DNA from: an uncultured Solirubrobacteraceae bacterium
GTDB lineage: Bacteria > Actinomycetota > Thermoleophilia > Solirubrobacterales > Solirubrobacteraceae
Reading direction: 5' to 3'
Assembly: GCA_964588985.1 (NCBI GenBank)
Contig: CAZPQW010000004.1
Location: forward strand, 64,001 to 128,000
DNA length: 64,000 nt
Shown: positions 1 through 64,000 of the stretch, piece by piece
How the letters are laid out: each line of letters begins with the position of its first letter
Position numbering within the stretch: the first letter of the stretch is position 1
Program-made: the position numbers and the translations under genes
Notes under the pieces: generated by a model
What the model was told of the DNA's origin: nothing
The model's input: only the letters and a program-made list of their open reading frames with translations
The model's database searches: none

Positions 1-1
1 G

Positions 2-1297
2 CTGAAGGCCGACTTCCAGACCGCCCAGGCCGTGACCCCCGGACAGGGCCAGGCGGTGACGATCGCGGGCGCGAAGATCGGCGAAATCCAGAGCGTCAAC
101 CTCAACCACGGGATCGCGACCGTGACGATGAGGATCGTCCCCAAATACGCGCGCATCTACCGCAACGCGACGATGCTGCTGCGCCCGAAGACCCAGCTGC
201 AGGACATCACCGTCGAGGTCAACCCCGGTACGCCCTCGGCCGGGAAGCTGAAGAGCGGCGCGACGATCCCGCTGTCGCAGACCGCGCCGAACGTGGACTT
301 CGACGAATTCCTCGCGGGTCTCGACGGCGAAACGCGCGCCTACCTGCAGGAGCTGTTGGCCGCGGCCGGCGAAGGGCTCAACCACAACGGCAGGGCGCTG
401 TCCGCGGCGCTCAAGCGCTTCGAGCCGAGCGCCCGCTACGGTCAGGAGATCGCCAGGGCGCTCCAGACACGCAACGCGAACATCGCCCGCTCGATCCACA
501 ACTTCCGCCTCCTCACCGAAGCGCTCGGCGGCAAGGACCAGCAGCTCGCTCAGCTGATCGACTCTTCCAACGCGGTGTTCACGACCTTCCGCGAAGAGGA
601 CGCCAATTGGGAACGAACCCTTCACCTGCTGCCCTCCGCGTTGCGCAAGACCGGGAAGGGACTCGGTACGCTCGCCAAGGCCACCGACCAGCTCGGCCCG
701 GCGCTGCACAAACTGCAGCCGTTCGCCAAGGCGCTCGCTCCCGGCAACGAACAGACCCAGATCCTGGCGAAGAAGACGACGCCGATATTCAAGAACGAAA
801 TCCGCCCGTTCGCGCGCGAAATACTGCCGGTCGTCAACGAACTGCAGCCCGCCACGCAGAAGCTGGGCGAAGCGTTCCCCAACCTCAAGATCAGCTTCTC
901 GGTGCTCAACGAATTCTTCAACGAGCTCGCGTACAACCCGAGCGCGAGCAAGCCGAACTTCCTGTTCTTCCTCGACTGGGGCAACCACAACCTCGACAGC
1001 GTCGTCAGCTCGGCGGACGCCAACGGGCCGCTCGGGCGCAGTCTCGTGTACCTCAACTGCAACCTCCTACCAATCCTGGAACCGGCCTCGAAGGTCAACC
1101 CGAATGTGAACCTGCTGATCGGCCTGCTCAAGCCTCCGACGAAGCAAGAATGCATCAACCAAGGTCTCAAGGCAGCTCCGTCGAGTCAGCGTGGTCACAC
1201 CACGAGCACGGGTGGCGGCCTGTTCTCGGGGCTCGAACAGCATCCGTTCGGCGGCACCTCCACACCCACGTCAAGCGCCAAGGCTGGGAAGAACTAG
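2..1297 (+). CDS. MCE/MlaD family protein (5'-partial, starts before window)
   Basis: Frame open from base 2 (LKADFQTAQAVTPGQGQAVTIAGAKIGEI...LRPKTQL); MCE domain then long helical region; adjacent to a second MCE gene and an ABC ATPase. Confidence 0.88.
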   Translation: MKADFQTAQAVTPGQGQAVTIAGAKIGEIQSVNLNHGIATVTMRIVPKYARIYRNATMLLRPKTQLQDITVEVNPGTPSAGKLKSGATIPLSQTAPNVDFDEFLAGLDGETRAYLQELLAAAGEGLNHNGRALSAALKRFEPSARYGQEIARALQTRNANIARSIHNFRLLTEALGGKDQQLAQLIDSSNAVFTTFREEDANWERTLHLLPSALRKTGKGLGTLAKATDQLGPALHKLQPFAKALAPGNEQTQILAKKTTPIFKNEIRPFAREILPVVNELQPATQKLGEAFPNLKISFSVLNEFFNELAYNPSASKPNFLFFLDWGNHNLDSVVSSADANGPLGRSLVYLNCNLLPILEPASKVNPNVNLLIGLLKPPTKQECINQGLKAAPSSQRGHTTSTGGGLFSGLEQHPFGGTSTPTSSAKAGKN

Positions 1298-2836
1298 ATG
1301 CAGAAGCGCGCCCCCACGCTCGGCAACATCCTCGTGATCATCCTGTTCGTGCTCAGCTGCTTCGGGCTGCTGATGTTCCTGTGGGAGTCCTTCGGCGGTC
1401 CGCTGCCGCTGAAGCCAAAGGGCTACCGCATCACGGTCCCCTTCCCGCGCACGCTCGCGCTCGCCGAACAGTCCGACGTGCGCATCAGCGGGGTGAATGT
1501 GGGCCATGTGATCTCGCTGCACCTCGGCAGCGACGGGCGCACCCACGCGACGCTCGAAATCGCCGGGCAATACGCGCCGATACGCGCCGACATGCACGCG
1601 ATCCTGCGCCAGAAGACGCTGCTGGGAGAGACCTACGTGCAGCTGATCCCTGAGGCACAGAGCGGACCGTTCCTGGGCGACGGCAAAGAGCTCGCGGTCA
1701 ACCAGGTCGAACCGTCGGTGACGCTCGACGACATCCTCTCGGCGTTTGACCCGAAGACGAGGCGCGACTTCCAGGTGTGGCTGCAGGCTGGCTCGGAAGG
1801 GCTGAAGGGCCGCGGCGAACAGGTCAACGCGTCGTTCGCCAAACTCGAACCGTTCGTCGAACACGCGAACAAGCTCGTGGCGATCCTCGACTCCCAGGAA
1901 GGCGCCGTGACCGCACTCGTGCACAACACGGGCGTCGTCTTCAACGCGCTCGCCAGCCGCGACCACCAGCTCGAAGGGATCATCGCCAACGGCGAGCGCA
2001 CGTTCCACGCCGCCGCCGAAGGCAGCCAGGCCTTCGCGCAGGCATTCCGCGAACTGCCGGCGTTCGAGAAGAACTCGCGCCAGGCGCTCAAAGAACTCGA
2101 CAGCCTCGCCGCCGTCGCGAACCCCTACTTCGACGAATTCAAGCCCGCCGAGCGTCAGCTGGGACTGACGCTCGGGGCGGCCAAGCCATTCGCGCCCCAG
2201 CTCGACAAGTTCCTGACAGGTCTCGGTCCGCTGACGAAGGCCGCGCAGAAGGGTCTGCCCGAAGTCAAGAAGACTCTGAACCTGACGACGCCCGTGCTCG
2301 AAAACCTGCGGCCGGTGCTGCACAACCTCGATCCCTTCCTGCAGTACACGGGCGAGTACGTGCCCGAGCTGCAGGCGTTCTTCGCCAACCTCACCGCCGC
2401 CACGCAGGGGAGCGAAAGCAACAGCAACACCGTCAACCCGACGACCGAAAAGGCACAAGGTCCCAAGGAGCACCTTCTGGCGACGATGGCCGTGCTGAGT
2501 CCGGAAAGCCTCGCTATCTACCCCAGCCGCATCGGCACGAACCGCGCCAACGCCTATCCGCTCCCCGGCGCGTTCCGCTCGCTTGCCAGCGGGCTGTCGG
2601 TGTTCGAATCGGGCTCGTGCGCGAACTCGGCTCCGTCGGTCAGCGGACCGGGCAACGAAGTCATCTCCGAAGAACTCATAAAAGATCTGACGACGCCTGT
2701 CCACCCGGGCGAATCGCCGGTCGCCAACACGCCCAAAGAAGCCAACGCCATCCCGGCTCCGGCCTGCAGCCAGCAGGGCCCGTTCACGTTCAATGGCAAG
2801 ACGAGTCAGTTCCCACACGCGATCTACGAAAAATGA
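1298..2836 (+). CDS. MCE/MlaD family protein
   Basis: N-terminal TM helix, MCE motif LAEQSDVRISGVNVGHV...LRQKTLLGETYVQL, helical tail; abuts upstream stop. Confidence 0.9.
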   Translation: MQKRAPTLGNILVIILFVLSCFGLLMFLWESFGGPLPLKPKGYRITVPFPRTLALAEQSDVRISGVNVGHVISLHLGSDGRTHATLEIAGQYAPIRADMHAILRQKTLLGETYVQLIPEAQSGPFLGDGKELAVNQVEPSVTLDDILSAFDPKTRRDFQVWLQAGSEGLKGRGEQVNASFAKLEPFVEHANKLVAILDSQEGAVTALVHNTGVVFNALASRDHQLEGIIANGERTFHAAAEGSQAFAQAFRELPAFEKNSRQALKELDSLAAVANPYFDEFKPAERQLGLTLGAAKPFAPQLDKFLTGLGPLTKAAQKGLPEVKKTLNLTTPVLENLRPVLHNLDPFLQYTGEYVPELQAFFANLTAATQGSESNSNTVNPTTEKAQGPKEHLLATMAVLSPESLAIYPSRIGTNRANAYPLPGAFRSLASGLSVFESGSCANSAPSVSGPGNEVISEELIKDLTTPVHPGESPVANTPKEANAIPAPACSQQGPFTFNGKTSQFPHAIYEK

Positions 2837-3663
2837 CGATGACCGACGACCCCAGCGACTTCCAGTACCACTCCAGCGAGCTCGACCTCTCGGGCGACCC
2901 CGACGCGGGCAACTGGTCGATCCGCTGCATCGACGTGCACAAGCGCCTCGGCGGCGTCCCGGTCCTGAACGGGCTGAACGTTGCTTTCCCCGACGACACG
3001 ATCACGGTCGTGCTGGGTCCGTCGGGCACGGGCAAGAGCGTGCTGATCAAGCACCTGATCGGGCTGATGTTCCCCGACTCGGGCGACATCATCGTCAAAG
3101 GGCAGTCGGTGCCGAAGCTGACGATGCCAAAGCTGCTCGAGCTGCGCCGCAAGATCGGCGTGCTGTTCCAGGACGGCGCGCTGTTCGGGTCGATGACGGT
3201 GTTCGACAACGTCGCCTTCCCGCTGCGCCAGCACACCGACTTCTCCGAGGCCATGATCAGGGAGCGCGTGACCCAGCGGCTCGCGGACGTCGGGTTGGGC
3301 GACGCGATGGACGACGCGCCGTCACAGCTCTCCGGCGGCATGCGCAAGCGTGCGGGGTTCGCGCGCGCGCTCGTGATGGAGCCCGACATCGTGATCTTCG
3401 ACGAGCCCGACTCGGGTCTGGATCCGGTGCGCACGGCGCTGCTGTGCGAGCTGATCCAGGAGATGCACTCGATCCACGGCGGCACCTACATCGTCGTCAC
3501 CCACGACATCGCCTCCGCGCGCAGGATCGGCGAATACATCGCGCTGTTGTGGCGCGGGCGGATCGTGGAGGCGGGCGACGCGGCGCGGATGTTCTCCTCC
3601 GAGAACGCGTTCGTGCGCCAGTTCCTGAGCGGATCGGCAGAGGGTCCGCTGACGATGGATTGA
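2833..3663 (+). CDS. ABC transporter ATP-binding protein, MlaF/Mkl type
   Basis: Walker A GPSGTGKS, LFQDGALF, LSGGMRKR signature, IFDEP Walker B; ATGA overlap with upstream stop (start revised from 1777). Confidence 0.9.
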   Translation: MTMTDDPSDFQYHSSELDLSGDPDAGNWSIRCIDVHKRLGGVPVLNGLNVAFPDDTITVVLGPSGTGKSVLIKHLIGLMFPDSGDIIVKGQSVPKLTMPKLLELRRKIGVLFQDGALFGSMTVFDNVAFPLRQHTDFSEAMIRERVTQRLADVGLGDAMDDAPSQLSGGMRKRAGFARALVMEPDIVIFDEPDSGLDPVRTALLCELIQEMHSIHGGTYIVVTHDIASARRIGEYIALLWRGRIVEAGDAARMFSSENAFVRQFLSGSAEGPLTMD

Positions 3664-3804
3664 GGGGCTTGGCCAAGGCTTCAAGGCAAGCAGCTCGCTG
3701 GGCAGACGTAACAATTATTCGTATTCGTCGAACCTGCGAACTATACGACCGGGATGGGATGTAGGGTCTCTTGAGTCATGGCGTTGGAGATCGCTGCCCC
3801 GCTT

Positions 3805-4020
3805 CTACTCGATGCCGCGCAACAGGTCGGCCGGTGTGGTGCCGAGCGCGCGAGCGAGTCGTAGCAGGGTGCGCGTCGTCGCATCGGCGTGCGCGTTCTC
3901 GAGTTCGTTGAGAAACGACAGGTCGACCCCGCTTAGCTGGGCGAGCTTGACCTGTGAGAACCCCGTGGCCTCGCGCGATGCGCGTAGGTTGCGAGCAAGC
4001 TGAGGCACTGGTTCGTGCAC
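3805..4020 (-). CDS. XRE-family helix-turn-helix regulator
   Basis: 71 aa, NLRASREATGFSQVKLAQLSGVDLSFLNELEN...TLLRLARALG. Confidence 0.8.
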   Translation of the reverse strand: MHEPVPQLARNLRASREATGFSQVKLAQLSGVDLSFLNELENAHADATTRTLLRLARALGTTPADLLRGIE

Positions 4021-4045
4021 AGCTTGGCTTTCCTTGTCCTGCGAT

Positions 4046-4073
4046 CCTGCACCTGTAGGCTATACCCCATAGC
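4046..4073. promoter_or_regulatory. Two adjacent palindromes between divergent XRE and TetR genes (putative operators)
   Basis: CCTGCA-CC-TGTAGG and GCTAT-ACCCC-ATAGC in a 68-bp intergenic gap. Confidence 0.4.
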
Positions 4074-4088
4074 GCGTTTCGGGGAAGC

Positions 4089-5057
4089 GTGACAACGGAC
4101 GAGCGAGTCGCGCTGGATCAGCGCACAAGGGTCATGCAGGCGCTGGCCGATGTGCTCGCGGAGCGTGGGTTCGCGGGCGCTACGGTCGTGCTGGTGGTCA
4201 CACGGGCGAGGGTCTCCACGCGGACGTTCTACGAGCTGTTCACTGGCTTGGAGGAGTGTCTGATTGCGATCATGGACAGCGTTCTGGAACAGGTGGTAGC
4301 GCTCGCCTCGCGAGAGCTTGCGCTGGCCGAGCGCTGGCAGGACGGGTTGCGCTCAGCGCTCGCTGCGGTGCTGACCTTCTTCGACCGCGAACCCGTGCTG
4401 GCGAGGGTGTTTATCGTGGAGGCGCTCGCGGGTGGCCCGGTCGTCCTCCAGCATCGTGAGGGCGTCATCGAGGCGTTGCGCGTGCCGGTCATAGAGCGCA
4501 TTGAGGGCGAAGTACTCGCCGTCGCGCCGCTTGTCGCCGAGGGCGTGATGGGCTCCGTGCTCGGGCTTATGCATGGGCACATCGTCAGGGACCGGCCCGG
4601 CCCATTTATCGAACTGCTCGGCCCGTTGATGGGACTTGCCATAGCGCCTTATCTGGCTGCTCGAAGTGTGGAACGGGAGATGGAGCAGGGAACCGCGCTC
4701 GCACGAGCGATTCTCAACTGCGACTTCCCTTCCACCGTGCCGGCGCAAGCCGAAGGACAGGATTTGGAACTGGATATGGAGCAGGGTGTTGTTCTCCCCG
4801 CGATGTTCGGGAACCCGAGTGCCCGTCGCGCGCGCGAATGTTTATTGTTTCTCGCCGAGCAGAGTGGGCGGGGATTCAGTCCTTCCAACCGTGAGATCGC
4901 CGTGGGAATCGATGTCGCCCACCGGTCGCAGATCTCAAAGCTGCTCGCATACCTCTCCCAGGAGGGTCTGGTGACGAAGCGCTCTGAGGGAAGCGGTAAG
5001 CGCAACGCATGGCGGCTCACGCCGCGTGGCGAAGATATAGCGCGAACGCTGCCGTAG
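4089..5057 (+). CDS. TetR-family regulator with C-terminal winged-helix domain
   Basis: N-terminal TetR HTH (LAERGFAGATVVLVVTRARVSTRTFYELF); C-terminal wHTH (SNREIAVGIDVAHRSQISKLLAYLSQEGLV...AWRLTPRG). Confidence 0.8.
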   Translation: MTTDERVALDQRTRVMQALADVLAERGFAGATVVLVVTRARVSTRTFYELFTGLEECLIAIMDSVLEQVVALASRELALAERWQDGLRSALAAVLTFFDREPVLARVFIVEALAGGPVVLQHREGVIEALRVPVIERIEGEVLAVAPLVAEGVMGSVLGLMHGHIVRDRPGPFIELLGPLMGLAIAPYLAARSVEREMEQGTALARAILNCDFPSTVPAQAEGQDLELDMEQGVVLPAMFGNPSARRARECLLFLAEQSGRGFSPSNREIAVGIDVAHRSQISKLLAYLSQEGLVTKRSEGSGKRNAWRLTPRGEDIARTLP

Positions 5058-5218
5058 CAGGGAAGTCAGCGTTAGCTGCCGCCAGTGCTGGCGATCTATT
5101 CGATACTCATCAAGCTATTCCCGTGAATGGAATTGCCTAAGACTGGTAACAGTCTGATGATATGGATTTTCTGGTTATTAACTCTTGACGGCCGTTGCAC
5201 CAGCCGGATAGAAGTTCC

Positions 5219-5329
5219 TCGGTGGCAAACTCGCCACCGACCAGACCTGCCTTGTGATGATCCCTTTGGTAAGGGGAATCACAAGAGGTGCTTCGACATG
5301 TTCACAGAGTGTTCAGTGAATCATGGGTC
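5219..5329 (+). promoter_or_regulatory. Three-hairpin structured leader or small RNA upstream of secreted protein gene
   Basis: TCGGTGGC/GCCACCGA (5219-5240); ACCT..CTTGTGAT..TCCCTT/AAGGGGA..ATCACAAG..AGGT (5245-5289); GACATG-TTCAC/GTGAA-TCAT..GTC (5295-5329); TTGACG at 5185. Confidence 0.45.
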
Positions 5330-5372
5330 AGTGCAGGACAGACAAACCGACGGCATAGAAAGGTATGGCCGG

Positions 5373-5744
5373 ATGACTCTAAGAATTGCGAAGTACAGGT
5401 ATGCGTCGCTAGTTGTCGCCTTCGTGGCGGCGCTTGCTATGGCAATGGCTGGGGCAGGTGCTGCTCGGGCTGGCATAACGGAAATCAGAAATCTACCGGG
5501 TAAAACGTGGACCTGTGGCTCGTGTGAATCTGGAACCTGGCACAGTCAGTATGCGGAAGCTTATGAAAGCGCGTCTACGATCTGCGTCGGACCGGTGACC
5601 TACAACGGTAGCTGGCATGTTCCGTACGGCTGGACTTGTGCGGGTCATGTAGCCCATTGGGAATACACCCCCATCAGTTCCTACCCCGGGGTCTATAATC
5701 CGAATTCAGGAACCTTTAAACTGATCTTTTCTCTTTGGTCTTAG
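5373..5744 (+). CDS. Small secreted Cys/Trp/Tyr-rich protein
   Basis: Signal peptide MTLRIAKYRYASLVVAFVAALAMAMAGAGAARA; ~90-aa mature part with 4 Cys; start revised from 5127. Confidence 0.65.
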   Translation: MTLRIAKYRYASLVVAFVAALAMAMAGAGAARAGITEIRNLPGKTWTCGSCESGTWHSQYAEAYESASTICVGPVTYNGSWHVPYGWTCAGHVAHWEYTPISSYPGVYNPNSGTFKLIFSLWS

Positions 5745-5782
5745 GCTCGCGGAAATCGGGCGCAGAATTTAGGTAGATCACG

Positions 5783-6475
5783 TTGCGTTCCTGGCTGGCT
5801 AAAAGTAGTTCGCGCGGTCAGGAGCGTAGCGTGTTGTTCGCATGTGCCATAATGGCGCTTAGCGCCATGCTTTCTGCTTGCGGCGCCGTGTCGGATCGTC
5901 CACAGCCAGCGACCATGTCACCCTCAGACTTCGCCGTCTTTGATGATGCGCCCGCCCCGTCTGACGCGCTCACAGGGGAAGTCGCTGCTGCGCTCTTGCG
6001 AAGCCTACAGCCAGAATTCGGCAAGGCACAAATCAAGGAAGCTCGCCGGGTGCTAGCCAATGATCCGGGCTGGCTGATACCCGCAGCCAACGGTGAAGTC
6101 TGCTTGGTTCAGCTTATCTATCCGGTGATCGGCGTAGTCCACGGTGAAGCCTTGCCGCCCGCGCCCGTCACGTCATGCGAGCCAGAAGTGCTAGCAGAGG
6201 CTGGGCAACTCGTGGGAACTCACTCACTCAGCGCCTCGCTCACCCAGGCGGCAGACAGCAACGTTACGGGCGTGGCGCCCAACGGAGTCGCGACGGTGAA
6301 GATCGTCTCGAGCCACGGCCGGAGCATTACCGTTGACGTTGTACGAAACGCCTATGAAGTGGTCGTACGCGACCCGGTGGCCGTTCGATTTACTACGACG
6401 AGCCACGGTAAGCCGACCCCACACACCGTTCGACTGACGACGTTCAGCGGCGGTGCCCGTTACGTAGAAAGGTAG
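5783..6475 (+). CDS. Putative lipoprotein
   Basis: Hydrophobic stretch ending in lipobox LSAC; C-terminal GVAPNGVATVKI..VVRNAY beta-rich segment; exact start uncertain. Confidence 0.6.
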   Translation: MRSWLAKSSSRGQERSVLFACAIMALSAMLSACGAVSDRPQPATMSPSDFAVFDDAPAPSDALTGEVAAALLRSLQPEFGKAQIKEARRVLANDPGWLIPAANGEVCLVQLIYPVIGVVHGEALPPAPVTSCEPEVLAEAGQLVGTHSLSASLTQAADSNVTGVAPNGVATVKIVSSHGRSITVDVVRNAYEVVVRDPVAVRFTTTSHGKPTPHTVRLTTFSGGARYVER

Positions 6476-6478
6476 GAT

Positions 6479-6865
6479 TCAGCGGGGCTGAGAGACCTCG
6501 ATGCCGAGAGCCTGTGCGGCGTCTGAAAGGCGGCTGTCATAGCAGTACAGGCGCTCGAGGTCTTCACCGAGGCTCACGACGGTTGCCAGGTGCAGGGCAT
6601 CGAGTGAACGCAGCTCGGCTGGATCCAGCTCGGCGGCGGCGTCGAGGATCGGCTGATCCAGCGGAACCAGCGTGATGGCTGTGATGGCGGCACGGGCGCG
6701 TTCGGAGGCCAGCTCGCCGTAGCGCCGGGCGGCGCGGCGGCCCTCCACGGTGAGCAGGGCGCTGCTGAGGAGTTCCCTGCCGGCTAGCTCGCGGCGCAGG
6801 GCAGCGCTCTCGGGCTCGGAGCGCACGAGCTTGATGAATGCCGAGGTGTCGAGGTAGTCGGGCAA
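6479..6865 (-). CDS. vapC: VapC-family PIN-domain toxin
   Basis: YLDTSAFIKL...LRSLDALHLATV...YCYDSRL PIN motifs. Confidence 0.9.
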   Translation of the reverse strand: MPDYLDTSAFIKLVRSEPESAALRRELAGRELLSSALLTVEGRRAARRYGELASERARAAITAITLVPLDQPILDAAAELDPAELRSLDALHLATVVSLGEDLERLYCYDSRLSDAAQALGIEVSQPR

Positions 6866-6870
6866 ACGCT

Positions 6871-7149
6871 CTACAGGCGCTCTGAGCGCAGCTCGTCCAG
6901 CACATCGCTCGACGGTGGGCCTGCAATCGGCGTTGGCAACTCCTGCAGGACGTCGAGCAGGTTGCCCTGCCCGCGTCTGGCTCCACGTTCGGCGACAAGC
7001 CGGTCGATGGCCGAGGCGCGTCCGGGCGCAGGCGTGAGCTGTGCGACCTCCTGCCCGCGATCGGTGATGAGAAACGACTCTCCATGTCGAGCCCGTTGGG
7101 CGTAGCGGCTGAGGTTCTGCCGCATCTCTCGGATACCCACATACTCCAT
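6871..7149 (-). CDS. Phd/YefM-type antitoxin (VapB partner)
   Basis: MEYVGIREMRQNLSRYAQRARHGESFLITDRGQEVAQL; TACAAT -10 lies 7 nt before ATG (leaderless); directly upstream of vapC. Confidence 0.88.
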   Translation of the reverse strand: MEYVGIREMRQNLSRYAQRARHGESFLITDRGQEVAQLTPAPGRASAIDRLVAERGARRGQGNLLDVLQELPTPIAGPPSSDVLDELRSERL

Positions 7150-7201
7150 GTGCGTCATTGTAGCGCTTTCAGATAGAGATTGACCCCGGCTGGATTCTAT
7201 G

Positions 7202-7215
7202 CGAACATACGTTCG
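7202..7215. promoter_or_regulatory. LexA (SOS) box
   Basis: CGAAC-ATAC-GTTCG matches Gram-positive consensus CGAAC-N4-GTTCG, immediately before imuB start. Confidence 0.9.
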
Positions 7216-7216
7216 T

Positions 7217-8422
7217 ATGATCGTGTGCGTGTATCTGCCCCGCTTCGAGTTGGCCGTGGCCGGCGCGGACGGCCGGTCGAAGGTCGCGCGCCAAACACTG
7301 GCGGGACGCGCGCTGGCGGTCGAGCCGCTGCCCGGGACGGAGCCGCGCGTGGGGGAGGTGTCGGGAGCTGCAGAAGCTTGCGGCGTGACGCGCGGGATGG
7401 CGCTCGGCGAGGCGCTCGCGCGCTGCCCGGAGCTGGTGCTCGTGCCCGGCGACCCGGTGAGGGTGGCCGAGACCTGGGAGAGCGCGATCTGCGCGCTCGA
7501 ATCGATCGGTGCGGATGTCGAGCCCGCCGGTCCAGGACTCGCGTACTTCGAGGCCGATGGACTGCGCGGTCTGCACGGGACGCAGGCCGCGACGATCGCC
7601 GCGGCCAGGCGTGCGCTCGCCCGCCCCGCGCGCATCGGCGCCGGCCCGACGCGCTTCTGCGCGCTGGCCGCCGCGCTGGCCGTCCGGTCGCGCCGACCGC
7701 TGGTGCTCGAGGGCAAGGAGGCACGACGTTGGCTGGCGGCGCGTCCGGTCTCGCTGCTCAGCTTTCGCGAGCAGACCGCGATGCTGGTGGAGCCGCTCTC
7801 GCGCCTGGGTGTGCGCACGCTCGGCGAGCTGGCGAAGATCGGGCGGTCTGCGCTGGCCGACCGCTTCGGGGAGCCGGGGGCGCTCGCGCACCGGCTGGCC
7901 TGCGGCGAGGACACACCGCTGCGCGTACGACGCCTGGAGGAGCGCCTGGAGGAGACGATGGAAGTCGGCGACGCGAGCTCCGGCGAGGCGCTCAAGCGCG
8001 TGATGGGTGTGCTCGTTGGCCGGCTGCTCGCCCGCGTGGAGCGCCGTGGGCGCACGCTGCGCGCGGTCACGCTCTCCGCGCGACTGCTGGCGGGCGGAGG
8101 CTGGCGTGAGCGCGTGGTCTTCCGCCAGGCGCTCGCCGACCCGGAGCGCATCTGGCTGGCGCTGTCGCTGCGCCTGCTGCTGCTCCCCGCGCCGGCCGCG
8201 ACGCTGGGCCTGGCCGTCGAGCGCTTCGGACCGCCCGCGAGCGAGCAGGGAGGGCTGCTCGCCGAGGATCGCGCCCGCGCCGCCCGCGCCGGGCGCCTGC
8301 GCGAGGCGATCGCCCAGACGCGCGCGGTGGCCGGCAGGGACGCGGCGCTGCGAGCCGTGTGCGTGGACCCCGACTCGCGGGTGCCCGAGCGGCGCGTGGT
8401 GCTCGCGCCGATCCCCGAATGA
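7217..8422 (+). CDS. imuB: ImuB-like inactive Y-family polymerase accessory protein
   Basis: IMS-like N-terminus (VSGAAEACGVTRGMALGEALARCPEL), LSRLGVRTLGELA HhH, no intact catalytic DE motif; upstream of dnaE2 under a LexA box. Confidence 0.8.
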   Translation: MIVCVYLPRFELAVAGADGRSKVARQTLAGRALAVEPLPGTEPRVGEVSGAAEACGVTRGMALGEALARCPELVLVPGDPVRVAETWESAICALESIGADVEPAGPGLAYFEADGLRGLHGTQAATIAAARRALARPARIGAGPTRFCALAAALAVRSRRPLVLEGKEARRWLAARPVSLLSFREQTAMLVEPLSRLGVRTLGELAKIGRSALADRFGEPGALAHRLACGEDTPLRVRRLEERLEETMEVGDASSGEALKRVMGVLVGRLLARVERRGRTLRAVTLSARLLAGGGWRERVVFRQALADPERIWLALSLRLLLLPAPAATLGLAVERFGPPASEQGGLLAEDRARAARAGRLREAIAQTRAVAGRDAALRAVCVDPDSRVPERRVVLAPIPE

Positions 8423-8658
8423 CCGCCCACGCGCTCAACCCTCCTCGGCCCGCGCGCATACGCTGGCGCGACGGTTTCCCCGCGCAGGTGAACGGCGAAG
8501 CGGTCGAGTCGCTGCGCGAGTCCTGGCTGGTCGAGGACCGCTGGTGGACCGACGAGCCACTGCGGCGCCGCTACTGGGAGCTGGTGGGCGAGCGCGGACG
8601 CAACGTGGTGATCTTCCATGACCTGTGCACAGGCCAGTGGTTTATGCAGGGCTCGTAG
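8419..8658 (+). CDS. Small protein resembling the ImuB C-terminal domain (DUF6504-like)
   Basis: 79 aa, ESWLVEDRWW..RRRYWEL..IFHDLCTGQWF; ATGA overlap with imuB stop. Confidence 0.7.
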   Translation: MTAHALNPPRPARIRWRDGFPAQVNGEAVESLRESWLVEDRWWTDEPLRRRYWELVGERGRNVVIFHDLCTGQWFMQGS

Positions 8659-8668
8659 GGAGATCGCG

Positions 8669-12190
<3,522 letters not shown>

Positions 12191-12224
12191 GGGCAGCGAA
12201 CACGAGTCCGGCTACCCTGAGCGC

Positions 12225-13160
12225 ATCGCACGCCTCGCCAATACCGACCTCGACGTCTTCCCGCTCTGCCTGGGCGGCAACGTATTCGGCTGGTCGATCG
12301 ACGAGGAGCGCTCGTTCGCGGTGCTCGACGCGTACTTCGCGGCGGGCGGCAACTTCATCGACACCGCCGACATCTACGGGCGGCGCGGGCCCGAAGGGAT
12401 GGGCGCATCCGAGCGGATCATCGGCCGCTGGATCGCCGCGCGCGGCAACCGCGACCGACTGGTGATCGCCACCAAGGTCGGCATGTCGCCCGACCGCCCG
12501 GGGCTGTCGGCGACGGCGATCAGGCAGGGCATCGACGATTCGCTGGAGCGGCTCGGCATCGATCGCGTGGACCTCTACTACGCTCACCAGGACGACCCCG
12601 ACACGCCGCTGCAGGAGACGCTCGGAGCCTTCAACGAGCTCATCCGGGAGGGCAAGATCGCCCATGCGGCCGCGTCGAACTACAGCGCCGCTCGCCTGGA
12701 GGAGGCGCTGCGGATCGGCGAAGCCGACGGGACGGCCTCGTATGTGGCGCTGCAGCCGCACTACAACCTGCTCGAGCGCGGCGAGTACGAGGGCGAGCTG
12801 GTATCCGTGTGTGAGCGGTACGGCCTGGCCTGCATCCCCTACTTCGGCCTCGCGCGCGGCTTCCTCAGCGGGAAGTACCGCCGAGGCGCTGATGTGCCTG
12901 ACGGCCCGCGTGCGGCTGGTGTGCGCGAGAGCTACTTCAACGATCGCGGCTTCGCGGTGCTCGACGCGCTCGACGAGATCGCCGCTGCTCACGAGACATC
13001 GGTGGCGGCCGTGGCGCTTGCGTGGCTCCGGGTCCAGCCCACGGTCCTCGCGCCGATCGCGAGCGCCACCTCGGCCGAGCAGCTCGCGCAGCTGGTGGCA
13101 TCAACCGAGATCGAGCTGACCGCGGTCGAGCTCGAGCGCCTGGATGTTGTGAGCCGCTGA
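12225..13160 (+). CDS. Aldo/keto reductase (apparent ATC start)
   Basis: IARLANTDLDVFPLCLGGNVFGW, NFIDTADIY, IATKVG, DLYYAHQDD; frame extends upstream of listed GTG 12321. Confidence 0.85.
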   Translation: MARLANTDLDVFPLCLGGNVFGWSIDEERSFAVLDAYFAAGGNFIDTADIYGRRGPEGMGASERIIGRWIAARGNRDRLVIATKVGMSPDRPGLSATAIRQGIDDSLERLGIDRVDLYYAHQDDPDTPLQETLGAFNELIREGKIAHAAASNYSAARLEEALRIGEADGTASYVALQPHYNLLERGEYEGELVSVCERYGLACIPYFGLARGFLSGKYRRGADVPDGPRAAGVRESYFNDRGFAVLDALDEIAAAHETSVAAVALAWLRVQPTVLAPIASATSAEQLAQLVASTEIELTAVELERLDVVSR

Positions 13161-13176
13161 GGCTCGACGCCGTCGA

Positions 13177-14040
13177 TCAGGCGAAGAGGAGCAGCTGACC
13201 GTCGGGGTCGCGCACCGACAGGCTCCCGTCCTGTGCGCGTGCCGCAGACGCTGTTGCGCCAGCGTCGCTGAGCGTGCGCTGAAGGGCTTCGACCGCATCG
13301 GGGTCGCTCAAGTCGAACTCCACCCTGCGCAGCCCAGGTGCGCTGTCTGGGGCTGGCGCTCCGCCCCGGCTCTCCCACGAGTTCAAGCCGAGGTGGTGGT
13401 GATACCCGCCCGCCGAGACGAACGCCGCGGATGGGATCTGGGCCTGCTCCTCGAAGCCGAGCGCGTCGCGGTAGAAGGCGTTCGCTCGCGGCACGTCTGA
13501 GACCTTCAGATGCACGTGGCCGACATGCGTCCCCTGCCCCACCGCGGCGCTTGGCTCTCCAGCTGCCTGTGCGAGCAGGTCGTCTACGTCGAGCGGCAGC
13601 GTGACCATCTCCACGCCATGCCCGTCAGCGGGGCGCTGCCACAGCTCGCGCGGACGGTCGACGTAGATCTCGATGCCGAGGCCGTCGGGGTCGCTCAGAT
13701 ACAGCGCCTCGGAGACGCCGTGATCTGAGGCTCCGTCGAAGCGCCAGCGCGCGCTCGCGATCCTGCGCACCGTGTCGGCGAGCGCCGCGCGCGTGGGGTG
13801 AAGCCAGGCGACGTGGTAGAGGCCGGTGCTGCGCGGCGGGGCTGGTGTGGGTGCGGTGAGTTGGCTGAGCATGAGTGCTGGCCGCTCGGGGTCGGCGCCG
13901 AGTCTCGCCGTGTGCTCGTCGCGCTCGATCAGAGGGAGGCCGAGCACCCGCTCGTAGAAGTCGGCGCTGCGCGACAGGTCGCTCACCGCGAGATCGACAG
14001 AGCCGATGCGCAGGGCTGGATCGATTGGACTCATCGCCAT
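13177..14040 (-). CDS. VOC/glyoxalase family protein (CatE-like)
   Basis: GLYHVAWL, DHGVSEALYLSDPDGLGIEIY, GHVHLKV, GGYHHHLGLN. Confidence 0.88.
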   Translation of the reverse strand: MAMSPIDPALRIGSVDLAVSDLSRSADFYERVLGLPLIERDEHTARLGADPERPALMLSQLTAPTPAPPRSTGLYHVAWLHPTRAALADTVRRIASARWRFDGASDHGVSEALYLSDPDGLGIEIYVDRPRELWQRPADGHGVEMVTLPLDVDDLLAQAAGEPSAAVGQGTHVGHVHLKVSDVPRANAFYRDALGFEEQAQIPSAAFVSAGGYHHHLGLNSWESRGGAPAPDSAPGLRRVEFDLSDPDAVEALQRTLSDAGATASAARAQDGSLSVRDPDGQLLLFA

Positions 14041-14060
14041 CCAGGGTAGTGTTCATTCCC

Positions 14061-15008
14061 ATGAAGCTCCGCAAACTCGGTTCGAGCGACATCGAGGTCT
14101 CGGAGATCAGCCTCGGCTCGTGGCTGACCTACTCCGGCGGCGTCGAGCGCGAGCGGGCGAAGGCGTGCGTGGATGCGGCGTTCGAGGCCGGCATCAACTT
14201 CATCGACACCGCCAACGTCTACGGGCGCGGCGCCTCCGAGACGCTGCTCGGCGAGGTGCTCGCCGGACGCGAGCGCAGCTCCTACGTGCTCGCGACGAAG
14301 GTGTTCTTCCCGATGTCCGACACCGATCGAGGGCTGTCCGCGGTGCAGATCCACAAGCAGATCGACGCGTCGCTCGAGCGTCTGAAAACGGACTACGTGG
14401 ACCTCTACCAGTGTCATCGCTTCGACCGCCACACGCCGCTCGAGGAGACGATGCAGGCGCTGACGGAGGTCGTGCAGGCGGGCAAGGCGCGCCACATCGG
14501 CTTCAGCGAGTGGCCGGTCGAGAAGATCGACGAGTCGCTCGCGATCCCCGGCGTGGAGCGCTGGGTCTCCAGCCAGCCGCAGTACTCGATGCTTTGGCGC
14601 GGCCCCGAGGCGGAGGTGATCCCCCTGTGCGCACAGGAGGGCATCTCCCAGATCGTGTGGTCGCCGCTCGCGCAGGGCGTGCTCACCGGCAAGTACAGCC
14701 CGGGCGAGCCGCCGCCCGCGGACTCCAGGGCCGCGAGCGAGAGCATGGGCGGCTTCATCGACCAGCTCGTCCAGCCGGTCGTGCTCGAGGCGGTGCAGAA
14801 GCTCGTTCCGGTCGCGCAGGAGGCCGGGCTGACGATGGTGCAGCTCGCGCTCGCGTGGGTCCTGCGCCAGGAGAATGTCGCCTCGGCGATCGTCGGCGCG
14901 AGCCGTCCCGAGCAGGTCCACGCGAACGTGGCCGCGTCCGGCGTGACGCTCAGCTCAGACACGCTCGCCGCGATCGACGAGGCGCTCGGCGACGTCGTCG
15001 TCCGCTGA
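14061..15008 (+). CDS. Aldo/keto reductase (Kv-beta/Tas-like)
   Basis: MKLRKLGSSDIEVSEISLGSWLT, FIDTANVY, LATKVFF, DLYQCHRFD; start revised from 13875. Confidence 0.9.
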   Translation: MKLRKLGSSDIEVSEISLGSWLTYSGGVERERAKACVDAAFEAGINFIDTANVYGRGASETLLGEVLAGRERSSYVLATKVFFPMSDTDRGLSAVQIHKQIDASLERLKTDYVDLYQCHRFDRHTPLEETMQALTEVVQAGKARHIGFSEWPVEKIDESLAIPGVERWVSSQPQYSMLWRGPEAEVIPLCAQEGISQIVWSPLAQGVLTGKYSPGEPPPADSRAASESMGGFIDQLVQPVVLEAVQKLVPVAQEAGLTMVQLALAWVLRQENVASAIVGASRPEQVHANVAASGVTLSSDTLAAIDEALGDVVVR

Positions 15009-15047
15009 GACGACGCCACCGAGCTTCTCGCAGCTTCCAGCCCTACC

Positions 15048-15608
15048 TCAGCCCGCCTTGATCGCCGAGATCTCGAGCAGGATCTTGACCTTGTCGCTGA
15101 CGACGACGTTGCCCGAGCCGAGCGCCATGTTGAACTTCATGTCGTAGTCGGAGCGGTTGATCTGCGCAGTGGCGGAGACGCCGACGCGGTCGTTGCCCTG
15201 TGGGTCGGTCTCGGTGCCCTCGACGGTTGCGTCGAGCGTGAGCGGGTGGGTGATCCCGTGGATCGTGAAGTCGCCGGTGATCTCGAAGTCCTCATCGCCC
15301 TTGGGGGTGATGGAGGTTGAGCGGAACGTGATCTCGGGGATGTTCTCGGCGTCGAAGAAGTCGGCCGAGAGGAGGTGCCCGTCGCGCTGGGGCTCGCCGG
15401 TGTCGACGCTCGAGACCTGCACGGTGCCATACGCGCTGGCGCCCTCGGGGGTCACATCGAGCGTGCCCTCGAACTCCTTGAACTTGCCCTTCACGGTGGC
15501 GATGCCGAGGTGTTTGACGTGGAACTCGACGCTCGAGTGGACCGGGTCGACGTTCCAGGTGCCCGTGGGTAGGGCGGTTGCGGTTGCGACGGAATCGATT
15601 GCGGACAT
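15048..15608 (-). CDS. YceI family protein
   Basis: GTWNVDPVHSSVEFHVKHLGIATVKGKF, RDGHLLSADFFD. Confidence 0.92.
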   Translation of the reverse strand: MSAIDSVATATALPTGTWNVDPVHSSVEFHVKHLGIATVKGKFKEFEGTLDVTPEGASAYGTVQVSSVDTGEPQRDGHLLSADFFDAENIPEITFRSTSITPKGDEDFEITGDFTIHGITHPLTLDATVEGTETDPQGNDRVGVSATAQINRSDYDMKFNMALGSGNVVVSDKVKILLEISAIKAG

Positions 15609-15680
15609 CGGAATCTCCTTGCGTAATGGCTGAGGTAGCCGGTTGTCGGGTAGGGGGGTTATCTACCTCGACGTTAGCAG

Positions 15681-15700
15681 AGTTGATTGCGCAAGCAACT
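15681..15700. promoter_or_regulatory. Palindromic operator upstream of yceI
   Basis: AGTTG-A-TTGCGCAA-G-CAACT, a 20-bp near-perfect dyad. Confidence 0.6.
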
Positions 15701-15728
15701 ATAGGCCCCTGCGCGCTGACGTCCCGAC

Positions 15729-16532
15729 TCAGCGCTGCTGTACGACGAGCGTCTGAAACGCCCGTCCGACTGGCCCATGTTCGTCATGCAGCACGCTGTC
15801 GCTCAGCCCGCTGCCGCCCTCGTGGAGGATCGTGTGCGCATCCAAGCCGATCCACTCGCCACGCGGCTGGCGGTGCAGGTGGATGGTGAGATCGGCGTTG
15901 ATGAACAGAAAGCGGTCGAACGGCAGCACAGCACTGACGCCGTTGCCGAAATCCGAGGTCGCTGCGAGTCGGGCGAGTGGGGTGAGATCCTGTCCCGGCA
16001 GCAGCGGATGGCGCATCCGCATCCACACGCGCCCAGGGCCCGGGCGCCACGGGTCGTTCAGCCAGCGCATCTCCATGACGCTCGCCGCGAAGCTCAGCCT
16101 GTCTGGGTCGTCGAGTGCGAAGCGCACCGGCTCGCCCTCTTGCGGGCCCGGCATCTCCGCCGCGGTGGAGGCCTTCAGCAGCTCGGCGGGCAGATCCTCC
16201 GGCAGCTCACTGGGCACCGCCTGCACGCGCAGCGCGCTCGCGCGGCAGATCAGCTCGTCGCCGCTGCGCAGCTCCGCTGCGAGCTCCTGCACACGCCGTC
16301 CGGGGCGGACGATGCTCGTGGTGAGCTCGAGCGGCGCGAACGGGAGAGGACGCAGCAGCTCGAAGCCGAGTCGCGCGATCTGAAGCTCCGAGCCGGGCTC
16401 CATGCGCTCGAACACGGAGGTGATCAGCGCCGCCGGGGCTCCGCCGTGGAGCGCCCGCGGGTCCCACGGGCCGCGCGCGTGCTCGGTCGGCATGTAGCCG
16501 CCGGCCTCGGCGAGGAAGACGCTCTCGCTCAT
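15729..16532 (-). CDS. Acyl-CoA thioesterase (double hotdog, TesB-like)
   Basis: RGPWDPRALHGGAPAAL, DFGNGVS, FINADLTIHLHRQPRGEWI. Confidence 0.85.
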   Translation of the reverse strand: MSESVFLAEAGGYMPTEHARGPWDPRALHGGAPAALITSVFERMEPGSELQIARLGFELLRPLPFAPLELTTSIVRPGRRVQELAAELRSGDELICRASALRVQAVPSELPEDLPAELLKASTAAEMPGPQEGEPVRFALDDPDRLSFAASVMEMRWLNDPWRPGPGRVWMRMRHPLLPGQDLTPLARLAATSDFGNGVSAVLPFDRFLFINADLTIHLHRQPRGEWIGLDAHTILHEGGSGLSDSVLHDEHGPVGRAFQTLVVQQR

Positions 16533-16539
16533 CGGTCGA

Positions 16540-17208
16540 TCACTCCGGCAGGCGGTCCACGAAGTCCGCGAGCTTGCCCGGGTCGCGCAGCGGCGGGCCG
16601 TGGCCGAAGCACGTCAGGCTGGGGCGCAGCGCGGCGAGCCTGCGGGCGGACTGGCGGTTGCGCGCGGGGTCGGGCGTGAACACGTCGGGCGGCGCGTGCA
16701 GGCCGGGCATGCCGGTGAGGACGTGCATGTTGTTGAGCACGTCGCCGAGGATCAGCACGCGGTCGGATTCGCGCCAGTAGGCGACCTGGCCGCGTGAGTG
16801 CCCGGGGCTCTCGAGCACGGTGAATCCCGCCACCTCGTCGCCCTCGACGAGCGCGCGCGAGACGGGGTGGGGCGGTCCGGTCCAGTAGCGCTGCTGGAGC
16901 TTGTTCAGCCAGCCGGGCGCCTGCGAGTTGCGCACGCCGCCGGGGGTCTCCATCGCGGGCACGTCGCCCTGTCCACACCACAGCGGGATGCTCAGCGCTT
17001 CGCAGATCGCGTGGCTCGCGCCCTGGTGGTCGGGGTGGGCGTGCGTGAGCGCGTGCGCGCTCAGCTTGTGTCCCGAGATCTGGCGCATGATCCGCTTCTC
17101 GCCCTGCCTGGTGGCGGCGTCGATCAGCAGGTCCTCCACGAGATAGACGTTGATCGCGTTCGGCGGCCAGCCGCGCAGCAGGTGGACACCCTCGGCGAGC
17201 TGCTTCAT
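16540..17208 (-). CDS. Metallo-beta-lactamase-fold hydrolase
   Basis: THAHPDHQG, PGHS, GD, FGHG motifs. Confidence 0.88.
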   Translation of the reverse strand: MKQLAEGVHLLRGWPPNAINVYLVEDLLIDAATRQGEKRIMRQISGHKLSAHALTHAHPDHQGASHAICEALSIPLWCGQGDVPAMETPGGVRNSQAPGWLNKLQQRYWTGPPHPVSRALVEGDEVAGFTVLESPGHSRGQVAYWRESDRVLILGDVLNNMHVLTGMPGLHAPPDVFTPDPARNRQSARRLAALRPSLTCFGHGPPLRDPGKLADFVDRLPE

Positions 17209-17230
17209 CGCTTGCTCCTCTGCTCGATGG

Positions 17231-17972
17231 TCACGTGCGCCGCCCCTCCCACGAGAAGCCGCGCACGGCGAAGTAAAGGCCGAACGCTCCCCACAGCGCG
17301 ATCACGGCGAGCTCGTCGAGGTTGCCGCCGAGCCCGTGTCCGGTGACCATCGCCCCGGAGAGCCCGTCGATCAGCGGCTTCAGCGGCAGCGCGTCGGCGA
17401 TCGTGCGCAGGAACGCGGGCGCGCCGCTTGAGTCGAAGACGTAGAAGGACACGAACACGACGGGCAGGAAGATCGCGTTGACGTACGCGGCGGTCGACTC
17501 GAAGTTGGGGATCGCGTGCGCGAACGCCACGCCGAGCGCCGCGAGGGCGACGACGCCGACGAGCACGAACACGATCAGCTCGCCCCAGTGCGGCGGCCAG
17601 CCGATGCCGAAGAACACGCGCCCGGAGAGCACTACGATCGCGATCTGCAGAGCTGTGTTGGTGACCGCGTTGGCGGCCACGCCGCCGAAGTAGGAGATCG
17701 TCGGCAGCGGCGTGCCGCGGATGCGCTTGAGCACGCCCCGCTCGCGCAGGAACACGATGTTGTAGGCGAGAGCGGTGAACGTGGTGGACATCACGCTCAT
17801 GCCCGCGATCGACGGCAGCAGCTTGTTCAGGTTGGCCTGGTTGCCGCTGAGGATCGCGCCGCCGGCCGCGAGGAACAGCAGCGGCAGCACGAAGTTGAAG
17901 AACGCCGCGCTGGGGTTGCGCCAGAACAGCCTGCGCTCCAGGCGGTACTGCCGCCAGCTGAGGGCCAGTGCG

Positions 17973-17980
<8 letters not shown>
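17231..17980 (-). CDS. ABC-2 type exporter permease
   Basis: Six hydrophobic segments, RERGVLKRIRGTPL motif. Confidence 0.88.
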
Positions 17981-18830
<850 letters not shown>

Positions 18831-18874
18831 GCCCCTGATCATCTCAGGACCGCCCGCGAGGACGGCGCTCGCTC

Positions 18875-20878
18875 CTACCAGTGCACGCCCCTGGTGAGCG
18901 TGGCCATGGCGATCTGCTCGAAGGATGCGCGCTCCTCCATGTCGCCGTGGCCTTTGGCGGCGGCCGAGTCGGGGAACACGCGGTAGGCGAGGTGCAGCAG
19001 CCGGTCGACCATCTTCGGCGAGATCGAGTACGCGACTTCGCCGAACTTGCCGATCCGCGTGCCCATCTCCTTGGGCCGGCTGCGCATCGCCTCGCAGATC
19101 ATGTCGGCGGCCTCGTCGGGGCTGATCGCGGGGAACGCGTCGTACATCTTCGTGGGCGCGATCATCGGCGTGCGCACGAGCGGCATGTGGATCGTGGTGA
19201 ACGTGACCCCGTCGCCGATCGTCTCGGAGGCGACCACGCGCGTGAACGCGTCGAGCGCGGCCTTGGAGGCGACATAGGCCGAAAAACGCGGCGGGTTGGT
19301 CTGCACGCCGATCGAGGACACGTTGATGATGTGGCCGGAGCCGCGTTCGCGCATGTGCGGCAGCAGGCCGATGATCAGCTTGACCGCGCCGAAGTAGTTG
19401 AGCTGGATGGTGCGTTCGAAATCGTGGAAGCGGTCGTAGCTGAGCGCGATCGAGCGGCGGATCGAGCGCCCGGCGTTGTTGACGAGCATGTCGATGTTGC
19501 GGTGGTCGGCGAGCACGCGCTCGAGCAGCCGTTCGATCGACTCGATGTCCGCGAGGTCGGCTGCATACACGTACGCGGTGCCGCCCGCGGCGACGATCTC
19601 CGCGCGGACCTCCTCGAGGTTCTCGACGTTGCGCGCCACCAGCAGCGGCACGCCGCCCGCGGCCGCGACCTTCACGGCGGTCGCGCGTCCGATGCCGGAG
19701 GAGGCGCCGGTGATCAGCACGTGGCGGCCATTCAAGGCCTCCTTCAGCGTGCTGCCCCTGCGCAGATCGGGGTCCATCTCGCGCTCCCAGTAGTCCCACA
19801 GCCGCGCGACGTAGTCCTGCAGCGGCGGCGGCGTCTCCAGCGGCGAGCCAGCGAGCGCGCTCGCGGCCTGGCTCGTGTCGAAGCGCGGCACGAGCTCCAT
19901 GTTGGCGAGCACCGATGCGGGGATGCCGAGCTCGCGCAGCGCGACGTTGCGCATCTGGCGCCAAGGCGGGAGCGCCGCGGCGAGCGCGAGCGGCCACTTC
20001 GGCAGCGGGTCGATCAGCCGTTTGTCGATGCTCACGGCGAAGCGCGGCGCGTGCGCGGCGACGGCCAGCTCGTTGATCAGCTCGTCCACGCGCTGCGGGC
20101 GCGGGTCGGTGAGGCTGAACGCGCGACCGTCGAGGTTGGGCTCGTGCGCGATGTGCTCGAGCGCTCCGGCGACCCAGTCGACGGGGACGATGTTGGTGTA
20201 GCCGAGGTCGAGGCCCACGAGCGGCACCCACTCCGGCAGCAGGTGGCGCATCCGCTGGATCGCCTTGAAGAAGTAGTACGGACCGTCGACCTTTTCCATC
20301 TCGCCCGTCAGGGAGTCGCCGACGACGATTCCTGGCCGGTACACGCGCCACGGCACGTAGGGCTGGTCGCGCACGATCCGCTCGGACTCGAACTTGGTGC
20401 GGTGATACGGCGATGGCAGCTTCTGCCCCTCGTCGAACATGTCCTCCTCGAACACGCCCTTGTACGTCCCGGCGACGGCGATCGAGGAGACGTGGTGCAG
20501 GTGCTTGGCGTCGAGCGCGCGCGCGAGTTCGACCGCATGGGTGGTGCCGCCGACGTTGACCGCGGTGTTGCGCTCCGCGGGGGCGGTCATGTCGTAGACG
20601 GCCGCGAGGTGGAAGAAGTGCTTGATCTTGCCGCGCAGCTCCGCCACCTGCTCGGTCTCCACGCCGAGCAGCGGCCTGCGCAGGTCGCCCACCACCGGCA
20701 CGATGCGCTCCTCTGCGGAAGGGCCGACGGCGATGCTCCAGCGCTCGATCAGATCATCGAGGCGCGGTTTCGAGCTCTCGCGCACGAGCACGTAGATCTT
20801 GCCCTGGCGCTTGTCGAGCAGCCGCTCCACGAGACGGCTTCCGATGAAGCCGGTTGCGCCTGTGACGAAGTAGGCCAT
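18875..20878 (-). CDS. Two-domain SDR, fatty acyl-CoA reductase-like (AcrA1 type)
   Basis: N-terminal TGATGFIG extended SDR (YHRTK) fused to classical SDR TGASSGIG, NNAGRS, YVASK, C-terminus RGVHW. Confidence 0.85.
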   Translation of the reverse strand: MAYFVTGATGFIGSRLVERLLDKRQGKIYVLVRESSKPRLDDLIERWSIAVGPSAEERIVPVVGDLRRPLLGVETEQVAELRGKIKHFFHLAAVYDMTAPAERNTAVNVGGTTHAVELARALDAKHLHHVSSIAVAGTYKGVFEEDMFDEGQKLPSPYHRTKFESERIVRDQPYVPWRVYRPGIVVGDSLTGEMEKVDGPYYFFKAIQRMRHLLPEWVPLVGLDLGYTNIVPVDWVAGALEHIAHEPNLDGRAFSLTDPRPQRVDELINELAVAAHAPRFAVSIDKRLIDPLPKWPLALAAALPPWRQMRNVALRELGIPASVLANMELVPRFDTSQAASALAGSPLETPPPLQDYVARLWDYWEREMDPDLRRGSTLKEALNGRHVLITGASSGIGRATAVKVAAAGGVPLLVARNVENLEEVRAEIVAAGGTAYVYAADLADIESIERLLERVLADHRNIDMLVNNAGRSIRRSIALSYDRFHDFERTIQLNYFGAVKLIIGLLPHMRERGSGHIINVSSIGVQTNPPRFSAYVASKAALDAFTRVVASETIGDGVTFTTIHMPLVRTPMIAPTKMYDAFPAISPDEAADMICEAMRSRPKEMGTRIGKFGEVAYSISPKMVDRLLHLAYRVFPDSAAAKGHGDMEERASFEQIAMATLTRGVHW

Positions 20879-20960
20879 CGTCAACAGAGCCTACCTCGAA
20901 TCAACCCCCTGCGGTTGCCGCTTTTCGAAGCGTCCGCATCGTTGCCGCTCCAGCGCGCGG

Positions 20961-21734
20961 TTACGCGCCGGCGCCCGCTCCGCCGCGTCCCTCACCGGCG
21001 GCGAATCGGGCCGCGCCGCGCGCGCCGTCCTCGAAGACCCCGGGCCCGGCGGCGGCCTCGAGCGCGAGCGCGTCGGAGAGCTCCATGCCGAAGCCCTCGA
21101 TCGCGGCGCGACGGTCGGCGAGCATCGTGCGCTGGGGGAATCGCGCGAGCCCCTCCGCCAGCGCGAGCGCTCGCTCGAGGTGCGTGCCGCCAGGGACGAC
21201 CTCGGTCAGCAGGCCCATCGCGTGCGCCTCCTGCGCGTCGATGATGCGCCCGGTGAGGATCAGATCGAGCGCGCGCCCCATGCCCACGATGCGCGGCAGC
21301 CGCTGGGTGCCGCCGTCGATCAGCGGCACGCCCCAGCGACGCTCGGGGTAGCCGAGCTTGGAGTTCTCGGTGGCGATGCGCAGGTCGCACCACAGCGCGA
21401 TCTCCAGGCCCCCGGCGAGGCAGAAGCCGGAGATCGCGGCGATCGTGGGCTTGGAGGAGGTCAAACGGGTGAAGCCCATCGGACCCTCGGCGCTCATCAG
21501 CCGCGGGGCCATCGTCTCGGTGGCCTTCAGGTCCGCGCCCGCGCAGAAGGACACGCCGCCGGCGCCGCACACGACGAGCACGCGCGCGTCGTCGTCGGCC
21601 TCGAAGCGCAGGTAGGCGTCGTGCAGCGCCTCTGCGGTCGGGCCGTCGACAGCGTTGCGCCGGTGCTGGCGGTCGATCGTGATCAGCGCGGCGGCGCCGC
21701 GGCGCTCGTAGCGAACTTCGTCTGTGTCGGCCAT
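20961..21734 (-). CDS. Enoyl-CoA hydratase/isomerase family protein
   Basis: FCAGADLK, KPTIAAISGFCLAGGLEIALWCDLRIA, GGTQRLPRIVG. Confidence 0.9.
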   Translation of the reverse strand: MADTDEVRYERRGAAALITIDRQHRRNAVDGPTAEALHDAYLRFEADDDARVLVVCGAGGVSFCAGADLKATETMAPRLMSAEGPMGFTRLTSSKPTIAAISGFCLAGGLEIALWCDLRIATENSKLGYPERRWGVPLIDGGTQRLPRIVGMGRALDLILTGRIIDAQEAHAMGLLTEVVPGGTHLERALALAEGLARFPQRTMLADRRAAIEGFGMELSDALALEAAAGPGVFEDGARGAARFAAGEGRGGAGAGA

Positions 21735-21751
21735 CGGCGCGGGCGCCGGGG

Positions 21752-22024
21752 CTACCAGCCGCCGCGCCAGTTGGCGCCGCCGAGCAGCTTCTCTCCCGCT
21801 TTGCGCGCTTCTTTGCGCTTGTCCAGCTTCTTCTGGAGCATGCTCATCGTGAACACGAACAGCGGGAAGAAGATGATGAGGATGAAGCCCGCGTCGGTGA
21901 CGACCTTGTCGTCGGTAGGGCCGTAGAAGCCGCGTCCGTCGTTGTACGCGCTCGCCGCGGGGGCGAGCACGAGCAGGGCGAGCAGTGCGAGCGGCAGGAG
22001 TGTGGCGAAGAGGCGGTTGCGCAT
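21752..22024 (-). CDS. Small membrane protein
   Basis: Signal-like N-terminus, one further TM helix, basic tail; fits gap between genes. Confidence 0.65.
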   Translation of the reverse strand: MRNRLFATLLPLALLALLVLAPAASAYNDGRGFYGPTDDKVVTDAGFILIIFFPLFVFTMSMLQKKLDKRKEARKAGEKLLGGANWRGGW

Positions 22025-22083
22025 CGGTTCGCGCGAATCCTATCTGAGGCGCGGCGGGAAGAGGTCTCTACCATCGGCAGCCG

Positions 22084-24042
22084 ATGGCACTGCTGATCGC
22101 ATCAGACATGCACAAGGACATGGCCGGGCAGCCGCTGCTGCAGGGCGTGTCGTTCAAACTCGAGCGCCGCGAACGGATGACGATCGCGGGTCGCAACGGC
22201 GCGGGCAAGACGACGCTGCTGCGGATGCTCGCGGGGGAGACGTCGATCGACCGCGGCGAGTTGAGCGTGGCGAAGGGCGTGCGCATCGCGCTGCACGACC
22301 AGCGCCCGCCGCGCGAGCGCGGCATGCCGCTGCGCGACTACCTGCTCTCCGGCTGCGTGGAGGAGTTGGAGATCGAGGCGCAGCTGAGCGCGCTCGAGGC
22401 GAAGATGGCGGCGGGCGACGCCGACGAGGCGTTGCTCACGCGCTACGCCGGGGCGCAGGCGCGACTGGAGGCGCGCGGCGGCTACCTGTGGCGCAACCGA
22501 GCGACCGCGATGGCCCACGGGCTGGGGTTCCGCGACGCCGACCTCGACCGTCCGCTGGACACCTTCTCGGGAGGTCAGCTGACGCGAGCGTCGCTCGCCC
22601 GGGCGCTCTCCACGGGCGCGGACGTGCTGCTGCTGGACGAGCCCACGAACCATCTCGACATCGAGTCGCTGGAGTGGCTCGAGCAGACGCTCGTGGACCT
22701 CGACGCGGCGGTGGTGCTGGTGGCGCACGACCGCTGGTTCCTGGAGGCGGTGGGCACGGCGGTGCTCGAGCTCGAGGCGGGACGGTCGCGGTTCTTCGCC
22801 GGCACGTGGCATCAGTGGCGCCGCGAACAGGCGGCGCGCGAGATGGCGCTGGGCAAGGCGATCGACAAGCAGCAGGCGGAGATCGAGCGGATGGAGCGCT
22901 TCATCGAGCGCTTCCGCTACAAGGCGTCGAAGGCCAAACAGGCGCAGTCGCGCGTGAAGAAACTGTCGAAGATCGAGCGGATCGAGCGCGACCCGAAGGA
23001 CGGCAAGGGCCTGGAGTTCAACTTCGCCGCCCCCGAGCGCTCTGGCCGGGTGATCTTCGAGCTGCTCGACGGGCGCGTGGAGATCGGCGATCCGGCGGTC
23101 GTCCTGCTCGAGCACGCGGAGCTTTGGCTGGAGCGTGGCGAGCACGTCTCGCTGGTGGGGCCGAACGGCACAGGCAAGACGACGCTGATCGAGACGCTCG
23201 CGGGGCGCCGCGAGCTGGCGGCGGGCAGGCTGAGCACGGGCCACAACGTGCAGGTGGGCTACCTCTCCCAGCACGCGGACGAGCTCGGCGCGGGGGGCCT
23301 GGCGACGCAGAGCGTGCTAGACGCAGCGCAGCGCTCCACCGGTTTGACTCCGGGCAAGGCGCGCGCGCTCCTCGGCGGCTTCCTGTTCTCCGGCGAGGAC
23401 GCGGAGAAGCCGCTCGCGGGGCTGTCCGGAGGCGAGCGCCGACGCCTGTCGCTGGCGGTGCTCGTGCAGGGCGGCGCGAACGTACTGATCCTGGACGAGC
23501 CCACGAACCATCTCGACATCGAGAGCCGCGAGGCCTTGGAGGACGCACTGCGCTCGTTCACCGGCGCGCTGATCCTCGTGTCCCACGACCGTGCGCTGCT
23601 GGACGCGGTGGGCACGCGCACGATCGCGGTGGAGGATCGCTCGCTGCACAGCTACGTGGGCGGGTGGCCCGAGTATGTGCGCATTCGTGACGAGCGCAGG
23701 GCGCTCGGGCAAGGCGGTCCGGGCTCGGGGATGACGGGGGGCGCGCCGGTGCTGGCGAGTGCAAGCAATGGCTCCGGGCCGAGTGCCTCCAAAGACGACA
23801 CGAAGAAGGCGGCGCCGAAGGCCAAGCCCAAGGGACCCTCGAAGAACCGGCTGAGCGAGACGCAGAAGGCCGAGAAGGCTGTCGAGGCAGCGGAGGCCGC
23901 GCTCAGCGTGCTCGAAGCGGAGCTGACGGACCCGGCGGCGTGGGCGACGAGATACGAGGCCGCGAAGTCAGAGGCGCGCCACACGGCGGCCAAGCGCGCG
24001 GTCGACGAGGCCTACGCGCGCCTGGAGACGTTGATCGACTGA
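22084..24042 (+). CDS. ABC-F family ATPase
   Basis: Two NBDs (GRNGAGKTT/FSGGQ/LDEPTNHLD and GPNGTGKTT/LSGGE/LDEPTNHLD), no TM segments, coiled-coil tail. Confidence 0.92.
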   Translation: MALLIASDMHKDMAGQPLLQGVSFKLERRERMTIAGRNGAGKTTLLRMLAGETSIDRGELSVAKGVRIALHDQRPPRERGMPLRDYLLSGCVEELEIEAQLSALEAKMAAGDADEALLTRYAGAQARLEARGGYLWRNRATAMAHGLGFRDADLDRPLDTFSGGQLTRASLARALSTGADVLLLDEPTNHLDIESLEWLEQTLVDLDAAVVLVAHDRWFLEAVGTAVLELEAGRSRFFAGTWHQWRREQAAREMALGKAIDKQQAEIERMERFIERFRYKASKAKQAQSRVKKLSKIERIERDPKDGKGLEFNFAAPERSGRVIFELLDGRVEIGDPAVVLLEHAELWLERGEHVSLVGPNGTGKTTLIETLAGRRELAAGRLSTGHNVQVGYLSQHADELGAGGLATQSVLDAAQRSTGLTPGKARALLGGFLFSGEDAEKPLAGLSGGERRRLSLAVLVQGGANVLILDEPTNHLDIESREALEDALRSFTGALILVSHDRALLDAVGTRTIAVEDRSLHSYVGGWPEYVRIRDERRALGQGGPGSGMTGGAPVLASASNGSGPSASKDDTKKAAPKAKPKGPSKNRLSETQKAEKAVEAAEAALSVLEAELTDPAAWATRYEAAKSEARHTAAKRAVDEAYARLETLID

Positions 24043-24079
24043 GGCTCGGACGGGGCGTGACTGGGGCTAACCTGTCCCT

Positions 24080-24442
24080 GTGAGCGAACGCACGAAAATG
24101 GCCCGCAACATCGCGATCGTGCTGGTGATCGCGGCGGCGGTGTACTTCATCCCCGGCGGCGGCCGTGCGGCGGGGACGTTCGAAGCGGCGCTGTGGGTGG
24201 CGTTCAGCATCGGCCTCGGCTACTTCGCCCTGCGCCTGTACCGCGAATCCCGCGTGACGGTCCACGGCCTCGGCGATCGCCATCGCGGGATGCTCTACGG
24301 CGGCGTGGCGCTGGCGTTCTTCGCGTTCGCGGCTCGCAAGCACATGTTCGAAACGTCGTTCGGCGAGCTGGTGTGGTTCGTGATCGTGGGCTGCGTGATC
24401 TACGCGGGGATGGAGGTCTTTCGCCACTCCCGCACGTACTGA
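24080..24442 (+). CDS. Hypothetical 4-TM membrane protein
   Basis: Four hydrophobic segments; TAACCT 6 nt before GTG; 1 bp from uvrC. Confidence 0.7.
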   Translation: MSERTKMARNIAIVLVIAAAVYFIPGGGRAAGTFEAALWVAFSIGLGYFALRLYRESRVTVHGLGDRHRGMLYGGVALAFFAFAARKHMFETSFGELVWFVIVGCVIYAGMEVFRHSRTY

Positions 24443-24443
24443 C

Positions 24444-26300
24444 GTGAGCCTCGCAGAGCAGCGACGCGCGCTGCCGGATCAGCCGGGGGTGTACCTGTTC
24501 CGCGACGAGCGGGGACGGGTGATCTACGTGGGCAAGGCGAAGTCGGTGCGCAAGCGCGTGGCGTCGCACTTCTCCAAAGCACAGGTGCCGAGCAGTCCTG
24601 GGCATGCGGAGATGGTGGCCAGCGTGGCGAACATCGAGTGCGTGGTGGTGGCCACCGAGGCGGAGGCGCTGCTGGCGGAGCAGAGCTTCATCAAGCAGTA
24701 CCGGCCGCGCTTCAACATCCGCCTGCGCGACGACAAGTCCTACCCGTTCATCGCGATCTCGCTCGACGAGGACTACCCGCGGGTGTACTTCACGCGCGAG
24801 CGCCACCGCTCGGGCCGCGTGTACTTCGGCCCCTACTCGAACGCGAAACGGGTGCGCGCGACGCTCGAGGTGCTGGCGAAGGTGTTCATGTTCCGCTCGT
24901 GTACCGGTAAGGAGCCGGGCAGGCGCAGCGGCAGCCCGTGCCTGGACTACTACATCAAGCGCTGCGAGGCCCCGTGCGTGGGCTACGTCTCCAAGGAGGA
25001 GTACCGCAAGTCGATCGACGGCGTGATCGACTTCCTGTCGGGGCGTTTCTCGGCGATCGAGCGCGACCTGGAGGAGCGGATGCGCGCGGCGGCGGCGGAG
25101 GAGGAGTTCGAGCAGGCGACGCTCGAGCGCAACCGTCTGCAGGCGGTGCGATCGCTGCTGGAGCGTCGGCGCGTGACGAGCGAGACGATGGGCTCGTTCG
25201 ACGCGGTGGCCGTTGCGGTGGAGGGCCGCGAGGCGAACGCGCAGGTGTTCCAGGTGCGCGACGGCGTGCTGTCGGACCGCCAGTCCTTCTACCTGTCGAA
25301 CGAGACCGAGCGCGATCTGGCGGAGGTGGCGGAGGAGTTCATGCTGCAGTACTACGGCGGGCACATGTCGATCCCCGCGCTGCTCGTGGTGCAGCGCGAG
25401 CTGAGCGACAGCGAGGCGCTGCAGGAGGCGCTCGCGAGCCGTCGCGGCGGCCCGGTGGAGCTGCGCGCGGCCGAGCGCGGCGAGAAGCGCCGCATCCTCG
25501 AGCTGGCCGCCCGCAACGCGCACCTCGCGCTCGACCAGGAGAAGCTGCGCTCCGAGCGCCGCCGCCAGGGGCGGGTCGAGGCGCTCGAGGGGCTGCAGAC
25601 GGCGCTCGGGCTCGATGCGCCGCCGATCCGCATCGAGTGCTTCGACATCTCCAACCTCGGGGGCACGCACACGGTGGCGTCGATGGTGGTGTTCGAGGGC
25701 GGCGCGCCGAAGAAGGCCGACTACCGGCGCTTCACGATCCGCACGGTCGACGGCCCGGACGACTTCGCGTCGATGGCGGAGGTGCTCACGCGCCGCTTCG
25801 CGCAGTGGGAGCGCCAGGCGGACATCTCGCCGCACGACTCCGCTTACGACCAGAGCTTCGCGTCGCTGCCGAACGTGGTGGTGATCGACGGCGGCAAGGG
25901 CCAGTTGGCGGCGGGGCTCGGGCCGTTGCGCGGCTTTCGCGAGCGCGGCGTGGCGGTGGTGTCGCTGGCGAAGCGGATCGAGGAGGTGTTCATCCCGGGT
26001 CGCAAGGCGCCGCTCGTGCTGGACCACTCCACGCCGGAGCTGCAGCTGCTGCAGCGAGTGCGAGACGAGGCGCACCGTTTCGCGATCACCCATCACCGCA
26101 CGCGCCGCGACAAGGCGATGACGAGCTCGCTGCTGGACGAGCTGCCCGGCGTGGGCCCGGCGCGCAAGCGTGCCCTGCTTGCCCATTTCGGCTCGCCGGA
26201 GGCGATGGTGGCTGCGTCGAGCGAGGAGATGCAGGCGGTGCCGGGCGTGCCGGCGAAGGTCGCGCGCGACCTCTACGGGTTTCTCCACCGTGCCGGCTGA
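24444..26300 (+). CDS. uvrC: Excinuclease ABC subunit C
   Basis: GIY-YIG (PGVYLF..YVGKAK), DDKSYP, RIECFDISN, IDGGKGQL, RDEAHRFAI, HhH tail. Confidence 0.97.
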   Translation: MSLAEQRRALPDQPGVYLFRDERGRVIYVGKAKSVRKRVASHFSKAQVPSSPGHAEMVASVANIECVVVATEAEALLAEQSFIKQYRPRFNIRLRDDKSYPFIAISLDEDYPRVYFTRERHRSGRVYFGPYSNAKRVRATLEVLAKVFMFRSCTGKEPGRRSGSPCLDYYIKRCEAPCVGYVSKEEYRKSIDGVIDFLSGRFSAIERDLEERMRAAAAEEEFEQATLERNRLQAVRSLLERRRVTSETMGSFDAVAVAVEGREANAQVFQVRDGVLSDRQSFYLSNETERDLAEVAEEFMLQYYGGHMSIPALLVVQRELSDSEALQEALASRRGGPVELRAAERGEKRRILELAARNAHLALDQEKLRSERRRQGRVEALEGLQTALGLDAPPIRIECFDISNLGGTHTVASMVVFEGGAPKKADYRRFTIRTVDGPDDFASMAEVLTRRFAQWERQADISPHDSAYDQSFASLPNVVVIDGGKGQLAAGLGPLRGFRERGVAVVSLAKRIEEVFIPGRKAPLVLDHSTPELQLLQRVRDEAHRFAITHHRTRRDKAMTSSLLDELPGVGPARKRALLAHFGSPEAMVAASSEEMQAVPGVPAKVARDLYGFLHRAG

Positions 26301-26313
26301 CAGAATGGGCGCG

Positions 26314-27213
26314 ATGAGCCCGCTCGTCGAGTCGCGCCTGGAGGATCTCGTGATCATCACCGGCTTCTCGGGCGCGGGCAAGTCGACGGCGATGAACGTG
26401 TTCGAGGACGCGGGCTACTTCTGCGTGGATAACCTGCCGCCGGAGATGATCCGCTCGTTGGTGGAGCTGTTCGTGCACAAAGGCTCGAAGGTGGAGCGCG
26501 CGGCGGTCGTCTCAGACGTGCGCGGTGGCGTGTATTTCGAGGCGCTGCGCGCGGTGGTCGACGACCTCGACGCGCTCGGCCTGAGCCACCACGTGTTGTT
26601 CCTGGAGGCGGCCGAGCAGACGCTCGTGACCCGTTACAAGGAGACACGCCGCCGGCATCCGCTCGCGCCGGAGGGGAGCGTGGCGGCGGGCGTGGCGGCG
26701 GAGCGCGCGCTGCTCGAGCCGTTGCGCGGACGCGCGGATCTGGTGATCGACACGACGTCGATGTCCGCGGCGAGCCTGCGTGAGAAGATCGCCGCGGAAT
26801 TCCTGCCCCGCAACGCGATCGGCAAGCTGTCGGTGACGTTCATGAGCTTCGGCTTCAAGCACGGCCCGCCGCGCGAGGAGGATCTCGCGTTCGACGTGCG
26901 CTTCCTCGCCAACCCGCACTACGAGCCGGAGCTGCGCGAGCTGACGGGGCTGGACCGGCGCGTGGTGGAGTACATCGAACGCGACGGGCGCCTGGAGGAG
27001 TTCTACGAGCGCCTGCACGGGCTGCTGGATTTCCTGCTGCCGCAGTACGTGGCGGAGGGCAAGGCGCACCTGGTGATCGCGATCGGCTGCACGGGCGGCC
27101 GGCACCGCTCGGTGGCGATCGCCGAGCACCTCGCCGCGCGCTATCGCGACACCGAGGACCTGGACGTTGCGGTGGCGCATCGCGACATGGACAAGCGCTC
27201 GAAGCCCGCCTGA
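26314..27213 (+). CDS. rapZ: RNase adapter RapZ (YvcJ)
   Basis: ITGFSGAGKS, CVDNLP, SFGFKHG, DVRFLANP, GCTGGRHRSV; start revised. Confidence 0.95.
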   Translation: MSPLVESRLEDLVIITGFSGAGKSTAMNVFEDAGYFCVDNLPPEMIRSLVELFVHKGSKVERAAVVSDVRGGVYFEALRAVVDDLDALGLSHHVLFLEAAEQTLVTRYKETRRRHPLAPEGSVAAGVAAERALLEPLRGRADLVIDTTSMSAASLREKIAAEFLPRNAIGKLSVTFMSFGFKHGPPREEDLAFDVRFLANPHYEPELRELTGLDRRVVEYIERDGRLEEFYERLHGLLDFLLPQYVAEGKAHLVIAIGCTGGRHRSVAIAEHLAARYRDTEDLDVAVAHRDMDKRSKPA

Positions 27214-27365
27214 GCAGCCGCCGTCCGTAGAAACGCGCACGCGTGTCCGTATATGGACACCTGGCCCAGCGAGCGGTGCGCTGATAGCCTCCCCCGGCAC
27301 GCCGGGTGACGGAGTACGCGCTCCTGAGGCCCGGCATCGTTCATTTTTCGCTCAGGAGGCAATGA

Positions 27366-28385
<1,020 letters not shown>

Positions 28386-28387
28386 CG

Positions 28388-29626
28388 ATGAGAAGCATCG
28401 ATGAGCTGGACGTGCACGGCAAGCGCGTGCTCGTGAGGGTCGATTTCAACGTGCCGCTGGACACCGCCTCGAACGGCGATCCGGCCGCTGGCGGCGTTCC
28501 GCTGGTGAGCGACGACACGCGGATCGCGGCGGCGCTGGCGACGATCGAAGAGCTGCGCGCCCGTGGCGCGCGCCTGGTGCTGGTCTCCCATCTGGGCCGC
28601 CCGAAGGGCAAGCCGGTCCCGGAGCTGTCGCTGAAGCCGGTCGCGGATCGTCTGCGCGAGCTGACGGGAGCGAAGGTGACGTTGGCTCCGGCGGTGATAG
28701 GCGACGAGGTCACGGCGCTCGCCGAGGCGCTCGAGGATGGAGACATCCTGGTGCTGGAGAACGTGCGCTTCGAGCCGGGCGAGACGAGCAACGACCCCGA
28801 GTTCGCGCGGGCGCTGGCGGACCTCGCGGACCTGTACGTGGACGACGCGTTCGGGGTGGCGCACCGTGCGCACGCGAGCAACGAGGGCGTGACGCACCTG
28901 CTGCCGAGCGCGGCGGGACGGCTGTTGGAACGTGAGGTGAAGACGCTGACGGGCATCCTCGAGCACCCCGACCATCCGCTCGTGGCTATCGTGGGCGGCG
29001 CGAAGGTGGCGGACAAGATCGCGGTGATCGAGCGCTTCCTGGAGGTGGCTGACGTGGTGATCATCGGCGGCGCGATGTGCTTCCCGTTCCTGTGCGCGCA
29101 GGGCCACACGGTGGGGAAGTCGCTGTGCGGCGACGAGGACGTCGAGCACGCGCGTAGCGCTCTGCTGCGTGCGAGCGACACGCACGAGCCGCAGCCTGGC
29201 CGCGCTCGTCTGTTGGTTCCGAACGACCTAGTGATCGGCGACCGCCTGGCGGCGGATGCGACCCACCGCGTGCTCGACGGGGTGGAGGTGCCGGAGGGCT
29301 GGATGGGGCTGGACATCGGTCCGAAGACGGCGGAGCGCTACGCGAGCGTGATCGCGAGCGCGGGGACGGTGTTCTGGAACGGCCCGATGGGAGCGTTCGA
29401 GCTGGAGCCGTTCGCCGCGGGCACGCGCGCGGTGGCGGAGGCGGTGGCGCACGCGCCGGGCTTGACTGTCGTGGGCGGCGGTGACTCGGCGGCGGCGCTC
29501 GCGCAGTTCGGTCTGGAGCACGCGGTCGACCACCTCTCGACGGGCGGGGGAGCGACGCTCGAGCTGGTGGAGGGCAAGACCCTCCCGGGCGTGCAGGCGC
29601 TCGAGGGCGCCGGGGTGGTTTCTTGA
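28388..29626 (+). CDS. pgk: Phosphoglycerate kinase
   Basis: VLVRVDFNVPL, SHLGRP, LENVRF, GGAKVADK, WNGPMG, STGGGA. Confidence 0.97.
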   Translation: MRSIDELDVHGKRVLVRVDFNVPLDTASNGDPAAGGVPLVSDDTRIAAALATIEELRARGARLVLVSHLGRPKGKPVPELSLKPVADRLRELTGAKVTLAPAVIGDEVTALAEALEDGDILVLENVRFEPGETSNDPEFARALADLADLYVDDAFGVAHRAHASNEGVTHLLPSAAGRLLEREVKTLTGILEHPDHPLVAIVGGAKVADKIAVIERFLEVADVVIIGGAMCFPFLCAQGHTVGKSLCGDEDVEHARSALLRASDTHEPQPGRARLLVPNDLVIGDRLAADATHRVLDGVEVPEGWMGLDIGPKTAERYASVIASAGTVFWNGPMGAFELEPFAAGTRAVAEAVAHAPGLTVVGGGDSAAALAQFGLEHAVDHLSTGGGATLELVEGKTLPGVQALEGAGVVS

Positions 29627-30393
29627 TGGCGTCCACCGGGCGCACGCCGCTGATCGCGGGCAACTGGAAGATGTACAAGACGGAGGAGCAGGCGGAGGAG
29701 TACATCCAGGCGCTGCTCCCACGCGTCTCGGCGGTGGACGGGGTGGACGTGGCGATCTGCGTGCCGTTCACGGACCTGCGCGCGATGGTGGACAGCGCGC
29801 GCGGATCGCGCGTGGAGGTGTATGCGCAGAACATGCACCACGAGCCCGAGGGTGCGTTCACGGGCGAGATCTCGGCGGCGATGCTGAGCGAGCTGGACGT
29901 GCGCGGCGTGGTGCTGGGTCACTCCGAGCGGCGTGCGCTGTTCGGCGAGACCGACAAGGCGCTCGCGCTGAAGGTGCCGGCGGCGCTGGCGGCCGGCCTC
30001 GCGCCGATCCTGTGCGTGGGCGAGACGGAGGAGGAGCGCGACAACGACGACACCGACCGCAAGCTGCGCCAGCAGGTCCGCGACGATCTCGCGGGCGTGC
30101 CGAACGAGCGCCTGGCGGAGGTGACGATCGCGTACGAGCCGATCTGGGCGATCGGCACGGGCCGGGTGGCCACACCGGAGCAGGCACAGGAGGCGATCGC
30201 GTTCATCCGCGCGCTGGTGGCCGACCGCGACAAGCAGGCGGCGGAGAGCGTTAGGGTGCTGTACGGCGGCTCGGTGAAGCCGGAGAACGCGGCCGAGCTG
30301 CTCGCGCTCCCGGACGTGGACGGAGCGCTCGTGGGCGGCGCATCGCTCGATGCGGAGTCCTTCGCGGCGATCGTCGCCGCGGCCGCGCGATGA
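29626..30393 (+). CDS. tpiA: Triosephosphate isomerase
   Basis: AGNWKM, GHSERR, AYEPIWAIGTG, YGGSVK, LVGGASL. Confidence 0.98.
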   Translation: MASTGRTPLIAGNWKMYKTEEQAEEYIQALLPRVSAVDGVDVAICVPFTDLRAMVDSARGSRVEVYAQNMHHEPEGAFTGEISAAMLSELDVRGVVLGHSERRALFGETDKALALKVPAALAAGLAPILCVGETEEERDNDDTDRKLRQQVRDDLAGVPNERLAEVTIAYEPIWAIGTGRVATPEQAQEAIAFIRALVADRDKQAAESVRVLYGGSVKPENAAELLALPDVDGALVGGASLDAESFAAIVAAAAR

Positions 30394-31952
30394 CGCTGCC
30401 GCCGGGCCCCGGCGGCCTGCCGGCGAGCTGCGCGTGCTTGATAGTGCTGGACGGCTGGGGGCTCGCGGAGCCCGGTCCCGGTAACGCGGTCTCTCTGGCG
30501 CGCACGCCGGTGTTCGACGAGCTGTGGAGCTCCTACCCCCACACGACGCTGACGGCGTGGGGTCGCGCGGTGGGCTTGCCGGAGGGCCAGATGGGCAACA
30601 GCGAGGTCGGCCACCTGAACCTGGGGGCGGGCGCCGTCGTACGCCAGGACCTGATGCGGATCGACGACGCTGTGGCGGACGGATCGCTCGCGCAGAGCGA
30701 GGTCCTGCGGGCGGCGTTCGCCGACGCCAGGCGGGTGCACCTGATTGGCCTCGTGTCCGACGGTGGCGTGCACTCCTCGTTGGATCACGTGCGCGCGCTG
30801 GTCGCGCTCGGCGGCAAGCTGGCGGCGCAGGACGTGGTGGTGCACGCGTTCACCGACGGGCGAGACACGCTGCCGCACGCGGGCGTGGACTACCTGCGCG
30901 AGCTCGACTCCACTCCGGGCGTGCGCGTCGGCTCGGTGGTGGGTCGCTACTGGGCGATGGACCGCGACCGGCGCTGGGAGCGCGTGCAGCGTGCGTACGA
31001 CATGCTCGTCCACGCCCGCGCGCCGCATCGTGCGGACAGCGGCGAGGAGGCGGTGACGGCGGCGTATAAGCGCGGCGAGACGGACGAGTTCATCGAGCCG
31101 ACGCTCGTGGGCGAGGAGGGGCGGATCGAGCCGGGCGACAGCGTGATCGCGTTCAACTTCCGCCCCGACCGGATGCGCGAGATCACGCGCGCTCTCGCCG
31201 AGCCGGGGTTTGGCGAGAGCGGCTCAGAGGATCTGCCTGGCTGGGAGGGTCGCGGCGGCGCGCACGCGATCGGGCGCTACGCGACGCTGACGCGCTACGA
31301 GGAGGGCTGGCCGTATCCGGTGGTGTTCTCCCCGGAACACCCCGCGACGACGCTTTCGGTGGTGCTGGCGCAGGAGGGGGCGCGCCAGCTGCACGTGGCG
31401 GAGACGGAGAAGTACCCGCACGTGACGTACTTCTTCAACGGCGGCGACGAGGAGCCGTTGAGCGGCGAGCGCCGCGAGATGGTGCCCTCGCCGCGCGACG
31501 TGCCGACATACGACCACAAGCCGCAGATGAGCGCGCGCGAGGCGGCGGACGCGTTCGTGGGGGCGTGGAACGAGGATGGCCCGCGTTTTGGTGTGATCAA
31601 CTTCGCGAACGCGGACATGGTGGGCCACACGGGCGTGATCTCGGCGGCGGTGGAGGCGATCGAAACGGTGGACGCGTGCTTGGGCGAGGTGGTGGCGGCG
31701 GTGCACGAGCGCGGCGGGGTGTGCATGGTGACGGCCGACCACGGCAACGCGGACCATATGCTCGAGCCGGACGGCAGCCCGAACACGGCGCACTCGATGA
31801 ACCCCGTGCCGCTGATCGTGACGAGCCCGGGCCTCGAGCTGCGCGCGAGCGACGGTATCCTCGCCGACGTGGCGCCGACGGTTCTGGAGACACTGGGTAT
31901 CGAGCAGCCGGCGGCGATGACCGGCCGGTCGTTGATCGAGGGACGCGGATGA
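30390..31952 (+). CDS. gpmI: 2,3-BPG-independent phosphoglycerate mutase
   Basis: LDGWG, QMGNSEVGH, SDGGVHS, AMDRD, AETEKYPHVT, DMVGHTG, ADHGN. Confidence 0.97.
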   Translation: MTLPPGPGGLPASCACLIVLDGWGLAEPGPGNAVSLARTPVFDELWSSYPHTTLTAWGRAVGLPEGQMGNSEVGHLNLGAGAVVRQDLMRIDDAVADGSLAQSEVLRAAFADARRVHLIGLVSDGGVHSSLDHVRALVALGGKLAAQDVVVHAFTDGRDTLPHAGVDYLRELDSTPGVRVGSVVGRYWAMDRDRRWERVQRAYDMLVHARAPHRADSGEEAVTAAYKRGETDEFIEPTLVGEEGRIEPGDSVIAFNFRPDRMREITRALAEPGFGESGSEDLPGWEGRGGAHAIGRYATLTRYEEGWPYPVVFSPEHPATTLSVVLAQEGARQLHVAETEKYPHVTYFFNGGDEEPLSGERREMVPSPRDVPTYDHKPQMSAREAADAFVGAWNEDGPRFGVINFANADMVGHTGVISAAVEAIETVDACLGEVVAAVHERGGVCMVTADHGNADHMLEPDGSPNTAHSMNPVPLIVTSPGLELRASDGILADVAPTVLETLGIEQPAAMTGRSLIEGRG

Positions 31953-32302
31953 GATCGCGCAGAGCGCTGGCCGCGTTCTTCCTCGGCGCGGGCGTGAACC
32001 ACTTCGCGATGCCGCGGCCGTATGAACAGATCGTGCCGCCGGCGTTGAAGGGGAACGCGAAGCTGCTGGTGCAGCTGAGCGGCGTGGCGGAGGTGGCGGG
32101 CGGCCTGGGCGTGCTGTTGCCGCGCACGCGGCGCCTGTCGGGGCTCGGCCTTGTGGCGCTGTTGGCGGCTGTGTTTCCGTCCAACCTGCACATGGCGCGC
32201 GAGCCGGAGAGCTTCGAGCGAATCCCGCGCTGGGCCCTGTATGCGCGGCTGCCGCTGCAGCCTCTGATGATGCTGTGGGCTTGGCGGGCGACACGCAGCT
32301 GA
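31949..32302 (+). CDS. DoxX-like membrane protein
   Basis: GAGVNHF..IVPP..SGVAE..AVFPSN..RLPLQ pattern; ATGA overlap with gpmI. Confidence 0.8.
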   Translation: MRSRRALAAFFLGAGVNHFAMPRPYEQIVPPALKGNAKLLVQLSGVAEVAGGLGVLLPRTRRLSGLGLVALLAAVFPSNLHMAREPESFERIPRWALYARLPLQPLMMLWAWRATRS

Positions 32303-32373
32303 CTGCGTTTTCCCGCCGAAACGGTCGCTTCGCTGCTATGTTCGGCTGAGCAGCACGTTACGTCTGGACCGCC

Positions 32374-32862
32374 ATGTCAACCGTGACCGCCGTCAAGATC
32401 GCCACCCCAGAGCACGAGGCTCCCTCCGTAGGTGAGCTACGCGCGTGGCGCGGACTGCTCAGAGCCCACGCCTGTCTGGCGAAGCGCTTGGACGCGGAGC
32501 TGGAGGCGGCTCACAGGCTGCCGATGAGCTCCTACGAGGTGCTCAGCCACCTCGAGGACCAGCCCGGTGGACGCATGCGCATGTGCGAGCTTGCCGAACA
32601 GGCGCAGCTCTCGCGCAGCGGGCTGACGCGCCTGGTCGATCGTCTCGAGCGCGAGGGGCTGCTGGAGCGTTGCTCGTGCAGCCACGACGCGCGTGGCGCA
32701 TACGCGTGCCTGACGGAGATCGGGCGCGAACGCGTGGAAGAGGCGCGCGTGACTCACCTGGCGGTCGTGCGCGAGCACTTCCTGTCGCGCTTCTCCGAAA
32801 GCGAGCTGAGCGTGTTGGCTGACATGTGGGAGCGGATCGCTCCCTGCGGCGCCTCCCTCTGA
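32374..32862 (+). CDS. MarR-family regulator
   Basis: RMRMCELAEQAQLSRSGLTRLVDRLEREGLLER..DARG..LTEIG. Confidence 0.9.
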   Translation: MSTVTAVKIATPEHEAPSVGELRAWRGLLRAHACLAKRLDAELEAAHRLPMSSYEVLSHLEDQPGGRMRMCELAEQAQLSRSGLTRLVDRLEREGLLERCSCSHDARGAYACLTEIGRERVEEARVTHLAVVREHFLSRFSESELSVLADMWERIAPCGASL

Positions 32863-32870
32863 GCTGAGGC

Positions 32871-33506
32871 TCAGTCAGTCGGCCCGGGCTCCTCGCGGGC
32901 GTGCGGGCGGTGGCGCTGGTGGCGGCGGTGCGCGATGAGGCCGCTCGCGACGGCGATGGCGAGCGCGGCGAGCCCGTAGAGGCCAAACGCCTGGATGGCG
33001 TTTCCGGCTGAGTGGCCGAGGAAGTAGGCGATCAGGCCGATGCCGATGGCCCAGACGATTCCCCCGAGCGCGTTCCACACGACGAACGAGCGCCAGTGCA
33101 TGTGCGTGGCGCCCGCGAGCCACGAGGCCCACACGCGCAGGCCGAGGATGAAGCGGCCGAAGAACACGGCCTTGGGGCCGTGGCGTTCGAAGAACGGCTG
33201 CCCGGTGGCGAGCACCTGTAGGCGCTGGTAGTGAAAGCGCCCCGGGCGTTCGAGCAGCCAGCGCCCGCCCTTGCGTCCGATCGCGTAGCCGATGTTGTCG
33301 CCCACGATCGCGGCGGCGGCGGCGATCGCGATGACGACCTCGATTTTGAGCTTGCCCTGGCTGGCGAGCACGGCGGCGGCGATCAGCCCCGTCTCGCCGG
33401 GTATGGGCATGCCGCTGGACTCGCCCATGACGACGACGAACAGCAGCGGGTAGCCGGAAACCTGGATGAGGTGTTCGACATCGAGCAGGGCGGCAAAGAC
33501 GAGCAT
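32871..33506 (-). CDS. DedA family membrane protein
   Basis: GESSGMPIPGE, GDNIGYAIGR, FERHG..VFFGRFI. Confidence 0.9.
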   Translation of the reverse strand: MLVFAALLDVEHLIQVSGYPLLFVVVMGESSGMPIPGETGLIAAAVLASQGKLKIEVVIAIAAAAAIVGDNIGYAIGRKGGRWLLERPGRFHYQRLQVLATGQPFFERHGPKAVFFGRFILGLRVWASWLAGATHMHWRSFVVWNALGGIVWAIGIGLIAYFLGHSAGNAIQAFGLYGLAALAIAVASGLIAHRRHQRHRPHAREEPGPTD

Positions 33507-33587
33507 TGGCACCCTAGGATGGCGCAGTCCGAGCACGCTGCCCGAACTCGCGGCTCGCGCCCCGATCGCGCGCCCCTCGCGCGTCGG

Positions 33588-34799
33588 CTACTGGGTGTTT
33601 TCGGAGACGAGCTGCTTGAGCGCCGCGGAGGTGCCCTGCACATCTTTGTAGACGACGTTGCGCAGCACCACCCTGGTGGACGACGGAGCTGTGAGGACGA
33701 CGACGGCGACGATCACGAGCACGAGCGCGAGCACGGCGAGCAGCGCGATCGCGAGGCGGTTGCGCCCCTGCTGCTTGGTGGTCGAGCGAGCGCCCGCGGC
33801 AGGGATGGGTGCGGGCTGCGAGCGCGGGGGGCCGGGGCGCGGACGGCGCGCACCAGCGGCGGCGGTGGGGGCTGCGGCGGGGGCGGATGCTCGCCGTTTG
33901 GCGGTGGGGAGCACCGTGGTGGCATGCGTTGGCGGCGCGACGCGCGCGGCGGCGCGCTGCTGGCGCTCAGGCGCGATGCCATTGGCTCCGTTGTGTAGCC
34001 CGCGGCGCATGTCGCGCGCGGTCGGGTAGCGGTCGCGGGGGTCGAGCGCGAGCGCGACCGCTACGGCGTCGGCGAGCTCGGTGCTGACGGCGGCGACGAG
34101 CGTGTCGAGCGTGGGCGGCTCCTCCTGCTGCTGCTTGAGCGCGAGCTCGGTGAGCGAGGTTGCCTCGTAGGGCAGGCGCCCGGAGATCAGCTGGTAGGTG
34201 ACGACGCCGAGCGCATACAGGTCCGCCGGTGGGCCGGCCTCCTCGCCGCGGGCCTGCTCGGGGGCGAGGTAGGCGGCGGTGCCGAGCACGGATCCGACCT
34301 GGGTGATGGAGGACTGCTCGGTGGCCTTGGCGATACCGAAGTCTGCGAGCTTGACCTCGCCTTCGCGTGCGCGCAGCAGGTTCCCGGGCTTGACGTCGCG
34401 GTGCACGACGCCATGTCGGTGGGCGTAGTCGAGCCCCTCGCACGCCTGTTCGATGATCTTCAGCGCGTCGTCGACCTCCATCCAGCCGTCGTCGCGGAGG
34501 ATTTCCGCGCACGAGGAGCCCTCGATGTATTCCATGACGATGAAGTACTGCCCGGTGCGCTCGTCGCGTCCGGAGTCGAACACCTGCACGATGTTGGGGT
34601 GCACGAGCCGCGCGGCGGCCTGCGCCTCGCGCTGGAAGCGCGATACGAACGCGGGATCGTCGGCGAGGTGCTCGGCGAGCAGCTTGACGGCCACCTGGCG
34701 TTCCAGGCGCAGGTCGAGCGCGAGATGGACTGTGGACATGCCGCCGAAGCCGAGGCGGCTCTCGAGGCGGTAGCGCCCGGCGATCTCCACGGGGCTCAT
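33588..34799 (-). CDS. Hanks-type Ser/Thr protein kinase with C-terminal TM helix, no PASTA repeats
   Basis: LGFGGMSTV, VAVK, HRDVKPGN, DFGIA, YLAPE; TM near C-terminus. Confidence 0.93.
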   Translation of the reverse strand: MSPVEIAGRYRLESRLGFGGMSTVHLALDLRLERQVAVKLLAEHLADDPAFVSRFQREAQAAARLVHPNIVQVFDSGRDERTGQYFIVMEYIEGSSCAEILRDDGWMEVDDALKIIEQACEGLDYAHRHGVVHRDVKPGNLLRAREGEVKLADFGIAKATEQSSITQVGSVLGTAAYLAPEQARGEEAGPPADLYALGVVTYQLISGRLPYEATSLTELALKQQQEEPPTLDTLVAAVSTELADAVAVALALDPRDRYPTARDMRRGLHNGANGIAPERQQRAAARVAPPTHATTVLPTAKRRASAPAAAPTAAAGARRPRPGPPRSQPAPIPAAGARSTTKQQGRNRLAIALLAVLALVLVIVAVVVLTAPSSTRVVLRNVVYKDVQGTSAALKQLVSENTQ

Positions 34800-35380
34800 T
34801 TTCCGGCGCCTTCCTGCCCTTCGCCAGGTCCAGAGCCACCGGCCCGCCCGGTGCCCGGGTTTTCACCGTTGCCCTGTTCGTTGCTCGCGCCTCCACCTGG
34901 GGTTTCGCCGGGCGCCGGCGTGCCGCCGCCGGGGCTGGGGGTGGTTGGCGTGGTGGAGGTCGTGGTCGGCGTGGTGGGAGTGGTGGTTGTGGTGGTTGGG
35001 GTCGTGGGGGTTGTGGCGGTGGTGGTGGGCTTGGGTGTTTCGGTGGTGGCGGTGGTCTGCGGCAGCGGCTGCGCGCACAGCGCGAGCGCCTTGGCGCGCA
35101 GGTTGGCGACGCCCTGGTGGAGGTTGTTGCGCAGGCCGGCGTCGACGGTGGTGGGCAGGGCGGCGAGGTCTTCGCTGGTCTTGAGCAGCGCGGCTTCGGT
35201 GGTGGCGCAATTGCCGTCTCCGTTTTCGGCGGCCTGCTGGACGGTTTCGAAGTCGCTCTGCAGCGGGCCGGCGTCGCTCGCGGGGATCAGGCCCTTGGTC
35301 GAGCTGCCGCACGCGATGAGCGTGGCGGCGGCGAGGCCGAGCAGGGCGGCGAGGAGCGGGCGCGTCGGCGACATGGTCAT
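34796..35380 (-). CDS. Lipoprotein with Thr/Pro-rich linker
   Basis: MTMSPTRPLLAALLGLAAATLIAC lipobox; TTP repeats; overlaps both neighbours. Confidence 0.75.
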   Translation of the reverse strand: MTMSPTRPLLAALLGLAAATLIACGSSTKGLIPASDAGPLQSDFETVQQAAENGDGNCATTEAALLKTSEDLAALPTTVDAGLRNNLHQGVANLRAKALALCAQPLPQTTATTETPKPTTTATTPTTPTTTTTTPTTPTTTSTTPTTPSPGGGTPAPGETPGGGASNEQGNGENPGTGRAGGSGPGEGQEGAGK

Positions 35381-36108
35381 TGACCGTACTCCAGGCGCTC
35401 GGCGAGCGAGTCCGGGAGGCGGGCTGCGCGGATCGCGCTCGCGGCGCCGGCGATGTCGTACTCGGCGCGATGGTAGGTGGCGGACATGAGGTCGAGATCG
35501 AGCAGCAGCCAGGCGGCGCGCGGGTCGCCGTCGCGGGGCTGCCCGACGCTGCCAGGGTTGAGCAGCCATTCGCCGTCGTGCACGTCGAGCCGAGCGCCGT
35601 CCCTGCGCGGCTCGCCGGTGGCGAGCTCGCCCTCGTGGCGGACGAAGGAGAGCGCGACGTGAGAGTGGCCGATGAGGCAGATGCGCTGCTGCTGGGCGTC
35701 GAGGCAGAGCTCGGCGAGCAGCGCGGAGAGGACGTACTCCCAGACGGGGTCGCGGGGGCTGGCGTGGTAGAGGCCGATCGAGGCCTCCTCGCCGCGGGGT
35801 TGCAGCGTGCGCAGGAACTCGAGGTTCTCGGGAGCGATCACCTCGCGAGTCCACTGCGCGGCGACGTTCGCGCCGCGGGAGAACTCGCCGAGGGAGATCT
35901 CGCCGGTGACGGCCATGTCGTGGTTGCCGGCGAGGCACACCGCGACGTGCTCGCGCGCGAGCTCAACGCACGCGTCGGGCTCGGCGCCGTAGCCGACGAG
36001 GTCGCCGAGGCACCACAGCTCGGATGCGTCGCTGGCTGCGACCGCGTCGAGCGTGGCCTCGAAGGCGTGCCGGTTGGCGTGGATGTCGGAGATGACCGCG
36101 ACCTTCAT
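35377..36108 (-). CDS. Metallophosphoesterase (calcineurin-like)
   Basis: ISDIHAN, LGDLVGYG, GNHD, GHSH, NPGSVGQPRD; TACCCT 6 nt before ATG. Confidence 0.9.
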   Translation of the reverse strand: MKVAVISDIHANRHAFEATLDAVAASDASELWCLGDLVGYGAEPDACVELAREHVAVCLAGNHDMAVTGEISLGEFSRGANVAAQWTREVIAPENLEFLRTLQPRGEEASIGLYHASPRDPVWEYVLSALLAELCLDAQQQRICLIGHSHVALSFVRHEGELATGEPRRDGARLDVHDGEWLLNPGSVGQPRDGDPRAAWLLLDLDLMSATYHRAEYDIAGAASAIRAARLPDSLAERLEYGQ

Positions 36109-36165
36109 GTGTGCAGGGTAGGAACACCGCTCTTCTGCGAGCGTTCCACGGCTCATCCCCCTGCA

Positions 36166-36193
36166 AGCGAACGGTCAGCCCGAACCGTTCGCT
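36166..36193. terminator. Hairpin, probable terminator of the 36223-36540 gene
   Basis: AGCGAACGGT/ACCGTTCGCT 10-bp stem. Confidence 0.5.
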
Positions 36194-36222
36194 CATGCGC
36201 CGCGTGAGCGCCGCGCGCGGAC

Positions 36223-36540
36223 CTATTCGGAGTCCGCGCCCGCCTCGGTGCCGCCGTACTCGGGCAGGTTCTTGATGCCCTCGCGCGTGAGCCACTTGGA
36301 GTAGTTGTCCTCCATCGCGTCGATCAGCTCGCGCATGAAACGCGGGGAGAGGTTCACGCGGGAGACGACCACGCCCGGAACCTCGTCCGACTCGACCTCG
36401 TGGTCGACGCGCGCGAAGGTGACGGTGAACTCGTAGTCGGAGTGGCTGACGTTGGCGAAGTTCGCGTATACGCCCCCCATGATCTCGGGGGAGAGATGGA
36501 TGTTTATGTGGCGCTCGGCGCCTGAGTCTTGGTCGTTCAC
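36223..36540 (-). CDS. DUF3467-like protein
   Basis: GGVYANFANVSHSDYEFTVTFARVD...VVSRVNLSP. Confidence 0.75.
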   Translation of the reverse strand: MNDQDSGAERHINIHLSPEIMGGVYANFANVSHSDYEFTVTFARVDHEVESDEVPGVVVSRVNLSPRFMRELIDAMEDNYSKWLTREGIKNLPEYGGTEAGADSE

Positions 36541-36573
36541 GTAGCTAGTATCGCAATCGCCGCGCACGGACCC

Positions 36574-38310
36574 ATGACCGACCTTTCCACAGACCATGAG
36601 CAGGCCGCCACGCGGCAGCCGACAAACCGGCTGCTGACGCCGTTGGACGCTCTGCGCGCGGCGGTGCTCGACGCCGCGGCCTCGCTGACGGCCTCCGACG
36701 TTGCCCCAGGCGCCGACGGCGGCGAGGAAGCTTCAGGCAAGGGCACACGCGGCGGGATCACCCTGGAACGTCCACGGCAGGCGAAGTTCGGCGACTACTC
36801 GACCAATGCCGCGCTGCTGCTCGCTCCCGGCCTGGGGGCGCCTCCGCGCGATGTGGCGCAGCGGCTGGGGGAGGCGCTGGGCGAACGTCTGGGCGCGAGC
36901 CTCGAGCGCTTCGAGGTGGCGGGCCCCGGGTTTGTGAATCTGTTCCTGGCGGACTCGTGGCTGACGGGTGCGCTCGCAAGCGCGCTGGAGGCGGGCGAGG
37001 CATACGGCGCGGGCGGCGCGGCGCGGCCGGAGCGCGTGCTGGTGGAATTCGTGTCGGCTAACCCGACGGGGCCGATGCACGTGGGCCATGCGCGCAACGC
37101 GGCGTATGGCGATGCGCTGGCGCGGATGCTGGCGTTCCACGGCCACAGCGTGGAGCGCGAGTTCTACGTCAACGACGCGGGCTCGCAGGTGCGCAAGCTG
37201 GCGGAGTCGATCCAGGCGCTCGCGCGCGGGGAACGCCCGGCGGAGGACGGCTACCAGGGCGAGTACGTGGGCGAGCTGGCGACACAGCTGACCGATGCGG
37301 CGAGCATGGACGTGGACGAGCTGGGTCGCGTGGCGGTGGCTGTGATGGTGGGGGAGCTGAAGCGCTCGCTGGGCGCGTTCGGCGTGGAGGACTTCCACAC
37401 TTGGACGTTCGAGAGCTCGCTGCACGAGGGCGAGCGCAGCGCGATCGCGCACACGCTGTCGCTGCTGGAGGAGCAGGGGCACACATACGAGAGCGACGGC
37501 GCGCTGTGGCTGCGCACGACGGACTTCGGCGACGACAAGGACCGGGTGCTGGTGCGCTCGAGCGGCGAGTACACGTACTTCGCGCCGGACATCGCCTACC
37601 ACCAGGGCAAGCGGGAGCGCGGCTTCGAGCGCCAGATCGACGTGTGGGGCGCGGACCACCACGGCTATGTGATGCGGATGAAGGCGGCGTACGCGGCGCT
37701 GGGCGGGAACCCGGACGAGCTGGAGTTGCTGATCATGCAGCTGGTGCATCTGGTGCGCTCGGGCGAGCGCGCGCAGATGTCCAAGCGCTCGGGCGAGTTC
37801 GTGACGCTCGACGACCTGGTGGCGGAGATCGGCGTGGACGCGGCGCGCTGGTTCCTGCTGGCGCGCTCGCACGACACCACCGTGGATCTGGACCTGGACC
37901 TGGCGCGCCAGCAGTCGAGCGAGAACCCCGTTTACTACGTGCAGTACGCGCACGCGCGGATCGCGTCGATGCTGGCGAAGGCGGGCGCGGAGCGGGTGGC
38001 GGAGGCGGTGGCGGGCGTGATCGACCCCGAGCGCGAGGGGTTGCACCCGACCGAGCGCCACCTGATCGAGCAGCTACTGGCGTTCCCGGCGGAGCTGGCT
38101 GAGGCGGTCGAGCGGCGCGCGCCGCACCGCGTGGCGGCGTACGCGCTGGAGCTGGCGCAGGGCTTCACGGCTTTCTACCGCGACTGCCACGTGGTGGGCG
38201 CGGAGCCGCGCAGCGTGGAGTCGCTGCGGATCGCGCTGTGCGTGGTGAGCGCGAGCACGATCGCGCGCTGCCTGGCGCTGCTCGGGGTGAGCGCGCCGGA
38301 GCACATGTAG
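36574..38310 (+). CDS. argS: Arginine--tRNA ligase
   Basis: FGDYSTN, GPGFVN, EFVSANPTGPMHVGHAR, GADHHGY, MSKRSG, YVQYAHAR. Confidence 0.97.
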   Translation: MTDLSTDHEQAATRQPTNRLLTPLDALRAAVLDAAASLTASDVAPGADGGEEASGKGTRGGITLERPRQAKFGDYSTNAALLLAPGLGAPPRDVAQRLGEALGERLGASLERFEVAGPGFVNLFLADSWLTGALASALEAGEAYGAGGAARPERVLVEFVSANPTGPMHVGHARNAAYGDALARMLAFHGHSVEREFYVNDAGSQVRKLAESIQALARGERPAEDGYQGEYVGELATQLTDAASMDVDELGRVAVAVMVGELKRSLGAFGVEDFHTWTFESSLHEGERSAIAHTLSLLEEQGHTYESDGALWLRTTDFGDDKDRVLVRSSGEYTYFAPDIAYHQGKRERGFERQIDVWGADHHGYVMRMKAAYAALGGNPDELELLIMQLVHLVRSGERAQMSKRSGEFVTLDDLVAEIGVDAARWFLLARSHDTTVDLDLDLARQQSSENPVYYVQYAHARIASMLAKAGAERVAEAVAGVIDPEREGLHPTERHLIEQLLAFPAELAEAVERRAPHRVAAYALELAQGFTAFYRDCHVVGAEPRSVESLRIALCVVSASTIARCLALLGVSAPEHM

Positions 38311-38324
38311 TCAAGTCGGGGCGG

Positions 38325-38807
38325 TCAGTCGAAGCGGGCGATGTCCGACTCGAGCCGCGCGGCGTCGGCGTCGCTGAGCGCGACGACGGGCGTTTTGCGC
38401 GTGACGGCGGCGCGTGCTTGGCGACGCCAGCTGGGCAGCAGCACGAGCAGCGTGGCGATGAGCGCGACCACGACTACTACTGGAACGAGATAAGCGGCGA
38501 GGTCGAAGCCGTGCGCGCGCGGCAGCCCGAGCACCGCGGGGCCGTACTGCTCGACGAGCGAGCTCTTGATCTGGCTTTCGCTCTGGCCCTGGTCGATCAG
38601 TTCCTGGATGTAGGCGCGCTCTTCGTTGGCCTGCGGAGACTCGGCGACGTTGAGCGGGATTTTGCACGTGACGCACATCACCTGGCGCTCGATCACGGGC
38701 AGGGTGGGGCGGGAGGCGGCTGCCGACGCGGTGACGGGCGCCGCGAACGCCCCAACGCCGAGCAGCACGACGAGTACGCGGGCGATGGTGCGGGTGGGGC
38801 GCGTCAT
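38325..38807 (-). CDS. ccmH: Cytochrome c biogenesis protein CcmH/NrfF-like
   Basis: Signal peptide, VMCVTC, LVEQYG, TM helix; start revised to 38807. Confidence 0.8.
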   Translation of the reverse strand: MTRPTRTIARVLVVLLGVGAFAAPVTASAAASRPTLPVIERQVMCVTCKIPLNVAESPQANEERAYIQELIDQGQSESQIKSSLVEQYGPAVLGLPRAHGFDLAAYLVPVVVVVALIATLLVLLPSWRRQARAAVTRKTPVVALSDADAARLESDIARFD

Positions 38808-39358
38808 GTGCTCTTGGCGAGCGCGAGGGCGCGGTTGACGAAGCTCTGTTCGATCTCTCCCCTGGAGATCGCGACGATGCGGCCCTGGCGGTCGACGATA
38901 AAGCTCTCGGGTAGCTGGTCGGTGCCGTAGGCGTGGGCGAAGCTGCCGATGTTGTCGCGCAGGTTGGTGTAGCTGAGGTGGTACCGGTTGACGAACCGCT
39001 GCGAGTCGGGCGACGCGTCGAGGTAGGTGACGCCGAGCACGGTGGCGTTGTGGCGTTCGAGCATCCCCTGGGCGCGCTCGAGCAGCGGCGCCTCGGTCTG
39101 GCACGGCACGCACCACGAGGCCCAGAAGTTGAGCACAACGACCTTGCCCTTCAGCGAGGCGAGCGAGCCGTGGGTGCTGTTGCCGAGCACGGGCAGCATG
39201 CGCGTGGCCTCGGGCGCGGCGGGCCACTGCTTACGGGCGACGAGGTCGTCGAGCGTGCGGCTCGTGGCCTGGTGGGACACGCCGTAGACGAGCAGCGCGA
39301 TCAGGCATGCGCCGGCCAGCGAGGCGAGGATCGGCAGGGCACGGCGAGTCACGGCCAC
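38804..39358 (-). CDS. TlpA/ResA-like thiol-disulfide oxidoreductase
   Basis: GKVVVLNFWASWCVPC, LPESFIVDRQG; N-terminal anchor. Confidence 0.9.
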   Translation of the reverse strand: MAVTRRALPILASLAGACLIALLVYGVSHQATSRTLDDLVARKQWPAAPEATRMLPVLGNSTHGSLASLKGKVVVLNFWASWCVPCQTEAPLLERAQGMLERHNATVLGVTYLDASPDSQRFVNRYHLSYTNLRDNIGSFAHAYGTDQLPESFIVDRQGRIVAISRGEIEQSFVNRALALAKST

Positions 39359-39395
39359 GAAGATTAGTCGTCCACGGCGTAAACTCTGGTGCCAC

Positions 39396-39468
39396 GCGGT
39401 GGTAGCTCAGTTGGTAGAGCGCAAGCTTCCCAAGCTTGAGGTCGCGGGTTCGACCCCCGTCCGCCGCT
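39396..39468 (+). tRNA. tRNA-Gly (CCC)
   Basis: Cloverleaf GCGGTGG/CCGCCGC, D arm GCTC/GAGC, anticodon arm CAAGC-TTCCCAA-GCTTG, T arm GCGGG-TTCGACC-CCCGT; CCA not encoded; TAAACT -10 upstream. Confidence 0.97.
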
Positions 39469-39532
39469 TACAGGCCCAGAGCGAGATTTGGCTCTGGAGT
39501 GCGGGATCGCGGCTAGATGTGCTCGGATTGCC

Positions 39533-39597
39533 TGCGGACATACGCGGACGATAACGGGCAAACCGGACACGGATCTGCGGTACCGGTGCGGTACCGG
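39533..39597. repeat. Short phased direct repeats downstream of tRNA (att-arm-like)
   Basis: CGGAC/CGGGC units about 10 bp apart, then perfect tandem TGCGGTACCGG x2 (39576-39597). Confidence 0.5.
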
Positions 39598-39768
39598 ATC
39601 AGCGCCACGCCGGGCTCGTGCACGGCTCTCGGATGCGCGAAGAGCGTCTGCCCCAGCCCAACCCGTCGAGCGGCTCGTTATGGTCCGTCCCGCACTTCTT
39701 TCATCGTCTGCTCGGCTTTGATTGCCCGTGACTCGTCGGCGAGCAGGAGGCCAAGCTGGGCTCGGTCA

Positions 39769-39800
39769 GCGAGCGCGCATCCGGATCGATGCGCGCTCGC
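39769..39800 (-). terminator. Strong hairpin terminator
   Basis: GCGAGCGCGCATC-CGGATC-GATGCGCGCTCGC, 13-bp perfect stem 12 nt after stop of 39813-40562. Confidence 0.7.
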
Positions 39801-39812
39801 CAATGATATTGC

Positions 39813-40562
39813 TCAAACGACCGCGTTGACCTCTATGGCTTCTTCGTTGGTAACGCTCTCGGAGCCGGTGATCCCGGCTTGTTCGGGTGCTCCTCCGTTG
39901 ATGATGATTTCGATGATGTCGGGGAGGCCGCCTTCGAAGCGTTCTGGTTTCTGGACGCCGACGTTCGCGCTCCATTTGATCGTGGATGCTGTCTGCATCG
40001 TGTCCGCCGTGACTCTCGCCATGATCGAGCCGGACGCTTCCACGTGGATAGACCCGCCGCAGTTGAGCGTGGCGAACAGTCCAGTGTGGCCTTCTGGGAA
40101 GATGTCTATCGCGACGGCTTTGGTTTCTTTCTTTTCCCAGCCTATTTCTGCTTCCAGGGTGTTGCTGACGAGTTCGCCTTCTTTGGCGCCGACTGTATTG
40201 CAGTGAAGGCCTGCGCTTTCACAGCCGGTGAAGGTGACGGTTAGGTCGGCCTCGCGTTTTGGTGATGTAATGATGCCGCCGCCGCGGGCGGTTTTGCATG
40301 TCACTCCAGTTCCGTTGACGGTGGAAATCGTGATGACGCCTCCAACGCCTGTGAAGCCGCCTTTTTCGACTCCTGGGTGCCATTCGTAGGCACCGCCTTC
40401 TTTTTCTGTGACGCAGCTGCCTGAAGTAAAGTGCCCTTTGCCGCTGCCGACTTTCACGCATCGTCCGAATTCGGGCGCTGCGGCGGATGCCTGGATGGCC
40501 GTCGCGGCACCCATGACACTTATTCCAACTACACAAAACATCATAATCCTTACAACCCTCAT
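39813..40562 (-). CDS. Secreted beta-rich hypothetical protein
   Basis: CAGGAGG RBS, signal peptide ending ASA, mature AAPEFGRCVK..., several Cys; lower GC than flanks. Confidence 0.75.
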   Translation of the reverse strand: MRVVRIMMFCVVGISVMGAATAIQASAAAPEFGRCVKVGSGKGHFTSGSCVTEKEGGAYEWHPGVEKGGFTGVGGVITISTVNGTGVTCKTARGGGIITSPKREADLTVTFTGCESAGLHCNTVGAKEGELVSNTLEAEIGWEKKETKAVAIDIFPEGHTGLFATLNCGGSIHVEASGSIMARVTADTMQTASTIKWSANVGVQKPERFEGGLPDIIEIIINGGAPEQAGITGSESVTNEEAIEVNAVV

Positions 40563-40588
40563 GCTCGCCTCCTGAAATCGCACGATAA

Positions 40589-40813
40589 ACGCAAATTTGC
40601 AGTGGCTACTGTAACGGCCGCTCGAGAATCGTTGCCGACCACGGTGACTATTCAAAGCCGCTGGAGGTGAGCTGGCTCTGTCAGGAATGCCATTTCGATG
40701 CGCATCTAGAGCATGGAGAGGTCGTCACGGTTCGGCGGCCTGACGGGAGGCTCGTCTTGAGGGTCGAGCCGGGGGCGTACAGGCGACGAGAGAGGGGCGG
40801 GTGGAAGCCGTAG
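40589..40813 (+). pseudogene. 5'-truncated phage-type HNH endonuclease fragment (not in ORF track)
   Basis: Frame reads QICSGYCNGRSRIVADHGDYSKPLEVSWLCQECHFDAH...GWKP*; in-frame TAA at 40586 and no start codon before the motif. Confidence 0.6.
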
Positions 40814-40984
40814 CATGAGGTGCTCGTAATCGGTTGCCTGTGGCCTCGATACCCATCGTGTGTTTCTACCGAAACTGGCCTCTCAAAGCACCTGCGCTCC
40901 CGCTGCGTGCGGTCAGTCGGAAGAAGAGGGTCCCCGGTTCTGGAGGCCTTCGCACAGGAAGCCCCCCGCAGCACCTTGCTGTGC

Positions 40985-41013
40985 TTGTCGAGCCTTTGTC
41001 TAAGGTTTAGGCT
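40985..41013 (+). promoter_or_regulatory. Sigma70-type promoter overlapped by two 11-bp CarH-type direct repeats
   Basis: TTGTCG-N17-TAGGCT; repeats TTGTCGAGCCT and TTGTCTAAGGT fit nTGTnnAnnnn. Confidence 0.65.
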
Positions 41014-41046
41014 TGTGGAATCATGCCGGGTGTTCGATCAGCGTGG

Positions 41047-41904
41047 ATGCGTATTGGGGACCTGAGTAGTCGGACGGGTATCACCGCCTACCAGCTGCGG
41101 GCGTGGGAACGTCGGTATGGGTTGTTGCATCCGCGGCGTTCTGCGGGCAACTACAGGCTGTATTCGTCTGCGGATGAGTCGCGTGTGCGTCTGATGCAGC
41201 GCTATCTGAGCGAAGGGGTCCCGGCGGCTCAGGCTGCGGAGATGACGATCGCGGCGCGCTTCTCCGTGGCTGCCGGGACTGGCCGCAGGGTTCCGTCGGA
41301 CGACGCGATGGTGGCTCGGCAGGCGATCCACAGCGCGCTCGCGCGTTTTGACGAGACCTCGGCGCAGCGGACGCTCGAGCGTCTGTTCGCGACGTTCACG
41401 CCAACGACGGTCGCGCGCGATGTGCTGTTGCCGTACATGCACGAGCTTGGGGAGCGGTGGAGCGCCGGGCAGGTCACGGTGGCGGAGGAGCATTTCGCGA
41501 CCAACTTCTTCCAGGCGCGCCTGTATGCGCTCGCGCGTGGCTGGGATCGCGGTCTCGGCCCCCGTGCGCTGCTGGCGTGTGCACCGAACGAGCAGCACTC
41601 CCTCGCTCTAATGGTTTTCGGGATCGCGCTCCACGAGCTTGGCTGGCGCATCACCTATCTCGGTGCCGACACCCCGATAGAGACCCTCACTGAGGTCGCC
41701 GAGCTCGCTCACCCCGAGCTGACCGTCGTTGCGGCGACCATGCCCCAGCGGCTATCCCGACACGCGAAACAGCTCGGGAGGTTCGCCGACAGCTGGTCGC
41801 TGGCGCTTGGTGGGCCAGGGGTAAGCGCTCGCCTCGCTAAGCAAGCCGGCGCGAGGCATCTCAAGGAAGACCCCATCACGGCCGCGAACACCGTCAGCCT
41901 CTAG
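41047..41904 (+). CDS. carH: MerR-family B12-binding photoreceptor/regulator (CarH/LitR type)
   Basis: MerR HTH (LRAWERRYGLLHPRRSAGNYRLY), W-x9-EH (WSAGQVTVAEEH), B12 motif NEQHSLAL, YLGADTP. Confidence 0.85.
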   Translation: MRIGDLSSRTGITAYQLRAWERRYGLLHPRRSAGNYRLYSSADESRVRLMQRYLSEGVPAAQAAEMTIAARFSVAAGTGRRVPSDDAMVARQAIHSALARFDETSAQRTLERLFATFTPTTVARDVLLPYMHELGERWSAGQVTVAEEHFATNFFQARLYALARGWDRGLGPRALLACAPNEQHSLALMVFGIALHELGWRITYLGADTPIETLTEVAELAHPELTVVAATMPQRLSRHAKQLGRFADSWSLALGGPGVSARLAKQAGARHLKEDPITAANTVSL

Positions 41905-41933
41905 CAGCGCTCCGATACTCCAGCGTATAAGTC

Positions 41934-41954
41934 CGCAACCTTAGACACAGGTTG
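41934..41954. promoter_or_regulatory. Operator upstream of XRE pair
   Basis: GCAACCT-TAGACAC-AGGTTGC dyad containing AACCTTAGACA, the exact reverse complement of 40997-41007. Confidence 0.55.
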
Positions 41955-42022
41955 CTCTCTCTGTCTACCCAGGCGCCATCTCCGGGTAGCTTGCTGCCTA
42001 TTCCACCAGTTAGCCATGAACC

Positions 42023-42259
42023 ATGGACACGGTAGATCCGACCGACCAATCCCTTGCCCGCACCCTGCGTCGACTGCGCCACGAACGCGGAAGCACGCAG
42101 GAGGATCTCGCGCACACTGCCGGCCTCACGGTCGGGGCACTTGCCCGGATTGAGCGTGGCCAGGCAAACCCCAGCTGGACAACCGTCAAACGTATCCTCT
42201 GCGCCCTCGAGATCAACCTCGTCGAACTCGCCGGGGAGGTTGAAAATGCGACAGTGTGA
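42023..42259 (+). CDS. XRE-family HTH regulator
   Basis: LRRLRHERGSTQEDLAHTAGLTVGALARIERGQANPSWTT. Confidence 0.85.
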   Translation: MDTVDPTDQSLARTLRRLRHERGSTQEDLAHTAGLTVGALARIERGQANPSWTTVKRILCALEINLVELAGEVENATV

Positions 42260-42533
42260 GCAGCCAGCCCACAAGGTTGTTGCTGCCAGCGGTCTTGCCG
42301 TGGCCCCGCCTTGCAAGGCCGCCGTCCACGAAGCCATCGGCCAAGCTATCCAGCGCATCCGCCGAGAGCGAGGCCATTCCCAAGAAGCCCTTGCCCTCAA
42401 AGCCGGTATCGCCCCCAGCGAGATGGCCGCGATCGAGCACGGGAAGCTCAACCCGAGCATCGACACGCTCCTCAAGATCACCACCGGGCTCGACATATCC
42501 GCGTACACGCTGCTGCGCCGTGCCGGACTGTAG
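42246..42533 (+). CDS. XRE-family HTH regulator
   Basis: IQRIRRERGHSQEALALKAGIAPSEMAAIEHGKLNPSIDTL; GGAGG upstream; overlaps previous gene. Confidence 0.8.
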   Translation: MRQCEQPAHKVVAASGLAVAPPCKAAVHEAIGQAIQRIRRERGHSQEALALKAGIAPSEMAAIEHGKLNPSIDTLLKITTGLDISAYTLLRRAGL

Positions 42534-42659
42534 GGAACCGGGATCGAGCGTGCTTTGGCGCCCGGGCTCAGCTCTAGACTCGCCACCGAGTTGGCTGGCG
42601 CGACGCGTTTGGCAGAGTCCAGCAGCGCCTTGTGGGGCGCGACAGATCGGAGGTTTGCG

Positions 42660-43784
42660 GTGAGGCGGATCAAGATGGGTGTGATTGTGGGCGCGGTGCT
42701 CTTGCTGTGCGCAGTCGCGGCGGCGCATGCGGCGAGCAGCGTCGTCCTCTGCTCCGGGAAAGGCGGTGCGCTGCACGCCGCTGGTAAGTCCGGCAAGTGC
42801 GCTCACGGTCAGCACGAGCTGACGCTCGCCAGTGCCGGTGCTCTCAGCGCCGCGCAGCACGAAGTCAAATCGCTGCGCGAAACCGTGGCCTCCCAGCAGA
42901 GCACCATCACCACCCTTCAGTCGCAGGTGAGCTCGCAGCAGGGAGGTGTCGGCTCGCTTCAGAGCACGGTCAATGGGCTCAGTAACACGCTCGCAGGCGT
43001 CTCGCGGATCGGCAGCACGCTGCGGTTGACCGGCCTGAACCTGCAGATCGTCAGTGGCTCGGGGAGCACGGCCGGGACGGTCAACGGCCTCGGCAACGTG
43101 ATCATCGGCTACGACGAGAAACCCGGTACACAGACCGGCTCTCACAACCTCGTGCTCGGCGACCAGCAGGCGTTCACGTCATATGGAGGGTTGATCGCGG
43201 GGCAGGCCGACTCGCTGGGCGCTCCGTTTGCGGTCGTCCTCGGCGATCACAACACCGCTGGCGGGGAATTCGCTGCGGTCACGGGAGGGGAACAGAACGA
43301 AGCACAGGGCATGGCTTCCTCCGTAGGTGGCGGGAACTTCAACCTGGCGTCCGGCACGTTCTCGAGCGTGGTTGGCGGGTGTGAGAACCTGGCCGGGAGC
43401 GGCAGCTCTCTGTCGGGAAGCTGCTCCACGGGAGCGCAGGCGGTCCTCGGCGGGTTCGAGAACACCGCCTCGGGCCTCGAGTCGACGGTGAGCGGAGGCG
43501 AGGTGGACACTGCCTCCGGTGGCGCCGCGGCGGTTGGCGGCGGGCAGTTCAACACAGCCAGCGGGGGCGGAGCGTCGGTCGCCGGTGGTGACGACAACTC
43601 CACAAGTGGCTCGTTTGCCTCGATTCTCGGTGGCTTCGACAACTCCGCGACGACTTTCGATGCGACCGCGGTCGGCGGTGAGTCGAACACCGCATCGGGT
43701 ACAGGATCCGCGATCCTCGGCGGCGACGGCAATACCGCATCTGCCAACTGCCAGGCAGTCCCAGCGGCGTCCGGTACCTGCTAG
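42660..43784 (+). CDS. Secreted coiled-coil plus Gly/Asn-repeat (beta-solenoid) adhesin-like protein
   Basis: GGAGG RBS, signal peptide, heptad coil, then repeated ~14-aa units (S/A)V(S/L/G)GGxxNxA(S)G. Confidence 0.75.
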   Translation: MRRIKMGVIVGAVLLLCAVAAAHAASSVVLCSGKGGALHAAGKSGKCAHGQHELTLASAGALSAAQHEVKSLRETVASQQSTITTLQSQVSSQQGGVGSLQSTVNGLSNTLAGVSRIGSTLRLTGLNLQIVSGSGSTAGTVNGLGNVIIGYDEKPGTQTGSHNLVLGDQQAFTSYGGLIAGQADSLGAPFAVVLGDHNTAGGEFAAVTGGEQNEAQGMASSVGGGNFNLASGTFSSVVGGCENLAGSGSSLSGSCSTGAQAVLGGFENTASGLESTVSGGEVDTASGGAAAVGGGQFNTASGGGASVAGGDDNSTSGSFASILGGFDNSATTFDATAVGGESNTASGTGSAILGGDGNTASANCQAVPAASGTC

Positions 43785-43856
43785 CCCCACCTCCGGAGTG
43801 ACGATGCCGGCGCTCCACGATGGGCGTCGGCCACACGCGCACGGGTCCGAAAGGGT

Positions 43857-44132
43857 CTAGCGCGCGGGACTGACGGCGAACCAGTCGAGCTTGAGCTCAG
43901 GCGTTCGCTCGCAGATCTCCGCGACTGCGCCGAGCACCTCGCGACGGCCGATGTCGACGCGTTCGTCCTGTGTCACGGCCACCGGGAGGTCCCGGTCGAG
44001 GATCGCTGTTACATTCGGGCCAACGCGCGCGAACCGCACGTCCTCGCAGCGGTTGCCCATCCGCATGGTCAGCAGGTCTAGGGCATCCTCCGGAGGCGAT
44101 CCGCTCGCGTGTCTGGTGATGCGAAACCTCAT
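43857..44132 (-). CDS. Hypothetical protein
   Basis: 91-aa ORF with plausible composition filling the gap. Confidence 0.5.
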   Translation of the reverse strand: MRFRITRHASGSPPEDALDLLTMRMGNRCEDVRFARVGPNVTAILDRDLPVAVTQDERVDIGRREVLGAVAEICERTPELKLDWFAVSPAR

Positions 44133-44282
44133 GAGAGAAACGTAGCGCTCCTACAGGTCATGCGCAAGGGTGTTGGTGAGCCCTTGTGATGAATAGGTGG
44201 TTTTGTGAAAGTGTGAGTAGCTGCGACGAGGTTTGTACACCTTGCGAGCACGGCACGACAGTCAAGTCCGCCTGCCCTGGCT

Positions 44283-44687
44283 CTAGGTGTCTGACCGCAG
44301 CTGCTCCGCATAGCCGCGGGTCGCGACCGCGACGGTGCACGGAGCCCCGTTCAGGGCAGCACGCGTGTCGTCGCCCAGGAGCGCCCGCCCGAGCACCCCG
44401 TGGCTGCAGGAGCCGACCACGAGCAGATCCGCACTGATGTCTTGCGCCTGCTGGTGAAGCCCAGACCCCGGGCTCGTCGAGGCGACGCTGACAAGCTCCG
44501 CGTCGACGGCGGCCATGGTGCGCTCCTCTTCCAGGAGCTCGTGTGAGATCCCGCGCTCGGTCGCCTCGTCGCGGTGCACGTGGACCAGCGTGAGCTTGCC
44601 GTCGGGATCGATGAGCTGAGAGGCGAGCGCGATGGCGTCGCGTCCGTTGGTCCTGCCGTCCACACCCACGAGCACGTTCTGGAACAT
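44283..44687 (-). CDS. Universal stress protein (single domain, possibly truncated)
   Basis: GGAGGAG RBS, MFQNVLVGVDG, ADLLVVGSCSHGVLGRALLG, APCTVAV. Confidence 0.8.
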   Translation of the reverse strand: MFQNVLVGVDGRTNGRDAIALASQLIDPDGKLTLVHVHRDEATERGISHELLEEERTMAAVDAELVSVASTSPGSGLHQQAQDISADLLVVGSCSHGVLGRALLGDDTRAALNGAPCTVAVATRGYAEQLRSDT

Positions 44688-44721
44688 CACAATCTCCTCC
44701 GGTTTCTCATTCGGCGCGTCG

Positions 44722-45510
44722 CTACCGCGCGCTCCTGGCTGGTTCCTCGGCGGCTTCCCGTCGAGGTGAATAGGGAAGTGCCCCACGGGGGGCACGGTCC
44801 TGCGCGCCGGCCGCCTGCTGGCCGGAGGCCGTGACGAGGAAGAACCCGATCAGCGCCAGCCACAGCCCGCCGGCGGCACCGGCCGTGAACTCCAGCGCCC
44901 CGAGGAAGATCATCAGGTAGCCGAAGCCGCGCCCGACGCTCGCGGCGGTCTGTGTAGCTGGACCGATGTCGCCGCTGCGACGCCACAGCAGCGAGCGCAG
45001 CACGCGGCCGCCGTCGAGCGGGAACGCTGGCAGCAGGTTGAAAACGAAGATCATCCCGTTGACGAGCACCTGGTATTCGACGAGCGCTCGAAGCATCGCG
45101 GGGGTCGAGGCGGGCAGTGCAACCAGGACGACGCCGAAGATCGAGGCGATCGCGGCTGTGACGGCGGGACCGGCAAGCGCATAGCGCAGCTCGTCGCCGG
45201 GGTCGTGGGCCTCTCCGCGCATGCGCGAGACGCCGCCGAGTAGCCACAGGTCGATCCCCTCCACTTCGATGCCGTGCCTGCGCGCGACGATCGCGTGGCC
45301 GAACTCGTGGGCGAGGATGCTCGCGAACAGCAGCAGCGCGCTCGCGAGGCCCAGCGCGTAGGACGCCGCGGGGCTGATGCCGTTCACCACTTCCGGGAAG
45401 TACGAGTCCCCCAGCGACCACGTGATCAACGCGACGATCACGAGCCACCACGGGCTCACCCCGATCGGTATCCCGGCGATACGCGCTATGCGAAGACTGC
45501 GACCAGGCAC
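44722..45510 (-). CDS. Site-2 protease (M50), apparently lacking CBS domains
   Basis: HEFGH, LLGGVS, ALAGP, FNLLPAFPLDGGR; low-quality tail after QQAAGAQ. Confidence 0.8.
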   Translation of the reverse strand: MPGRSLRIARIAGIPIGVSPWWLVIVALITWSLGDSYFPEVVNGISPAASYALGLASALLLFASILAHEFGHAIVARRHGIEVEGIDLWLLGGVSRMRGEAHDPGDELRYALAGPAVTAAIASIFGVVLVALPASTPAMLRALVEYQVLVNGMIFVFNLLPAFPLDGGRVLRSLLWRRSGDIGPATQTAASVGRGFGYLMIFLGALEFTAGAAGGLWLALIGFFLVTASGQQAAGAQDRAPRGALPYSPRREAAEEPARSAR

Positions 45511-45639
45511 CCATCCACCGTAGACACGGCGAGCGTCCCGTTCATCAGTGCCTTTCACCTTGGCGATGCGTAGAAAACCCGCGTGAAGATCGAGGACTTG
45601 TCTCGAATTTCCGGGCTGCGACGGTGGTACGGTGAACGC

Positions 45640-45960
45640 ATGATCATCTCGACGATGAACGACCTGCCCGGCTATGAGATCGAGGAGGTCTACGGAGAGG
45701 TCTTCGGCCTCACGGTGCGCTCGCGCAACCTCGGCTCCCAGATCGGCGCGAGCCTGAAGTCGCTGGTCGGCGGCGAGCTGAAGGGGATGACGAAGATGCT
45801 CGCCGCGGGTCGCCAGGACGCGACCGAACGGTTGGTGGAGGAGGCGGGGGCGAAAGGCGCCAACGCGATCATCGCGTTTCGCTTCGACACCTCAGAGCTG
45901 GGCTCGGTGTGGACGGAGATCTGCGCTTACGGAACGGCGGTCAGGGCGCGCAAGCTCTGA
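45640..45960 (+). CDS. YbjQ/UPF0145 family protein
   Basis: MIISTMNDLPGYEI..GEVFGLTVRSRN..GGELKG..GANAII..AYGTAV. Confidence 0.9.
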   Translation: MIISTMNDLPGYEIEEVYGEVFGLTVRSRNLGSQIGASLKSLVGGELKGMTKMLAAGRQDATERLVEEAGAKGANAIIAFRFDTSELGSVWTEICAYGTAVRARKL

Positions 45961-45985
45961 CGGTCGCCGTGTCAGACTTCTGGGG

Positions 45986-47131
45986 GTGAGCACGCCGATC
46001 GACGGGCACTGCGCCCCCGAGTTCGCGCGGGTCCGGGAGGCGTTCGAGGCGAACTTCGCCGAGCGAGGCGAGCTCGGCGCGGCCGTGCACGTGATCGTCG
46101 CGGGCGAGACCGTCGTTGACCTGGTGGGCGGATGGGCCGACGAGGCTCGCACCCAGCCGTGGCGCCACGACACGATCGTGGGGGTCTACTCGGTCGGAAA
46201 GGCGATCCTCGCCCTGCTTGCGCTGCGGCTCGTCGAGGAGGGACGGCTCGCACTCGATCAGCCCGTCGCCGAGGTGTGGCCCGAGTTCGCCGTCGGCGGC
46301 AAGACAGGGGCCACGGTCGCGCACGCGCTCAGCCACCGCGCGGGCGTCCCCGCGATCCGCGAGACGCTCACCGACGAGGACCTGTTCGACTGGGAGCGGA
46401 TGGCCGGCGCGGTCGCGGCGACCGACGCGTGGTGGGCGCCGGGAGAGCGGGTGGTGTACCACACCAACACGTTTGGCCATCTCATCGGGGAGCTGATCCA
46501 TCGTGCGAGCGGCCAGATGCCGGGTGAGCGACTGCGAGCGATCGCCGAGCCGCTCGATGCGGACGTGTGGTTCGGTGTGCCGGTAGCTCAGCAGGACCGC
46601 TGCGCGGACGTGGTGTGGGCGCCTGCACAGCCGATGCCGACGATCGGCGCGTTCGACGCGCTCGAGGGCGATCTCCTGATGAACGCGCTGGCCCACTTCA
46701 ACCCGCCCGGCTACTCGTCGGTCGGCCTGGTCAACACGCCGGCGTGGCGCTCGTCGCAGATCGGCTCGACGAGCGGACACGCGTCGGCCTCTGGCATCGC
46801 ACGGATCTACGCCGCGCTGCTCGATCCCGGCCGTCTGCTCTCGCCCGAGCTGCTCGCCCACGCCACCGCCCCACGCGCCACCGGGCACTGTCCGATCCTC
46901 GGCGAGGAGGTCGCGTTCGGTCTCGGGTTCCAGCGCACCACCGCGCGCCGGCCGCTCGGGCCCAATGGCCGGAGCTTCGGCCACTTCGGCACCGGCGGCG
47001 CGCTCGGCTTCGCCGACCCCGATGCAGGCGTGGCGTTCGGCTACGCGATGAACCACGTCATTCCCCGCTGGCAGAGCACGCTCAACCGCACGCTCGTCGA
47101 CGCCGTGTACGCCTCGCTCGCGGCCCGCTGA
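45986..47131 (+). CDS. Serine hydrolase (class C beta-lactamase/esterase family)
   Basis: SVGK (SxxK), LSHRAG, YHTNTFG, FGHFGTGG..FADP. Confidence 0.88.
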   Translation: MSTPIDGHCAPEFARVREAFEANFAERGELGAAVHVIVAGETVVDLVGGWADEARTQPWRHDTIVGVYSVGKAILALLALRLVEEGRLALDQPVAEVWPEFAVGGKTGATVAHALSHRAGVPAIRETLTDEDLFDWERMAGAVAATDAWWAPGERVVYHTNTFGHLIGELIHRASGQMPGERLRAIAEPLDADVWFGVPVAQQDRCADVVWAPAQPMPTIGAFDALEGDLLMNALAHFNPPGYSSVGLVNTPAWRSSQIGSTSGHASASGIARIYAALLDPGRLLSPELLAHATAPRATGHCPILGEEVAFGLGFQRTTARRPLGPNGRSFGHFGTGGALGFADPDAGVAFGYAMNHVIPRWQSTLNRTLVDAVYASLAAR

Positions 47132-47210
47132 GCACATTTCTGCGGAAAATCCGGGGTGATCTTCTCGGGGGGTCTTGCGCGCCGGAGGAGCCGCTTGTTA
47201 GGTTGCATCC

Positions 47211-47330
47211 AGACGCGGAACCGAGCCGCAAAGAGCGAGGCCACCGAGGTGTGAGGCCGTGCCACCCAACCGATCGAGCCGCAAGGCGAGAGCGCGAGGG
47301 TTCCTCAAACGGCACGGGACCGCGTCTATT
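47211..47330 (+). ncRNA. Putative structured small RNA of unknown family
   Basis: TTGCGC-N18-TAGGTT promoter; closing stem AGACGCGG/CCGCGTCT; inner stem CCGTGCC/GGCACGG; two tandem-GA hairpins; ends in ATTT. Confidence 0.6.
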
Positions 47331-47348
47331 TCGTTAAGTTGACTCCGC

Positions 47349-48086
47349 ATGACCTCGCGGACTCATCGACATCGCGCCGCAGGTCTCGTGTTCCTGCTCG
47401 TGCTCGTGGTGGGAGCGTCCGCGATCGCCGACGTGCGCGGTGGCTCCTCGGGCGCTCGGGTGAGCGCAAGCGTCGGCAAGTCTCGTACCACGGCGGTACG
47501 AGCGGAGGTATCGCATCGCGTGAGGCGCGCTCACGCTCATCAGGCGGGACCGTCTCCCGGCTCGCTGCCTCAGACTCACGCGTATCCGTCCGGTAGCAGC
47601 GCGCAGTTCAAGTCGCTGATGGCGTCTCTGTGGGCCGGCATCTCCACGGGCTCGGTGGCTCCCGCGCTGAGGGCCTTCTTCCCGAGGGGCGCGTACGCTC
47701 AGCTGAAGGCGATTCCGTCGGCGAGCTCGGACTGGACCAACCGGCTCGTTCACGACTACGGCCTGGACATCGCCGTGGCTCACAAGCTGCTCGGCCGCGA
47801 CGCCGCGAACGCCCAGCTCGTCAAGGTCAACGTGCAGTCCCGCTACGGCCACTGGGTTCCACCTGGCGTTTGTTACAACAGCATCGGCTACTACGAGATG
47901 CCCAACGCGCGCGTCGTCTACCGCGAGGCTGGCCATACCCGCTCGTTTGGCATCGCGTCGATGATCTCCTGGCGAGGGGTCTGGTACGTCGTCCACCTCG
48001 GCGCGATCCTCCGGTCGACCGATTCGGGAAGAGTGGACGAACCGGCGTCTGGAGCCGGCGTTTCGGTGTACTCGGGAACCTGTTAG
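47349..48086 (+). CDS. Hypothetical exported protein
   Basis: N-terminal hydrophobic helix, linker, globular domain (FFPRGAYAQLK..WVPPGVCYNSIGY..SMISWRGVWYVVHLG); TAAGTT 8 nt before ATG. Confidence 0.7.
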   Translation: MTSRTHRHRAAGLVFLLVLVVGASAIADVRGGSSGARVSASVGKSRTTAVRAEVSHRVRRAHAHQAGPSPGSLPQTHAYPSGSSAQFKSLMASLWAGISTGSVAPALRAFFPRGAYAQLKAIPSASSDWTNRLVHDYGLDIAVAHKLLGRDAANAQLVKVNVQSRYGHWVPPGVCYNSIGYYEMPNARVVYREAGHTRSFGIASMISWRGVWYVVHLGAILRSTDSGRVDEPASGAGVSVYSGTC

Positions 48087-48090
48087 CGCG

Positions 48091-49182
48091 TCACGCGAGA
48101 GCAGCAACCCGCTCCACCGTGGCGATCGGCGAGGTTGCGCTCGTGCCCTGCAGCACGACCTTGAGGGCGCCGGTGTTGGCGGCGTCGGCGAACGTGTCGT
48201 ACGCGGACATCGTGTCGCCGAGCGCGAAGCGGTGTGTGGCGAACAACGATGGGTCGAGGCGACCGCTCGAGATCAGCCGCATCAGCTGCGGGATGCTGAA
48301 CGTGTCGACGAGCCCAGTGGTGATGGTGACGTCGCGGATCCACAGCTTCTCCAGATGCAGGGTCGCTGACTGGCCGTGCAGGCCGATGTTCGCGACCCGC
48401 CCGCCCGGACGGATCAGCTCCGTGGCCAGCTCGAAGGTCTGCGGCACGCCGACAGCCTCGAAGGCGGCGTCGGCACCGAGACCGTCTGTCATCTCCATGA
48501 CCAACGCCACGGGGTCTTCGCTGCTGTTGTTGATCGTGATGTCAGCGCCGAACCTGCGAGCACTCTCCAGCCGGCTGTCGGCGAGATCGATCGCGACGAT
48601 CCTTCCGGGTGTGTAGAGCTTGGCGGTGAGGATCGCCGCGAGGCCGATCGGACCGGCGCCGACGATCGCGACCACATCTCCCGGTGAGACCATGCCGTTG
48701 AGCACGCCGACCTCGTAGGAGGTGGGGAGGATGTCGGCGAGGAACAGCACCTGCTCGTCGGTGAGCTGTGCGGGAACCTTGTAGACGGAGTTGTCGGCGA
48801 ACGGCACGCGCGCGTATTCCGCCTGCAGGCCGTCGATCAGATGGCCGAAGATCCAGCCTCCTCCGCCGAGGCACTGGCCGTAGCGGCCCTCCTTGCAGTA
48901 GCGGCAGCGCCCGCAGGAGCTTACGCACGACATCAGCACCCGGTCGCCTGGGACGACCGTGCTCACGCCGGCTCCCACCTCCTGCACCGTTCCCACGGCC
49001 TCGTGTCCGAGCACCGTGCCGGGCGTCGTCTCGGGGACGTTGCCTTTGAGGATGTGCAGATCGGTGCCGCAGATCGTCGAGGTGTCGATCCGCACGATCG
49101 CATCCGTGGGGTCGAGGATCGTGGGGTCGGCAATGGTGTCCCAGCCTCGTTCGCCGGGGCCGTGGTAGACGAGAGCCTTCAT
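48091..49182 (-). CDS. Zinc-dependent alcohol dehydrogenase
   Basis: ICGTDLH, GHEAVG, CGRCRYC..C, LADILPT, GAGPIG. Confidence 0.93.
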   Translation of the reverse strand: MKALVYHGPGERGWDTIADPTILDPTDAIVRIDTSTICGTDLHILKGNVPETTPGTVLGHEAVGTVQEVGAGVSTVVPGDRVLMSCVSSCGRCRYCKEGRYGQCLGGGGWIFGHLIDGLQAEYARVPFADNSVYKVPAQLTDEQVLFLADILPTSYEVGVLNGMVSPGDVVAIVGAGPIGLAAILTAKLYTPGRIVAIDLADSRLESARRFGADITINNSSEDPVALVMEMTDGLGADAAFEAVGVPQTFELATELIRPGGRVANIGLHGQSATLHLEKLWIRDVTITTGLVDTFSIPQLMRLISSGRLDPSLFATHRFALGDTMSAYDTFADAANTGALKVVLQGTSATSPIATVERVAALA

Positions 49183-49303
49183 CTCCGTACCTGCCTTTGG
49201 GTCGAGTGCGACGAGTCAGATGTCGTACTGCAAGGTTGCTGCATGCAAGGCAGTCGGCGCATCGGGGACTCTCCTCAGGCCGGTGCGCGTTACTACGGAT
49301 CGG

Positions 49304-49873
49304 CTAGGTCGCGACCGGGGCGCGCTTCACCGCGGAGATCCTGAGTGAGATCCTGACCTTGTCGCCGAGCAGCACTCCGCCCGTGTCGAGCACCTGATTC
49401 CAGCTGAGGCCGAAGTCCTTGCGGCTGAGCGCTCCTCGTAACTCGAGCTCGATGCGCTCGCCTTCGCCGGTCTCGCGTGCCCCGCCGTCGAGCCGCGCAT
49501 CGAGCTCGATCTCACGGGTGACGCTACGCATCGTCAGGTCACCCACGATGCGCATGCGCCTGCTGTCGAGGTGGTCGATGCGGGTCGAGTCGAAGCTGAT
49601 CTCCGGATATCGCTCGGCGTCGAAGAAGTCGGCCGAGCGCCGCAGGTGCTCGTCGCGCACCGGCTCATTCGTGTCGATCGAGGCTGCCTTGACCGCTCCC
49701 GTCGCACGCGGCGGGTTTGATCCCATGTCGAGCGTCCCATCGAAATCGCGGAAGCGGCCACTCATGCTGGTGAGCATCATGTGCTTCACGGTGAACGTGA
49801 CGCTCGAGCGCGAGACGTCGATCGACCACCTGCCTGCCGGGACGGCGACGCTGGCTCCATCCGCTACGGACAT
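49304..49873 (-). CDS. YceI family protein
   Basis: WSIDVSRSSVTFTVKHMM, SIDTNEPVRDEHLR..DFFD, RKDFGL. Confidence 0.88.
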   Translation of the reverse strand: MSVADGASVAVPAGRWSIDVSRSSVTFTVKHMMLTSMSGRFRDFDGTLDMGSNPPRATGAVKAASIDTNEPVRDEHLRRSADFFDAERYPEISFDSTRIDHLDSRRMRIVGDLTMRSVTREIELDARLDGGARETGEGERIELELRGALSRKDFGLSWNQVLDTGGVLLGDKVRISLRISAVKRAPVAT

Positions 49874-49979
49874 TCGGAAGCTCCCCGATTGGTGACGATG
49901 CTAGGCACGCAGGCTCGCCTCTGCGCGGCGCGCGCGCATCGGTAGAAGACCCCATCGTCGGTCAGTGATTCGCACGGGA

Positions 49980-50339
49980 TCAGGCGGTGGCCTCCCGTGA
50001 CAGCACGTTCACATTCACGCCCTTCGACAGCACGTCAACATGCAGACCCTTGGACAGCACGTCCACGTTCACGCCCACGTTCACATCGACGCCCACGGCG
50101 CTGTGCACGATGCCGCGCAGGGCGTCGTACTCCATGTGCGCAAGGCGCTCGGTGATCGACAGGCCCGCTCCGAGCAGGGGCACGTTCTCCGCCGTCTCGA
50201 GGAACTTGCGGACTGTCTCGGTCGCGGTTCGCTGGCTCACCTTGGCCAGCTCCAACCACTGCTCAGGCAGGTCGATCCTCTCCTCAGTGGGTGTCTCCTC
50301 GACGAGGGTCTCGGACACAGCGGTCTTGGCGCTTGGCAT
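49980..50339 (-). CDS. Small protein with helical N-terminus and C-terminal 9-aa beta repeats
   Basis: AAAGGAAG RBS; tail VNVDVLSKG-LHVDVLSKG-VNVNVLSRE. Confidence 0.65.
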   Translation of the reverse strand: MPSAKTAVSETLVEETPTEERIDLPEQWLELAKVSQRTATETVRKFLETAENVPLLGAGLSITERLAHMEYDALRGIVHSAVGVDVNVGVNVDVLSKGLHVDVLSKGVNVNVLSREATA

Positions 50340-50359
50340 CTGAATCACTTCCTTTCGGG

Positions 50360-53300
50360 TTACTGGATCGTTCCGGTGGCTTGGCGCCACCTGATGTACT
50401 CAGCTCGTGGGCTGTATGCAGCCGGCCCGTCGGACGGACGCTGTGCGGGGGCGCTCGCGAGTCGGCCCGCCGGGTCTGTGTGTGCAGGCTCCAGGTCCGG
50501 GAGCCTGCGCGCGAGCCAGTCCGGCATCCACCATATGCGCGGCCCGGTGATGCGCATGATCGCGGGGAGCAGCACAAGCCTGACGATCGTCGCGTCGAGC
50601 AGAACCGCGATCGTCAGGCCGACGCCGAACTGGCGCAGTGGGATGACGTCGGCGCCGGCGAACGCGAGGAAGACTGCGGTCATGATCGCCGCAGAGCCGG
50701 TGATCACCCCGGCGGTGTGGTGCAGGCCGTGCCGGATCGCGCCGTCGGCGTCGCCCTCTGCGACCCAATGCTCGCGCATGCGTGTCAGCAGGAACACCTC
50801 GTAGTCGATCGAGAGCACGAACATGATCGAGAGGATGCCCGCGCCGGAGGCAGCGTCGATGTAGCCGGGCCCGCCGAGCACGTGCTTCTCGGTGAGCAGC
50901 TCCAGGGCTCCGAGCGCGACCGCGATCGTGGCGAGGTTCAGGGCGACGGCGATGAGCGGCAGCAGCAGCGCCCGCAGCACCACGATCAGCGTGAGCACCG
51001 CGACGATCGCAAGCGCGAGGATCAGCCAGGGGAAGCGGGCCGTGTTGGTGTTCGTGTAGTCGAGCAGGTATTGCGCGCCCTGGCCGATCTCGACCGTGCT
51101 TCCGGTCGCCGCAGCAAGCGATGGCAGCGCGCGCCTGAGCCTTCCGCTGAGCGCAGCGGTGGCGGGTGAGTCGGGTGGGCTGGAGGCGATCACCATCATG
51201 CGGGCGGCCTGGCCGCCCCCGTCGACGTTGACGAGCTGCGCGACCTGTTCGCGTGTCGGTGAGACGGTGCCGTCGAGCGCGGTGAGCACGAGGTAGCCGG
51301 AGTCGAGCGCATGAGGGGAGTCGGTGTGAAGCAGCCGGCTGTCCCGCTGGTAGCCGTGCAGCATCGTCGCGTAGCTCCGCAACGGCTTTTGGGTGGCGCC
51401 GAGCCCGGCGGCGAGCGCTCCCGTGCGGCTGTTGCCGGCGGCAAGCCCTTGCGCCAGACGTGTGTTGCCTGCGGCGAGCTTGCCGAGTCCGCCTGCGAGC
51501 TGGATGCCGCCGCTTGTGAGCTTGCCGAGTCCGCCCGTAAGCTGGGCATTGCCGCGCGTGAGCCTGGCGAGCCCGCCCGCCAGACGTGTGTTGCCTGCGG
51601 CGAGCTTGCCGAGTCCGCCTGCGAGCTGGGCGTCGCCTTTGGTGAGCGTGCCGAGCCCGGTGGTGAGCTGGTCCGCGCCGCGGCTCAGACCGGTGAGCCC
51701 GTTGCTGAGGGCGTGCCCGCCCGCGGCGAGACGGTGCAGGGCGGAGGCGAGCGCGCGGGCTCCTTCTTCGGATTCCCGCGTGCCGGTGGCGAGTCTGTCG
51801 GCGCCGGTTCGCAGCCGGTCGAGGCCGGCGGTCAATTGCGACAGCTTCGTCGGCAGGGTCGCAAGCCATTCCAGGCCCTGGCTCAGCTGCTGCTGGATCT
51901 GGGCAAGCTGTGCGGGGTCGTTCTGTTCGATCAGCTGTTCGATGGCGGCGAGGTCTGCGGCGAGAGCTGGATAGCGGGGGTCGCTACGTCCGGTGCTCAT
52001 CGCGGCGAGCTCGTGTTTGGCTTCGCCCAGCCGGTCGCGCAGCTGTTGATCGGAGGCCTGCAGCGCCGCGATCCAGCCGACCCAGGTGTGGAGCTGTTCG
52101 GCGATCAGGTCGATCGGTGCGACGAGCGCGTGCACGGTGTTGTCGAGCGTGTCCATCCCTTCCGCCAGCTGCGCCGCGCCGGTTGTCAGCTGAGCGTCGG
52201 AGGTGGCCAGGTGGTCGGCGCCCGCGGCGGCTTCGTCGAGTCCGGTCGCGAGCCCGGCCGATCCGCTCGCCGCCTGGGCGATGCCCGTCTGCAGCTGCGT
52301 TGCACCTGCGCCGGCGCGGCCAGTTGCGCTGCCGAGTCGCGTTGCGCCCGCGCGCGCCCGGCGTGTTTCGCCGGCCAATCGCGACGCACCTGCGTGCGCG
52401 CGGCGCGCCCCGTTCGTCAATCGCTCGGCGCCATCCCTGGCCCTGCCAGTTTGTGCCGCCAGCTGTTCGGCGCCGCCCGCGGCGCGTCCGGCGCCGCCGC
52501 CGAGCGATCTTGCGCCGGTTGTCGCCGAGGTGAGGCCGTCTCGCAGTTTCGCGACGCCGCTGCCTGCGCGGCTCAGTCCCGAGCGCAGGCTCGCGATTCC
52601 GCGTTGGGCGCCTTCCAGCTGTTTGGGCGCGGAGGCGAGCGCGGTGTGGGCGTCGGCGAGCTCGCGCTGCGCGCCGGCGACCGACGCCGGGCCGAAGACC
52701 GCCGCCACGCCTGGTTCGCGTGCGATCTGTTCCTGCCAGCGCATCAGCGCCCGCAGGCGCTCCGGGGTGGTTATCGTGCCGTGCTCGGCGCTCGCCACGA
52801 TCACGAATGGCGCCGCCCATCCCGGTCCGATCGTGTGTTCCACCATCCGCATCGCGACGCGTGCGGGACTCGAGGCGGGTAGCTCTGAGGCGTCGGGTGG
52901 GCCCATGCGCAGCGCGCCGGCGGGAGACGCGAGCGCCAGCATCCCGACGAGGATCAGCGGAACGGTGATGGCGGGGTGGGCGATCAGTCGTTCCGCGAGC
53001 GCTCCCGCTCGGTTGCCGTGCGGGGTCGTGTCAGGGCGGGCGAGCCGGATCTCCCAGCGATCGAGGTTGGGGCCGAGCAGGCGCAGCAGCGCAGGCATCG
53101 CCGTGAGCGCCAGCGCGACGCTCAAGAGGCCCGAGATGACGACTCCGATCGCCACCGGGCCGAGCAGCCCTGGCGTCGCGACACCGCTCGCCGCGAGCAT
53201 CGTCAGCGCCAGTGTGCCCCCGGCCGCGGCGATCGTGCGCCCCGCGGCGCGGGACGCGGTCGCGACCGCCGTCTCGTGATCGTGGCCGCTCGCGAGCTCC

Positions 53301-54055
53301 TGGCGCACGCGCGAGACCATCAGCAGCGCGTAGTCGACTCCGAGGGCGAGGCTCATCATCGCCGCGATCGCCACTCCCAGTGAGTTGATCGGCGTGAGGA
53401 AGCTCGCAAGCCACAGCAGCCCGCGGCCTGCCATCACGGTGGCGCCGCCCATCGCGAGAGGCACCGCGGCGGCGACCGGCGAGCGGAAGACCAGCAGCAG
53501 CACGAGGATCAGGACGGGCAGCGCGATCATCTCGGCCCGCTCGGTGTCCGCCATCGTGGCGCTCTGCAGAGCCCGCCCGATCACCGCGACGCCGGTCAGA
53601 TAACTGCTCACCGGGCGCTGCACGGCGCGGGCGATGATTGCTTCGGTGCTCGGCACCACCGCCATGGCGCGGCTCGCGGGCCGGATGTAGTTCACGAGCA
53701 CGAACGCGCTCCCGGGCTGGGGGCGAAGCGATCCGACCGTGCTCGATCGATCCCACGGCGAGAGCACCTGGACCTGCGCGATCTGTCGCAGCGCGGCCAC
53801 CAGGCGACGCCCCTGACGGTCGACTTCCGCGGGCGGTCCGCGCAGCAGGACGGCGATCGGGACGGTGTTGCCGAACTTCGCGTCCAGCATCGCTTCGGCG
53901 CGGGAGGAGGGCGTGCCGGGCACCGCCAGCGACATTGCCGTGAGCCTGCCTTCGAGTCCTTTGCCGCACAGCGCGAGCGCGGCGATCGCAACGCTCCAGG
54001 CGAGCAGGATCGACGAGGACCGCCACCTCGGCGCCGTCCCTGCTCGTCTGCTCAC
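50360..54055 (-). CDS. MMPL (RND) family transporter with long repeat insertion
   Basis: CAGGAGG RBS; LLLVFRS, LGVDYALL..RVRQE, LSIDYEVFLLTRMRE, DATIVRLVLLPA, WWMP; central G(A/N)xxLxxG repeats. Confidence 0.9.
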   Translation of the reverse strand: MSRRAGTAPRWRSSSILLAWSVAIAALALCGKGLEGRLTAMSLAVPGTPSSRAEAMLDAKFGNTVPIAVLLRGPPAEVDRQGRRLVAALRQIAQVQVLSPWDRSSTVGSLRPQPGSAFVLVNYIRPASRAMAVVPSTEAIIARAVQRPVSSYLTGVAVIGRALQSATMADTERAEMIALPVLILVLLLVFRSPVAAAVPLAMGGATVMAGRGLLWLASFLTPINSLGVAIAAMMSLALGVDYALLMVSRVRQELASGHDHETAVATASRAAGRTIAAAGGTLALTMLAASGVATPGLLGPVAIGVVISGLLSVALALTAMPALLRLLGPNLDRWEIRLARPDTTPHGNRAGALAERLIAHPAITVPLILVGMLALASPAGALRMGPPDASELPASSPARVAMRMVEHTIGPGWAAPFVIVASAEHGTITTPERLRALMRWQEQIAREPGVAAVFGPASVAGAQRELADAHTALASAPKQLEGAQRGIASLRSGLSRAGSGVAKLRDGLTSATTGARSLGGGAGRAAGGAEQLAAQTGRARDGAERLTNGARRAHAGASRLAGETRRARAGATRLGSATGRAGAGATQLQTGIAQAASGSAGLATGLDEAAAGADHLATSDAQLTTGAAQLAEGMDTLDNTVHALVAPIDLIAEQLHTWVGWIAALQASDQQLRDRLGEAKHELAAMSTGRSDPRYPALAADLAAIEQLIEQNDPAQLAQIQQQLSQGLEWLATLPTKLSQLTAGLDRLRTGADRLATGTRESEEGARALASALHRLAAGGHALSNGLTGLSRGADQLTTGLGTLTKGDAQLAGGLGKLAAGNTRLAGGLARLTRGNAQLTGGLGKLTSGGIQLAGGLGKLAAGNTRLAQGLAAGNSRTGALAAGLGATQKPLRSYATMLHGYQRDSRLLHTDSPHALDSGYLVLTALDGTVSPTREQVAQLVNVDGGGQAARMMVIASSPPDSPATAALSGRLRRALPSLAAATGSTVEIGQGAQYLLDYTNTNTARFPWLILALAIVAVLTLIVVLRALLLPLIAVALNLATIAVALGALELLTEKHVLGGPGYIDAASGAGILSIMFVLSIDYEVFLLTRMREHWVAEGDADGAIRHGLHHTAGVITGSAAIMTAVFLAFAGADVIPLRQFGVGLTIAVLLDATIVRLVLLPAIMRITGPRIWWMPDWLARRLPDLEPAHTDPAGRLASAPAQRPSDGPAAYSPRAEYIRWRQATGTIQ
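51452..51629. repeat. 52-bp exact direct repeat inside MMPL repeat region
   Basis: CGCCAGACGTGTGTTGCC...GCCTGCGAGCTGG at 51452-51503 and 51578-51629, 126-bp offset. Confidence 0.8.
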
Positions 54056-54123
54056 GGCTGCCTCCTGAATCGATCGTGGAAGAGCTAACCTATCGGTCCC
54101 AATACAATGAACCATAAATCATA

Positions 54124-54149
54124 GTTACATTGATTTGTGTTACATTGAT
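54124..54149. promoter_or_regulatory. AT-rich direct-repeat operator between divergent MMPL and MerR genes
   Basis: GTTACATTGAT at 54124-54134 and 54139-54149. Confidence 0.6.
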
Positions 54150-54168
54150 CACAGATATGCTTCGGGAG

Positions 54169-54918
54169 ATGGCGGGAGCGCGCACCGAGCAGCGGCTGAC
54201 GATCGACGAGCTCGCACAGGCAGCCGGGCTGACCGTGCGCAACGTCCGCAACTATCAGTCGCGCGGGCTGATACCGCCGCCGGAGGTGCAGGGGAGAGTC
54301 GGCTACTACAGCACCGAGCACACCGCGCGGCTGGCGCTGATCCGCGAGATGCAGGCCCAGGGCTTCAACCTCACCGCGATCGCCCACATGCTCGAGCAGG
54401 CATCCGGCGCCAGCGAGGAGGTCCTTGGCTTCACCCGCTCGCTGATGACCCCTTTCGAGACCGAGGCGCCCGAGATCATCCGGCGGGCCGAGCTGCTGGA
54501 GCGACTCGGCGGCGCCATCGACGCAAAGCTCCTCGCCAAGGCCCAACAGCTCGGCCTGGTGACAGCGATTGCAGAGGACAGCTTCGAAGTACCCAGCCCG
54601 ACCCTGCTGGCCGCCGGCGAGCGACTGGTGGCCCTGGGCGTTCCCCTCGACGCCGCGCTCGACATGATGGACAAGCTCAGACGCGACACCCAGCACATCG
54701 CGCAGACGTTCGTGCGGATCTTCCTGGAGCACATCTGGAAACCGTTCGACGACGCCGGTCGGCCGGAGTCCGACTGGCCCAAGGTGCGCTCGGCCCTCGA
54801 TCAGCTGCGGCCGCTCGCCTCCGAGGCTCTCACCGCTGCCTTTCAGCCCACGATGACGAAGGCGGTCGAAGTGGCCTTCGGCAAGCAGGTCGATCACGCA
54901 CGCGCACGCAAGTCATGA
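54169..54918 (+). CDS. MerR-family regulator
   Basis: LTIDELAQAAGLTVRNVRNYQSRGLIPPP..GYY; TATGCT 7 nt before ATG. Confidence 0.88.
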   Translation: MAGARTEQRLTIDELAQAAGLTVRNVRNYQSRGLIPPPEVQGRVGYYSTEHTARLALIREMQAQGFNLTAIAHMLEQASGASEEVLGFTRSLMTPFETEAPEIIRRAELLERLGGAIDAKLLAKAQQLGLVTAIAEDSFEVPSPTLLAAGERLVALGVPLDAALDMMDKLRRDTQHIAQTFVRIFLEHIWKPFDDAGRPESDWPKVRSALDQLRPLASEALTAAFQPTMTKAVEVAFGKQVDHARARKS

Positions 54919-54925
54919 TCGTGCG

Positions 54926-56350
54926 GTGACCCAGAGCACAGAGCACCTGATGGCCGGCCAACTGGGCACGGTGGACGTGACTGCCTCGACGGTCGCGAAC
55001 ATCGGGCCGGGGATCGACTTCTACTTCGCGTTCGGGGTGATCGCCGTGACGGCCGGTGTCGCCGCGCCGCTCACGATCCTCGCAGCGGGCGTGGCGGTGG
55101 TGTTCCTCGCGTTCACGGTGGCCGAGTTCAGCCGCATGGAGCCTTCGGCGGGGAGCTTCATCACCTACGTCGAGACGTCGCTCGGCCCGATCGCGGGAGT
55201 CCTGACGGCTCTGCTGGTGGCGGTCGGGTTCACGGTGGCGATCGCGGGGGTGTTCACCATGTCCGGGGGCATGGTGACTCTCACCCTCCAGCACTACGTC
55301 TCGTGGGCGCCGGCGTGGGAGCCTCTCAGTCTCGTCCTGACCGTCGGCGCGATCTGGCTTACCGCTCGCGGGGTGAGACTGTCGACGACGGCGGTGGGGT
55401 TGGCGGTGCTGGTGCAGGTCGCGATCATGCTCGCCGTGTGCGTCGTCGTGCTCGTCGACCGGCGCGCGGACATCTCGGCGATGCCGTTCTCGTGGTCGCA
55501 CCTGAAGGGCGGTCTCGCGGGCCTGTCCGCCGGCTTCCCGCTCGCGCTCTACATGTTCATCGGCTGGGAAAACGGGCCGGCGCTCGCGGAGGAGGCCCGC
55601 GATCCGAAGAGGACGATCCCCAGGGCTCTGTATCTGTCGGTGGCGATCGGCACCGCCCTGTTCGTGTTCTTCGCGTTCGCCACCGTCACGGGCTTTCACT
55701 ACGACGTGTCATCCGTCGGACGCTCGTCGGTCCCGTTCCTGACGATGGCCGACAGGTATCTCGGCGGCGCGGCGCTGCTCGCGTGGGGCGCGGGGATAGT
55801 GTCGGTGCTCGCGACGCTCGTCGCGGCCGTTAATTCCCAGGCGCGCATGCTCTACGACGGCGGGCGCTCGGGGCTGCTGCCGGCGTGGCTCGGCCGCCTG
55901 CGCCCGACGGTCGACACGCCGGTCAACGCGCTCACGACGATGGCCATCGCGGGGCTCGGGATCGTCGCGGTGTGGTGGGCGGCGCACGCCACCGGCCTGC
56001 AGTCCGGGTCGACGAACCCCGTGGGCCTCTACGCCGAGTGCTCGACGATGGGCACGATCGTGGTCCTGTTCGTGTACCTGCTGACGACGCTCTCGCTGCC
56101 GGTGTTCATGTGGCGTCGCCACCGCGAGTCCTTCTCCGCCATCCGACACCTCGCGATGCCGGCTCTGGGCGCGCTCAGCCTGGTCGTTCCGTTCATCGAG
56201 CTGTTCAAGCCCGGACAGCCCTCTCCCTACAGCCAGTTCCCCTATCTGGCGCTCGCGATTCTCGCGGCGGTCGCGGCGGTCGCGTGGTTCACCGTGCGCC
56301 GTAACCCGTCCGCTGGCTCGAGCGAGGGAACGGCGTTCTCCGAAGCGTGA
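54926..56350 (+). CDS. APC family amino acid/amine permease
   Basis: About 12 TM segments, PSAGSFITY, FIGWE..LAEEARDPKRTIPRA. Confidence 0.9.
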   Translation: MTQSTEHLMAGQLGTVDVTASTVANIGPGIDFYFAFGVIAVTAGVAAPLTILAAGVAVVFLAFTVAEFSRMEPSAGSFITYVETSLGPIAGVLTALLVAVGFTVAIAGVFTMSGGMVTLTLQHYVSWAPAWEPLSLVLTVGAIWLTARGVRLSTTAVGLAVLVQVAIMLAVCVVVLVDRRADISAMPFSWSHLKGGLAGLSAGFPLALYMFIGWENGPALAEEARDPKRTIPRALYLSVAIGTALFVFFAFATVTGFHYDVSSVGRSSVPFLTMADRYLGGAALLAWGAGIVSVLATLVAAVNSQARMLYDGGRSGLLPAWLGRLRPTVDTPVNALTTMAIAGLGIVAVWWAAHATGLQSGSTNPVGLYAECSTMGTIVVLFVYLLTTLSLPVFMWRRHRESFSAIRHLAMPALGALSLVVPFIELFKPGQPSPYSQFPYLALAILAAVAAVAWFTVRRNPSAGSSEGTAFSEA

Positions 56351-56367
56351 GGCTTTGCGCGACGCCT

Positions 56368-57117
56368 CTACGCGCGTCGATGGTTGGCGAACAGCGTGAG
56401 CGCGAAGCGCCCGGCGGGATGCTCGCGTGCGCGTTCGACGATCGCCGCCAGCTGCGCTGGCATGACCTCGGGCTGCGGGAGCGAGACCCCGTACACGCTC
56501 GGGATGATCACCGGGGCAGACAGGGCCGCGAAGGTCAGGTCGGCGGCGCTGAAGCGCTCGCCGCATAGGTACGGGCGCCCGTCCGAGAGCAGCCCCGCGA
56601 CGTGGTCGAGCTCGCGGAAGACCGCCGCCTCGTCCTCGACCTCGACGCCCGGGACGATGCCGAGCTCGCGCTTGACGAAGTGTTGGATGACCGTCCACCC
56701 GTGGCGCAGCGCCTGGTCCTCCCAGCGCGGCACGCCCTGGTTGTTGAAGCTCAGCACGAGCTTGCGCGCGGGGAGCATGTGCACGTACATCAGCCGCCGT
56801 CCCTGCGGTCCGAACTGTTCGTCGAGGCGCTTGCAGAGCGACTGCACCTCCGCTCGCGCGCTTGGCTCCGTGGGGAACAGTCGTAGCTCGGCCGGCGTGC
56901 GCTCGTCGATCCACTCGAGGATCTCCTGGGACTCCCCGATCGCGCCGTCGTCGGTCACGAGCACGGGAACCGTCTTGCCGCCGCCGGCACGCCTCGCGGC
57001 CACCTGGTGGACCCCCTGGATGTGGCGCTCCTCGCGGTAGGGCATGTCCGCCCGCTCGAGCGCCCAGCGGGCCTTCTCGCAGTAGTGGCTGATCGGGATC
57101 GTTACGAGCCGGAGCAC
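56368..57117 (-). CDS. Glutathione S-transferase family protein
   Basis: TIPISHYCEKARWAL, TVPVL, ES, YLCGERFSAADLTFA; start revised. Confidence 0.85.
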   Translation of the reverse strand: MLRLVTIPISHYCEKARWALERADMPYREERHIQGVHQVAARRAGGGKTVPVLVTDDGAIGESQEILEWIDERTPAELRLFPTEPSARAEVQSLCKRLDEQFGPQGRRLMYVHMLPARKLVLSFNNQGVPRWEDQALRHGWTVIQHFVKRELGIVPGVEVEDEAAVFRELDHVAGLLSDGRPYLCGERFSAADLTFAALSAPVIIPSVYGVSLPQPEVMPAQLAAIVERAREHPAGRFALTLFANHRRA

Positions 57118-57152
57118 CACAGAACAGTATGGAGGGAAAGTTCGTCTGGTTG

Positions 57153-58745
57153 CTACCGGGCCGCGGCCCGCCTGCTGGTGCGCTCCAGCTCGCTGACGAG
57201 CGTGGCGATCGAGCGTTCGAGCTGCTGGATGCTCGCGGCCTCGACGCGCTCGACGCCCACCGCGCGGTTGACCCACGCGTTGATCTCGCGGTGGCCGCGT
57301 CCCTCTTTGCGATGCAGTTCGGCCACCAGGCGGCTGCGCTCCTGACGCAGGTGGTCACGGCGTTCGAAGGCCGCGACGGGGGCCGCTTCGGGCGCGGGTA
57401 GCGGCGCGGCGGTGGATGACTGCGCTCGCTGGGGCGGGCCGAACAGCGTCATCTGCGCTGCGAATTCCGCGTTCAGCGGCACGAACTCGGCGCTCGGCGA
57501 CGGCTCTGTTTCGCGCCGCTCGCGGGGCTCGTCCCAGCCCTCCTCGGGCTCGTCGCGGTGGAGCGCGTGGCGCAGCTCCGTTTCCACCTGCGAGGCGTGG
57601 GAGCTGAGCGTCTGCTCGGCGGGCAGGTACAGCCAACTCGGCTCCGGTGGCCTGTCGGGGATCGTGCGCACGAACCGCCCGACGATCTGGCGGAAGATCA
57701 GCGGCGTCTTCGCCGCGGTCGCGTAGACGCCCACGCGCAGCCTGGGGATGTCGACGCCCTCGGAGACCATGTTCACCGCGACGATCCACGGATCGCGCGA
57801 GCCGCGGAAGTCCGCGAGCTTGCGCGCGGCGTTGGCCTCGGTGTGGAGCACCACCACCGGTGCGCGCCCGGTCACCTCGCCGAGGAGCTTCGCGATCCTC
57901 CTGGCGTGGGTCGCGTCGGCCGCGACCGCGAGCCCGCCCGCGTCTCGGTGGCCCTCGGCGCGCAGTGCGGCCAGCTTCGCGTGCGCCTCTTTGAGGATCC
58001 GCGGCAGGCCGTCGGGTAGCTCGGTGGAGATCGCGGTGCGGTAGCGGCGGCTCGCCTCGCGGGCGCTCAGCACGGTCTCGAACGACGATTCGATCACGTC
58101 GTCTCCGCTGCGCCACGACAGCGTTCCGTCGAACGTCACGAACGCCACCGGGCGACAGATCCCGTCTGCGACCGCCTGGGCGTAGGTGTAGGACACGTCC
58201 GGGACGACCACGCCGTCGGCGTCGTAGCGCACGCCGGGAATGGGGGTCGCGTCGGAGCGAAACGGGGTCCCCGACAGCAGCAGCCAGCGCGGCGAGGAGG
58301 AGAACGCACGCTGGAAGCCGGTGCCCCACGCGAGATCCTCGCCCAGGTGGTGAGCCTCGTCGACCACCACGAGCGTCTCCACGGACGCCTTCGCCGCCCA
58401 GCCGGTCGGGTCGCTGGCGACGCGCGCGTAGGTGACCGACACGCCGTGGAAGTCCCGAGGCGGGTTCGGTCCGGCGGCATCGGGCTGCAGCTGCACGCCG
58501 AGGATCGCCGCCGCGGCCGCCCACTGGCGCGTGAGCGGCGTGGTCGGGCACAGCACCACCACGCGCTTGACGATCCGCCTCGCCAGCAGGTCCCTGGCGA
58601 GCTCCAGCGCGGGGCGCGTCTTGCCCGCCCCTGGGGCGGCCGAGATCAGGAACGGGCCCTCCCGCCAGTCGGCGAGCCGGTCGAGCGCGTGGCGTTGCCA
58701 CCCGCGCAGCGATGTGGGGGAGGAGCGAGTCAAAGAGCCCGGCAT
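57153..58745 (-). CDS. SF2 DEAD/DEAH-box helicase
   Basis: LRGWQ, APGAGKT, DEAHH, SGTPFR, MVSEGVDIP, QIVGRFVR. Confidence 0.9.
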   Translation of the reverse strand: MPGSLTRSSPTSLRGWQRHALDRLADWREGPFLISAAPGAGKTRPALELARDLLARRIVKRVVVLCPTTPLTRQWAAAAAILGVQLQPDAAGPNPPRDFHGVSVTYARVASDPTGWAAKASVETLVVVDEAHHLGEDLAWGTGFQRAFSSSPRWLLLSGTPFRSDATPIPGVRYDADGVVVPDVSYTYAQAVADGICRPVAFVTFDGTLSWRSGDDVIESSFETVLSAREASRRYRTAISTELPDGLPRILKEAHAKLAALRAEGHRDAGGLAVAADATHARRIAKLLGEVTGRAPVVVLHTEANAARKLADFRGSRDPWIVAVNMVSEGVDIPRLRVGVYATAAKTPLIFRQIVGRFVRTIPDRPPEPSWLYLPAEQTLSSHASQVETELRHALHRDEPEEGWDEPRERRETEPSPSAEFVPLNAEFAAQMTLFGPPQRAQSSTAAPLPAPEAAPVAAFERRDHLRQERSRLVAELHRKEGRGHREINAWVNRAVGVERVEAASIQQLERSIATLVSELERTSRRAAAR

Positions 58746-58900
58746 CCTGCGGCACGGCGCGGACGGACACTCGGCGCAGGGCGCGATGTCGCTTGGTTGA
58801 GGGCGTTTGGGCCGTGGTGGTGCAGTTGGTCGATCCGGCCCACGAAGGTCGTCGTCTGTATTGACCAGAACGACACGGTATGTTTACAACACCGGCCAGT

Positions 58901-58926
58901 GGAATTCGACGACTCGGTCCGGGGTT
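58901..58926 (+). promoter_or_regulatory. SigR/SigH-type ECF promoter
   Basis: GGAAT-N18-GTT upstream of the sigma gene. Confidence 0.45.
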
Positions 58927-58963
58927 TCATAGGCATCATTGGGGCGTGCTCCGGGGAGAATGG

Positions 58964-60397
58964 ATGGACGATCAGCAGCGACGGGTGCGGCCTGGTACGC
59001 GACCCCGTTTGCGTTTCTCCACCGACGACAGGCTGATCGGGCTCGTGCGTCACGGGGATCCGACCGCGTTCGAGATCCTCTACGAACGGCACGTACGCGA
59101 GCTTCTGTCCTTCTGTCGCTACATGCTGGGCTCGCGCCAGGACGCCGAAGACGCGGTGCAGGCGACGTTTGCGTCCGCCTACAGGGCGCTGATCGCGGAC
59201 GAGCGCGAGATCGTTCTGCGTCCGTGGCTGTTCGCGATCGCGCGAAACGCCTGCCTGAGCGTGCTGCGTCAGCGTCGTCCGCAGGGCGAGGGCGACGAGG
59301 ACGTCGCCTCACACGAGGATCCCCTCGTGCACGTGGAGCAGCGCGAGGACCTGCGAACGATGCTCGCGAACATACGCGCGCTACCCGAGCGCCAGCGTAC
59401 GGCGCTCGTGCTCTCCGAGCTGCACGGCCTGAGTCACGAGGAGATAGGAGCTTTGCTTGGGGTCCGCGCGAGCCAGGTGAAGTCCTACGTGTACCAGGCA
59501 CGATCGACCCTGATCTCCGATCGCCAGGCGCGCGGCGCGGACTGCCTGGAGATCCGCGAAGAGCTGAGCGTCGCGCGTGGCGCCGAGCTGTTGAGAAGCC
59601 GTCTTCGTCGGCATCTGAGCTCATGTGCGGATTGCCGTGCCTATGCGGACGGCCTCTCTCGCCAACGGCGTCGATTCGGCGCGCTGGCGCCTCTCGCGCC
59701 GGTGCTGGCGCTCAAGCGACGCGTGCTCGAGGCTGTGCTCGGCAAAGGCTCGGGCGCGACCGCGGGAACATCGCTCGCGGCACCCACCGCGGATCTTGCT
59801 GCCGGCGGCTTGAAGATGATCGTCGTCAAGGCGCTCACGGTTGCTGCGTGCGTTGGCGCGAGCGCCGGTATCGGAGTCGGCGCGCACCTGCTGGGCGGGA
59901 GCGCGTCAGGTGCACATCGGGGTGACGTGCGGCTCGAGCTCACCGCATCCAAGCGGAGGGCATCCGTGGGCGCATCGCCTACGCCTGTGCAGCCGGCGGC
60001 GAGCGCTCGTGCACGTGCGGAGGTCATCGACAGCCCTGTTCCTTCCGCGGGGGAGGGGCGGAGCGCTGACGGTGGGAGCGTTCAGGTCCTCCCAGCAGAG
60101 ACACCCGTAGCTGGGCAGCGAGCGAGTCAGGAATCACATGCCAGCGGCGAAGAAGCCCGCAAGGTCAAGAGTGGCGGCGAAGCACACGGCAAGAGCGAAG
60201 AAGCTCACGGGAAGGCTGAAGAACCGCACGGCAAGAGCGAAGAAGCCCCTGGGAAGTCCGAAGAAGTCCACGGCAAGAGCGAAGAACCGCATGGCAAGAG
60301 CGAAGAAGCTCACAGTCCGAGCGAAGCGGTTGCGGCCCACGGTGAAGGCGAAACCTCTCGCGGCAAGAGCGAAGAAGCGCACGGAAAGGCCAAATAG
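58964..60397 (+). CDS. ECF sigma factor fused to zinc-finger anti-sigma domain, TM helix and repeat tail
   Basis: Region 2 DAEDAVQATF..WLFAIARN, region 4 LPERQRTAL..EEIG, HLSSCADC (HxxxCxxC), hydrophobic helix, HGKSEE repeats. Confidence 0.85.
   Translation: MDDQQRRVRPGTRPRLRFSTDDRLIGLVRHGDPTAFEILYERHVRELLSFCRYMLGSRQDAEDAVQATFASAYRALIADEREIVLRPWLFAIARNACLSVLRQRRPQGEGDEDVASHEDPLVHVEQREDLRTMLANIRALPERQRTALVLSELHGLSHEEIGALLGVRASQVKSYVYQARSTLISDRQARGADCLEIREELSVARGAELLRSRLRRHLSSCADCRAYADGLSRQRRRFGALAPLAPVLALKRRVLEAVLGKGSGATAGTSLAAPTADLAAGGLKMIVVKALTVAACVGASAGIGVGAHLLGGSASGAHRGDVRLELTASKRRASVGASPTPVQPAASARARAEVIDSPVPSAGEGRSADGGSVQVLPAETPVAGQRASQESHASGEEARKVKSGGEAHGKSEEAHGKAEEPHGKSEEAPGKSEEVHGKSEEPHGKSEEAHSPSEAVAAHGEGETSRGKSEEAHGKAK
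60184..60394 (+). repeat. 21-bp/7-aa coding tandem repeat (HGKSEEA)
   Basis: CACGGCAAGAGCGAAGAAGC-type units encoding HGKSEEA/HGKAEEP/PGKSEEV. Confidence 0.85.
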
Positions 60398-60412
60398 GTC
60401 CGCGCCGGTACG

Positions 60413-60465
60413 CCAACTTGTATCCAACTCGTATCTCCGCCCAACCTCCGTGGCCAGTAGGCGTT
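60413..60465 (+). promoter_or_regulatory. 11-bp tandem repeat plus ECF-type promoter
   Basis: CCAACTTGTAT-CCAACTCGTAT, then AAC-N16-CGTT. Confidence 0.45.
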
Positions 60466-60498
60466 TCAACACGCAAAGGACTACGAAGGAGAGGGAAC

Positions 60499-61044
60499 AT
60501 GAGACGAATTCTGGCGCGACTGGTCGCTGTTGCGGCTGCGCTCTCGTCGATCGGGACGGCCGGCATCATGGCCGCGCCGGCGAGCGCTGCTGGCACGGCA
60601 TGCACGGGCAACTCGGGGGCGGTTACGTTCTCCCCGGGGCTCACGGGTACGGCGAAGGTGCAGAACATCGTGATCAAGGGAAGCTTCACCGGCTGCACAG
60701 GCTCGACGGTGAACTCGGCGACATACGTGGCGAAACTCAAGTCTGCGCACGCGGCGACCTGCGCGACGCTGGCCGTGGCAGGGGAAACGGCGTCCGGGTC
60801 ATTCGTGGTGAAGTGGTCGCCAAAGGGTCAGGGCAACTCGCACGGCACGCTCACGTTGACGGAGACGGGCGGAACCGGGGCAAGCGCGGCGGGCACGATC
60901 AGCGAAGGCCTGTTCTCGGGGCTGGGCGTCTCCGGATCGGCAGAAGCGCTCACGCCGATCTTCACCGGCACCGGCGAACCGTGCACCAAGAAGAACCCGC
61001 TCAAGAAAGCAACGTTTACGAGCTCGGGCATCGCGATCTCCTGA
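60499..61044 (+). CDS. Secreted beta-rich hypothetical protein
   Basis: AAGGAG RBS, signal peptide ending ASA, CTGNSGAVTFSPGLT, 4 Cys. Confidence 0.75.
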   Translation: MRRILARLVAVAAALSSIGTAGIMAAPASAAGTACTGNSGAVTFSPGLTGTAKVQNIVIKGSFTGCTGSTVNSATYVAKLKSAHAATCATLAVAGETASGSFVVKWSPKGQGNSHGTLTLTETGGTGASAAGTISEGLFSGLGVSGSAEALTPIFTGTGEPCTKKNPLKKATFTSSGIAIS

Positions 61045-61064
61045 AGCTCTGCTGACTGCGCGAG

Positions 61065-61556
61065 ATGGTGGCCCTGGACCCCACTCCTGGGGCCGCCATC
61101 TCGCGCGGATGTGGCGGTGAGCACCTGAAGACGGGACAATGCGGGGCAGTGGACGGTCATCGCCAGCGCAACATCGACGCCCACCGCTCGGTGGTCGAGG
61201 CGGTCAACGCACGTGAGGTCCCCGAGGCGCTGCTGGCGCCCGGCTTCTCGATGGAGAACCGTCTCAGCGCGGTGACCGACTACGACTACCACGGCGCGAC
61301 CGGATTCGCCGACTGGATGAGCGACTTGTTCGAAGTGTTCGCGGAGGGTGCACTCTACGAGGTCGAGGAGGTACTCGCCGCAGGCGAGGACTACGTGGCG
61401 GCGATGTTCTGTGTCGCTGGTCGAGGCGCCCGCTCGCGGCTGCCGCTCGAGTTCCGCTGGGCGGGCGTGACGTGGTTTCGCGGCGGTCTCGCCACGAAGG
61501 CGGTCGGCTACAGCTCGCGCGAGGAGGCGCTGAAAGCGGTCGACCTGAAGCCTTGA
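61065..61556 (+). CDS. SnoaL/NTF2-like protein
   Basis: VVEAVNAR..YHGATGFADW..EVEEVL..TWFRGG..YSSREEALKAV; start uncertain. Confidence 0.7.
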   Translation: MVALDPTPGAAISRGCGGEHLKTGQCGAVDGHRQRNIDAHRSVVEAVNAREVPEALLAPGFSMENRLSAVTDYDYHGATGFADWMSDLFEVFAEGALYEVEEVLAAGEDYVAAMFCVAGRGARSRLPLEFRWAGVTWFRGGLATKAVGYSSREEALKAVDLKP

Positions 61557-61607
61557 GTCGCGCGCTACGACCTTCGTCCAGAGCGCTTTCAAAGGCTAAC
61601 GGCAAGC

Positions 61608-61635
61608 GTTTCGATGGGTCGAATCATCGGGGTAG
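61608..61635 (+). promoter_or_regulatory. SigB/SigF-type promoter
   Basis: GTTT-N18-GGGTAG upstream of the STAS gene. Confidence 0.5.
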
Positions 61636-61657
61636 AAACCCCCTGGAAGGAGACGCG

Positions 61658-62023
61658 ATGTCGTCGTTCTACATCACCGAGGACGTGCAGGCCGACGGCC
61701 TCGCCGTACTTGCGGTCAGCGGAGAGATCGACTTCGAGGTGAGCCCGCGGTTGAGGGCCTCCATCGACCGCCACGTCAAGGCCGGGCACGGTCGCCTGAT
61801 GCTCGACCTCTCAGAGGCGAGCTTCATCGACTCCACCGCGATCGGCGTGATCGCCGGGTGCGCCACGAGCCTGCGCAGGTCGGGGGAGGGGCTGATGGTG
61901 ATCGTCTGTCCGGTGGAGAACCGCAAGATCATGCGGATCTTCGAGATCGCGGGGTTGGAGCGCGCCGTCGACGTTCACCCGTCTCGCGAGGATGCGCTGG
62001 CCGATCTCGCCGCCGCCGCGTGA
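61658..62023 (+). CDS. STAS anti-anti-sigma factor (RsbV-like)
   Basis: VSGEIDF, LDLSEASFIDSTAIG, RIFEIAGL; AAGGAG RBS. Confidence 0.9.
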   Translation: MSSFYITEDVQADGLAVLAVSGEIDFEVSPRLRASIDRHVKAGHGRLMLDLSEASFIDSTAIGVIAGCATSLRRSGEGLMVIVCPVENRKIMRIFEIAGLERAVDVHPSREDALADLAAAA

Positions 62024-62024
62024 C

Positions 62025-62432
62025 ATGACCGCTCAGGCCGAGTTGAGCCTCGCTTCGGAGCTGCGCCTGCGCGCCACCGCATACGATCTCGCCGGCGCAC
62101 GCGACTACGCGGCTGCGGCCGCGGCCGCCTTCGGGTTGAGTCCCGACGACGGCTACGACTTCGTGTACGCCGTCAACGAGGCGGTGACCAACGCGATCCG
62201 CCACGGCTCGCCCGACGAGCACGGGCAGATCGTGTTGAGCGTCGGCGCCGTCGGCGAGCGGCTGGTGTTCTCCGTGCGCGACTACGGGACGTTCGCGATG
62301 CCCGCCTCCGCGTCCGCCTCGGACCTCGAGGGCGGCCGTGGTTTCGCCCTGATGGAGCAACTGGTCGACGACGTGCAGGTGCAGGCCGACGGCGATGGCA
62401 CAACCGTGACCCTGTCGAAGGCTCGTATGTGA
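62025..62432 (+). CDS. Anti-sigma factor/kinase (RsbW-like HATPase_c)
   Basis: AVNEAVTNAIRHG, VRDYG, GGRGFALM..LVD, GTTV. Confidence 0.88.
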   Translation: MTAQAELSLASELRLRATAYDLAGARDYAAAAAAAFGLSPDDGYDFVYAVNEAVTNAIRHGSPDEHGQIVLSVGAVGERLVFSVRDYGTFAMPASASASDLEGGRGFALMEQLVDDVQVQADGDGTTVTLSKARM

Positions 62433-62463
62433 TCATGTGGGCGCACGGACTCATACGGAGGGG

Positions 62464-64000
62464 GTGAGGGTTGGTTTGATCTGCCACCGAAAGTCCAGAG
62501 GCCAACATCCCACACGGCGGGTGACGTGGCGTTCGCTCTGCCTCGTGTGCGCCGTCGTCGTCGCGCCCTCGCCCGTCGCCGCCACAGCCGCGACTCTGAA
62601 TCTGTCGTTGTTGGGCTCATCCTCGAACGGGCAGCACTCATCGCTCCTCGGGATCGCAGTCTCGCCCAATCTGACGGTGGAACTGCCGGCGGTGAAAGTC
62701 GAACTGCCGTTGCTGCCGAAGGTCGAAGCCACGCTGCCGAAGGTGGAAGTGCCTCTGCCCAAGGTCGAAGTGACCCCCTCGCAGCAGCCCGAAACGCCAT
62801 CCGCTCCGACGAGCAGCACGCCGGCGCCTGCGCCGACGAGCCCCTCTGCTCCCGCGGGCGAAACGCCGTCGAGCGCTGGGGGCGGCACGTCCACCGCCCC
62901 GACAGCAGGCGCGAGCACGGCGACGATCGCATCGGTCCGCGCTTCGGGCAATGCTCCAGCCACCGCCGCGAGCGCCGAACAGATTCGCTCGCGAGCACCG
63001 CATCGGCACCATCAGACAAATCCGCAGAAGCCGGTGGGACGCAGCGGCCCCCCTCGTCTGCTCGCTGTGAGCTACCCGACCGCGCCGGTGCCCGCCGCAA
63101 GCGCCTCAGGCACCACAGGAGCGGCTCGTGCGCACGCGACAGCCGCTGCGAATCCGCTCGATGCGCTCGGCAGGCACCTACCGATTCCGCTGCCCGTGCC
63201 GGACTGGAGCAAGCCGATCATCCTTCTGCTGTTGCTCGCGGCGCTGTGGTTCGGCGCGCGCTCTCGTCTGGCCGTCCGCCGCGCGCACCGCCTCGAGGGG
63301 CAGCGCGACCTGCTCCTGCAGGATCTCGGAGTGATGCAGACGACGCTCGTGCCGGTGATCCCGCGCCGGGTCGGCGAGTTGGCGGTGTCGGTGGCGTACC
63401 GTCCGGCCGACGGTCCGGCGGCGGGCGGCGACTTCTACGACGTGTTCGAGCTCGAGAGCGGCAGGGTGGCGGTGATCCTGGGGGACGTGGCCGGCCACGG
63501 CCACGAGGCGCTCACGCAGGCGGCGCTGACGCGCTACACGCTGCGCGCCTACCTCCAGGCCGGCCTGGAGCCGCGCGCGGCGCTAGCGCTCGCTGGAAGC
63601 GTGCTCGCGGATGCCTCGGCGGCGCACTTCGCGACCGTGGCGGTCGGGATCTACGACGGCTCCCGCGGCACGCTCGTCCACGCGAGCGCCGGACATCCGC
63701 CGCCGATCCTGACGGGCTTCGACGCGCCCGAGCCGCTCACGGTGTGCTGCTCTCCGCCGGTCGGGTGGGACGTGCCGACCGGCCGTCGCCAGACGACGCT
63801 CTCGCTGCCCGCGGGCGCTGGGGTGTGCTTCTTCAGCGACGGCCTGATCGAGGCTCGCACGAAGGACGGTCTGCTCGGCCGCGATCGCCTGACGGGCATG
63901 CTCGCCGAGCTCGGCGCGCGTCCGACCTCGGCCGAGCTGCTCGAGCGGGTGCAGGCGGGAGCCGAGTCCACGCCCGACGACATGGTGGCCTGCATCCTCG
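62464..64000 (+). CDS. Membrane-bound PP2C/SpoIIE phosphatase (3'-partial; not in ORF track)
   Basis: Open frame to window end: signal-like segment, LPKVE repeats, Pro/Ser/Thr linker, TM, then AGGDFYD, LGDVAGHG, SAGHPPP, FSDGLIE, DDM; start uncertain. Confidence 0.85.
   Translation, partial: MRVGLICHRKSRGQHPTRRVTWRSLCLVCAVVVAPSPVAATAATLNLSLLGSSSNGQHSSLLGIAVSPNLTVELPAVKVELPLLPKVEATLPKVEVPLPKVEVTPSQQPETPSAPTSSTPAPAPTSPSAPAGETPSSAGGGTSTAPTAGASTATIASVRASGNAPATAASAEQIRSRAPHRHHQTNPQKPVGRSGPPRLLAVSYPTAPVPAASASGTTGAARAHATAAANPLDALGRHLPIPLPVPDWSKPIILLLLLAALWFGARSRLAVRRAHRLEGQRDLLLQDLGVMQTTLVPVIPRRVGELAVSVAYRPADGPAAGGDFYDVFELESGRVAVILGDVAGHGHEALTQAALTRYTLRAYLQAGLEPRAALALAGSVLADASAAHFATVAVGIYDGSRGTLVHASAGHPPPILTGFDAPEPLTVCCSPPVGWDVPTGRRQTTLSLPAGAGVCFFSDGLIEARTKDGLLGRDRLTGMLAELGARPTSAELLERVQAGAESTPDDMVACIL

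Follow-up and report, generated by a model that had tools for sequence, protein, structure and literature searches.

A new family of structured RNA with a three-way junction and a pseudoknot in Solirubrobacterales

Comparison of related genomes indicates that a structured RNA of about 120 nt, real and conserved, is encoded at positions 47211-47335 on the forward strand of the window (the stretch of 64,000 nucleotides of Solirubrobacteraceae DNA analysed here). The fold of this Solirubrobacterales RNA is well supported by covariation, and the best reading of its surroundings is that of a probable stand-alone small RNA (sRNA) with its own transcription unit. The Solirubrobacterales are an order of soil actinobacteria, rarely cultured, and we know of no order-specific RNAs described for them. 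What is added here is a new RNA family whose three-way junction and pseudoknot are clearly backed by covariation. It comprises 86 aligned members and, besides, at least 97 matches to its covariance model in at least 92 scanned public loci, two sets that may overlap; the window copy, taken from its predicted start to the end of its T-rich tail, matches the model with 129.6 bits. Two features of the family are unusual: the whole molecule is enclosed by its closing helix, with a U-tract coming directly after, and, in one taxonomic family, the main copy lies within the smpB-ssrA locus.

Had the window been read by itself, little of this would have been secured. Every string quoted in the original prediction, which had proposed an undescribed structured RNA at this place, is present where it had been located (window 47140-47340). 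As a single sequence the forward strand folds at -52.7 kcal/mol, with a z of -2.43 and 2 of 200 shuffles as good, and the reverse strand has a z of -1.95; this is only mildly better than chance. A strict consensus scanner called neither a promoter nor a terminator between 46900 and 47700. Rfam 15 (4227 models), run over the whole window at the gathering threshold, returned only a tRNA at 39396, and with E values allowed up to 10 the segment 47100-47420 gave only a 10-bit chance match to a lncRNA, on the other strand. The same collection of models has no match at the RNA in six divergent members, nor at nine further loci. With a mild fold score, a silent scanner and a silent Rfam, it is the relatives of the sequence, not the lone sequence, that decide. 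The silence of Rfam has another side: the proposed novelty is kept. The listings and opening lines of abstracts returned by a full-text search of the literature on RNAs of Solirubrobacterales or Thermoleophilia, and on ssrA and smpB, likewise contain no description of such an RNA. We regard it as a new family, although the kind to which it belongs, that of structured bacterial sRNAs, is known.

Relatives are numerous and confined. BLAST located another copy elsewhere in the genome of the window, outside the window itself (G000:C4:13891-14008), and matches with E ≤ 6e-13 in 34 of the 37 genomes that represent the genus; the other three are 64-89% complete. Copy number within the genus ranges from one to four per genome, 13 of the 37 genomes carrying two to four, and partial BLAST matches were seen in three genomes of other families. 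A first covariance model, R1, built from 34 copies, matched 47 of 151 sampled genomes of the order, or 41 of the 128 that are of high quality. Under anonymised family labels, this amounts to 17/39 genomes in f1 (the window's family), 27/39 in f3, 1/18 in f2 and 1/1 in f6, and to none of the 38 genomes of f4 and none of the 15 of f5 in the order sample. One unpublished genome, G093, is included in the tally of PPOX-like genes given below and probably in this tally for R1; it touches the f2 counts only. The positive genomes of the order hold one or two copies each, multiple or in tandem in 8 of the 47. Since 104 of the 151 genomes do without it, the RNA is dispensable.

Beyond the order the matches fade, and nothing there appears convincing. 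R1 found none in 125 genomes of other families in the class sample. A second model, R2, built from 86 members, gave three weak matches in other orders (27.5-31.5 bits) and one weak match among 150 genomes of the phylum. The match at 31.5 bits, in G274, combines AAGAGCG with a hairpin resembling P3, a pseudoknot of the form GGAGA/UCUCC and, 6 nt before P1, a -10 element; a T-tail is lacking, and 40 other genomes of the same family gave no match. The matches in G261, G280 and G353 were weak and unconvincing, and these genomes were rejected as members. When 185,579 species genomes were scanned for an exact pattern, at least 125 stretches came up. When the first 100 of these loci were put to the model, 92 were confirmed, with 97 matches. 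Among the matches listed, the confirmed loci L102-L180 are labelled Solirubrobacterales, Solirubrobacteraceae, Thermoleophilaceae or Solirubrobacter sp., the remaining ones in that range being metagenome-assembled genomes (MAGs) with the generic labels 'Actinomycetes' or 'uncultured bacterium'. The eight of the first 100 loci that failed the model were set aside as chance occurrences; they belong to Rhizobium (two), Nannocystaceae, a Chloroflexia MAG, Microbacterium, Pyrinomonadaceae and a Pseudomonadota MAG, together with L191.

These homologues allow the fold to be judged. In alignment A4, made of 86 members and the basis of the helix statistics, the model structure accounts for 2841 cells, of which 93.2% are paired, whereas shuffles reach 79.9%; when partners are slid by one to three columns only 30-43% of cells are paired; 25 of the 34 pairs change on both sides, and none of 500 shuffles reaches any of five structure measures, although A4 was fitted to the model and its sequences are related, so that these covariation statistics overstate independence. 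Read with that proviso, the covariation of the aligned sequences supports a closing stem P1-P2, a three-way junction, a hairpin P3, a variable hairpin P4 and a pseudoknot, all on the forward strand.

The outermost helix, P1, joins (A)GACGCGG at 47211-47218, that is AGACGCGG, to CCGCGUC(U) at 47320-47327, that is CCGCGTCT, its perfect complement, after which comes ATTT. This pairing of the first eight nucleotides had been foreseen from the window, and the family bears it out, with 100% of cells paired and changes on both sides in four of seven pairs. P2 continues the stem by pairing CCGAGCCG(C) at 47221-47229 with (A)CGGCACGG at 47309-47317, around a mismatch between A47224 and A47314; both-side changes occur in all nine of its pairs, and 87.3% of cells are paired. 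From there an unpaired junction strand, J2/3 (AAAGA, 47230-47234), nearly invariant in the alignments, leads to P3, where GCG-A-GGCC at 47235-47242, with its bulged A, faces GGCC-G-UGC at 47255-47262. Here 99.8% of cells are paired, and one pair goes from G-C to A-U in 19 of the 86 sequences. The loop of P3, ACCGAGGUGUGA at 47243-47254, contains the 5' strand of the pseudoknot and a conserved UGYRA. P4 begins with a base made of ACCC (47264-47267) and GGGU (47298-47301), with both-side changes in three of four pairs and 92.4% of cells paired; its distal part (47268-47297) varies in length and sequence, and its tip helix covaries, reading GCC[GCAA]GGC at 47278-47287 in the window and mostly GGCC[UUCG]GGCC in homologues. 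Conservation peaks in the paired and pseudoknotted parts, and the conserved nucleotides gather at the junction and the pseudoknot.

Homologues and covarying helices were thus found as the original prediction would have it; the helices that it drew inside P1 fared less well. It had seen a twin architecture of two hairpins with tandem GA mismatches, possibly a two-site RNA, and this fails in the family alignment. The two halves of the first hairpin turn out to be the 5' strands of P2 and P3. What stands of the second is its tip, the GCAA-capped end of P4; its GA pairs belong to the variable part of P4 and are not conserved. Neither the proposed hairpin CAC[CGAG]GTG nor the 7-bp stem CCGTGCC/GGCACGG displays covariation, and the pairing AACC/GGTT retains some merit in that it overlaps the covarying base of P4, ACCC/GGGU. 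Taken together, the five helices initially proposed leave 78.8% of cells paired, against 77.9% in shuffles, and hence are without covariation.

The pseudoknot pairs GAGG (47246-47249), inside the loop of P3, with CCUC (47303-47306), in the segment leading from P4 to the 3' strand of P2, and it is 4-6 bp long across the family. In a register-free test, at least 4 bp could be formed in 54 of 54 unique combinations of loop and segment. This is achieved with five types of Watson-Crick helix (GAGG/CCUC, GGGG/CCCC, GGGA/UCCC, GGAG/CUCC and GAGA/UCUC) and one G-U variant. By contrast, of 1118 cross-pairings of loops with segments of differing 3' core, only 183 attained 4 bp or more, and none of 2000 permutations reached the observed pairing sum. 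A fixed-column count on A4 gives only 75.9% paired, because the loop columns are out of register in some of its rows. A pseudoknot onto this very CCUC had been suspected, with TGAGG at 47252 as the other strand; the pseudoknot exists, but the register was wrong, its partner being the GAGG of the P3 loop. Indeed, among unique sequences with a 3' core other than CCUC, the register at 47252 pairs in 0 of 12 and the loop register in 12 of 12.

What lies on either side of P1 tells how the RNA is likely to be made. Upstream, the window displays a -35 element, TTGCGC (47175-47180, forward strand), and, after a spacer of 18 nt, a -10 element, TAGGTT (47199-47204), ending 6 nt before A47211. The RNA had been credited with a promoter of its own, and this is corroborated by the family, in which the promoter is of the housekeeping type: TTGCAa or TTGACn occupies the corresponding upstream position in the 86 members, the -10 element stands at a fixed distance from P1 (as TAnnTT in the window's family, and as TCTACT, TTGAGT or TTCACT in the second family, f3), and the promoter ends 6-10 nt before P1 in all 86, including both copies of tandem pairs. 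Downstream, P1 runs into a T-rich tail, ATTTCGTT at 47328-47335, presumed to be a tract for intrinsic termination; the tail, too, had been noted in the original prediction (as ATTT) and is borne out by the family. The 12 nt that follow P1 contain a mean of 6.3 T in the 86 members versus 1.8 expected, and at least five T come after P1 in 76 of the 86 versus 11 of 252 control CGCGTC sites taken from the same loci. A conserved promoter before P1 and a T-rich tail after it together argue for a small transcription unit. As would be expected of a stand-alone sRNA, the promoter keeps its distance from the 5' end and a stem precedes the U-tract, with the qualification that this stem encloses the whole RNA and that the strict scanner leaves the window copy uncalled. 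Together with a downstream gene that is not conserved, these two signals uphold the stand-alone character that had been proposed. A stem enclosing about 90 nt makes an unusual terminator, and termination is here predicted from sequence.

The neighbourhood of the copies was explored with flanking ORFs that are heuristic picks by length and GC3, not annotation, 124 of the 166 picks having been scanned against Pfam. On this basis no downstream gene is shared across the family; the downstream genes are unrelated, and no homology was found among the ORFs downstream of secondary copies. There are, however, family habits. In f1, 30 of the 52 copies lie 35-208 nt upstream of the tmRNA gene, on the same strand, seven further copies have one ORF before tmRNA, and one is divergent. 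The order at this main locus is smpB, an M50 peptidase gene on the other strand, the sRNA, then ssrA. Nothing is missing from the adjoining tmRNA (model positions 1-374). About 20 nt ahead of its mature 5' end it has a conserved -10 element of its own (GCTAnAnTG), which persists even at a gap of 35 nt. Genomes without the sRNA do have tmRNA, and in five genomes lacking the RNA no divergent copy was found beside tmRNA, even with filters off. Gene order across f1 suggests that the smpB-ssrA locus holds the ancestral copy in this family, and the position may be only synteny.

The window copy is the second copy of its genome. The main copy in this family sits between smpB and tmRNA, and the tmRNA of the window's genome is found at G000:C4:14102-14464, away from the window copy. 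Upstream of the latter is a gene of the beta-lactamase family (45986-47131); downstream, 13 nt after its end, is the ATG at 47349 of a 245-aa ORF (47349-48086) that belongs to no family. An M50 gene 1.6 kb upstream of this copy raised the question of a segmental duplication of the smpB locus, an idea that was rejected: between the two M50 proteins identity is only 33% over 130 residues, and the gene near the window copy is no more than a distant paralogue of that at the smpB locus. In f3, with 33 copies, heuristic ORFs are convergent within 100 nt downstream in 24 cases and co-oriented in one. The usual neighbour there encodes a PPOX-like protein of 321 aa, placed on either side and in either orientation. 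As a partner of the RNA it was rejected. The gene is present in 16/18 genomes of f2 and 18/38 of f4, families in which few or no copies of the RNA were found, and searches of g1 (0/3) and g17 (0/6), which do carry the RNA, failed to find the gene; without co-occurrence across the order, its vicinity amounts to synteny only.

How might such an RNA work? The account that we favour, and hold to be probably correct, is that of a stand-alone sRNA of about 120 nt, constitutively made, with its ends locked in P1 and its core binding a conserved partner in trans. Transcription would start at or just before P1, and the P1/P2 stem followed by the U-tract would end it. With both ends locked in P1, the RNA would be released as a closed, nuclease-resistant molecule. 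Its nearly invariant core, made of J2/3 AAAGA, P3, the UGYRA of the loop and the pseudoknot, would then offer a binding surface or pocket to some partner conserved in the cell, which would be a protein or perhaps a small ligand, acting in trans and not via the neighbouring gene. A more adventurous version, which we put forward as a tentative and rather speculative thought, would see in the pseudoknotted junction a new class of module for sensing or binding (a ligand-binding aptamer working as a free sRNA, or the RNA subunit of a new RNP), in its ancestral home between smpB and ssrA a functional link to ribosome rescue by trans-translation, and in the closing helix an element that doubles as terminator. 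Should a ligand or a protein prove to bind the conserved core, then the family would be a new class of regulatory RNA; if the core binds nothing, its annotation is still useful, as it prevents ORFs from being miscalled across this intergenic region. The fold is ready for structure probing, for partner pull-downs and for structure determination.

Known systems help to place the molecule. The raiA motif RNA is an orphan stand-alone structured sRNA. Orphan sRNAs of this type and the Solirubrobacterales RNA are alike in being independently transcribed, compact and pseudoknotted, with strong covariation and no conserved downstream gene; the latter differs in that it matches no Rfam 15 model, raiA included, with E up to 10, in that it is shorter (about 120 nt) and restricted to one order, and in having its T-tract directly after the closing helix. 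With the THF-I and SAM-I/IV aptamers it shares a P1 that closes a junction, a pseudoknot made by a loop, and conserved nucleotides at the junction. Unlike them, it has no Rfam match, no conserved regulated gene and no expression platform, and its neighbour is often convergent. By analogy, then, the RNA would work like the orphan stand-alone sRNAs and resembles in its looks a junction-plus-pseudoknot aptamer. The gene for tmRNA, which adjoins so many f1 copies, is also that of a stable RNA with paired 5' and 3' ends, but the two are not homologous: neither the Rfam tmRNA model nor ARAGORN finds anything at the sRNA, and ARAGORN, run on 38000-49000, returned only a tRNA-Gly at 39396, so that the RNA belongs neither with tRNAs nor with tmRNAs. 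Like 5S rRNA, it is about 120 nt long, with a three-way junction closed by a helix of both ends; it departs from 5S rRNA by its pseudoknot, by a promoter and a predicted terminator of its own and by its patchy distribution, and it does not match the Rfam 5S model.

Bacterial Y RNA and 6S RNA are abundant protein-binding sRNAs with a terminal closing stem. The present RNA departs from both in what covariation supports, a junction with a pseudoknot and not a rod with a central bubble. There is no match to the Rfam Y RNA models at the locus, and no match to RF00013, the 6S RNA model, at the locus or anywhere in the window's genome. Genes for TROVE/Ro60 (PF05731), Hfq and ProQ were not found in this genome, which is 95.9% complete; a Y RNA would go with a Ro60 gene in the genome, usually nearby. 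SRP RNA is present elsewhere in the same genome.

Several other accounts have to be weighed against a stand-alone sRNA acting in trans. The pseudoknotted junction could be the aptamer of a cis-acting riboswitch or attenuator, the folded form (with or without ligand) letting P1 and the U-tract terminate transcription, and the unfolded form allowing read-through into tmRNA at the main locus or into the 245-aa ORF in the window. The architecture is indeed aptamer-like, with its conserved nucleotides at the junction and the pseudoknot and with a T-tract directly after P1, and a role in cis has room: most f1 copies are co-oriented just upstream of tmRNA (the 30 of 52 at 35-208 nt, plus seven with one ORF between) or of an ORF, the window copy ending a mere 13 nt before an ATG. 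We nevertheless judge it unlikely. Instead of occupying a consistent 5'-leader position before a coherent set of genes, the copies precede tmRNA, unrelated ORFs or convergent genes, the last in 24 of the 33 f3 copies (heuristic ORFs within 100 nt), and the downstream genes have no family in common; a downstream gene that is not conserved and often convergent is not that of a classical riboswitch. Moreover, tmRNA has a -10 element of its own even at a gap of 35 nt, and neither a separate expression platform nor a covarying alternative pairing is seen. The RNA could also regulate by base pairing, its fold being scaffold and terminator, and J2/3 AAAGA or the UGYRA of the loop pairing with mRNAs. 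Its own promoter and U-tail would suit this, as would its multiple or tandem copies in 13 of 37 genus genomes and 8 of 47 positive order genomes, many families of base-pairing sRNAs being multicopy. What makes it improbable is that the conserved stretches left exposed measure only 5-6 nt, that the paired and pseudoknotted parts are the most conserved, and that neither Hfq nor ProQ turned up in the window's genome.

A small RNA that cleaves itself, or is catalytic in some other way, would also have a compact pseudoknotted core with invariant unpaired purines, and would tolerate varying gene contexts and several copies in some genomes. It is nonetheless a very doubtful candidate here: no ribozyme family of Rfam 15 matches, even with E up to 10, no conserved candidate cleavage site was identified, and, with a promoter abutting P1 and a terminator right after it, there is no flanking transcript to cleave. 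Hardly credible, finally, is a mobile repeat (MITE- or REP-like) or a recombination site that is no RNA gene at all. P1 can be viewed as a terminal inverted repeat of 8 bp, copy number reaches 2-4 in some genomes, and several copies have genes for integrases and recombinases downstream. However, these integrases were ruled out as a clue to mobility once the tmRNA gene was found to intervene, since a tmRNA gene between them and the sRNA explains their presence. No plasmid or phage matches were obtained, and the single pattern match in a viral contig, L240, failed the model. Many dispersed copies, the mark of such elements, were not found, the numbers being one to four per genome in the genus and one or two in the 47 positive genomes of the order. 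The unit is asymmetric as well, the flanks of the copies having a promoter on one side, upstream, and a T-tract on the other, downstream. Compensatory changes keep the helices and the pseudoknot on one strand only, and forward-strand matches score at least 52 bits where the same loci on the reverse strand score at most 27.5 bits.

Outside the window, the window's own genome holds another copy of the structured sRNA, placed within the trans-translation locus (G000:C4:12391-15508, locus L002). Gene order there runs from smpB (+ strand, Pfam SmpB) through an M50 peptidase gene (-) to the sRNA (+) and, after a gap of 84 nt, the tmRNA gene (+), which is complete. The same succession of smpB, M50 peptidase, sRNA and tmRNA is repeated across the genus, and further genera of the window's family show it too; the shortest spacing, seen in one genome, leaves 35 nt in all from the T-rich tail of the sRNA to the tmRNA. 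Ahead of the tmRNA genes of this family a -10-like motif, GCTAnAnTG, is conserved (L002:1660-1711 and 29 other loci), some 18-21 nt upstream of the mature tmRNA 5' end (GGGGACGAC), and at these loci no recognisable -35 element was found upstream of the tmRNA. The ssrA gene is a frequent insertion site of genomic islands; genes for a tyrosine integrase or a serine recombinase lie immediately past it at loci L032, L033, L045 and L048. One genus has, between sRNA and tmRNA, a conserved gene for a predicted membrane protein (L053:1689-2432; L095:2744-3721) that belongs to no known family; two of its members share 48% identity.

Near the window copy, the - strand carries genes for an M50 peptidase (44722-45558) and a zinc alcohol dehydrogenase (48091-49182), and the + strand carries those for a YbjQ-family protein (45583-45960) and a beta-lactamase-family protein (45986-47131). 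Both Rfam and ARAGORN place a tRNA-Gly (CCC) at 39396-39468 (+). Directly past the sRNA comes a 245-aa ORF (47349-48086, +), its start 13 nt beyond the tail; it has a hydrophobic N-terminus and matched no Pfam or NCBIfam family. TAAGTT (47335-47340), put forward in the original prediction as the putative -10 of this ORF, would make its transcript leaderless.

In the second family the usual neighbour of the sRNA is a PPOX-like protein of 321-326 aa (among other loci L072:452-1414, +, and L069:1634-2599, -), detected in 61 of the 151 genomes of the order. Its resemblance to F420-dependent PPOX-class enzymes stays below threshold (TIGR03618: 25 bits for a cut-off of 79). Its gene and the sRNA lie on opposite strands in some genomes, with overlapping 3' ends.

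A lone candidate homologue (L231:1501-1632, 31.5 bits) comes from G274, a genome of another order of the same class. It displays AAGAGCG and a hairpin resembling P3, has GGAGA/UCUCC as its pseudoknot, and carries TAGAAT as a -10 element 6 nt upstream of P1; the T-tail is absent, and 40 further genomes from the G274 family yielded no such candidate.

Tandem duplications of the sRNA occur at loci L017, L087, L115, L139, L143, L152 and L164. The paired copies are 272 nt apart in L017 and 243 nt in L087, the two loci where flanks were inspected, and each single copy there has its own promoter and T-tail. Judged from record coordinates, L154/L155 and L177/L178 appear to contain copies a short distance apart on opposite strands.
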